In this document: in pieces, positions 1-64,000 of the stretch | How positions within the stretch are numbered: the first letter of the stretch is position 1 | Layout of the letters: every line of letters starts with the position of its first letter | NCBI GenBank assembly: GCA_951406725.2 | Contig: CATOCA020000001.1 | Coordinates: 7,936,001 to 8,000,000, forward strand | Length of the DNA stretch: 64,000 nt | DNA from: Octopus vulgaris | Lineage: Eukaryota | Direction of reading: 5' to 3' | Program-made: the position numbers and the translations under genes | The notes under the pieces: generated by a model | Told to the model about the DNA's origin: nothing | What the model saw: only the letters and a program-made list of their open reading frames with translations | Databases searched by the model: none

Positions 1-3000
1 CTCTTTCCCATTTTTACCCTTCTTTCTCCCTCTCGTTTTCTTTTTATCTTTCTTCCTCTTTCTCACTCTTTCATTTCTCTTTCTTCCTCTCTTTCTTTCT
101 TTTCTCGCTCTTTCACTTTTTTCTCCTTCCTTCTCCCTCTCTTTTTCTTTTTATCCTTGTTCCTCTCTCCCACTCTTTCATTTCTCTCTTTCTTCCCCTC
201 GTCTCTTTTTCTCTCTCTTTCCTTCCTCGCTCTCTCACTTTTTCTCCTCCCTTCTCCCTCTCGTTTTCTTCTTATCTTTCTTCCTCTTTCTCACTCTTTC
301 ATTTCTCTTTCTTCCTCTCGTTTCTTCCTCTCTTTCTTTCTTTTCTCGCTCTTTCACTTTTTTCTCCTTCTTTCTCCCTCTCGTTTTCTTTTTATCCTTG
401 TTCCTCTCTCCCACTCTTTCATTTCTCTCTTTCTTCCTCTCGTTTCTTTTTCTCTCTTTCTTTCCTTCCTCGATCTCTCACTTTTTTCTCCTCCCTTCTC
501 CCTCTCGTTTTCTTCTTATCTTTCTTTCTTCCTTTCTTTCTTCCTCTCTTTCTTTCCTTTCTCGCTCTTTCACTTTTTTCTCCTTCTTTCTCCCTCTCGT
601 TTTCTTTTTATGCTTCTTCCTCTCTCCCACTCTTTCATCTCTCTCTTTCTTCCTCTCGTTTCTTTTTCTCTCTCTCTTTCTTTTCTCACTCTCTCACTTT
701 TTCTCCTCCCTTCTCCCTCTCGTTTACTTTTTATCTTTCTTCCTCTCTCTCACTCTTTCATTTCTCTTTCTTCCTCGCGTTTCTTTCTCTCTTTCTTTCT
801 TTTCTCGCTCTTTCATTTTTTTCTCCTTCCTTCTCCCTCTCTTTTTCTTTTTATCCTTGTTCCTCTCTCTCACTCTTCCATTTCTTTCTTTCTTCCTCTC
901 GTTTCTTTTTCTCTCTCTTTCCTTTCTCGCTCTCTCACTTTTCTCCTCCCTTCTCCCTCTCGTTTTCTTTTTATCTTTCTTCCTCTCTCTCACTCTTTCA
1001 TTTCTCTTTCTTCCTCTCGGTTCTTCCTCTCTTTCTTTCTTTTCTCGCTCTTTCACTTTTTTCTCCTTCCTTCTCCCTCTCTTTTTCTTTTTATCCTTTT
1101 TACTCTCTCTCACTCTTTCATTTCTCTCTTTCTTCCTCTCGTTTCTTTTTCTCTCTCTTTCCTTTCTCGCTCTCTCACTTTTTTCTCCTTCCTTCTCCCT
1201 CTCGTTTTCTTTTTATCTTTCTTCCTCTCTCTCACTCTTTCATTTCTCTCTCTTCCTCTCTTTCTTTCTTTTCTCGCTCTTTCACTTTTTACTCCTTCCT
1301 TCTCCCTCTCGTTTTCTTTTTATCTTTCTTCCTCTCTCTCACTCTTTCATTTCTCTTTCTCTCCTCTCTTTCTTTCTTTTCTCGCTCTTTCACTTTTTTC
1401 TCCTTCTTTCTCCCTCTCGTTTTCTTTTTATCCTTGTTCCTCTCTCTCACTCTTTCATTTCTCTCTTTCTTCCCTCGTTTCTTTTTCTCTCTCTTTCCTT
1501 CCTCGCTCTCTCACTTTTTTCTCCTCCCTTCTCCCTCTCGTTTTCTTCTTATCTTTCTTCCTCTTTCTCACTCTTTCATTTCTCTTTCTTCCTCTCGTTT
1601 CTTCCTCTCTTTCTTTCTTTTCTCGCTCTTTCACTTTTTTCTCCTTCCTTTCTCTCTCGTTTTCTTTTTATTCTTGTTCCTCTCTCTCACTCTTTCATTT
1701 CTCTCTTTCTTCCTCTCGTTTCTTTTTCTCTCTTTCTTTCCTTTCTCGCTCTCTCACTTTTTTCTCCTCCCTTCTCCCTCTCGTTTTCTTTTTATCTTTC
1801 TTCCTCTCTCTCACTCTTTCATTTCTCTTTCTTCCTCTCTCTCTTTCTCTCTTTCTTTCTTTCTCGCTCTTTCACTTTTTTCTCCTTCTTTCTCCCTCTC
1901 GTTTTCTTTTTATCCTTCTTTCTCTCTCACTCTTTCATTTCTCTCTTTCTTCCTCTCTCTCTCTCTTTCCTTTCTCGCTCTCTCACTTTTTCTCCTCCCT
2001 TCTCCCTCTCGTTTTCTTTTTATCTTTCTTCCTCTCTCTCACTCTTTCATTTCTCTTTCTTCCTCGCGTTTCTTTCTCTCTTTCTTTCTTTTCTCGCTCT
2101 TTCATTTTTTTCTCCTTCCTTCTTCCTCTTGTTTCTTTTTCTCTCTCTTTCCTTTCTCGCTCTCTCACTTTTTCTCCTCCCTTCTCCCTCTCGTTTTCTT
2201 TTTATCTTTCTTCCTCTCTCTCACTCTTTCATTTCTCTTTCTTCCTCTCGTTTCTTCCTCTCTTTCTTTCTTTTCTCGCTCTTTCACTTTTTTCTCCTTC
2301 CTTCTCCCTCTCTTTTTCTTTTTATCCTTTTTCCTCTCTCTCACTCTTTCATTTCTCTCTTTCTTCCTCTCGTTTCTTTTTCTCTCTCTTTCCTTTCTCG
2401 CTCTCTCACTTTTTTCTCCTTCCTTCTCCCTCTCGTTTTCTTTTTATCTTTCTTCCTCTCTCTCACTCTTTCATTTCTCTCTCTTCCTCTCTTTCTTTCT
2501 TTTCTCGCTCTTTCACTTTTTTCTCCTTCTTTCTCCCTCTCGTTTTCTTTTTATCTCTCTTCCTCTCTCTCACTCTTTCATTTCTCTTTCTTCCTCTCGT
2601 TTCTTTTTCTCTCTCTCTTTCTTTTCTCGCTCTCTCACTTTTTCTCCTTCTTTCTCCCTCTCGTTTTCTTTTTATCCTTTTTCCTCTCTCTCACTCTTTC
2701 ATTTCTCTCTTTCTTCCTCGTTTCTTTCTCTCTCTCTTTCTTTTCTCGCTCTCTCACTTTTTTCTCCTCCCTTCTCCCTCTCGTTTTCTTTTTATCTTTC
2801 TTCCTCTCTCTCACTCTTTCATTTCTCTCTTTCTTCCTCTCGTTTCTTTTTCTCTCTTTCTTTCTTTTCTCGCTCTTTCACTTTTTTCTCCTTCCTTCTC
2901 CCTCTCGCTTTCTTTTTATTATTCTTCCTCTCTCTCACTCTTTCATTTCTCTCTTTCTTCCTCTCGTTTCTTTTTCTCTCTCTTTCCTTTCTCGCTCTCT

Positions 3001-4660
3001 CACTTTTTTCTCTTCTCCCTCTCGCTCTCTCACTCTTTCATTTCTCTCTTTCTTTCTCTCGTTTCTTTTTCTCTCTCTCTTTCTTTTCTCGCTCTCTCGC
3101 TTTTTTCTCCTTCTTTCTCCTCGCGTTTTCTTTTTATCCTTTTTCCTCTCTCTCACTCTTTCATCTCTCTCTTTCTTCCTCTCGTTTCTTTTTCTCTCTC
3201 TTTCCTTTCTCGCTCTCTCACTTTTTTCTCCTCCCTTCTCCCTCTCGTTTTCTTTTTATCTTTCTTCCTCTCTCTCACTCTTTCATTTCTCTTTCTTCCT
3301 CACGTTTCTTTCTCTCTTTCTTTCTTTTCTCGCTCTTTCACTTTTTTACCCTTCTTTCTCCCTCTCGTTTTCTTCTTATCTTTCTTCCTCTTTCTCACTC
3401 TTTCATTTCTCTTTCTTCCTCTCGTTTCTTCCTCTCTTCTCTTTCTTTTCTCGCTCTTTCACTTTTTTCTCCTTCCTTCTCCCTCTCTTATTCTTTTTAT
3501 CCTTGTTCCTCTCTCCCACTCTTTCATTTCTCTCTTTCTTCCCCTCGTTTCTTTTTCTCTCTCTTTCCTTCCTCGCTCTCTCACTTTTTTCTCCTCCCTT
3601 CTCCCTCTCGTTTTCTTCTTATCTTTCTTCCTCTTTCTCACTCTTTCATTTCTCTTTCTTCCTTTCGTTTCTTCCTCTCTTTCTTTCCTTTCTCGCTCTT
3701 TCACTTTTTTCTCCTTCTTTCTCCCTCTCGTTTTCTTTTATGCTTCTTCCTCTCTCTCCACTCTTTCATCTCTCTCTTTCTTCCTCTCGTTTCTTTTTCT
3801 CTCTCTCTTTCTTTTCTCACTCTCTCACTTTTTCTCCTCCCTTCTCCCTCTCGTTTTCTTTTTATCTTTCTTCCTCTCTCTCACTCTTTCATTTCTCTTT
3901 CTTCCTCTCGTTTCTTTCTCTCTTTCTTTCTTTTCTCGCTCTTTCATTTTTTTCTCCTTCCTTCTCCCTCTCTTTTTCTTTTTATCCTTGTTCCTCTCTC
4001 TCACTCTTTCATTTCTCTCTTTCTTCCTCTCGTTTCTTTTTCTCTCTCTTTTCTTTCTCGCTCTCTCACTTTTTTCTCCACCCTTCTCCCTCTCGCTTTC
4101 TTTTTATTATTCTTCCTCTCTCTCACTCTTTCATTTCTCTCTTTCTTTTCTCGCTCTCTCGCTTTTTTCTCCCTCTCGTTTTCTTTTTATCCTTGTTCCT
4201 CTCTCTCACTCTTTCATTTTCTCTCTTTCTTCCTCTCGTTTCTTTTTTCTCTCTCTTTCTCTTCTCGCTCTCTCACTTTTTTACCCTTCTTTCTCCCTCT
4301 CGTTTTCTTTTTATCCTTCTTCCTCTCTCTCACTCTTTCATTTCTCTCTTTCTTTCTCTCGTTTCTTTTTCTCTCTCTCTCTTTCTTTTCTCATTCTCTC
4401 ACTTTTCTCTCCTACTTTCTCCCTCATTTTCTTTTTATCCTTCTTCCTCTCTCTCACTATTTCATTTCTCTCTCTTTCTTTTCTCTCTCCTTTTCTTTTT
4501 TCAATCTCTTTCTCTTAATCTTTTCTCTCCTTTTTCACTCTCTCTTTCTCTGTTTCGTTTCTCTTTTTGTCTTCTCTATAATTCTCTCTCAATTTTCCTT
4601 TTCTTTCTTCTATTTTTCTATTCTTCTCTTCTTTTTCTCTTTCCTTTTCTTTCTCTCTTC
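1..4660. repeat. Pyrimidine-rich (CT/CTT) tandem satellite, ~120-bp monomer with local 240-bp dimer organisation
   Basis: The motif ...CTCGTTTTCTTTTTATC...CTCTCACTCTTTCATTTCTCT... recurs about every 110-125 bp. Lines 721/961 and 841/1081 are near identical at a 240-bp offset. The array degenerates after ~4300 and probably extends left of the window. Confidence 0.9.
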
Positions 4661-4664
4661 TTCT

Positions 4665-4860
4665 TGTTTCAGTCATGAGACTACGGCCATGCTGGGGCTC
4701 CTCCTCGATTTTGTCTTTTATGAGTGGTACCTTTTCTGTCTAATTAGCACCAACCTATAGATCTCTTTTGCTTCAGGCCAAAGTAACAGGGATGCTAATA
4801 CACCGACACCGATTATCAATTAGCAGTTAGGGACACACACTTGCATAGATACACATGCAT
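4665..4860 (-). mobile_element. Diverged 3' half of tRNA/CORE-type SINE (family A)
   Basis: TTTCAGTCATGAGACTACGGCCATGCTGGGGC is the reverse complement of the family-A tail GCTCCAGCATGGCCGCAGTCAAATGACTGAAA seen at ~7750. Confidence 0.6.
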
Positions 4861-4949
4861 ACACATACACACACAAACACAAACACACACACACATATAT
4901 ATACGAGTTAATAACACCTGTAAGGATGTGTTTTATCTATTCACCAAAG

Positions 4950-5980
4950 TGAATGGAGCCTGCAGAAAGCTCTTATATCTGTCACACTTCCGTTCATGGG
5001 CCTCGTTACAACCCGCTCCCCACGTGACTGTTCATTCAATTATGATAATTTTCTGAGCCTTTTCAGGCCACAGGACCACATCAGGCCTCAGGGTTGTATG
5101 GATATCCTGGGGAAACTGCAATCTCTTCCCTAAGTCTACCTTCATATCCCATTGTTGAGACCCTTGCAGCAAGATGTGTATTGCTTTTGCTAGCTTTACT
5201 GCTTTCTCTCCCTCTTCCACGAACTTAATTGCGGCAGTTATATTCCCTTGGTGATGATGATTCTTACACTTTTACTGCTCCAGGGTGTGAGCAAGTATTT
5301 GTATCTGCCTTGAGAAAGTGTTATTCAGTACCCTGCCAAGATGTGTGCCAGAGAACCCCTTTCCTACAAAGTCTACACAGCTGGTCTTCCCTCAAACATT
5401 ATCTGTGTAGGTTTGTTGGCATCGGGAGTGTGTCATACACCGCTCCATGCAGGAAGGAGATGTACAAAGGTTCCAGCCTCCATAGGTCAGTCCATGAGAG
5501 CTTCCTCTTAGGGAGATCCTATTTAGTTCATGCACTCAGAGATACCAACTCCACAGCTATTGATTTCCTTGTATCTTCCTCCTGGTACCACAATGCTTTC
5601 TGAGTCATAACCCACCTCTCCCTGGTGTCTGCCTTCTTCCGTTGTTGGAAATAGAAAGAGCCAAGTCCCTGGCGACCCCAACATGTAGCTCCAATTATGA
5701 CGCGTAGCTCCAGCATGCGTTCAACCTGAGCGACAGCGGTGCTAGTTACCCACACCTTGTGTTAATACCTGCATGTCTGACAAGCTCGTCCTTAGAGTCT
5801 CTCTACATCATTACAATATTACATTTTGCTACTTTAAATTCCTCCACTACAGATGACAGGGCAAATTGTAACTGTCCCGATCTTATGTACAGGCCTATTC
5901 AATGAAGCCATTTTTCGGGGGAAGGGGGTATTTATTTACCTTTCTCGCAACCCTGGTGGGTGACTACTTACCACAACACC
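4950..5980 (-). pseudogene. Degenerate HERO-like (R2/NeSL group) non-LTR retrotransposon C-terminus: zinc knuckle + restriction-like endonuclease
   Basis: Minus-strand translation across stops and frameshifts gives GLYIRSGQLQFALSSVVEEFKVAKC, then AVYDTLPMPTNLH..CRLC...AHILAG (CCHC knuckle), then QFPQDIHTTLRPDVVLW...IIIIE*TVTWGAGCNEAHERK (RPD..E..ERK RLE motif). Confidence 0.85.
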
Positions 5981-6959
5981 ACCTCACAATAAGTAAATAT
6001 TTGATGCATCACCACTTCGCTTTTTTTACTTATTTAACCTTTAATTCTGCCAAACTCACTTGGAGTGCCATATATACATAAACTAATATAACATGTTCCC
6101 ACGGCCCCCACACATTGGTGGTAGTGACCACTATGAGAAGCCCTGCTCTATATTCCTGCAGACACTATCCCATCTATTGACTGACATCCTGTCATTCTAA
6201 CTTCCAATATTTCAATAGTAAATTAAACTTCATTAAAAAATTCACCTTTGTCCCTTTAGGTGTCTTTCTGGATTCAATGAACACCAGTACAGTTTTATAA
6301 AGTGGGGTTTGATTCCTATGTGACACACCAGTGTTTTCATATGTGTATAAAATTCAATAAAAAATGGTGTAGCACTTGACACCAGTCAAACCTTCAACTT
6401 TGTATGGCAAGAGGAATTCTTTAAAAAGTCACCATCCATTTATCGGCTCCATCTGTCTCTCATCTCTTGGACTGAATACTTCCCGCCAGAACACCCCATT
6501 GCAGTGTGTGATGGATTTCTTTCTCACTCACATTCCATCAATTCTGTCATGTCTCAATGTTTGGTTAAATATTTATAAAAATGTCGATGATGAGGATTAG
6601 AGAAAAGAGGTGAAGAAAGAAATGAAATATCATGGACAAATATATGTGGCTACTTTTCATATTGTATATAAAACATTTCATATTGTGTATAAAATAATAA
6701 ACAGTCAAATTTGAGAAGGCAATAAACAGAACAACTTACTATTGTTGGATTCGTTCTTATCATATTTTTAACTCCTTCAATGTCACCATTCTCAATTTTC
6801 TGTCTGAAATCCGCCATGTCTTTTGAATAAAATCAGTCAAAAAAGAAAGAAAGCAAATCAGTTTTTAAAAACCTATAAAATAAATTAAACAACAATAAAC
6901 AGAAGTTGATGGTTCTAAAATCTTGCAAAAGATAACATTGATATTGTAAACTTCAGTTT

Positions 6960-7335
6960 ATCTAAAGTATTATTCATAGCTGAATGTTCTTCATGACACT
7001 AATAAACCTAACAACAGTCATCGTGTTGTGTCTCTAGGTTAGCTACATTCCTCTGCTTACATCTTGAGCTATAAATCTGTGGATCATACCCCAGCTAGGG
7101 TGGGGGCTCTTTATATGAAAAATAAATTGATTCTCTAAAGAAAGGTAGAATTATGAAAACTAGTAAAAGAATCAATGACACAGAGTTTGTACAATAAAAC
7201 CTCCTGTATTGATCTTTGATTTGATCTCATCTACTTTGCGAATATTTCGACAGACACTATCAACAAGTGCTTACTTTATAAATTTTTGCAAATATCTTTA
7301 TGACTATTTCATAATTATTTTAATAAATTTCCATT
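6960..7335. mobile_element. Unclassified (TA)n-abutting interspersed repeat; inverted copy at 43920-44290
   Basis: CTCTAGGTTAGCTACATTCCTCTGCTTACATCTTGAGCT...CCCCAGCTAGGGTGGGGGCTC matches 44140-44225 in reverse complement, and both copies end at a TA run. Confidence 0.75.
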
Positions 7336-7344
7336 ATGTGTATG

Positions 7345-7391
<47 letters not shown>

Positions 7392-7393
7392 GC

Positions 7394-7801
7394 AGGCGCA
7401 GGAGTGGCTGTGTGGTAAGTAGCTTGTTTACCAACCACATGGTTCCGGGTTCAGTCCCACTGCGCGGCATCTTGGGCAAGTGTCTTCTACTATTGTCTCG
7501 GACCGACCAAAGCATTTTGAGTGGATTTGGTAGACGGAAACTGAAAGAAGCCTGTCGTATATATGTATATATATGTGTGTATGTGTGTGTGTGTTTGTGT
7601 GTCTGTGTTTGTCCCTTTAGCATTGCTTGACAACCGATGCTGGTGTGTTTATGTCCCCGTTACTTAGCGGTTCGGCAAAAGAGACCGATAGAATAAGTAC
7701 TGGGCTTACAAAGAATAAGTCCCGGGGTCGATTTGATCGACTAAAGGCGGTGCTCCAGCATGGCCGCAGTCAAATGACTGAAACAAATAAAATAGTAAAG
7801 A

Positions 7802-7803
<2 letters not shown>
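7394..7803 (+). mobile_element. tRNA-derived CORE-like SINE (family A), full length
   Basis: A-box-like TGGCTGTGTGG, B-box-like GGTTCAGTCCC, CORE-like TTGGGCAAGTG, internal (TA/TG)n, and 3' tail GGCGGTGCTCCAGCATGGCCGCAGTCAAATGACTGAAAC. More than 15 copies or fragments occur in the window. Confidence 0.85.
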
Positions 7804-7838
<35 letters not shown>

Positions 7839-7985
7839 AAAAGCAATAAAGATTCAAGTTAATTTAAATGAATTTACTTGAATATGGTACCTAACTTAGA
7901 TGCACCAAAAAAAACTATACTGTTTTAACAATACAGTAATGTGGGGTGATTATAAGCGAGAATGAAGCAACAAGAATGGATAGGT

Positions 7986-8076
7986 TTTTAGTACAATCGT
8001 TTCATACAAGGACAGGTTTTATTAAAAGTTGCAAAAATTACAGCATATAAACGTGTCCCGTACTCATCAGCTAAAA
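7986..8076 (-). ncRNA. Type I minimal hammerhead ribozyme with long stem II, apparently intact
   Basis: The minus strand reads UUUUAG-CUGAUGA-GUACGGGACA...UGUCCUUGUAU-GAAAC-GAUU-GUA/CUAAAA. This gives a 6-bp stem I, complete core, extended stem II, short stem III and a GUA cleavage triplet. Confidence 0.75.
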
Positions 8077-8759
8077 TACATGTGAGTTCTCTAGACATCC
8101 TAGTGGTTGAGGCTATACTCATGAAGTAATGTAGATAATTAAGTAACATAAACAGATTTCAAAAGTTCATTAAAGTTCTTTAAAGATGATGTACAGTCTT
8201 ATCACAGAATTTTAAAAAAGTCTTAATAGCATCACAGAGAAGGTGACCTAATCCATAGTGCACATATGAATTTCCAGAGATATGATGAGGGATTACATAC
8301 TCACAGAAGACAAATTTATCCATTGTTAATTACAACGAGGTGGGTTTCAATTCCTGCTTATTAGCATTACAGAGAGGGTGAATTAATCCTTTGTATAGAT
8401 GCACATTTCCTACACCAATGGTGTAGGAAAATTGTGCATCTATACAAAGGATTAATTCACCCTCTCTGTAATGCTAATAAGCAGGAATTGAAACCCACCT
8501 CGTTGTATTAACAATGGATAAATTTGTCTTCTGTGAGTATGTAATCCCTCATCATATCTCTGGAAATTCATATGTGCACTATGGATTAGGTCACCTTCTC
8601 TGTGATGCTATTAAAGACTTTTTAAAATTCTGTGATAAACTGTACATCATCTTTAAAGAACTTTAATGAACTTTTGAAATCTGTTTATGTTACTTAATTA
8701 TCTACATTACTTCATGAGTATAGCCTCAACCACTAGGATGTCTAGAGAACTCACATGTA

Positions 8760-8848
8760 TTTTAGCTGATGGTACAGGACACGTTTATATACTGTAATTT
8801 TGCAACTTTTAATAAAACCTGTCCTTGGATGAAACGATTGTACTAAAA
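8760..8848 (+). ncRNA. Hammerhead ribozyme copy in right palindrome arm, core damaged
   Basis: UUUUAG-CUGAUG(-)GUACAGGAC...GUCCUUGGAU-GAAAC-GAUU-GUA/CUAAAA. It lacks the last A of CUGAUGA and has a mismatch near the base of stem II. Confidence 0.6.
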
Positions 8849-9162
8849 ACCTATCCATTCTTGTTGCTTCATTCTCGCGTATATATATATATATACACAG
8901 GTACCTATGTAGGCATAAATGCATATATATGCAGGCACATACATCTATATTTATATGAATATATATACAAATGCTGACAAGTGTGTGTGTGTACAGATTT
9001 GATAATGATGATGATGTTGATGATGATGATGATAGTCGTTTAATGGCTTAGATTAACAATCGACCTTTTGTTTGGCAAAACAAATTTTGTCAAGTCAGGT
9101 TTAAAGTCAGCAGGTGATAAACACTATTCAACAATTACAAAATAAGTGACACACCCAACCAT

Positions 9163-9218
<56 letters not shown>

Positions 9219-9494
9219 ACCATTACACACACACACACACACACATCCAGCTAATACCTTGTTACTAATGTTTAGAGCCCTGCCCAGGAGCTTCACATTC
9301 CGCGTTCGAATTCCACCAATGTCAACTTTGACTTTTATGCTTTTAGGGTCGATTAAATAAGGACCAGTTGAATATGGAGGTCGATATAAAAGGAAAGAAA
9401 ATCTCATAGAAGTTGCTTCTATGTTTCTTATCAAATGTCCGTGCTGTAATTGTTTTCAGAACCTTCTTAACAAGCTGCAAACATTTATATATAT

Positions 9495-9653
9495 ATATTA
9501 TATTAAATTAGAGATAAAACCACTATTAGGCAAATCTAACAGTGAAAAACATAAGCCAATGCATAAAATTGATTTAAAAATATAAAAGTTATAATTTAAA
9601 AAATTATTTAAATAATTTAAACTTATAAATTTTAAATATATATATACAAATAC

Positions 9654-9687
<34 letters not shown>

Positions 9688-10158
9688 ATGTATGTATATT
9701 TTTATATTTATATATTATTTTATTCATTAATTAATTTTTTTTTTCTTATTATATAAGTATCAAAATTATTAAAAGTTGTAATACTTTTGATATTTATATG
9801 ATAATAAAATAAATTAATAAATAAATAATTAAATAAATTAATTAATTAATAAATTATTAAATAAAATAATATATAAATATAAAAGATACATACATACACA
9901 CATTTATATATATATATATATTTGTATATATATATTTAAAATTTATAAGTATAAATTATGTAAATAATTTTTAAAGTTTAACTTTTATATTTTTAAATTA
10001 ATTTTATGTATTGGCTTATGTTTTTCACTGTTTGATTTGTCTAATAGTGGTTTTATCTCTAATTTAATATGATACAATATAATATATTTATACTATAAAA
10101 TTGGATTTAATCCTGAATATAATTTTTCCCAGTAACTTTGGATTTATTCCCTAATATT

Positions 10159-10165
<7 letters not shown>
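9495..10165. mobile_element. AT-rich fold-back element (copies at ~27025-27690, ~37715-38380; relative at ~63050-63450)
   Basis: ATATTAAATTAGAGATAAAACCACTATTAGGCAAATCTAACAGTGAAAAACATAAGCCAAT is inverted relative to ATTGGCTTATGTTTTTCACTGTTTGATTTGTCTAATAGTGGTTTTATCTCTAATTTAATAT. The element is flanked by (TA)n. Confidence 0.75.
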
Positions 10166-10190
<25 letters not shown>

Positions 10191-10898
10191 GACGGGCTTC
10201 TTTCAGTTTCCGTTCACCAAATTCACTCACAAGAGTTTGATGGCCCAAGGCAACAGTAAACACACTTGCCTAAATAGCCTCACACGCACTTTCTCTCCTT
10301 CTCTCCTTCTCTCACTCTCTCTCTCTCTCTCTCTCTCTCCCCTGGTGTGTTTATGTCCGCGTAACTTAGCTGTTCGGCAAAACAGATCGATAGGATAAGT
10401 ACTCGGCTTACAAAGGATATGTCCCCGGATTGATTTGTTTGACTTGTGAGACTTGAGAGACGTATGTGGGTGTATATAGAGTTGTTTACAGTGATAGAAG
10501 TATAATTTTTTTTTTTTATAAAAGCGACTTCAGTTGTTAATGTTAAGTCAAGTGTAACAACACTCTTCGCTTATTGTGGCATAAGTCACACAAACACCTT
10601 TTCTTCGATTCGCACACACACAGGCACACCTGTTTCATACTAACAATTACTACTAGAGACACACTCAATGACTTGTTAGTAATATTTATAACTATTCCTT
10701 GGTAATTTACATTCTGGGTTCGAATCCCGTCACCTTTTATCATTTGAGGGTCGATACAATTCTCTCAAGATTAACTTTGGCGTCGATATAATTAATTAGC
10801 AAAAGTTAAAACCTTATAATTGTAGTAAGCAGAATTATTTGTAGCTCGAGGTGCAACTTGTAGATGATTATTCTATTTATATAAGGACGTAGGGTGTA

Positions 10899-11460
10899 GG
10901 CGCGTGGCTTAGTGGTTAGGGTGTCAGCATCATGATCGCATGATTGTGGTTTCGATTCCTGGACGGGGCGACGCGTTGGGTTCTTGAGCAAAACACTTCA
11001 TTTCACGTTGCTCCAGTCCACTCAGCTGGCAAAAATGAGTAACGCTGCGATGGACTGGCGACCCCTCCAGCTGGGGATCACATACGCCATTGAAACCGGG
11101 AAACCGGGCCCATGAGCCTGTCTAGGCTTTAAAAGGGCGAATTTATTTTGTGAGGGCGCAATGGCTGTGTGGTTAGGGGAGCGGACTCGCGGTCGGAGGA
11201 TGGCGGTTTCGATTCCCAGACCGTGTGTTGTGTGTGTTTATTGAGCGAAAACACCTAATGCTCCACGAGGCTCAGGCAGGGTGTGGTGGCGAAGCCCTGT
11301 TCTACTCTTTCGTCCCAACTTTCTCTCATACTTTCTTCCTGTTTCTTTGGTAACGCTGTGATGGACTGGCGTCCCGTCCGGCTGGGGAACACATATGCCA
11401 CATAAACCGGGAAACCGGGCCCATGAGCGCTGACTAGGCTTGAAAAGGGCGCATAAAAAG
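10899..11460 (+). mobile_element. Two adjacent tRNA-derived SINEs (family B, Meta/CORE-like domain); paralog at ~39115-39672
   Basis: Heads GGCGCGTGGCTTAGTGGTTAGGG...GGTTTCGATTCC and GGCGCAATGGCTGTGTGGTTAGGG...GGTTTCGATTCCC. The body contains TTCTTGAGCAAAACACT, and both share the tail AAACCGGGAAACCGGGCCCATGAGC...AAAAGGGCG. Confidence 0.75.
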
Positions 11461-11899
11461 ATACGGACAGAGAATGGCACAGAGAGAACGAGTGTGAGTG
11501 AAAGAGAGGGAGAGTTTGAGTGAGGGAAAAACAATCTCATAAACCCCACTCCCAAGGAAGAGAAACTATGAGTTACTTCTACACATCCTCTTGGAGATTA
11601 TGTGAAGTTAATTTCACATGTGCCCCCGTCCAACTCCCGCATCTGGAGCCCACTTCTCTCTTGACTTCCATACCTCTGTATCTATTCTTGGCCTTTACTT
11701 TTCACGGGTTGCACCCTATAGTATTTCTGTTTTACTTCCATCAAATCAGTTATGGTCATTTCCACCATGGTAACAAGCTCCTATCTTCTTCCTTACTAAT
11801 TCTTCAGATCCTTTCAACCAAAACAGCTTCGTCATCAACATTTATTCTTGTTAGATAGTAACATTATCTTTAATAATATTTATATATCTTGTATATATA

Positions 11900-12300
11900 G
11901 GCGCAGGAGTGGCTGTGTGGTAGGTAGCTTGTTTACCAACCACATGGTTCCGGGATCAGTCCCACTGCGTGGCACCTTGGGAAAGTGTCTTCTACTATAG
12001 CCTCGGGCCGACCAAAGCCTTGTGAGTGGATTTGGTAGACGGAAACTGAAAGAAGCCCGTCGTATATATGTATATATATATATATGCGTGTGTGTGTTTG
12101 TGTCTGTGCTTGTGCCCCTAGCATTGCTTGACAACCGATGCTGGTGTGTTTATGTCCCCGTTACTTAGCGGTTCGGCAAAAGAGACCGATAGAATAAGTA
12201 CTGGGCTTACAAAAGAATAGGTCCCGGGGTCGAGTTGCTCGATTAAAGGCGGTGCTCCAGCATGGCCGCAGTAAAATGACTGAAACAAGTAAAAGAAACG
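11900..12300 (+). mobile_element. Family A SINE, full length (paralog ~40106-40500)
   Basis: Same head, CORE-like body and tail as 7394-7803. Confidence 0.85.
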
Positions 12301-12356
12301 AATAAAAGAAAAGAAACGAATATATAGATATATGTGTGTGCGTGTACATATATACT

Positions 12357-13250
12357 ACTATGGCACTCCGTCGGTTGAGACGAAGAGGTTTCCAGTTGAT
12401 CCAGTCAACGGAAGACTACTCGTGAAATTCTTTTCTACGCTAGACACAAGATCCGAAATTTTAGGGGAGTGGGCCATCGATTAGATCTACACCAGTACGA
12501 AACTTGTACTTGATTTATCTACACCGAAAGGATGAAAGGCAAAGTCGACCTCGACGGAATTTGAACTCAGAAAGTAAAGACAGACGAAATACCTATTTCT
12601 TTACTACCAACAGGGGGCTAAACAGAGAGGGGCAAACAAGGACAGACATAGGTATTAAGTCGATCATATCGACCCCAGTGCGTAACAGACCCTTATTTAA
12701 TCGACCCCGAAACGATGAAAGGCAAAGTCGACCTCGGCGGAATTTGAACTCAGAAAGTAAAGACAGACGAAATACCTATTTCTTTACTACCAACAGAGGG
12801 CTAAACACAGAGGGGACGAACAAGGACAGACAAACGGACGAAGTCGATTATATCAACCCCAGTGCGTAACTGGTCCTTATTTAATCGACCCCGAAACGAT
12901 GAAAGGCAAAGTCGACCTCGGCGGAATTTGAACTCAGAACGTAGCGACAGACGAAATACTGCTAAGTATTTCGCCAGGCGGAGCTAACGTTTCTGCCAGT
13001 TCGCCGCCTTAGACTCTTCGTGAAATTAATATGCAAGTAGCTGAGTACTCCACAGACACGTGTACCCTTAACGTAGTTCTCGGTGAGATTCAGCGTGACA
13101 CATAGTGTGACATGGCTGGCCCCTTTGAAATACAGGTACAACAGAAACAGGAAGACAGAGTGAGAGAAAGTTGTGGTGAAATAATACAGCAGGGTTCGCC
13201 ACCAGCCCTTGCTGGAGCCTCGAAGAGCTTTACGTGTTTTAGTTTAATGA
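12357..13250 (-). mobile_element. SINE body interrupted by a multimeric Nin/Deu-domain SINE (12430-13010) with ~17-bp target-site duplication; paralog ~40560-41450
   Basis: There are three tandem GATGAAAGGCAAAGTCGACCTCG(A/G)CGGAATTTGAACTCAG units (reverse complement of B-box + Nin-like GCCTTTCATC). They are flanked by AGACTACTCGTGAAATT (~12413) and AGACTCTTCGTGAAATT (~13011). Confidence 0.75.
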
Positions 13251-13449
13251 ACATTTGCGATGAGTTGGAATTTATTTCACATTCCTTGACAAGAATGACT
13301 CACCCTGCGATGGACTGTTGTCCCGTCCATATGCGGAATATATATGCCAAGGTAGACTGTTCCCATGCGTCTAGCTGCCAACAGAAGTAACTTTATTTAC
13401 TATTTATATATGTATATATATGTGTATGTATATGTGCGTATATATGTAT

Positions 13450-13755
13450 GTATTTGCTTGCTTTTTAAGTCTAGTATTTATTCTATCGGTACCTTTTGCC
13501 GAACCGCAAAGTTACGGGGACGTAAACACTACAGCATTGGTTGTGAAGCGATGGTGCGGTGACAAACACAAACACAAACATATATATATATATATACATC
13601 CGATGGGCTTCTTTCAGTTTCCATCTACCTAATCTACTCACAAGGATTGGGTCAGACCGTGGCTATAGAATAAGACACTCACCAAAGGTGCCTCGCAGTG
13701 AGATTGAACTCAGAACAATGTGGTAGGTAAGCAAGCTTCTCACCACACAGCCACG
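13450..13755 (-). mobile_element. Older diverged family A SINE (paralog ~41660-41915)
   Basis: TTTTGCCGAACCGC...CTTTCAGTTTCCATCTACC...CTTCTCACCACACAGCCAC matches the family A reverse complement. Confidence 0.65.
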
Positions 13756-13838
13756 TGTCACTTTTCAGCTTTCTATATATGAATGTATATATTTGTCTAT
13801 ATAAATATATTGTTATGAGCACACGTACATCGAGAAAT

Positions 13839-13890
<52 letters not shown>

Positions 13891-14152
13891 ATACATATAT
13901 ATATATATATACATATTTATATATGTATATACACATACATACATGCGCATATATATACACATACACAAACACAAAAAATCGAAACAGTCGCCCACACGCA
14001 TGCACGGGCACACACACACACAAAGCGTCAATTACTACTATGTCTTGATAACCACATATCCTGTTGGTATTATTTATACCAACTTTCTATATATGAATGT
14101 ATATATTTGTATATATAAATATATTGTTATGAGCACACGTACATCGAGAAAT

Positions 14153-14550
<398 letters not shown>

Positions 14551-14898
14551 ATACATGCACAGATATATACAGAAACACAAACACAACAAAATCGAAGTAG
14601 TCGCCCACACGCATGCACGGGCACACACACACACAAAGCGTCAATTACTGCTATGTCTTGATAACCACATATCCTGTTGGTATTATTTATAGTTATTTGC
14701 TGGGAGCCTACATTCTGGGTTCGAATTCTATTATTCAACACTAAATTATCATTTCAGGGTTGACGAAATAACAACTATGAAACTACATATATATATAAGT
14801 ATGTATGAAAGTATATATTCATCAACTCTCACTAATGAGGGTGGGTAAATGTATGTATATATATATATATATATATATATAGACATATATATATTTGC

Positions 14899-14937
<39 letters not shown>

Positions 14938-14952
14938 TATATACATACATAT

Positions 14953-14993
<41 letters not shown>

Positions 14994-16142
14994 TACTTGC
15001 ATGTATATAAATATACATATATATATATACATACACATATACATACATATATATATATATACACACACACACACAATATATATATATATATATATATGTA
15101 TATGTAAATATATAGAAATATATATACACACATATATACACGTATATATATATATATACACACACATATATATATATATATATAGATAGATAGATAAATA
15201 TATATATATATATTGTTAAAATCATCATAGCATATTTCTAAGGAGTTGTTTTGCTGCTATTTCTAGCATTTAAATTGTCTTCCACCACGTCCTTCTTTAG
15301 TGGGAGAGAGTCAGACAGAGAGTGAGGAAGAGTCAAAAAGAGAGTGAGAATGAACATTGAACAGCTTTATAGAGAGGGGGATTAGATAAACTAGATTGTC
15401 TACCTGTTTTATTCTCTCCCTCACTCTAAGTCTAATTATATATGTATCTATTTCTCCCTCTGCCTTTCATTCAATCTATTTCACCCTCTCTTGATCTCTT
15501 ATTCTATTTCTCTTCACTCTCTCTCTCTCTATCATTCTCACCCACACATTTTCTTGTCGCTTTCCATAAAATTTTAAACATGGAGAGTAGACAAAAATTT
15601 AGATTTCAATACCTATGGCTTCTATTCGTCTGAATTGTTCAAACACGCCCCAGCTGGAACATGTTATATACATATACCACATATAATTATACACAAATCA
15701 TGTATATATATACACGAAATTATTAAAATTATGAAAAAAGTATCTAAGAGATACCATCATACTAGACATAGCAGCCAAAACTTGAGTCTAAAACCACCTT
15801 AAATGTTCACACCAGGAGAGTTTTGGCCCACTGTATGACACCTTGGGCAAGTACCTTCTTCTATGTGTGTGTGTGTGAGTATGTTTCCATTTGCCTTTAC
15901 TGAAAATTGCTCAGCAATGAACGATTAGATTATCATTTTCCCTGTTAATAGACAAACCATTGGAATAAGTGATCTCTTGAACAACAGGTAAGGGTTAATA
16001 ACATGAAGGGGATCCAGATGCAGAAAGAACGGATCAATAATATACACACACACACACACACACATGCACACACAAACGTACACACACACACACATTCAGT
16101 TTTAATTTATAGACACACATTAATTTACAGGGTACAACCTAA

Positions 16143-16330
16143 GACGAGTGGTCCCGGTGCGCGCAATCGTGTACAAGCGCATCCGAGGAAGCTAGTTGTG
16201 ACTAGTCGATCCTTACTTTGTGTTTTTGTGTTTCATTTACTTTGCTAGGTAGTCGTTGTAGGATCGACTAGTCACGACTATCTAGCGCGCGTGCGCGAGT
16301 AAACGAGTGCGCGCACCAGGACCACTCTTC
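16143..16330. mobile_element. GC-rich MITE with long imperfect TIRs and (C/T)TAA flanks (Kolobok/Sola/piggyBac-like target)
   Basis: CTAA|GACGAGTGGTCCCGGTGCGCGCA...TAGTTGTGACTAGTCGATCC pairs with GGATCGACTAGTCACGACTA...TGCGCGCACCAGGACCACTCTTC|TTAA. Confidence 0.7.
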
Positions 16331-16769
16331 TTAATTAAATGGTATCTAGTTTCCACAGCGGAGAAATCCACCCTTGTTAAAACATCTACACAAAACCCCA
16401 CCATTTCAGGCTGACTTAACAGAGACCCTACTCTGTGTTACCTGCATCTCTGTCCCCCACAAAGCGGCCACGCCCTTGTAAGTTTCGTAACGAAAAACAA
16501 AAGCATTAATTTCCTGATCTCATAATTGGATCACGCACTTTTACGATAATTAATATCGTATCATTAATTTATAGACACACAGACAGAGTTTAAGATGAAA
16601 GGATGTTCATTCAAGCGTTAAATGGTCCCAAATGAAATAAAGATGAATTTACCTCAGTTTAGTTTTAAACGGTTGCAACGGATCCGGGGTCCCAATTAAT
16701 TTCAAATTTTCTGTTGCCGGATCTAAGTTCGATGGCAAGTAAGCGGAGATAACTCTCGAAATATAAGCG

Positions 16770-17055
16770 GGGTTGGGGTATGTGTTAAGTAGCCTGCGTA
16801 CCAAGCACATGGTTCCGTGTTCAGTCCCACTGCGTCGCACCTTGGGCGAGTGACTTCTACTATAGCTTCGGCCGACCAAAGCCTTGTGAGTGGATCTGGT
16901 TGACGGAAACTGAAGAAAGCCCCGTCGTAAATATGTACATGTTTGGCCCGAGACTATAGTAGAAAACACTTGCCCAAGCTGCCACACAGTGGGACTGATC
17001 TCGGAACCAGGTGGTTGGTAATCAAGCTACTTACCACTCAGCCACTCCTATGCCT
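16770..17055. mobile_element. Two family A SINE 5' halves in opposite orientation
   Basis: A plus-strand head runs ~16770-16930 (TTCAGTCCCACTGCG...GACGGAAACTGAAGAAAGCC) and a minus-strand head ~16940-17055 (ACTTGCCCAAG...CAGCCACTCC). Confidence 0.7.
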
Positions 17056-17127
17056 ACAGTCTCAAAGACTGACAATTATTTTAGAATTCTCTATCTTATA
17101 TTTTGTTTACACGCCCCCATACATACA

Positions 17128-21134
<4,007 letters not shown>

Positions 21135-22376
21135 GTAAACTCTATTTCCAGCCCTTCTACATTTGTATTTCTCAAGATAAGATTCAAGACAAGAAATTTT
21201 TTTTTGGGATTCGTGTTTACCTTATTTCAAATGGTTTCGAGAGCGTGGTTCCAAGTGTCCTTACGAAGGATATAAATGTTTCTTAGTTAGTTAATAAGCA
21301 GGAGGTGACTACTCTTATTCAATTTCGTGCCACACCCTGACTAACACAAGATCTTTTATTCAAATTTGAATGCTCTTTACAATTTGTCATGTCAAAGTAT
21401 AATTCAATTCATTTCGTATGACGTAACCTCTCCATAATTGTCTGAAAACCTATGTGCATATATATATATATGGATAAGAATATATATATATATGCGTATG
21501 TGTGTGTGTGTGTGTGTGTGTGTACATATGTATGTAGATTATATAAAACCCACTTAAATCTTGTCAAACCAGTTTTCTTGTAAAATTTTCATACACACAC
21601 ACAAAACACAGCCACACCTACACAGACTTTGGAAAGGTGAGTGATCCTGTGATTAGGTCATGTAGCCCCTGATTTCGTGCTTATGATTTCGATTTCCAGC
21701 TTTGAGGTCCTGAAACAAATACCTAATTTCAAATTGTTCCAGTCAACAGAGCTGAAAATAAATAACCCTGTGTTCGACTGGTTCCCTGTTTAGGGAGAAT
21801 GTCATTGTCTTGGTCACTTATAAACCTTAGTCCTGAAAACAGCGTCAAGAATTGCAGTGTGACCAGCAAGAAATAATGACGTCCGATTATCCGGACGGTT
21901 GAGTGACTATATAAATATATTATGCATGTATGTATGCATGTATATGTGTGTATGTATGTATGTATGTATGAATGCATGTATGCATACATGGTTATCTATG
22001 TATTATGTGTATATGCATGTATGTATGTGTTATATATGTATGTATGTACGTATGTATATATGTATGTGTGTGTATATGTATGTATTATGTGTATAAGTAT
22101 GTATATGTAAGTGTTACGTATGTATGCAAGCATGTATATATATATATATGCATGTGTATATATATATATATATATATGTATTATGTGAAAATGTATGTAT
22201 GTATGTATGTGTGTATGTATGTATATGTGTACGAATGTATGTTTGCATACATGGGTATATATGTATTATGTGTATATGCATGTACGTACGCGTTATATAT
22301 GTATGTATGTACGTACGTATGTATAAATGTATTACGTATGTATGCAAGCATGTATATATATATATGTATGCATGTG

Positions 22377-22410
<34 letters not shown>

Positions 22411-22558
22411 TATGTGAAAATGTATATATATATATATATATCCCTTCTTTCCTGAGCGCCCAATAATACTTTATCTGTTCCACATCCTCGCGTTGTTGTC
22501 TTTTGTTTTCTTGTTTGGATTAACTTTATCTTCTCTCTCTCTCTCTCTCTCTCTTTTA

Positions 22559-22605
<47 letters not shown>

Positions 22606-22674
22606 GTGGGGCGAGAGCAGGCAAAAACACAAAATTCAATGTCAAAGGAAGAGGAACGGAATCTCTCCAAAAAA

Positions 22675-22860
22675 GCGGTGAACTGGCAGAAATGTTAGCA
22701 CGCCGAGCAAAATTCTTAGCGGTATTTCGTCTGTTTTTAAGTTTGCCTTTCATTATGTCTGGGTCAACAAATTAAGTACCAGTTGCTTAATGAGAGTCGA
22801 TCTAATCGACTGGCCTTCTCCCCCAAAATATTAGGCCTTCTATCTAGAGTAGAAACGAAA
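22675..22860 (+). mobile_element. Diverged Nin-domain SINE
   Basis: GCGGTGAACTGGCAGAAATGTTAGCACGCCGAGC...TTTGCCTTTCAT...AATTAAGTACCAG. Confidence 0.6.
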
Positions 22861-22963
22861 AGAATAACTGCTAATGAATGGTTCCACACTCCTCAAGATT
22901 TGGAATGGCAAAGTAGAACCTTACAACTGGATTCAGTTGACGGCGGCTATACCCAGGACATAC

Positions 22964-23600
<637 letters not shown>

Positions 23601-24338
23601 TGCATAAATTAGTTAGCTAGCTAGACAGATAGATAGATAAATTGATGGAAAAGTGTGGGTACATATGTACTTGTGTTTAACCTGTTTTCCTAACTATGAC
23701 CTAAAAGTTGATCTAACATTTGAAAAGAGACAAGTTTCTTTAGATTATAAATTTAATGAGCGTGAGTTGAGATATTTTAGAATTTCTTTAGAAATGTCAA
23801 AGAAAGGAAATAGTGAGTCAACATTGAATGTATTTTACATTGTGTACGAGACCGGATTTTGAAAATTATATATCTATATACGCATATGAATGAGAGTGTA
23901 TGAATGTATGTATATAAGTATATATAGTTATATATGCAAGTAAGTATATTGCTGTGTATGTATGCATGTATGGGCAGGTATGTATATACCTACGTATGTA
24001 TTCACCGTTGTCTGTATTTATATATACATGCAACTACTTATTGTGTATGCATGTAGGCAGTTTCGTATATAGGCATATATGTATGCATGTATATATGTAA
24101 GTATGTATGTATGTATGTATGTATGTATGTGTGTATGTATGTATGTATGTATGTATGATGAAGATGAAGGCTGTCTATTCCTGATCGAAGAAGGCGGTCG
24201 CTGACCATTGCCTACATTGCCTGCAATATATATATTTATGAATATATGTGTCTGTGTGTTTATGTGTATATCTTTTGTGTAAGTGTCCAAATGTGTTTGT
24301 GTATGTAGATCCTATATATATATATATATATATATATA

Positions 24339-24720
24339 AGGAGTGGCTGTGTGGTAAGTAGCTTGCTAACCAACCACATGGTTCCGGGTTCGGTCCCACT
24401 GCGTGGCATCTTGGGCAAGTGTCTTCTGCTATAGCCCCGGGCTGACCAATGTCTTGTGAGTGGATTTGGTAGACGGAAACTGAAAGAAGCCTGTCGTATA
24501 TATATGTATATGTGTGTGTTTGTGTGTCTGTGTTTGTCTCCCTAGTATTGCTTGACAACCGATGCTGGTGTGTTTACGTCCCCGTCACTTAGCGGATCGG
24601 CAAAAGAGACCGATAGAATAAGTACTGGGCTTACAAAGAATATCCCGGGGTCGATTTGCTCGACTAAAGGCGGTGCTCCAGCATGGCCGCAGTCAAATGA
24701 ATGCAACAAGTAAAAAAAAA
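24339..24720 (+). mobile_element. Family A SINE (paralog ~32300-32682)
   Basis: Head, CORE-like body and tail as at 7394. Shares private variants with the 32300 copy (GCGGATCGG, TGAATGCAAC). Confidence 0.85.
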
Positions 24721-25287
24721 TATATATATATGTACATATATATATATATTTATATATAAGCATCTACATACACATACACTTTTAGACACTTACGTATAAG
24801 TCGTTTAGTATGTCTAAATGTTGAGTATATGCATCTACATATGTGTGTGTGTATATATGCATATACTCTTTTACTCTTTTACTTGTTTCAGTCATTTGAC
24901 TGCGGCCATGCTGGAGCAAAGCCTTTAGTCGAGCAACTATATACATATATACGACGGGCTTCTTTCAGTTTCCGTCTACCATATCCACTCACAAGGTTTT
25001 GGTCGCGCCTAGACTATAGTAGGAAACACTTGCCCAAGGTGCCACACAGCCACTCCTACGCCTATAATATATATATATTTATATAAACATATATATATAT
25101 ATATATATAAGTACATTAATATACATACATTCTCATATATGCATTACATATATAACATTTTTAAAAATTCAAAGGAAAGGCAGACACAGCGATAAACGTG
25201 CATGGATGTGTAGAAGGTTTATGTACACGTATATGTAAGTATGTATATATGTATGTACGTGTTTATGCCTCCCTATATGTATATATA

Positions 25288-25355
<68 letters not shown>

Positions 25356-25399
25356 CTTACGTATATATATATACATACATATATATATACACATATATA

Positions 25400-25690
25400 T
25401 ACATAAAATTATTAAAATTGTGAATAAGGGTATGTAAGAGATAGCATCATGCTAGACATAGCAGTCAAAACTTCACTCTAAAACCACATTAAATGTCCCT
25501 ACAGCACCAGGAGGGAAGACAAAAAGACAAAATAAACAAACAAAAAAGATAATAATAAACTCGTTTGCTAGTTTACTTTCTCTCTTTCTCCTCTCCCCTG
25601 GTGCTGTGTGAACATTTAATGTGGTTTTAGAGTCAGGTTTTAGCTGCTATATCTAGCAGCTAAATTATAATTTTGATAATTATTATCCAT
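25400..25690. mobile_element. Small fold-back element (paralog ~35720-36005; single-arm relative at ~15720-15820)
   Basis: GCTAGACATAGCAGTCAAAACTTCACTCTAAAACCACATTAAATGT...CAGCACCAGG is inverted relative to CCTGGTGCTG...ACATTTAATGTGGTTTTAGAGTCAGGTTTTAGCTGCTATATCTAGC. Confidence 0.65.
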
Positions 25691-25755
25691 GAGGTTTTCA
25701 TCCCCATGCAGGCCATTATCATTAGTTATATAAATTTACATATAGGAGTTGCCAT

Positions 25756-26157
25756 AGGTGCAGGAGTGGCTGTGTGGTAAGTAGCTTTCTAACTAGCCAC
25801 ATGGTTCCAGGTTCAGTCCCGCTGCGTGGCATCTTGGGCAAGTGTCTTCTGCTATAGCCCTGGGACTACCAATGCCTCGTGAGTGGATTTGGTAGACGGA
25901 AACAGAGAGAAGCCTGTCGTATATATGTATAGATATATATGTGTGTGTGTGTGTGTGTGTATGTTTTTGTCTCCCTAGAATTGCTTGACAACCGATGCTG
26001 GTGTGTTTACGTCCCCGTCACTTAGCGGTTCGGCAAAAGAGACCGATAGAATAAGTAGTGGGCTTACAAAGAATTAGTCCCAGGGTCGATTTGCTCGACT
26101 AAATGCGGTGCTCCAGCATGGCTGCAGCCAAATGACTGAAACAAGTAGAAGAGTAAA

Positions 26158-26160
<3 letters not shown>
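25756..26160 (+). mobile_element. Family A SINE
   Basis: Full head-to-tail match to the family. Confidence 0.85.
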
Positions 26161-26195
<35 letters not shown>

Positions 26196-26375
26196 CAATA
26201 AGGGTCTTTGCCACAAGTTGATTGACCACATACCGAAAAGACCCTTATTTTTATTGTCATAATTATATAATCTTTTACCGAATATGGTCCTTTTCCTTAC
26301 CGAAGTGCTACTAGGTGAAATTTGTTGATTTTATTAAATTAATTATATTTCACCCTTTTATCTGTAATGATTATT

Positions 26376-26426
<51 letters not shown>

Positions 26427-26537
26427 GTACCTATGTAGGCATAAATGCATATATATGCAGGCATATACATCTATATTTATATGAATATATATACAAATGC
26501 TGACAAGTGTGTGTGTGTACAGATTTGATAATGATGA

Positions 26538-26573
<36 letters not shown>

Positions 26574-26702
26574 AGTCGTTTAATGGCTTAGATTAACAAT
26601 CGACCTTTTGTTTGGCAAAACAAATTTTGTCAAGTCAGGTTTAAAGTCAGCAGGTGATAAACACTATTCAACAATTACAAAATAAGTGACACACCCAACC
26701 AT

Positions 26703-26775
<73 letters not shown>

Positions 26776-27184
26776 CCAGCTAATACCTTGTTACTAATGT
26801 TTAGAGCCCTGCCCAGGAGCTTCACATTCCGCGTTCGAATTCCACCAATGTCAACTTTGACTTTTATGCTTTTAGGGTCGATTAAATAAGGACCAGTTGA
26901 ATATGGAGGTCGATATAAAAGGAAAGAAAATCTCATCGAAGTTGCTTCTATGTTTCTTATCAAATGTCCGTACTGTAATTGTTTTCAGAACCTTCTTAAC
27001 AAGCTGCAAACATTTATATATATACATATTATATTAAATTAGAGATAAAATTACTATTAGGCAAATCTAACAGTGAAAAACATAAGCCAATGCATAAAAT
27101 TGATTTAAAAATATAAAAGTTAAAATTTAAAAAATTATTTAAATAATTTAAACTTATAAATTTTAAATATATATATACAAATAC

Positions 27185-27216
<32 letters not shown>

Positions 27217-27823
27217 ATGTATGTATATTTTTATATTTATATATTATTTTATTCATTAATTAATTTATTTTTTTATTATATAAGTATCAAAATTATTAAA
27301 AGTTGTAATACTTTTGATATTTATATGATAATAAAATAAATTAATAAATAAATAATTAAATAAATTAATAAATTATTAAATAAAATAATATATAAATATA
27401 AAAGATACATACATACACACATTTATATATATATATATATATTTGTATATATATATTTAAAATTTATAAGTATAAATTACGTAAATAATTTTTTAAAGTT
27501 TAACTTTTATATTTTTAAATTAATTTTATGTATTGGCTTATGTTTTTCACTGTTTGATTTCTCTAATAGTGGTTTTATCTCTAATTTAATATGATACAAT
27601 ATAATATATTTATACTATAAAATTGGATTTAATCCTAAAGATAATTTTTCCCAGTAACTTTGGATTTATTCCCTAATATTATACATATATATATATATAT
27701 ATATATATATGACGGGCTTCTTTCAGTTTCCGTTCACCAAATTCACTCACAAGATTTTGATGGCCCAAGGCAACAGTAAACACACTTGCCTAAATAGCCT
27801 CACACGCTCTTTCTCTCCTTCTC

Positions 27824-27857
<34 letters not shown>

Positions 27858-28469
27858 GGTGTGTTTATGTCCGCGTAACTTAGCTGTTCAGCAAAACAGA
27901 TCGATAGGATAAGTACTCGGCTTACAAAGGATATGTCCCCGGATTGATTTGTTTGACTGGAGGCGGTGCTGCAGCATGGCCTCAGTCAAATGCCTCAAAA
28001 TATAGGGGAATGAACAAAAGAATATAGAGGGGGGGAGACGTATGTGTGTGTATATAGAGTTGTTTACTGGGATCTGGGATAGAAGTATAATTTTTTTTTT
28101 TTAAAAGCGACTTCAGTTGTTAATGTTAAGTCAAGTGTAACAACACTCTTCGCTTATTGTGGCATAAGTCACACAAACACCTTTTCTTCGATTCGCACAC
28201 ACACAGGCACACCTGTTTCATACTAACAATTACTACTAGAGACACACTCAATGACTTGTTAGTAATATTTATAACTATTCCTTGGTAATTTACATTCTGG
28301 GTTCGAATCCCGTCACCTTTTTTCATTTGAGGGTCGATACAATTCTCTCAAGATTAACTTTGGCGTCGATATAATTAATTAGCAAAAGTTAAAACCTTAT
28401 AATTGTAGTAAGCAGAATTATTTGTAGCTCGAGGTGCACCTTGTAGATGATTATTCTATTTATATAGAA

Positions 28470-28558
28470 TATATTGCTATTTTTTGGCTATAACTCTCTA
28501 AAAATGCTTTATAGTTATTTCCCTTACAAACCCAAGCAACGCCGGGCGATACTGCTAG
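28470..28558 (+). mobile_element. Helitron-like 3' terminus
   Basis: A GC-rich imperfect hairpin CCCAAGC-AAC-GCCGGG (28531-28546) is followed 8 nt later by CTAG|T, the canonical Helitron 3' signature. Confidence 0.6.
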
Positions 28559-28696
28559 TTAGGTATAATTTTGTTCCCTTAAATTTCCTCACATATATTT
28601 ATTTCAACCTTTCTATTCTTATAAAAATGGTGGACATTTTTATAGTTTATATAATGGCTTGAGAAAAACATAAATGGGAATAGAAGAGCATGTGTA

Positions 28697-28747
<51 letters not shown>

Positions 28748-28755
28748 CATTTGTA

Positions 28756-28810
<55 letters not shown>

Positions 28811-28818
28811 CATTTGTA

Positions 28819-28849
<31 letters not shown>

Positions 28850-28854
<5 letters not shown>

Positions 28855-28950
28855 TAAAAACGGTAAGATAACAAAAGAAAGAAAGAGACCTCAATATTAT
28901 GTAAATAGAGGAAATTCTCTATAAAATATATTACAATTACTCAATAGAAT
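28850..28950 (-). mobile_element. Solo terminus of the Penelope-like element family
   Basis: GGTAAGATAACAAAAGAAAGAAAGAGACCTCAATATTATGTAAATAGAGG is the reverse complement of ~62480-62532 and abuts (TA)n. Confidence 0.75.
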
Positions 28951-29464
28951 ATTCTATGTAATATGCTTCCATATTAAATTTTTCTGTGTGTAAGAGTCCT
29001 CAACCGATGTTAGGCGATAAACCAAATATGCCGTATTAGCTCTTAGTGAATATATATATAAATGCACAAATAATTTACATTATGAAAACATGCTATAAAT
29101 TAATAATTACTGACTAATTAGAGTAGAAATACGTACATCACTTTAAAAAATACATTTGGATTTATATGATTGATTAAACACCCAAGTCTAAGCTCCAGCG
29201 TGGCCACAACCCAATGCTTTAAATAATAAAACGCATGACCCACATATCATATGTATAACTTGAAATCTCTCCACCACCAACACCGTTTAGTCTCTTAATC
29301 TCTCCCTCTCCCTCTCTCCCTCTCTTTCTCTCTCTATAAACGACAAACCAACTTTTCAATTATTATTCACCTCTTTCTCCTTTACAAATCTACACTTTTA
29401 TATAATCATTTTATTTCCTCATCTATTCTACTGGTAATTCCAGAGAAATCAAACATAATTTCCT

Positions 29465-31150
29465 ATTCTACTCTACGTACAAGACCCGAAATTTTGGAGG
29501 AGGAGGCCAGTCGATTAGGTCGACCCCAGTACGTAACTGGTACTCAATTTATCGACAGCGAAAGGATGAAAGGCAAATTCAACCTCGGCGGAATTTGACT
29601 TCAGAACGTGAAGACAGACGAAATACCGCTTAGCATTTCCCAATTTGTTTTTTTATTTCCCAAAAGGGGACAACACAGAGGGGACAGTACAATCTGATAT
29701 GGGGTCAGATTTAACGTATGAATCGACACAAAGATGGATTGTAAAATTTTACATAAATATGAAGAGTTCGGATGATAAAATATACAACATTACAGAATAG
29801 AGTGGGGGGACGGGATATGCTTGGACCCCACGAGCGCTGCCTCCCCACTGATGCTTTGGGTTCATCCTGCATTGTATTCATGCAGTTCCATCCGTACGCA
29901 GCTTTCGGGCGACATTCTTCCATCGATTTTGAAACATTTTCGCGGACAGGCATTTTCTTTCAAACCCTATTTTCCTTCTTAGGTGGAAGGTGGAGAAATT
30001 AAACAACCCAGGGACAGAGATAAAATGCCTAGTATTAACCCTATTTTTAATTCACACAGCAGTTTAGAGACTCCGCCGTTCGTGCATAATAAACTTTATA
30101 ATCATTCTAAACAATAAGACGGCGAGTTGGCTGAAACGTTAGCACGCCGAGCGAAATGCGCAGCCGTATTTCGTCTGCCGTTACGTTCGGAGTTCAAATT
30201 CCACCGAGGTCGACTTTGCCTTTCATCCTTTATGGGTACCAGTTACACACTGGGGTTGATATTATTTACTTAATCCGTTTGTCTGTCCTTGTTTGACCCC
30301 TCTGTGTTTAGCCCCTCGTGGGTAGTAAAGAAATAGGTATTTCGTCGGCCGCTACGTTCTGTGTTCAAATTCCGTCTAGGTCGACTTTGTCTTTCATAAT
30401 TTGGGCTCGATTAAATAAGTACCAGTTACGCACTAGGGTCGATATAATCGATTAACCCCCTTCCCCACATATTTTCAAGTCCTTGTGCCAAGAGAAGAAA
30501 TAATAATTCTAGACAACATGAAATAATCCTCAGAAGACATCCATCTGATAGATAATATTTAAGATTACGAGAAAACATATTTAATGCATTCCACATCAAA
30601 ATGTTAACATAGGATAAAGAAGTGGAGAGAGAAATGTATGCAGTCACCCACTTTTTGAATGTTTAAACAATTCATACTCTTTCCTACGAGATATAAATAT
30701 TATTTCAAATACGAGAACAATTATATTTAGATGCAAAATTTAAGAAATATTCTTTTCTACTCAAGACACAAGGCCCCAGATTTGGTGGGAGGTGGCTAGT
30801 AGATAAGTGTATTACCAGTATGCGACCAGTACAAAAGGATGAAAGGCAAAGTCGACCTCGGCGGAATTTGAACTCAGAAAATAAAAACAGACGAAACATC
30901 GCTAAGCGTTTCGCCCGGCGTGCTAACGTTTCTGCCAAGCTAGCTGCCTTTTCTTTTCTACGATAGGCACAAGGCGAGGGGACAAGTTGATTGGATCGAC
31001 ACCAGTATGCAACTGGTATTTAATTCATCGACCCCAAAAGGATAAAGTGTAAAGTCAACCTCGGTGGAATTTGAACTCAGAACGTAAAGACAGACGAAAT
31101 GCGTTGCAGCATTTCGTCCGGCGTGCTAACGTTTCTGCCAGCTCACGCCT
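29465..31150. mobile_element. Cluster of Nin/Deu-domain tRNA SINEs (29465-29640 -, 30119-30495 +, 30750-31150 - dimer)
   Basis: Repeated GGCGAG(C/T)TGGC.GAAACGTTAGCACGCCG...GAGTTCAAATTCC.CCGAGGTCGACTTTGCCTTTCATCC on both strands. Confidence 0.75.
29745..30030 (-). pseudogene. Probable 3' end of an L1/Tx1-like LINE ORF2 plus UTR
   Basis: The minus frame reads ...FERKCLSAKMFQNRWKNVARKLRTDGTA*, resembling the Tx1-type C-terminal 'F..RW' motif. No catalytic motifs are present. Confidence 0.4.
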
Positions 31151-31315
31151 TAAATTAAATAAAAATTATTTTCTACTCTAGTCACAAGGGGAGGGAGCCT
31201 GATGCTCGAGAAAAATTTAAAACTCTTGTACATACATACATACATACATACATACATACATACATACATACATACATACATACATACATACATACATACA
31301 TACATACTTACATAC

Positions 31316-31352
<37 letters not shown>

Positions 31353-31853
31353 AAGTTAATCCAAACAAGAAAGCACAAAAAACACAACAACGAAAGGACG
31401 TGGAACAAATATAGTATTATTGGACGCTCAGGAAAGAAGGAAAGATCCAGAGAAGGGAAGACAGAGGAAAAAAAATCGTATATATATATATATATATTCG
31501 TAAACTCTATTTCCAGCCCTTCTACATTTGTATTTCTCAAGATAAGATTCAAGACAAGAAAATTTGTTTTTACCTTATTTCAAATGGTTTCGATGCTGGA
31601 GAAACTTGGGATTCGTGTTTCCTCACGAAGCGAAAGGATATAAATGTTTCTTAGTTAGTTAATAAGCAGGAGGTGACTACTCTTATTCAATTTCGTGCCA
31701 CACCCTGACTAACACAAGATCTTTTATTCAAATTTGAATGCTCTTTACAATTTGTCATGTCAAAGTATAATTCAATTCATTTCGTATGACGTAACCTCTC
31801 CATAATTGTCTGAAAACCTATGTGCATATATATATATATATATATGGATAAGA

Positions 31854-31900
<47 letters not shown>

Positions 31901-32258
31901 AGTATATATAGTTATATATGCAAGTAAGTATATTGCTGTGTATGTATGCATGTATGGGCAGGTATGTATACACCTACGTATGTATTCACCTTTGTCTGTA
32001 TTTATATATACATGCAACTACTTATTGTGTATGCATGTAGGCAGTTTCGTATATAGGCATATATGTATGTATGTATGTATGTATGTATATATGTATGTAT
32101 GTATGATGAAGATGAAGGTTGTCCATTCCTGATCGAAGAAGGCGGTCGCTGACCATTGCCTACATTGCCTGCAATATATATATTTATGAATATATGTGTC
32201 TGTGTGTTTATGTGTATATCTTTTGTGTAAGTGTCCAAATGTGTTTGTGTATGTAGAT

Positions 32259-32302
<44 letters not shown>

Positions 32303-32694
32303 AGTGGCTGTGTGGTAAGTAGCTTGCTAACCAACCACATGGTTCCGGGTTCGGTCCCACTGCGTGGCATCTTGGGCAAGTGTCTTCTGCTATAGCCCCG
32401 GGCAGACGAATGTCTTGTGAGTGGATTTGGTAGACGGAAACTGAAAGAAGCCTGTCGTATATATATGTATATGTGTGTGTTTGTGTGTCTGTGTTTGTCT
32501 CCCTAGTATTGCTTGACAACCGATGCTGGTGTGTTTACGTCCCCGTCACTTAGCGGATCGGCAAAAGAGACCGATAGAATAAGTACTGGGCTTACAAAGA
32601 ATAAGTCCCGGGGTCGATTTGCTCGACTAAAGGCGGTGCTCCAGCATGGCCGCAGTCAAATGAATGCAACAAGTAAAAAAAAATATATATATAT

Positions 32695-32917
32695 ATCAGC
32701 TAAGTTCCCGACCTGTTTCCTCTTTTCATTGTTTTTGCAAGCCTTATTATTATTGTATCCCCATCTAATAGCGTTATCGTTGTCTTTCGTCTCAAATGCT
32801 AGCTGAAGCATAAAAACTTTCACTCACAAAAACTTATTCACACACCGCAAAGCATTTCATCTCAATCCTGTCTTCTTTCTGCCGCCTAAAACCTCATCTT
32901 CTCCCAATCTGGTCGGT

Positions 32918-32980
<63 letters not shown>

Positions 32981-33009
32981 ATGTGGTGTCGGTTCTCCCT
33001 CTGTTTTCA

Positions 33010-33047
<38 letters not shown>

Positions 33048-33383
33048 ATATATCTCACCTTCACTCGCTTCCACAGACTTAGCCAATACCGCAGGATGAA
33101 AAACATCAGCTAAGTTCCCGACCTGTTTCCTCTTTTCATTGTTTTTGCAAGCCTTATTATTATTGTATCCCCATCTAATAGCGTTATCGTTGTCTTTCGT
33201 CTCAAATGCTAGCTGAAGCATAAAAACTTTCACTCACAAAAACTTATTCACACACCGCAAAGCATTTCATCTCAATCCTGTCTTCTTTCTGCCGCCTAAA
33301 ACCTCATCTTCTCCCAATGCGCGGTGTCACTATGTCTCTCTCTCTCTCGCTATGTGGTGTCGGTTCTCCCTCTGTTTTCACTG

Positions 33384-33425
<42 letters not shown>

Positions 33426-33768
33426 GGTATATATCTCACCTTCACTCGCTTCCACAGACTTAGCCAATACCGCAGGATGAAAAACATCAGCTAAGTTCCC
33501 GACCTGTTTCCTCTTTTCATTGTTTTTGCAAGCCTTATTATTATTGTATCCCCATCTAATAGCGTTATCGTTGTCTTTCGTCTCAAATGCTAGCTGAAGC
33601 ATAAAAACTTTCACTCACAAAAACTTATTCACACACCGCAAAGCATTTCATCTCAATCCTGTCTTCTTTCTGCCGCCTAAAACCTCATCTTCTCCCAATG
33701 CGCGGTGTCACTATGTCTCTCTCTCTCTCGCTATGTGGTGTCGGTTCTCCCTCTGTTTTCACTGTCTG

Positions 33769-33804
<36 letters not shown>

Positions 33805-34090
33805 ACTCGGTATATATCTCACCTTCACTCGCTTCCACAGGCTTAGCCAATACCGCAGGATGAAAAACATCAGCTAAGTTCCCGACCTGTTTCCTCTTTT
33901 CATTGTTTTTGCAAGCCTTATTATTATTGTATCCCCATCTAATAGCGTTATCGTTGTCTTTCGTCTCAAATGCTAGCTGAAGCATAAAAACTTTCACTCA
34001 CAAAAACTTATTCACACACCGCAAAGCATTTCATCTCAATCCTGTCTTCTTTCTGCCGCCTAAAACCTCATCTTCTCCCAATGCGCGGTG
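32695..34090. repeat. Tandem array of ~3.6 units of 381-410 bp
   Basis: ATCAGCTAAGTTCCCGACCTG starts at 32695, 33105, 33486 and 33869. The ~215-bp cores are near identical and length differences lie mainly in (CT)n tracts. Confidence 0.95.
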
Positions 34091-34216
34091 CGCCCGCCCT
34101 CCCACCCCCACCACCAATACCGGTGAACACTGTTCTCACCATCTACACCGGATACTCCCTCTTATGTTTCTCTATCTGTCTAACTATTTATCAAATTTCT
34201 CTATCTATCTAATTTC

Positions 34217-34248
<32 letters not shown>

Positions 34249-34463
34249 CATTCGTCTAAAATCAAACTTCGTATCTTCGCGCCATCTTGAAGTATGTCCC
34301 CTCTAATACACATATGTTCTCTCTCTCTCACTCTCTCATTCATCTACAAGCTGTAGTCCTGAGTGCAGATAAGTTGAATGCTTAATTTTCACTTCGGTTA
34401 CCATTTATTTATGTTTCTCTATCTGTCTAACTATTTATCAAATTTCTCTATCTATCTAATTTC

Positions 34464-34507
<44 letters not shown>

Positions 34508-34784
34508 CATTCGTCTAAAAAAAAACTTCGTATCTTCACCCGCCCTGCCCACCCCCATCACCAATACTGGATATCTCTATATTTTGCTCCATCTATACCG
34601 GATGTCGCTTCTCCCACCACCATTATAGGTGTCTACTCTTCGAACCCCCCTCTTCAATACGCTATTTCACCATGCATTACCCCTCTCTCGATATCCTACG
34701 TTCTACTTGCCTAGAACCTGTCATCATTTCTCTGAACCACCCCTCCCCACTGGTGCTCCCCTATATTTCTGCACCCACCCCCCC

Positions 34785-35009
34785 ACATAAAAAGCACCAT
34801 CCGAACGTGGCCGATGCCAGACCCCTCTGGCACCTGTGCAGGTGGCACGTAAAAAACACCCACTACACTCGCGGAGTGGTTGGCGTTAGGAAGGGCATCC
34901 AGCTGTAGAAACACTGCCAGACTAGATTGGAGCCTGGGGCAGTCCCGAGCTCCCCAGACCCCGGTCGAAACCGTCCAACCCGTGCTAGCGCGGAAAACGG
35001 ATGTTAAAC

Positions 35010-35045
<36 letters not shown>
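34785..35045 (+). mobile_element. RTE-type SINE/LINE 3' end with (GAT)n tail
   Basis: GGTGGCACGTAAAAAACACCC...GGTTGGCGTTAGGAAGGGCATCCAGCTGTAGAAA...GGATGTTAAAC(GAT)n. Confidence 0.6.
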
Positions 35046-35362
35046 ACACATACACTTTTAGACACTTACGTATAAGTCGTTTAGTATGTCTAAATGTTGA
35101 GTATATGATCTACATATGTGTGTGTGTATATATGCATATACTCTTTTACTCTTTTACTTGTTTCAGTCATTTGACTGCGGCCATGCTGGAGCAAAGCCTT
35201 TAGTCGTGCAATTATATACATATATACGACGAGCTTCTTTCAGTTTCCGTCTACCATATCCACTCACAAGGTTTTGGTCGCGCCTAGACTATAGTAGGAA
35301 ACACTTGCCCAAGGTGCCACACAGCCACTCCTGCGCCTCTAATACATATATATATTTATATA

Positions 35363-35418
<56 letters not shown>

Positions 35419-35594
35419 TACATTAATATACATACATTCTCATATATGCATTACATATATAACATTTTTAAAAATTCAAAGGAAAGGCTGACACAGCGAT
35501 AAACGTGCATGGATGTGTAGAAGGTTTATGTACACGTATATGTAAGTATGTATATATGTATGTACGTGTTTATGCCTCCCTATATGTATATATA

Positions 35595-35673
<79 letters not shown>

Positions 35674-36074
35674 CTTACGTATATATATATACATACATAT
35701 ATATATACACATATATATACATAAAATTATTAAAATTGTGAATAAGGGTATGTAAGAGATAGCATCATGCTAGACATAGCAGTCAAAACTTCACTCTAAA
35801 ACCACATTAAATGTCCCTACAGCACCAGGAGGGAAGACAAAAAGACAAAATAAACAAACAAAAAAGATAATAATAAACTCGTTTGCTAGTTTACTTTCTC
35901 TCTTTCTCCTCTCCCCTGGTGCTGTGTGAACATTTAATGTGGTTTTAGAGTCAGGTTTTAGCTGCTATATCTAGCAGCTAAATTATAATTTTGATAATTA
36001 TTATCCTATGAGGTTTTCATCCCCATGCAGGCCATTATCATTAGTTATATAAATTTACATATAGGAGTTGCCAT

Positions 36075-36827
36075 AGGCGCAGGAGTGGCTGTGTGGTAAG
36101 TAGCTTGCTAATCAGCCACATGGTTCCGGGTTCAGTCCCACTGCGTGGCATCTTGGGCAAGTGTCTTCTGCTATAGCCCCGGACCGACCAATGCCTTGTG
36201 AGTGGATTAGGTAGACGGAAACTGAAAGAAGCCTGTCGTATATATGTATATAGACTTAGGGGTGGCTGTGTGGTAAGTAGCTTGCTTACCAACCACATGG
36301 TTCCGGGTTCAGTCCCACTGCGTGGCATCTTGGGCAAGTGTCTTCTGCTATAGCCCCGGGCAAACCAATGCCTTGTGAGTGGATTTTGTTGACGGAAACT
36401 GAAAGAAGCCTGTCGTATATATGTATATAGACTTAGGGGTGGCTGTGTGGTAAGTAGCTTGCTTACCAACCACATGGTTTCGGGTTCAGTCCCACTGCGT
36501 GGCATCTTGGGCAAATGTCTTCTGTTATAGCCCCGGGCCAACCAATGCCTTGTGAGTGGATTTGGTAGACGGAAACTGAGAGAAGCCCATCGTATATATG
36601 TATATATATGTGTGTGTGTGTGTGTGTATGTGTTTGTCTCCCTAGAATTGCTTGACAACCGATGCTGGTGTGTTTACGTCCCCATCACTTAGCGGTTCGA
36701 CAAAAGAGACCGATAGAATAAGTAGTGGGCTTACAAAGAATTAGTCCCAGGGTCGATTTGCTGGACTAAATGCGGTGCTCCAGCATGGCTGCAGCCAAAT
36801 GACTGAAACAAGTAGAAGAGTAAAAGA

Positions 36828-36830
<3 letters not shown>
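36075..36830 (+). mobile_element. Family A SINE with triplicated 5' half
   Basis: Three tandem heads at ~36075, ~36260 and ~36437 (GTGGCTGTGTGGTAAGTAGC) precede a single tail. The paralog at 25756 has one head. Confidence 0.9.
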
Positions 36831-36869
<39 letters not shown>

Positions 36870-37048
36870 CAATAAGGGTCTTTGCCACAAGTTGATTGAC
36901 CACATACCGAAAAGACCCTTATTTTTATTGTCATAATTATATAATCTTTTACCGAATATGGTCCTTTTCCTTACCGAAGTGCTACTAGGTGAAATTTGTT
37001 GATTTTATTAAATTAATTATATTTCACCCTTTTATCTGTAATGATTAT

Positions 37049-37104
<56 letters not shown>

Positions 37105-37387
37105 GTAACTATGTAGGCATAAATGCATATATATGCAGGCATATACATCTATATTTATATGAATATATATACAAATGCTGACAAGTGTGTGTGTGTACAG
37201 ATTTGATAATGATGATGATGATGATGATGATGATGATAGTCGTTTAATGGCTTAGATTAACAATCGACCTTTTGTTTGGCAAAACAAATTTTGTCAAGTC
37301 AGGTTTAAAGTCAGCAGGTGATAAACACTATTCAACAATTACAAAATAAGTGACACACCCAACCATTATACACACACACACCTAACC

Positions 37388-37435
<48 letters not shown>

Positions 37436-37869
37436 ACCATTACACACACACACACACACATCCAGCTAATACCTTGTTACTAATGTTTAGAGCCCTGCCC
37501 AGGAGCTTGACATTCCGCATTCAAATTCCACCAATGTCAACTTTGACTTTTATGCTTTTAGGGTCGATTAAATAAGGACCAGTTGAATATGGAGGTCGAT
37601 ATAAAAGGAAAGAAAATCTCATCGAAGTTGCTTCTATGTTTCTTATCAAATGTCCGTACTGTAATTGTTTTCAGAACCTTCTTAACAAGCTGCAAACATT
37701 TATATATATATATATTATATTAAATTAGAGATAAAACCACTATTAGGCAAATCTAACAGTGAAAAACATAAGCCAATGCATAAAATTGATTTAAAAATAT
37801 AAAAGTTAAAATTTAAAAAATTATTTAAATAATTTAAACTTATAAATTTTAAATATATATATACAAATA

Positions 37870-37903
<34 letters not shown>

Positions 37904-38374
37904 ATGTATGTATATTTTATATATTTATATATTATTTTATTCATTAATTAATTTATTTTATATTATATAAGTATCAAAATTATTAAAAGTTGTAATACTT
38001 TTGATATTTATATGATAATAAAATAAATTAATAAATAAATAATTAAATAAATTAATTAATTAATAAATTATTAAATAAAATAATATATAAATATAAAAGA
38101 TACATACATACACACATTATATATATATATATATATTTGTATATATATATTTAAAATTTATAAGTATAAATTATGTAAATAATTTTTTAAAGTTTAACTT
38201 TTATATTTTTAAATTAATTTTATGTATTGGCTTATGTTTTTCACTGTTTGATTTGTCTAATAGTGGTTTTATCTCTAATTTAATATGATACAATATAATA
38301 TATTTATACTATAAAATTGGATTTAATCCTGAATATAATTTTTCCCAGTAACTTTGGATTTATTCCCTAATATT

Positions 38375-38406
<32 letters not shown>

Positions 38407-41400
38407 GACGGGCTTCTTTCAGTTTCCGTTCACCAAATTCACTCACAAGAGTTTGATGGCCCAAGGCAACAGTAAACACACTTGCCTAAATAGCCTCACA
38501 CGCTCTTTCTCTCCTTCTCTCCTTCTCTCACTCTCTCTCTCTCTCTCTCTCTCTCTCCCCTGGTGTGTTTATGTCCGCGTAACTTAGCTGTTCGGCAAAA
38601 CAGATCGATAGGATAAGTACTCGGCTTACAAAGGATATGTCCCCGGATTGATTTGTTTGACTTATGAGACTTGAGAGACGTATGTGGGTGTATATAGAGT
38701 TGTTTACTGTGATAGAAGTATAATTTTTTTTTTATAAAAGCGACTTCAGTTGTTAATGTTAAGTCAAGTGTAACAACACTCTTCGCTTATTGTGGCATAA
38801 GTCACACAAACACCTTTTCTTCGATTCGCACACACACAGGCACACCTGTTTCATACTAACAATTACTACTAGAGACACACTCAATGACTTGTTAGTAATA
38901 TTTATAACTATTCCTTGGTAATTTACATTCTGGGTTCGAATCCCGTCACCTTTTATCATTTGAGGGTCGATACAATTCTCTCAAGATTAACTTTGGCGTC
39001 GATATAATTAATTAGCAAAAGTTAAAACCTTATAATTGTAGTAAGCAGAATTATTTGTAGCTCGAGGTGCACCTTGTAGATGATTATTCTATTTATATAA
39101 GGACGTAGGGTGTAGGCGCGTGGCTTAGTGGTTAGGGTGTCAGCATCATGATCGTATGATTGTGGTTTCGATTATTGGACGGGGCGACGCGTTGGGTTCT
39201 TGAGCAAAACACTTCATTTCACGTTGCTCCAGTCCACTCAGCTGGCAAAAATGAGTAACGCTGCGATGGACTGGCGACCCCTCCAGCTGGGGAACACATA
39301 CGCCATTGAAACCGGGAAACCGGGCGCATGAGCCTGTCTAGGCTTTAAAAGCGCGAATTTATTTTGTAGAGGCGCAATGACTCTGTGGTTAGGGGAGCGG
39401 ACTCGCGGTCGGAGGATGGCGGCTTCGATCCCCAGACCGCGTGTTGTGTGTGTTTATTGAGCGAAAACACCTAATGCTCCACGAGGCTCAGGTAGGGGGT
39501 GGTGGCGAAGCCCTGTTCTACTCTTTCGCCCTAACTTTCTCTCATACTTTCTTCCTGTTTCTTTGGTAACGCTGTGATGGACTGGCGTCCCGTCCACCTG
39601 GAGAACACATACGCCACATAAACCGGGAAACCGGGCCCATGAGCACTGACTAGGCTTGAAAAGGGCGCATAAACAGATACGGACAGAGAATGGAACAGAG
39701 AGAACGAGTGTGAGTGAAGGAGAGGGAGAGTGTGAGTGTGGGCAAAACAATCTCATAAACCCCACTCCCAAGGAAGAGAAACTATGAGTTACTTCTACAC
39801 GTCCTCTTGGAGATTATGGGAAGTTAATTTCACATGTGCCCCCGTCCAACTCCCGCATCTGGAGCCCACTTCTCTCTTGACTTCCATACCTCTGTATCTA
39901 TTCTTGGCCTTTACTTTTCACGGGTTGCACCCTATAGTATTTCTGTTTTACTTCCATCAAATCAGTTTCCACCATGGTAACAAGCTCCTATCTTCTTCCT
40001 TACTAATTCTTCAGATCCTTTCAACCAAAACAGCTTCGTCATCAACATTTATTCTTGTTAGATAGTAACATTATCTTTAATGATATTTATATGTCTTGTA
40101 TATATAGGCATCGGAGTGGCTGTGTGGTAGGTAGCTTGTTTACCAACCACATGGTTCCGGGTTCAGTCCCACTGCGTGGCACCTTGGGCAAGTGTCTTCT
40201 ACTATAGCCTCGGGCCGACCAAAGCCTTGTGAGTGGATTTGGTAGATGGAAACTGAAAGAAGCCCGTCGTATATATGTATATATATATGCGTGTGTGTGT
40301 TTGTGTCTGTGTTTGTCCTCCTAGCATTGCTTGACAACCGATGCTGGTGTGTTTATGTCCCCGTTACTTAGCGGTTCGGCGAAAGAGACCGATAGAATAA
40401 GTACTGGGCTTACAAAAGAATAAGTCCCGGGGTCGAGTTGCTCGATTAAAGGCGGTGCTCCAGCATGGCCGCAGTCAAATGACTGAAACAAGTAAAAGAA
40501 ACGAATAAAAGAAAAGAAACGAATATATAGATATATGTGTGTGCGTGTACATATATACTACTATGGCACTCCGTCGGTTGAGACGAAGAGGTTTCCAGTT
40601 GATCCAGTCACCGGAAGACTTCTCGTGAAATTCTTTTCTACTCTAGGCACAAGGTCCGAAATTTTAGGGGAGTGGGCCATCGATTAGATCTACACCAGTA
40701 CGAAACTTGTACTTGATTTATGCAGCCCGAAACGATGAAAGGAAAAGTCGACCTCGACGGAATTTGAACTCAGAAAGTAAAGACAGACGAAATACCTATT
40801 TCTTTACTACCAACAGGGGGCTAAACACAGAGGGGACAAACAAGGACAGACATAGGTATTAAGTCGATGATATCGACCCCAGTGCGTAACAGGCCCTTAT
40901 TTAATCGACCCCAAAACGATGAAAGGCAAAGTCGACCTCGGCGGAATTTGAACTCAGAAAGTAAAGACAGACGAAATACCTATTTCTTTACTACCCAAAA
41001 GGCGCTAAACACAGAGGGGACAAACAAGGACAGACAAACGGATTAAGTCGATTATATCGACCCCAGTGTGTAACTGGTACTTAATTTATCGACCCTGAAT
41101 GGATGAAAGGTATAGTCGACCTCGGCGGAATTTGAACTCAGAACGTAGGGGCAGACGAAATACTGCTAAGCATTTCGCCAGGCGGGCTAACGTTTCTGCC
41201 AGCACGCCGCCTTAGACTCTTCGTGAAATTAACGTGCAAGTAGCTGAGTACTCCACAGACACATGTACCCTTAACGTAGTTCTCGGTGAGATTCAGCGTG
41301 ACACATAGTGTGACACGGCAGCCCCCTTTGAAATAAAGGTACAACAGAAACAGGAAGACAGCGTGAGAGAAAGTTGTGGTGAAATAATACAGCAGGGTTC

Positions 41401-41994
41401 GCCACCAGCCCATGCTGGAGCCTCGAAGAGCTTTAGGTGTTTTAGTTTAATGAACTCTTGCGACGAGTTGGACTTCATTTTACATTCCTTGGCTAGAATG
41501 ACTCACTCTGCGATGGACTGCTGTCCCGTCCATATGCGAAATATATAAGCCAAGGTAGACTGTTCCCATGCGTCTAGGCGCCAATGGAAGTAACTTTATT
41601 TACTATTTATATATGTATATATATATGTATGTATATGTGCGTATATATGTATGTATTTGCTTGCTTTTTAAGTCTAGTAGTTATTCTATCGGGAGCTTTT
41701 GCCGAACCGCAAAGTTACGGGGACCTAAACACAACAGCATTGGTTGTGAAGCGATAGTGCGTTGTTAAACGCTAGCACAAACACATATATATACATCCGA
41801 TGGGCTTCTTTCGGTCAGCCCGTGGCTATAGAATAAGACACTCGCCAAAGGTGCCACGCAGTGAGATTGAACTCAGAACAATATGGTAGGTAAGCAAGCT
41901 TCTCACCACACAGCCACGTGTCACTTTTCAGCTTTCTATATATGAATGTATATATTTGTATATATAAATATATTATGAGCACAAGTACATCGGG

Positions 41995-42095
<101 letters not shown>

Positions 42096-42359
42096 AGAGA
42101 GTGTGATAGATAGATATATATATACATACATACATGCGCATATATATACACATACACAAACACAAAAAATCGAAACAGTCGCCCACACGCATGCACGGGC
42201 ACACACACACATAGCCTCAATTACTGCTATGTCTTGATAACCACATATCCTGTTGGTATTATTTATAGCTATTTGCTGGGAGCCTACATTCTGGGTTCGA
42301 ATTCTATTAATGCCAACACTACTTTATCATTTCAGGGTTGACGAAATAACAAGGATGAA

Positions 42360-42467
<108 letters not shown>

Positions 42468-42469
42468 TA

Positions 42470-42519
<50 letters not shown>

Positions 42520-42523
42520 TATA

Positions 42524-42561
<38 letters not shown>

Positions 42562-43058
42562 CATATATACTTGCATGTATATAAATATATATATATACAT
42601 ACACATATACATACATATATATATATGCACACACACATATATATATATATAAGTAAATATATAGATATATATATACACACATATATACATGTATATATAT
42701 ACACACACACATATATATATACATATATATATATAAATAAATATATATATATATATATTGTTAAAATCATCATAGCATATTTCTAAGGAGTTGTTTTGCT
42801 GCTATTTCTAGCATTTAAATTGTCTTCCACAATGTCCTTCTTTGCTGGGAGCGAGTCAGACAGAGAGTGAGAAAGAGTCAAAAAGTGAGTGAGAATGAAC
42901 ATTGAACAGCTTTATAGAGAGGGGGATTAGATAAACTAGATTGTCTACCTGTTTTGACTTAAGATTGACTTAAGGTTGTTTTAGAGTCAGATAATGGCTG
43001 CTATTTTCAGCATGGTGGTGATGATGATGATGATGATGATGATGATGTTAGTATATAA

Positions 43059-43100
<42 letters not shown>

Positions 43101-43104
<4 letters not shown>

Positions 43105-43746
43105 TTAAAAAAATGTTTTTGCCCGAAGGCCGCGGCCATGCTGGGGCACCACCGCTGAATGAGCTACACTAGTTTGTGAATCCACCTCTGATACGTGGCA
43201 CTTGATCAACAAGGGAGTTCGATGCTGCTGCCCGCATCCGCGTCTCCTGTCGTGAGGTAGGTTCATCTGGGACTCCCAACAAGAAGAGATCCAGTTTAGT
43301 TTTAAAGAAACCCACATCCACACCATGTAAGTCTCTCAGGCATTTAGGGAGGATGTTAAAGAGCTGTGGTCCTCTGAAACCCAAGCTGTTGCAGTATCTG
43401 GACCTGTATTTTGATGGTGATGTTGGAATCCTTGGCACCACGCAGCGGCGCCCCGTTCTGCGGTTGGAGTAACTTTGAATGCCAAATTTTGGGACAAGAC
43501 CCTCCAGGATTTTCCAGATGTATATCACTGCATATCTCTCCCGCCTCCGCTCTAGGGAGAAGAGGTTTAATACCTTCAGTCTTTCCCAGTAGCTGATATT
43601 TTGCATTGAGACGATTTTCTTTGTGTAGCTTCTCTGAATTGCTTCGAGTTCTGCTGTTTGTTTTATATTGTGTGGTGACCAAAGTTGGGAGCAGTAGTCC
43701 AAGCGGCTGAGGACGAATGTTTTCCATAGGACCATCAGTGGTCCTA
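43101..43746 (-). mobile_element. 5'-truncated CR1-like LINE 3' fragment, near identical to 59251-59890
   Basis: Translates [20 protein letters not shown]...[20 protein letters not shown]...RIRGGFTN. Inserted within (TA)n on both sides. Confidence 0.92.
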
Positions 43747-43751
43747 TATAT

Positions 43752-43902
<151 letters not shown>

Positions 43903-44489
43903 CATACATATATATATATAATGGAAATTTATTAAATAATTGTGAAATAGTCATAAAGATATTTACAAAAATTTATTAAGTAAGCACTTGTTGATAGTGT
44001 CTGTCGAAATATTAGCAACGTAGATGAGATCAGATCAAAGATCAATACCGGAGGTTTTATTGTACAAATTCTGTGTCATTGATTCTTTTACTAGTTTTCA
44101 TAAATCTACCTTTCTTTAGAGAATCAATTTATTTTTCATATAAAGAGCCCCCCACCCTAGCTGGGGTATGATCCACAGATTTGTAGCTCAAGATGTAAGC
44201 AGAGGAATGTAGCTAACCTAGAGACACAACACGATGACTGTTGTTAGGTTTATTAGTGTCAAGAAGAACATTCAGCTATAAATAATACTTTTACAATGTG
44301 TTTATATATTTTGGTAGTTCTGACTTTATGAATTCCTCCTAGCGTGTGGCATTTATGTATAGTAATGCCCTCTATATAATATAAAAAAATACATTTAAAT
44401 GAAAAAAATGGTGGATTTTTCTCTTATGATGCTTTTCACGCTAACTACTTGATAAATCCTTATAAAGATTTTATACTATCTCTAAATTG

Positions 44490-44545
<56 letters not shown>

Positions 44546-44713
44546 CCGGAGTAAACACATAAATGTGAAACAAGGTGGAAAAAAAAGAGTACTCAAATAC
44601 CAGTGGTAGAGTAATGTGCTTTATAAAGTATATATTATATATATATAGATAGATAGATAGATAGCTAGATGTATAGATATATGTGTACATATATATATAT
44701 GTATATATATATA

Positions 44714-45115
44714 CTCTTTACTCTTTTACTCTTTTACTTGTTTCAGTCATTTGAGTGCGGCCATGCTGGAGCAACGCCTTTAGTCGAGCAAATCGACCCC
44801 GGGACTTAATCTTTGTAAGCCCAATACTTATTCTATCGGTCTGTTTTTCCAAACCGCTAAGTGACGGGGACGTAAACACACCAGAATCGGTTGTAAAGCA
44901 ATGCTAGGGGGACAAACACAGACACACAAACATATACACACACACTTATACATATATACATATATACGACAGGCTTCTTTCAGTTTCCGTCTACGAAATC
45001 CACTCACAAGGCATTGGTCGGCCCGAGGCTATAGCAGAAGACACTTGCCCAAGATGCCACGCAGTGTGACTGAACCCGGAACCATGTAGTTGGTTAGCAA
45101 GCTACTTACCACACA

Positions 45116-45120
<5 letters not shown>
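44714..45120 (-). mobile_element. Family A SINE
   Basis: Reverse complement of the family with a (CTCTTTTA)n tail. Confidence 0.85.
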
Positions 45121-45211
<91 letters not shown>

Positions 45212-45265
45212 TATAGATATATAAGTAATATATATATATATATATATATATATAATGATAGATAT

Positions 45266-45301
<36 letters not shown>

Positions 45302-45308
45302 TAATAGA

Positions 45309-45359
<51 letters not shown>

Positions 45360-45468
45360 AATTGAGGGTAAAATTATCTGAGAGAAATTTTCTTTAGTAG
45401 TGGAAATGGCAAAAAACTTTTTGGGCTGCTATTTCTAGCAAGTTCAGTATGTGGCAAAGTAATTTATT

Positions 45469-45517
<49 letters not shown>

Positions 45518-45727
45518 GTCTCTATCTACTCGCTAACACTCACGCTACAATATACACACATATATCTTTAATCAAACATACATTCACCCTACATGTATGT
45601 ATGTATGTATGTATGTATGAATGTATGTATGTATGTATGAATGAATGTATGCATGTATGCATGTATGTATGTATGTATGCATATTTATATATATATGTAT
45701 TGTATGTATGCACATTAATATACACAT

Positions 45728-46412
<685 letters not shown>

Positions 46413-46751
46413 TCGACTGGTCCCCTCCCCGAAAATTTTCGGGCCTTGTGTATGTATGTATGCGTGAATGTATGTATGTATGTATTACGTATGTATGTAT
46501 GATCTATGTATATATGTTTCTGTGTGTGTATGTAAGATGCATGTATATATGTTTCTTATTGTGTATACATGCAATTATGTATATTTCTATGTATGTATAT
46601 GATTTGTATAAATGAAGAAAGTGAGAGAGGGCGGAAGAGAAGGAGAGAGACAGGAAAGATGAAAACTAAAAAAATAGGACTTCTTGGGAGTGATATATAA
46701 AATATTTATATATGTAAATAGAAAGAAACAAAACACTGATGAACATCAAAG

Positions 46752-46787
<36 letters not shown>

Positions 46788-46845
46788 AATGTATCTACGT
46801 ATATACGTATGTAAGTATACATATATTTATGTACATATATATGTA

Positions 46846-46984
<139 letters not shown>

Positions 46985-46994
46985 GTATATATAT

Positions 46995-47060
<66 letters not shown>

Positions 47061-47389
47061 AGAGAGAGAGAGGGAGAGAGAGAGAGAAAGAGAGAGTATG
47101 TCCCGAATTTAAGGCAATTGGGCTTAAATGACAATATATAAATGTGGTAAGTTGTGAAAATCATACAACATTATAAAAGTTTTGTGTCCCTTCCTTTTCT
47201 TTCAGACTAAAGAAATAAAGATTTATTTATTAAGTAATGGCTACAGAACGAAATACAATCGTAAGCCACAGTAATACACAGGCACACACACATACATGAA
47301 TATATATTTGTAAATAAATATATCCCTACATATATGCATACATACATTCATAAATGGTGGCACACACCTAAACACTTGCACACAAATAT

Positions 47390-47594
47390 ACTCTTTTACT
47401 CTTTTACTTGTTTCAGTCAGTTGACTGTGGCCATGCTGGAGCACCGCCTTTAGTCGAGCAAATCGACCCCGGGACTTATTCTTTTTGTAAGCCCGGTACT
47501 TATTCTATCGGTCTCTTTTTGCCGAACCGCTAAGTGACGGGGACGGAATCACACCAGCATCGGTTGTCAAGTAATACTAGGGGAACAAACACAG

Positions 47595-47637
<43 letters not shown>

Positions 47638-48193
47638 CGACAGGCTTCTTTCAGTTTCTGTCTACCAAATCCACTCACAAGGCATTGGTCGGCCCGGGGC
47701 TATAGCAGAAGACACTTGCCCAAGATGCCACGCAGTGGGACTGAACCCGGAACCATGTGGTTGGTTAGCAAGCTACTTACCACACAGCCACTCCTGCGCC
47801 TATATATGCATATATATATACTCTTTTACTGTTTTACTTGTTTCAGTCATTTGACTGCGGCCATGCTGGAGCAACACCTTTAGTCGAGCAAACCGACCAC
47901 GGAACTTATTCTTTGTAAGCCCAGTACTTATTCTATCGGTCTCTTTTGCCGAACCGCTAAGTGACGGGGACGGAATCACACCAGCATCGGTTGTGAAGCA
48001 ATGCTAGAGGGACGAACACAGATACACAAACATATATATATATATTTCAGTTTCCGTCAACCAAATCCACTCACAAGGCTTTGTTCGGCCCGAGGCTATA
48101 GTAAAGGCACTTGCCCAAGATGCTACGCAGTGGGACTGAACCCGGAACTATGTGGTTGGTAAGCAAGCTACTTACCACACAGCCACTCCTGCG

Positions 48194-48195
<2 letters not shown>
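47390..48195 (-). mobile_element. Two tandem family A SINEs
   Basis: Copies at ~47390-47800 and ~47820-48195 share the private variant GGGGACGGAATCACACC. Confidence 0.85.
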
Positions 48196-48246
<51 letters not shown>

Positions 48247-48417
48247 AAAGAGAGATGAAGGGATATATATATATATATACAAACATACATACAGACATAC
48301 ATACACACACTCACACACACACACACACACACTCACACACACACACACATACACATATAAATATATATATATATATATATATACACAAATATATGCACAC
48401 AAAAATCCATACACACA

Positions 48418-48452
<35 letters not shown>

Positions 48453-48456
48453 AATA

Positions 48457-48537
<81 letters not shown>

Positions 48538-48544
48538 ATGAGCA

Positions 48545-48736
48545 TGCATATTTGTCCATATATATACCTACCTATACATCTATATATATAAATGCAGACA
48601 TGTAATTATGTGTGTGTAACCTTGGCAATAATAGTGATTACTTGTATGTAAAAATGTCTGACCTGATTTTTGACTAAGAAGCCTGCAGTCGTTAATGTTA
48701 AGTCAAGTGTGACTCATTGCAACATTCTACACACAC

Positions 48737-48774
<38 letters not shown>

Positions 48775-49490
48775 ACAATACACTAACACAGGTAAACACA
48801 CAGGTGACTCAGACCAACAATTACTGCTATATCCTGCCCACCCAAAGGTGGCGAGCTGCAGAAAATTTAGCGCGCCGGGCGAAATGCGTAGCCGTATTTC
48901 GTCGCCGCTAAGTACTGAGTTCAAATTCCGCCGAGGTCGACTTTGCCTTTCATCCTTTCGAGATGGGTAAATTAAGTACCAGTTACGCACTGGGGTCGAT
49001 GTAATCGACTTAATCTGTTTGTCTGTCCTTGTTTGTCACCTCTATGTTTAGCCCTTTGTGGATAATAAGGAAACAGATATTTTGCCCGTCGATATGTTTC
49101 GAGTTCAAATTCAGCCGAGGTCGAATTTCCCTTTCATTAGTACGGGGTCGATAAATAAATTACCAGTTACGCACTGGGGGATCGATATAATCGACGTAAT
49201 CGGTTTGTCTGTCATTGTCTGTCCCCTCTATGTTTAGCCCCTTGTGGGTAATAAAGAAACAGATATTTTGCCCGTCGATACATTTTGAGTTCAAATTCAG
49301 CCGAGGTCAACTTTGCCTTTCATCATTTCGGGGTCGATATATTAAGTACCAGTCAAAGAATGAAGGTCGATGCATTCGACTTGTCCCCTCCCCCAAATTT
49401 CACGCCTTGTGCCTATTGTAGAACTATATATCTTGTATCAATGGGTTTTTATTCACTTTCTCTATTCCTCACTCACTCTTTATATACACA
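48545..49490 (+). repeat. Duplicated module B with young Nin-SINE multimer (paralogs ~53437-54410 and 63665-64000)
   Basis: AAAATGTCTGACCTGATTTTTGACTAAGAAGCCTGCAGT(C/T)GTT(A/T)ATGTTAAGTCAAGTGTGACT occurs at ~48651, ~53584 and ~63676. Nin-type SINEs lie at 48845-49420 and 53803-54190. Confidence 0.85.
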
Positions 49491-49494
49491 CACA

Positions 49495-49563
<69 letters not shown>

Positions 49564-49782
49564 TATATATATATAACGGCCTGGAACACACAAGTGCAAA
49601 CAAGGGAGACAGAGAAAGGCAGAATGCCACTTATATTTGAACTCTATACAAACATTCCTTTAAAAAAACTTTCTTAATTTAATTATTTAATCGTTACAGT
49701 TGTAAAGGTCTCAAAATGACCGAAACCTGTACTGAAATGTCCTTTATAAAATTATTTTAGCATTTTCTATTTTGACTTGTTT

Positions 49783-49827
<45 letters not shown>

Positions 49828-50320
49828 TTGAGGTTATGAGAGGTAATGGTGTCAATAAAACACAAAGGTGCCAGGTACTAAAGCGGCTTACACACAAGGT
49901 ACAGGAATCTTTTATGTAAACCATTCTGCCTAAATAATGGAGCTACAGATACAATATCCCTGCATATCTCACATCTATTTTCATTCCTCCACTCCACTCT
50001 CTATTTCATATCTTATCTAGAATAACTATTGCTTAACAATCTCCTCACACCGTCTACGGTGAAGGGATATATAAATTATCCCGGAAACAGCTCTAAGACC
50101 TTCTCTTTATAAATGTTCTGAGATCTTTCACAGCCTGAGATTTTTATTTCATTCTGTTAATTTTTTTTCATATCTACGCATGCTGATATATGAGATACGT
50201 TGGACTCCTCATTTCCTGAATCACCGAACATGGAGCTTAACTACAGTCTGTCCATAACACTTACTCAGCATTACCTGGCACCTTTGGGATTTATTGACCC
50301 CATTACCTCTCATAACCTAT
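49828..50320. mobile_element. (TA)n-flanked element with terminal inverted repeats and a decayed internal hammerhead motif
   Basis: AGGTTATGAGAGGTAATGGTGTCAATAAA...AAAGGTGCCAGGTA pairs with TACCTGGCACCTTTGGGATTTATTGACCCCATTACCTCTCATAACCT. The HHR-like GTCT-acggTGA-AGGGATA..TATCCC-GGAAACAGCTcTA-AGAC lies at 50052-50099. Confidence 0.6.
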
Positions 50321-50944
50321 ATATATATATATATATATATAGGTGAGCTCGAATCCCGGACCGGGCTGCGTGTTGTGTTCTTGAGCAAGACACTTTATTT
50401 CACGTTGCTCAAGTTCACTCAGCTGTAGAAATGAGTTGCGACGTCACTGGTGCATTTACTCAGCATTACCTGACACCTTTGGGATTTATTGACTCCATTA
50501 CATCTCATAACCTTTATATAGAGAGTGAGAGAGAAAGGAGGGAGACGGGAGAGAGAGGGAGTCAGTATGAGACAATATATTAGACAAAGTTTAATAATTT
50601 TCATCAAATAAATCAAATGATGCAGATTGGACGTTAAAATGGATTATCCTTTTATTTCATAATCCCATCCCAGATAATTGTTTCTGAGAAAAAAAGAACC
50701 AAGATATCCATAAAGAGATTTAATGAAAAAGATTACAGAGATGTACTTGCATTGCAAGTGATTTGATCTGAGATCGTGTGCTGAAACGAAAACAATTGCA
50801 GCGTGGAAGGTGTTTTTAAGCCATTTAAGATACACACAAAAGCCGTTCGATTTACTTCAACATTTAAGTTCAATTCGTCAAAGTATTTTCGTCGCTATAA
50901 GACCGCGACCTGCGGTCTTATAGAAAACATTTTTTTAAATATAT

Positions 50945-51350
50945 GAGTGGCTATGTGGTAAGTAGCTTGCTAACCAACCACATGGTTCCGGGTTCAGTCC
51001 ACTGCGTGGCATCTTGGGCGAGTGTCTTCTGCTATAGCCCCGGGCCGACCAATGCCTTGTGAGTGGATTTGGTAGACGGAAACTGAAAGAAGCCTGTCGT
51101 ATATATGTATATATATATATATATGTGTGTGTTTGTGTGTCTGTGTTTGTCCCCCTAGCATTGCTTGACAACCGATGCTGGTGTGTTTACGTCCCCGTTG
51201 CTTAGCGGTCCGGCAAAAAAGAGACCGATAGAATAAGTACTGGGCTTACAAAGAATAAGTCCCGGGGTCGATTTGCTCGACTAAAGGCGGTGCTCCAGCA
51301 TGGCCGCAGTCAAATGACTGAAACAAGTAAAAGAGTGAAAAGAGTAAAGA
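50945..51350 (+). mobile_element. Family A SINE
   Basis: Full family match. Confidence 0.85.
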
Positions 51351-51384
<34 letters not shown>

Positions 51385-51506
51385 TATCTACATTTTACTT
51401 ACATCGTTGCGGCTGATATACCTGCCACCCTTACTCAGGTGTTTTGGTGGAAATTTCAAACGTGGGCTCTCATTCCTCAGGTACTTTTCGATGTTGCCAT
51501 TATGAA

Positions 51507-51535
51507 CATTATTATTTTTATTATTATTATTATTA

Positions 51536-51617
<82 letters not shown>

Positions 51618-51631
51618 CATTATTACTATTA

Positions 51632-51727
<96 letters not shown>

Positions 51728-51742
51728 TTATTATTATTTTTA

Positions 51743-51785
<43 letters not shown>

Positions 51786-51832
51786 CATTATTATTATTAT
51801 TTTTATTATTATTATTATTATCATTATTATTA

Positions 51833-51890
<58 letters not shown>

Positions 51891-51937
51891 CATTATTACT
51901 ATTATTTTTATTATTATTATTATTATCATTATTATTA

Positions 51938-51986
<49 letters not shown>

Positions 51987-52033
51987 CATTATTATTATTA
52001 TTTTTATTATTATTATTATTATCATTATTATTA

Positions 52034-52073
<40 letters not shown>

Positions 52074-52120
52074 CATTATTATTATTATTTTTATTATTAT
52101 TATTATTATCATTATTATTA

Positions 52121-52157
<37 letters not shown>

Positions 52158-52204
52158 CATTATTATTATTATTTTTATTATTATTATTATTATCATTATT
52201 ATTA

Positions 52205-52289
<85 letters not shown>

Positions 52290-52322
52290 CATTATTACTA
52301 TTATTATTATTATTGTTGTTGT
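51507..52322. repeat. (ATT)n microsatellite with patterned ATC/TTT interruptions
   Basis: ~800 bp of ATT with a recurring interruption pattern. Confidence 0.95.
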
Positions 52323-52770
52323 TGAGTAAGAGAGCAGTGCATACCATCAAAGTGACACTTGGGTAAAATATACGAAGCCCAGTATACCCATCATGACTAC
52401 CCGTCTGATAAGGGTACACCAGGCAAATGCATCACAACCATATGTGCGCGACATGGTGATCTCATATCAAGATAAACAGCATATGACCTTGCAGGTGGGG
52501 CCCATTTAGAATTTTCTTCAGATCGAGTAACCCATCCCGCTCAAAAGGTCCCTGAATAAGGGTTGTTTAAGGATGTTGAACGAAACACCCATCTTTCCAG
52601 AGGTGAATTATTCAAACCCCAAAGAATCCTTCTCAACACATGACTATGATGCTCCCCCACTACTTCTGCTCGTGATCAGAGATGCACATATCGTCAGCCA
52701 CTAAGGGACATGCTCAACTGGTTAAGGTCAAACAACTGACAAGCAAATCTGTGGTATTGAGCAGAATGTT
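52323..52770 (-). mobile_element. Unclassified retroposon fragment embedded between (TAA)n arrays
   Basis: A complex, higher-GC segment is flanked on both sides by (TTG/TTA)n, as expected for TAA-targeting or TAA-tailed non-LTR elements. The strand is inferred. Confidence 0.4.
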
Positions 52771-52786
52771 GTTGTTGTTGTTGTTG

Positions 52787-52820
<34 letters not shown>

Positions 52821-52872
52821 GATCATTATTATTATTATTATTTTAGAAAGGATCGAGGTAACTGCTCCATTA

Positions 52873-52959
<87 letters not shown>

Positions 52960-53179
52960 TTATAATTATTATTCATGTCACTGCCTGGAATCGAAGTCTG
53001 AATGTTGGGGTTAGTAGCCCGCGCCATTAGCCTCTATGCCATATTCCCGTGGGCATATGGCATAGTGATTAAGACACCTGATGAACGCTGGAGGGTATAT
53101 CACGAGTATAGTTCATGAAAATATCACTTCTATAATTCATGTATATATATATGTATTCATCCATATGTATATATATCTT

Positions 53180-53314
<135 letters not shown>

Positions 53315-53659
53315 TATACACATATATATATATATATAGATAGATATGTATATATATATATATGTAGATATATATATATGTATGTATGTATATATATATA
53401 TATGCATATATAAATATATATGTAATGTGTGTCCATACATATTTGTCCATATATATACCTACCTAAACATCTATACATACAAATGCAGACATGTAATAGT
53501 GCGTGTGTGCGTGTATAGACTTGACAATAATGATGATGACGATTATGATGATGATGATGATGACAGCTGCTTACGTGGATGTAAAAATGTCTGACCTGAT
53601 TTTTGACTAAGAAGCCTGCAGTTGTTTATGTTAAGTCAAGTGTGACTAAGTTTCAACTT

Positions 53660-53712
<53 letters not shown>

Positions 53713-54406
53713 ACACACACACACACACAACACTACAGCACAATCACAGGTAAACACACAGGTGACTCAGACCAACAATTACTGCTATATCCTGCCCACC
53801 CAAAGGTGGCGAGCTGCTAGAGACTTTAGTGCGCCGGGCGAAATGCGTAGCCCTATTTCGTCCGCCGCTAAGTACTGAGTTCAAATTACGACGAAGTCGA
53901 CTTTGCCTTTCATCATTTCGGGATCGATAAATTAAGTACCAGTGACGCACTGGGGTCGATTAATCGACGTAATCCGTTTGTCTGTCCTTGTTTGTCCCCT
54001 CTATGTTAGCCCTGTGTTGGTAATAAAGAAACATATTTCACCCGTCGATACATTTTTAGTTCAAATTCAGCCGAGGTCAACTTAGCCTTTCTTTATTGCG
54101 GGGTCGATAAATTAAGTACCAGTCAAACACTGAAGGTCGATGTATTCGACTTGTCCCCCGCCCAAATTTCACGCCTTGTGCCTAGTGTAGAACTATATAT
54201 CTTGTTCAGCCAATGGCTTTTTCCTGAGAATATCCAAGTCTCAGTTCGAATTCTGCCAATGCTAACATTCACTTTTAACGTTTTAGTGTCGATAAAATAA
54301 GAAGCAGGTTCATATCTGGGTCGAAGAAATAAACTTGCAAACTCCAACAACAACAATTTGGGACTTGTATATATGGCTTTTTTTCACTTTCTCTATTCCT
54401 CACTCA

Positions 54407-54534
<128 letters not shown>

Positions 54535-54543
54535 GTATATATA

Positions 54544-54616
<73 letters not shown>

Positions 54617-54684
54617 GTATATGTATCAGTAATGCAATACAAAGTATTGCCTTCCAGTAAAAAGTAGCCCGTGAGGAAAAATAC

Positions 54685-54995
54685 ACAAATTAGTAAATTA
54701 TGGCACCACTAGTACCGATATTTACTGGAAATAGCGAACGTAAAAATACGACGCAATATCCTTTTCCGGGTGTTTCATCTTTCAGATGTTCTCCCTGGAG
54801 GTAAGACGGTTTTTTTTACTCTACTTTGTTGCACACACGCATTTTTGCTAATACAAACGCGGTGAAGCTACACATTAGCGTCGTATTTTTACGTTCGCTA
54901 TTTCCAGTAAATATCGGTACTTAGTTGTGCCATTTATTTACTAATTTGTATATGTATATGTATATATATATATGTATATGTATATATATATATAA

Positions 54996-55087
<92 letters not shown>

Positions 55088-55397
55088 TATATGTATATGT
55101 ATATATATATGTATATGTATATATATATATGTACATATATATATATATATATATATATACTAGTACCGATATACTGGAAATAGCGAACGTAAAAATACGA
55201 CGCAATATCCTTTCCGGGTGTTTCATCTTTCAGATGTTCTCCCTGGAGGTAAGACGGTTTTTTTTACTCTACTTTGTTGCACACACGCATTTTTGCTAAT
55301 ACAAACGCGGTGAAGCTACACATTAGCGTCGTATTTTTACGTTCGCTATTTCCAGTAAATATCGGTACTTAGTTGTGCCATTTATTTACTAATTTGT
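54685..55397. mobile_element. Two tandem copies of a MITE (54685-54949; 55159-55397) with long TIRs
   Basis: Copy 1 has a perfect 44-bp inverted repeat, AGTACCGATATTTACTGGAAATAGCGAACGTAAAAATACGACGC, extendable imperfectly to ~70 bp. The internal regions are near identical. Confidence 0.85.
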
Positions 55398-55428
55398 ATA
55401 TGTATATGTATATATATATATGTATATG

Positions 55429-55553
<125 letters not shown>

Positions 55554-55565
55554 GTATATGTATAT

Positions 55566-55624
<59 letters not shown>

Positions 55625-55625
<1 letters not shown>

Positions 55626-55957
55626 GGGTAAAGACCCCCTTCGGTCATGAATGACCATGGGATTGCACCTAGAAAGTTACCCTCCTAGACACAAGTCCGG
55701 GCAAGTTTGTTTATGGAAGACCAGCAGTCGCCCAAGCATACCAGCCTCCCCTCTCCAGGCCACCAGTGTTATCAAGGGAAAGACAAAGGTCGACAGCTTG
55801 GCACCAGTGACGTCGCAACTCATTTCTACAGCTGAGTGAGCTGGAGCAACGTGAAATAAAGGGCCGCGCTCAAGAACACAACACGTAGCCCGGTCCGGGA
55901 TTCGAGCTCACAACCTCATGATCGTAAGGTCGACGCTCTAACCACTGAGCCATGCGC
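55625..55957 (-). mobile_element. tRNA-derived SINE (family B-like head)
   Basis: The reverse complement reads GCGCATGGCTCAGTGGTTAGAGCG...GTGAGCTCGAATCCCGGACCGGG...TTCTTGAGC. Confidence 0.7.
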
Positions 55958-55969
55958 TTATAATAATAA

Positions 55970-56292
<323 letters not shown>

Positions 56293-56299
56293 CGCACAT

Positions 56300-56665
56300 A
56301 TTGGATGTGTGGTATGTAGCTATCTAACCAATCACATGCTTTTGGGTTCAGCATGGCAGAGCAGGGAAGTGTCTTCTACTATTTCCTCGGCCCGAATAAA
56401 GCTTTTTGAGCGGATTTGGTAGATGGAAACTGAAAGAAGCCTTCGTATATTTATGTATGTATATGATTGTGTGTCTGTGCTTGTGCCCCCACTATCGCTT
56501 GACAACCGATGTTGGTGTGTTTCCGTCTCCAAAATATAGCGGTCCGGCAAAAGATAGAAGATAGAATAAGTAATAGGCTTACAAAAATTAGTCCTGGGGT
56601 CGATTTGTTCGACTGTAGGCGGACTCCAGTATGGTCGCAGTTATATGACTGAAACGAATAAAAGA
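56300..56665 (+). mobile_element. Diverged family A SINE
   Basis: GGATTTGGTAGATGGAAACTGAAAGAAGCC...GCTTGACAACCGATG...TGACTGAAAC. Confidence 0.7.
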
Positions 56666-56884
56666 AATATATATATATATAAATATATGTGTGTGTGTGT
56701 ATATGTGTGTAAAATAAGTATGTATATATACATACATGAATATATATATGAAATATATTTGTGTATGTATGCATGCATATATATGTGTATGTATGTATAT
56801 ATATATATATGTATGTATGTATGTATATATATATATATATATTTATATACGTGTGTGCGTATGTATGTAATTTATGTGTATGTT

Positions 56885-56943
<59 letters not shown>

Positions 56944-56949
56944 ATATGT

Positions 56950-59899
56950 AATGCACTCACAGAAACGCATCTTGAACCCGATATAGGTGATGCAGAAATA
57001 CACATGCCGCAATATGCAGTCATACGCACAGATAGAAAAGGGAGGAGCCATGGTGGAGTTGCAATGTACATCCGAGATGACCTCACGCCCCAGGTCCTGC
57101 TGTCATATTCAAACTCAGTATGTGAAACTCAAATTGTACACATAAGACAACTGAATATCGTCATATGCACTACATATCGCCCACCAGATGCCCCAAAACA
57201 CTCAGGCATGTTTGAAGACTGCCTAACAAAAATAGAAGTCCTCACCAACCTTGAACAGCACAACAGTGTATTCTTCATGGGTGACTTTAACCTCCCCAAT
57301 GTGGGATGGCCTGTGGGGCAGATGCTCCCAGGGATGACACACCATCAGCAGGCACAGGTGGAGTCCCTGCTCCATCTCACAAATGCCTCTTTCATGGAGC
57401 AAATAGTTCTGCAACCAACAAGGGCAGATAATATACTGGATCTCTGCTTCACAAACAATATGGATATTATCCATAATGTTAATATGATGCCGACAATGAT
57501 CTCGGATCACAACATAATAGAGCTGTCTATGTATGGAACAAAAGCCCCCGTAGACACACAGCCTATACGAAGCACCCACCATCTCTCCAACTTAAACTTT
57601 CATAAAGCCAACTGGAAGTTGATTGAGAAAGAGATCCGCAAACAGGATTGGCCTGAATGTCTCTCCACACCGGACATAAACATGAAACACAAACACTTCA
57701 TGTCCATAATACAAGCCATATGTGACAAATATGTCCCAGTGTGCAGGGCTAGCACACACAAGAACAAAAACAGGATCCCTAGAGAAAGGAGGATTCTTAT
57801 GAGACGACGGACAAGAATTGCAAACCGCCTGAGCAAGCACACCAAAAGTGGTGAGAAGTCTCGGCTCGAAAGAATGCTAATGGAAACTGAGAAAAGTCTA
57901 CATCAGTCCCATGAAAAGGAGAGAGCAGATAAAGAAGCTTGGGTAATAGAAAATATAAAATCAAACCCTAAAGCTTTCTTTAAGTTTGCCAAAGAGACAG
58001 CCACAGTGCACCAGAGAATAGGACCTCTCTTCCAAAAAGATGGCTCTCTCACAGGAAATCCCACGAGGATAAGTGAAATACTGAACGAACAGTTCCAAAG
58101 TGTGTTCACTACACCTCTAGGACACAGGCAAGTAAACAACCCAGAAGAATTCTTTGCCACTTTACCTACGGCCAAAGAGACAAAAATTGAATACATCAAC
58201 ATCGAAGAGGATGATATCACACTAGCCATTGATGAGATTGTACAAACTCAGCTGCTGGACCTGATGGATTCCCAGCGATCCTTCTCAAATCGTGCAAACG
58301 AGCCCTTGCAAAACCGCTACAGCTTCTTTTTCAGAGCTTTCTTGCAAGTGGTAAGCTCCCAGTCAAATTGAAAGAGGGGGTAATATGCCCTATCTATAAG
58401 GGAGGTAGCAGAGCAGATGCTAAAAATTATAGGCCTATCTCTCTGACCTCACACATCAGCAAAGTCATGGAACGAATAGTCCGTAAGAAACTAATCATGT
58501 TCCTTGAAGAAAATGACTTGCTGTCTGACACCCAGCATGGATTTCGACCAGGTAGAGGCTGCCTAACACAGCTCCTGCAACACTATGACTGGGTGTTGAA
58601 ACAGCTACTAAATGGCTCAAATGTGGATGTAATATATCTCGACTTTGCAAAAGCCTTTGATAAAGTCGACCATGGTATGATCTGTCACAAACTGCGTGGT
58701 CTCGGCATAGGCGGGAAACTTGGAGAGTGGCTGCACAACTTCCTAAAAGACAGAAAACAGGCAGTTGTGAGCAATGGAGCCACCTCCAAGGAAACGCAAA
58801 TAACAAGCGGTGTCCCACAGGGCACTGTCTTGGGGCCACTGATGTTCATAGTGGCCCTTTCAGACATGCCTTCAGTTGCTACGATGACCACCCTTGCTAG
58901 CTATGCAGATGACACAAAAGTCTCCTCCCACGCAATACAAAACCCTGAAAATATTGCGCATCTGCAACATGAGCTGGACACAATATACAGGTGAGCTGAG
59001 GACAACAACATGCAGTTTAATGCAGGTAAGTTCCAGGCCCTGCGCTACTGGCACACAAAGGTAAATGACGTGAAGACTGGATACACTGGCCCAGGAAGAA
59101 TTGCAATCCCTGAGTCAAAATCAGTGCGTGACCTGGGCATTGACATGAGCAATGATGCATCTTTCCAAATGCATATTGCTAATCTGGTGATAAAATGCAG
59201 ACGGCTAGCTGGATGGATTCTCCGAACTTTCAGAACAAGAGAGAAGGAGACACTGATGGTCCTATGGAAAACATTCGTCCTCAGCCGCTTGGACTACTGC
59301 TCCCAACTTTGGTCACCACACAATATAAAACAAACAGCAGAACTCGAAGCAATTCAGAGAAGCTACACAAAGAAAATCGTCTCAATGCAAAATATCAGCT
59401 ACTGGGAAAGACTGAAGGTATTAAACCTCTTCTCCCTGGAGCGGAGGCGGGAGAGATATGCAGTGATATACATCTGGAAAATCCTGGAGGGTCTTGTCCC
59501 AAACTTTGGCATTCAACGTTACTCCAACCGCAGAACGGGGCGCCGCTGCGTGGTGCCAAGGATTCCAACATCACCATCAAAATACAGGTCCAGATACTGC
59601 AACAGCTTGGGTTTCAGAGGACCACAGCTCTTTAACATCCTCCCTAAATGCCTAAGAGACTTACACGATGTGGATGTGGGTTTCTTTAAAACTAAACTGG
59701 ATCTCTTCTTGTTGGGAGTCCCAGATGAACCTACCTCACGACAGGAGACGCGGATGCGGGCAGCAGCATCGAACTCCCTTGTAGATCAAGTGCCACGTAT
59801 CAGAGGTGGATTCACAAACTAGTGTAGATCATTCAGCGGTGGTGCCCCAGCATGGCTGCGGCCTTCGGGCTAAAACATTTTTAAGGATTTAAGGATTTA
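56950..59899 (+). mobile_element. CR1-like LINE: APE endonuclease + reverse transcriptase ORF2, disabled by one frameshift (~58240) and one stop (58992), 5' truncated
   Basis: EN motifs: ALTETHL, GGVAMYI, YRPP, MGDFNLP, ILDLCFT, SDHNII. RT motifs: AAGPDG, NYRPISLTS, QHGFRPGR, YLDFAKAFDKVDH, SGVPQGTVLGP, YADD. Ends with SLERRR, a short 3' UTR and an (AAGGATTT)n tail. Confidence 0.95.
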
Positions 59900-60408
59900 T
59901 GTATATATATGTATATATATATGTATGTATAATTAGCTTGCAAACCAACCATATGGTTCTAGGTTCAGTCCCACAACATGACAATTTCGACAAGTGTCTT
60001 TTGCTATAGCATCGTTTCCGACCAAAGCCTTGTGAGTGGATTTGTTAGACGGAAACCGAAAGATATATATTTAACATCTATATCTCTCTATAGATTTAAA
60101 ATTTTTATTCTTTTGTCTTTAATCTTCTGTCATCTGATTTATTCTTTTATGTTCTGTGAATACTCTGTCTGGAACTTCCTGCATACACGTTGTCACTGAC
60201 GACGGAATACCCTGAGGTCTGGAGATGCTGACCCATCACCTGTGTTATTCAGAAACTGAGATATTAACTACTTCTACTTCTCCATTTTTCATTCCACTCT
60301 AATTAAATATTCTAAATGACCCGAGATACTCGCCCTGTTTTGGTTTTCATTTATTTTCCTTTAATATGTATGTATCTCTCTTTCTATATATACATAGATA
60401 TATATATG

Positions 60409-60452
<44 letters not shown>

Positions 60453-60489
60453 TATATAAATTTATATGTCTGTATGTATATATGTATAC

Positions 60490-60523
<34 letters not shown>

Positions 60524-60529
60524 ATATCA

Positions 60530-60809
60530 CCGTGATCACCGTGACCGACCATCAGATGTTGCTACACATCGCTGGTCACAATGCTTTTGTATTGTTTTAG
60601 CCTTCGAACGACGCCACCCCGCTGGCTCAGCGAGCAGGCCAACAGAAGAAAGAGAGAGAGAAAGAGTGGTGAAAGGGTACAGCAGGAATCACCCCCCCCT
60701 GTCGGAGCTTCGTGGAGCTTTTAGGTGTTTTCGCTCAATAAACACACACAACGCCCGGTCTGGGGATCGAAGCCGCGTTCCTCCGACCGCGAGTCCGCTG
60801 CCCTAACCA
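60530..60809 (-). mobile_element. tRNA-derived SINE immediately 5' of the Penelope-like element
   Basis: The reverse complement begins TGGTTAGGGCAGCGGACTCGCGGTCGGAGG...GCTTCGATCCCCAGACC, the same head as the 11153 SINE. Confidence 0.7.
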
Positions 60810-62192
60810 CAATTCGATATTGTTGATTTTTATGCCTCTATCTCTAAAGAACTGCTACATAAAGCCCTCATCTTCGCTAGTGACTTCATAGAAATTAGTA
60901 CCAATGATAAGGACATAATCTTCCATGCTAGAAAGACATTACTTTTCAGTGAGAACGCAAAGTGGGTAAAAAACACCGACACAGAGGGCGCTTTCGATGT
61001 GAGCATGGGTTCATATGATGGGGCAGGCATCTGTGATCTAATTGGACCTTTTCTCCTAGATACCTTAGGTAAGACATTCCCTAACGTACATTTCGCCATA
61101 TACAAAGATGATGCCCTCGCCTTAACAGCTAATACAAATGGACCAGCACAAGATCGTTTTAGGAAGGATATTATCCAGTTAATGAAACACTTCGGACTTA
61201 GTATAACTATAGATACTAACCTGACCGTTGTCAATTTCTTAGACGTTTCCTTAGATCTTAATAAGAATATTTATAAGCCTTATAGGAAGCCCAATGATAG
61301 ACTAAGTTATATTAATGTAGGTTCATGCCATCCCCCTATAGTATTCAAAAATTTAGTTAAAAATATTAGTAAGAGGATTTCTAGCCACTCATCTGATGAG
61401 GACATCTTCAATAGCGTTGCCCCAGTTTATAATAAGGCTTTAAAAGATAGTGGTTTTAGCGATAAAATAAAATATACACCTATCACTAGCCCAACAGTAA
61501 GGAAAAGGAATAATAGAAATAGGAAGGTCATCTGGTTTACGCCCCCTTACTCACCCGAGGTGGCCTTCAATATAGGTAAATATTTCCTAGCACTGATATA
61601 TAGACATTTTCCAGTTAACCATACTTATAGGAAACTCTTCAATAGACACAATTTAAAAATCAGTTTTAGTTCAACTACCAATTTTAAAAACATAATCAAA
61701 CATAACATACAAAAAACACAAGAAGAAAACAGCTGTTCATGCAGGAATAAAGAATTGTGCCCGCTAAATGGAGCTTGCATGTCTAAGACCATCATATATG
61801 AAGCTACCGTAAACTCTATAACCACTCAAGACACCGTTTCGACGAAGAAATACGTGGGCCTGACAGAGGGTAATTTCAAGGCCAGGTTCGATAACCACAC
61901 TTTGAGCTTTAGGCACTGGAACAAAAAAAAAGCGACACAATTATCCAATCACATTTGGTCTTTAAGAGATAAAGGTGTCGATTATAACATACAATGGAAG
62001 ATTTTGGCCAGATGTAAGCCCTACACCAACGGCAGCGGAAGGTGCGGTCTATGCGACATGGAGAGATGGCTTATCTGGAAAAGCAGCTTAGACCCTACTA
62101 CATGTCTAAATACAAGGACAGAGCTTTTCGGATCATGCCCATATGTGACTAAATTTCTGTTACGTTTTTGGTCCCCTAAAGAAAACAGATAG
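60807..62192 (+). CDS. Penelope-like element ORF (5'-truncated RT + C-terminal GIY-YIG endonuclease); stop-free for ~460 codons
   Basis: The frame is open from QFDIVDFYASISKELL through FDVSMGSYDGAGICDLIG, YKDDAL, VNFLDVSLDL and YINVGSCHPP. It continues through linker CSCRNKELCPLNGAC to the GIY-YIG motifs IIYEATV..KYVGLTEGNFKARFDNH and CGLCDMER..LNTRTEL. Confidence 0.9.
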   Translation, partial: PQFDIVDFYASISKELLHKALIFASDFIEISTNDKDIIFHARKTLLFSENAKWVKNTDTEGAFDVSMGSYDGAGICDLIGPFLLDTLGKTFPNVHFAIYKDDALALTANTNGPAQDRFRKDIIQLMKHFGLSITIDTNLTVVNFLDVSLDLNKNIYKPYRKPNDRLSYINVGSCHPPIVFKNLVKNISKRISSHSSDEDIFNSVAPVYNKALKDSGFSDKIKYTPITSPTVRKRNNRNRKVIWFTPPYSPEVAFNIGKYFLALIYRHFPVNHTYRKLFNRHNLKISFSSTTNFKNIIKHNIQKTQEENSCSCRNKELCPLNGACMSKTIIYEATVNSITTQDTVSTKKYVGLTEGNFKARFDNHTLSFRHWNKKKATQLSNHIWSLRDKGVDYNIQWKILARCKPYTNGSGRCGLCDMERWLIWKSSLDPTTCLNTRTELFGSCPYVTKFLLRFWSPKENR

Positions 62193-62540
62193 AACATGCT
62201 TTCTATGTTATGTCCCAAGAAGAATTTATATATTTTTTATATATTTTTATATATTTTTTATATATTTTTTATGTATTTTTATGTAATTTTTATGACGAAA
62301 AATGCAAGCGATGTATAAGTACGCAGGCAAGCAGAGTTATAACAGAGTAATTTCCCTTTATTTAACGGTATTTTTTCATAACGTTTTCAAATAGCCAGAT
62401 AACCGAAGAGATGGTGTTGTGGATTTCTCAGAGTTTTATCTTGACTACCGAGTAATGTAACATATTGTATAGATAAATGTCCTCTATTTACATAATATTG
62501 AGGTCTCCTTCTTTCTTTTGTTATCTTACCCTTTTATCAA
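60807..62540 (+). mobile_element. Penelope-like retroelement (possibly Hydra clade) including 3' pseudo-LTR region ending at (TA)n
   Basis: Comprises the ORF above plus a 3' region with a broken HHR (62392-62447) and a terminus shared with 28850-28950. Confidence 0.85.
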
Positions 62541-62770
62541 TATATATATATATGAGGGAACGGCGACTTTCAAGTGGAAAAGCTCTGCAGAGCTGGAGGA
62601 GAAAAGACGACGACGGAAGGAGCGCCAACAACAACCACGTGCGACTCTCCCTTCCGGCACTAGATGTCCGCACTATGACCGATCATTTCAAGCAAGAATT
62701 GGTCTTTTCGGTCACCTGCGGACTCACCAGAAAATTTGCGCGAAGACCATCATCCTCGACCTTGAGGGGT

Positions 62771-62802
<32 letters not shown>

Positions 62803-63003
62803 GGGAGAGAGAGAGAGAGAAAGAGAGTCAGTATGGGACAATATATTAGACAAAGTTTAATAATCTTCATCAAATAAATAAAATGAAGCAGACTGGATGT
62901 TAAAATGGATGATCCTTTTATTTCATAATCCCATCCAAGACAATTGTTTCTGAGAAAAAAACAAGATATCTACAAAGAGATTGAAAGGAAAATAAAGAAA
63001 AAG

Positions 63004-63052
<49 letters not shown>

Positions 63053-63509
63053 TATTATATTATATTAAAATCTTTTAATAATTTTTGGTTAGTTTAAAAT
63101 TAAAAAAAATTGTTTACATAGAATAAAATAATAATATAAATATTAAAACATAACAAAAATTTAAAGTTTAAAAACTTGTAAATTTAAAAATTAAAATATA
63201 AAAAAAAATCTCAATATAAATTTAAAAATTTCATATTATTTGAATTTTAAATTTTATATTTTATATATATATTGTATATTATATTAATTATTTTTATTCT
63301 CATGTTTTGGTTTATGTTTTTCAGTGTTTGATTTGCCTAAGAGGGGTTTTATCTCTAATTTAATTTATATTTATATTGTGAAATTTGATTTAATCTTCAA
63401 TCTAATTTTTCCCTGTAAGTTTGGAGTCAAACTCCCTAATATTATTAATATTATTATATATATATAAATATAAATATAAATATAAATACACACACACATA
63501 TAAATATAT

Positions 63510-63573
<64 letters not shown>

Positions 63574-63751
63574 ATGTGTGTTTGTCTGTGTGCGAGGCGC
63601 AATGGACCAGTGGTTAGGGTAGCGGACTAGCGGGTTCGATTCCCAGGCCGGGCGTTGTGAGTTTATTTGTATATGAAAATGTCTGACCTGATTTTTGACT
63701 AAGAAGCCTGCAGTCGTTAATGTTAAGTCAAGTGTGACTCAGTTTCAACTT

Positions 63752-64000
<249 letters not shown>

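Follow-up and report, generated by a model that had tools for sequence, protein, structure and literature searches.

The window analysed here, a stretch of 64,000 nucleotides, contains a nearly perfect palindrome flanked on both sides by TA runs and extended on its left side only. The features assigned at the locus, in window coordinates, were as follows.

7803..7836, no strand: (TA)17 run, left side of the inferred target, following a SINE-like repeat
7837..7955, minus strand: tail, a one-sided, multi-copy 3' extension of 106-118 nt with AT-rich hairpins, its outer end lying between 7837 and 7849
7956..8417, minus strand: left arm, a non-coding, 5'-truncated sense copy of the 3' region of the repeat (from alignment)
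7986..8076, minus strand: type I hammerhead motif with complete core, G10.1-U11.1 and a 60-nt stem II (from descriptor, Rfam and folding)
8004..8063, minus strand: long stem II, an irregular hairpin spanning 60 nt (from folding)
8222..8410, minus strand: old internal direct repeat, present in each arm (copies 8357-8410 and 8222-8275)
8418, no strand: head-to-head junction, a 1-nt centre where the two arms share their truncation point
8419..8879, plus strand: right arm, an inverted 5'-truncated copy without the tail, stopping 37 nt past the predicted cut
8760..8848, plus strand: damaged hammerhead copy, with A9 missing and the core-proximal stem II pair and an apical pair broken
8880..8895, no strand: (TA)8 run, right side of the inferred target

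The arms were compared by global alignment of 7951-8417 with the reverse complement of 8419-8884. The left arm (7956-8417) and the right arm (8419-8878, or about 8879) were identical in 458 of 471 columns, and blastn of the arms returned 97.3% identity over 941 columns. The palindrome announced in a preliminary description of this DNA, with two arms of about 465 bp and practically no spacer, is present in the assembly, and its centre is the single unpaired base 8418. Its limits had been drawn too widely, at 7951..8883: the outer 4 nt (7951-7954) match only the (TA)n target, at the right-hand TA run, and the identity of the arms truly ends at 7956/8878. The internal differences comprised three substitutions and seven indel events, five of the latter being single bases absent from the right arm. 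The junction lies 426 nt upstream of the predicted hammerhead cut. The alignment of the arms displays an inverted, 5'-truncated copy joined head to head, as in insertions of Penelope-like elements (PLEs). Inside each arm, a 54-nt direct repeat (74% identical, 135 nt apart, E 3.5e-7) suggests an old duplication within the family unit. The short end lies one base ahead of the family TATA (7951-7954 versus 8880-8883); in this single case, the TATA at the short end could possibly pair with the TA target as a priming microhomology. Elsewhere in the window, an 80-bp near-perfect palindrome was noted at 46331-46410, in which a hammerhead core was not seen.

On the minus strand of the left arm, the type I hammerhead proposed at 7986-8076 was recovered as described, with coordinates, core, GUA triplet and cut site all found. 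Stem I is formed by 8071-8076 with 7986-7991 (6 bp), the core by CUGAUGA (8070-8064) and GAAA (8003-8000), and stem III by AC-GAUU-GU; the GUA triplet occupies 7994-7992, and the predicted cut falls between 7992 and 7991. Core positions C3-A9, G12-A15 and U16-H17 are intact, and stems I, II and III can pair around them with 6, 4 or more and 2 bp, respectively, stem I being open-ended. The 10.1-11.1 pair is G-U and not G-C. The proposed check with a type I descriptor came out in favour of the motif, which was the sole match on both strands of the 64 kb. In dinucleotide shuffles of the arm, a loose match arose in 1 of 20,000 and a strict match in 0 of 20,000, and shuffles of the whole window (n = 100) gave a mean of 0.01 strict matches. 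The left motif is far beyond chance. The Rfam check gave a divided answer: Hammerhead_1 (RF00163) matched exactly 7986-8076, but its 18.4 bits (E 0.044) lie under the 34-bit gathering score, and the match was unlisted in an Rfam scan of 4 kb. The RF00163 model has 45 positions, and the long stem II counts in it as an insertion. The motif is located within a terminal repeat, as in PLE insertions. A 108-nt contig over 8053-8160, carrying the 5' core in its left-arm form, matched without any other letter at a depth of 492.

In folding of the monomer, the hammerhead lay above the free ensemble by 3.7 kcal/mol when taken alone and by 6-7 kcal/mol in context; the pair probabilities of stem I were near 0, and the hammerhead was not the predicted minimum fold. 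Stem III proved as minimal and weak as had been described (2 bp). Its strand is self-complementary, giving an 8-bp duplex between two copies (-5.8 kcal/mol), and a common family variant turns it into a perfect palindrome. Dimer-cleaving PLE hammerheads are reportedly the subject of a paper in RNA Biology. The weak monomer and the 8-bp stem III pairing, both predicted by folding, would fit cleavage as a dimer or with the assistance of a protein, modes described in the available sections of PMC3088659 and PMC7229834.

The term "apparently intact", applied earlier to the ribozyme, is correct of the left copy alone, and there as a statement about sequence; the right copy is damaged. The loss of one core A on the right was found (A9 is missing), and two further pairs that had escaped notice are broken: a change at 8828, the mirror of 8006, disrupts the core-proximal stem II pair, and an apical pair is disrupted as well. 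The right copy gave no descriptor match. Because the indel-rich differences between the arms could be sequencing errors, the loss of A9 may not be real. The right-arm bin 8780-8824 was almost without contig cover and its mirror was deep; the uncovered part is not evidential.

Stem II folds with -11.3 kcal/mol (z -1.86), and 44 of 1000 shuffles fold as well, so that its predicted folding is modestly better than chance. A candidate docking of stem II on the tail through a 9-nt complement was rejected as chance, since 229 of 500 shuffles do as well. Among the literature matches listed, "long stem II" did not occur as a phrase, and examples are possible in further papers or supplements.

The element had been described as symmetric and is not: about 106-118 nt of extra multi-copy DNA, the tail, continue beyond the palindrome on the left. 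One contig covered 7849-7962 with a single other letter at a depth of 198, and a second covered 7886-7980 at a depth of 103. In all four runs, 7835-7955 stood at multi-copy depth, as the arms do. The two contigs crossing the boundary between arm and tail enter the arm by just 7 and 25 nt; as these overlaps are shorter than the 31 letters set for bridging, the continuity of arm and tail is supported but unproven. No part of the left side is more structured than the tail: its 60-nt windows (z -2.9 to -3.8) were the only 3 of 18 with z below -1, and the tail contains an inverted repeat at 7852-7883. Restriction of the tail to one end is a feature of PLE insertions, and this tail is longer than those published. 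To the left of the (TA)17 run, a high-copy SINE-like repeat occupies about 7390-7802 and has many copies in the window; we take it to be of octopus type, and together with the microsatellite load and a Hydra-like ORF of the window it fits an octopus. Inside (TA)n, a target-site duplication is unreadable. A (TA)n target combined with a canonical hammerhead is found in the Hydra clade of PLEs; the target alone is not diagnostic of that clade, since Naiad also targets (TA)n and Neptune also has a microsatellite bias. The Hydra clade is further characterised by protein motifs (RWK, DKT, a CxCX5C linker, no CCHH), and the present element contains no coding sequence.

That the arms are non-coding, as had been stated, was borne out. 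They contain no open reading frame (ORF) above 56 aa, none of three element frames reached the Pfam cut-off, and a protein search with one frame, a weak test, returned five candidates, none at E 1 or better; coding potential of the arms was rejected on these three grounds. The motif is preceded by at least 347 nt of non-coding DNA, and these 347 nt do not match the PLE protein encoded elsewhere in the window (best E 0.17). An ORF of the same family with reverse transcriptase (RT) plus GIY-YIG is absent from this copy. That PLE protein is encoded at 60807-62192 (plus strand) by a 5'-truncated ORF of 461 aa of RT plus GIY-YIG type, whose motifs resemble Hydra-clade PLEs by eye and which has no Pfam match at E 1. 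At the 3' end of its element, a half core lies at 62403, no partner was found for it, and the element ends in (TA)n near 62540. This ORF was considered as the parent and rejected, having no sequence relation to the palindromic element. Rfam microRNA matches at the palindrome centre were below gathering and reflect the hairpin alone.

Other repeats of the window were recorded as well. A LINE-like element at 56752-59822 (plus strand) carries endonuclease and RT frames in pieces, and its 3' 630 bp are repeated in inverted orientation at 43109-43740 (98%). Two diverged SINE heads meet in an inverted joint at 16782-17037 (about 70% identity). Short repeats occur twice each beside long TA runs (14592-14786/42170-42364 and 15214-15410/42759-42955), one pair being inverted. 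Segmental duplications of 95-100% identity involve 9034-13773, 26574-28466 and 37238-41936; they start about 150 bp to the right of the palindrome and exclude it, and therefore provide no empty site.

Words of 7840-8420 were present to 72-90% in 20 of the 24 listed sequencing runs, from nine studies; none of the runs listed as containing these words was an RNA run, which says nothing for or against transcription. The contigs of four of these 24 runs were aligned to the locus, where the flanking SINE swamped the result; among the matches listed for these four SINE-swamped runs, no contig spanned the palindrome centre. A 101-nt arm contig reached a depth of 2691, compared with 15-22 for the longest listed contigs of the same run, which suggests a family of roughly 100 or more copies, contig depth not being equal to copy number. 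Summed contig depth, which likewise does not equal copy number, peaked around the ribozyme and fell off towards the centre in all four runs. At all 21 listed family-variable sites inside the arm, both arms carried the same letter, and the shared letters include ones that were minor in one run. Variants numbered 4 in the 91 nt of the motif and 17 in about 300 nt elsewhere in the arm (40 of 44 rows); family variants are no rarer inside the motif than elsewhere. The motif variants, at least four, comprise one that keeps a stem II pair (G-C to G-U), one that perfects the stem III palindrome and two in loops; among the variants listed, the core and stem I are unaffected, and compensation on both sides of a pair does not occur.

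In metagenomes, neither exact nor degenerate DNA patterns of the element had a match. A loose pattern had three there, none of which resembles the element (best blastn E 0.086) and in none of which stem I is formed, as judged by eye. The patterns had no match in viral contigs either, and four short motifs of the element were not found in the available part of the PMC8557442 supplement, in which line breaks could hide a match. The absence of the family is thus stated for metagenomes, viral contigs and that part of the supplement. Among the literature matches listed for hammerheads and octopus, there was no study of this element. One metagenome contig (L001, 1518-1603, minus strand) contains the two halves of the hammerhead core, separated by 65-70 nt, with stem III letters identical to those of the motif; a short microsatellite follows after 60 bp. 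Stem I of this contig is unpaired, and the contig has no similarity to the element.

The palindrome itself had been interpreted as a self-cleaving fold-back element, a reading that the analysis did not support. Each strand carries one sense hammerhead only, at its 3' end; the two motifs point outwards on different strands, and the antisense arm is the first that a read-through RNA would encounter. The predicted fold of such an RNA has -799.7 kcal/mol, compared with -681.1 kcal/mol with the hammerhead forced, i.e., the hairpin is about 118 kcal/mol more stable. The hammerhead is accordingly predicted to be buried in a hairpin of about 460 bp, and the fold-back would switch the ribozyme off. With the hairpin favoured to this extent, self-cleavage and fold-back double-stranded RNA would be mutually exclusive in one transcript, and dimerisation within one RNA is impossible as the motifs lie on opposite strands. 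The fold-back is most likely a by-product of insertion. If transcribed, the modelled hairpin would be an ordinary ADAR substrate, and action of ADAR or Dicer on any transcribed palindrome is plausible. Hairpins of great length and near-perfect pairing are a common feature of octopus, and frog palindromic repeats undergo heavy editing (PMC5625713, available sections). The analysis provided no evidence for a new self-cleaving fold-back RNA or for a special ADAR/Dicer pathway.

We consider it probable that the locus represents one young insertion into a TA microsatellite by a Penelope-like enzyme, in which the hammerhead-bearing end of an RNA was copied twice. The PLE enzyme would have cut (TA)n, and reverse transcription of a single RNA would have begun at two sites bracketing the structured tail, one 37 nt and the other about 143-155 nt beyond the ribozyme cut. 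Synthesis of both cDNAs would have ended at one shared base, 426 nt upstream of that cut, and the two would then have been joined, resulting in two head-to-head arms with the tail on one side. Hammerhead activity is predicted for the parent RNA, where it would probably be weak or take place in a dimer of two copies, whereas this copy is predicted to be inactive. A palindrome built at insertion is suggested by its tail, present on one side only, and by the (TA)n target. Counting against this reading are the length of the tail, the short contig overlaps at its boundary with the arm, the unreadable target-site duplication, the unfavourable monomer fold and the family variants, which are not depleted in the motif; nor was a parent element or tandem array of the family seen in the window. 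As regards the template, we incline slightly towards a non-coding retrozyme-like unit, in whose direction the at least 347 non-coding bases upstream of the motif point; a long 3' end of an autonomous element is a serious candidate whose likelihood falls just short of even. An unlikely elaboration would make this a functional animal hammerhead in which stem II is a selected domain, e.g., a protein-binding switch replacing loop-loop docking, the tail is a landing pad for the enzyme, and the copy records both cDNAs from one non-coding RNA ending at the same base.

The mirror arm might instead have arisen later, by DNA-level fold-back duplication during repair or replication of a single 5'-truncated copy consisting of the tail and left arm. 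The 1-nt centre and the arms ending at the same base are what snap-back synthesis leaves, and the identity of the arms at 21 of 21 listed family-variable letters is in line with it; the shared letters fit a single RNA template for both arms equally well, and they are also expected from copying of a whole palindrome. We regard a later duplication as improbable, because the right arm stops at (TA)8, 37 nt past the cut, with neither the tail nor the left flank copied, and because fixed one-sided tails are a described feature of PLE insertions. Mobility of the whole palindrome, as a self-cleaving fold-back RNA cut near each end and copied as a unit, would agree with a complete left motif far beyond chance and with a non-coding, multi-copy family, yet it is very unlikely given the single sense hammerhead per strand, the advantage of about 118 kcal/mol for the hairpin, the asymmetric ends and the right motif damaged at three places. 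The summed depth, highest round the ribozyme and lower near the centre in 4 of 4 runs, also speaks against it, depth again not being copy number.

An assembly artefact, caused by a long read folded back at 8418, was considered on account of the indel-rich differences (seven indel events versus three internal substitutions, with five single bases missing on the right). Such a single-base pattern resembles long-read error. A read of this kind would, however, have duplicated the SINE, its TA run and the tail in mirror image as well, whereas the symmetry breaks off at a point that makes biological sense and the left and right flanks are unlike; the same layout has, moreover, been published in other animals. 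As the flanks are not mirrored, an artefact of the whole structure is highly improbable, although base-level errors in one arm are possible even with a real structure. Hardly credible, finally, is a DNA transposon of the MITE or foldback type, bounded by long terminal inverted repeats, which acquired a hammerhead-like stretch by capture or chance: its long inverted arms, non-coding and multi-copy nature and TA at both ends would be accounted for, but not the asymmetric ends with a one-sided multi-copy tail, nor a motif that is not chance and is accompanied by PLE-type traits.

The insertion by a Penelope-like enzyme, which we prefer, bears on two questions. A stem II of this length escapes short-stem descriptors and scores under the Rfam threshold, so that counts of such animal ribozymes are probably too low; whether cleavage tolerates a stem II of 60 nt could be tested simply with this family. 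Young insertions with two arms, one end short and the other long, would naturally record how PLE enzymes begin and complete reverse transcription, which is only partly known (PMC11167929 and section 15 of PMC8557442, available text).

The link to PLEs and retrozymes suggested beforehand is supported by the PLE-type layout, the (TA)n target, the motif traits and the non-coding sequence. Insertions of endonuclease-bearing PLEs consist of an inverted 5'-truncated copy and a one-sided tail, with published tail lengths of 30-40 bp (available sections of PMC8557442 and PMC3846280). They share with our element the head-to-head arms, the tail at one end, the hammerhead near the 3' end and the palindromic inverted junction, and differ from it, as far as these sections go, in that the present copy has no ORF and a tail of 106-118 nt, roughly three times as long as those published. 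Pairs of hammerheads on opposite strands, at distances of 100-700 bp, were described in 2014 and ascribed to truncated PLEs (PMC4209133, available part). The minimal dimer-type PLE hammerheads of that report likewise have a weak palindromic stem III and opposite-strand pairs; in contrast to them, our motif lacks the extra base between positions 9 and 10.1, has G-U in place of the conserved G10.1-C11.1 and has a much longer stem II. The layout is thus already known, and as a single insertion the locus is genomic debris of a described kind.

Within the accessible rows of File S2 of PMC8557442, 26 of 27 Hydra-clade families are marked (TA)n, and Penelope-13_HM combines an inverted 5' copy with hammerheads on each of its strands. 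Hydra-clade PLEs, including Hydra-1_Obim and Penelope-13_HM (Files S2 and S7, same source), resemble our element in the (TA)n target and the type I motif near the 3' end. The G10.1-U11.1 pair is as drawn for Penelope-13_HM and -17_HM, and the palindromic stem III and the A at the cut recur in several File S2 rows. In the six Hydra consensi available in File S7, the distance from stop codon to core is about 50-220 nt (by eye), compared with at least 347 non-coding nt here. For the Poseidon enzyme in vitro, the available text of PMC11167929 describes reverse transcription that begins at two internal sites bracketing the tail, and a hammerhead that cleaves only with protein and is dispensable for insertion. 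Metazoan non-LTR retrozymes (PMC7229834 and bioRxiv 10.64898/2026.07.22.740005, available sections) are likewise non-coding and dispersed with a type I hammerhead, and the size of our element is within their unit range of 51-972 bp. Retrozymes consist of tandem units, each with a hammerhead; this copy contains no tandem unit and is therefore not classed as a retrozyme. No 10-mer is common to both ends of the 581-nt left side, so any unit would exceed about 570 nt.

The 60-nt stem II is the least ordinary feature of the element. In the 26 Hydra-clade hammerheads among the available File S2 rows (PMC8557442), stem II spans 9-24 nt by eye, and the span here is 2.5 or more times the longest of these published examples. 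A long stem II region is also present in the plant elements PLE-X1_sMoe and PLE-X1_sTam of the same file, which its authors mark as deviating and which differ from ours in being endonuclease-negative and targeting 28S rDNA. With 52 nt in PLE-X1_sMoe, a stem II of 60 nt is uncommon, yet it has a precedent.
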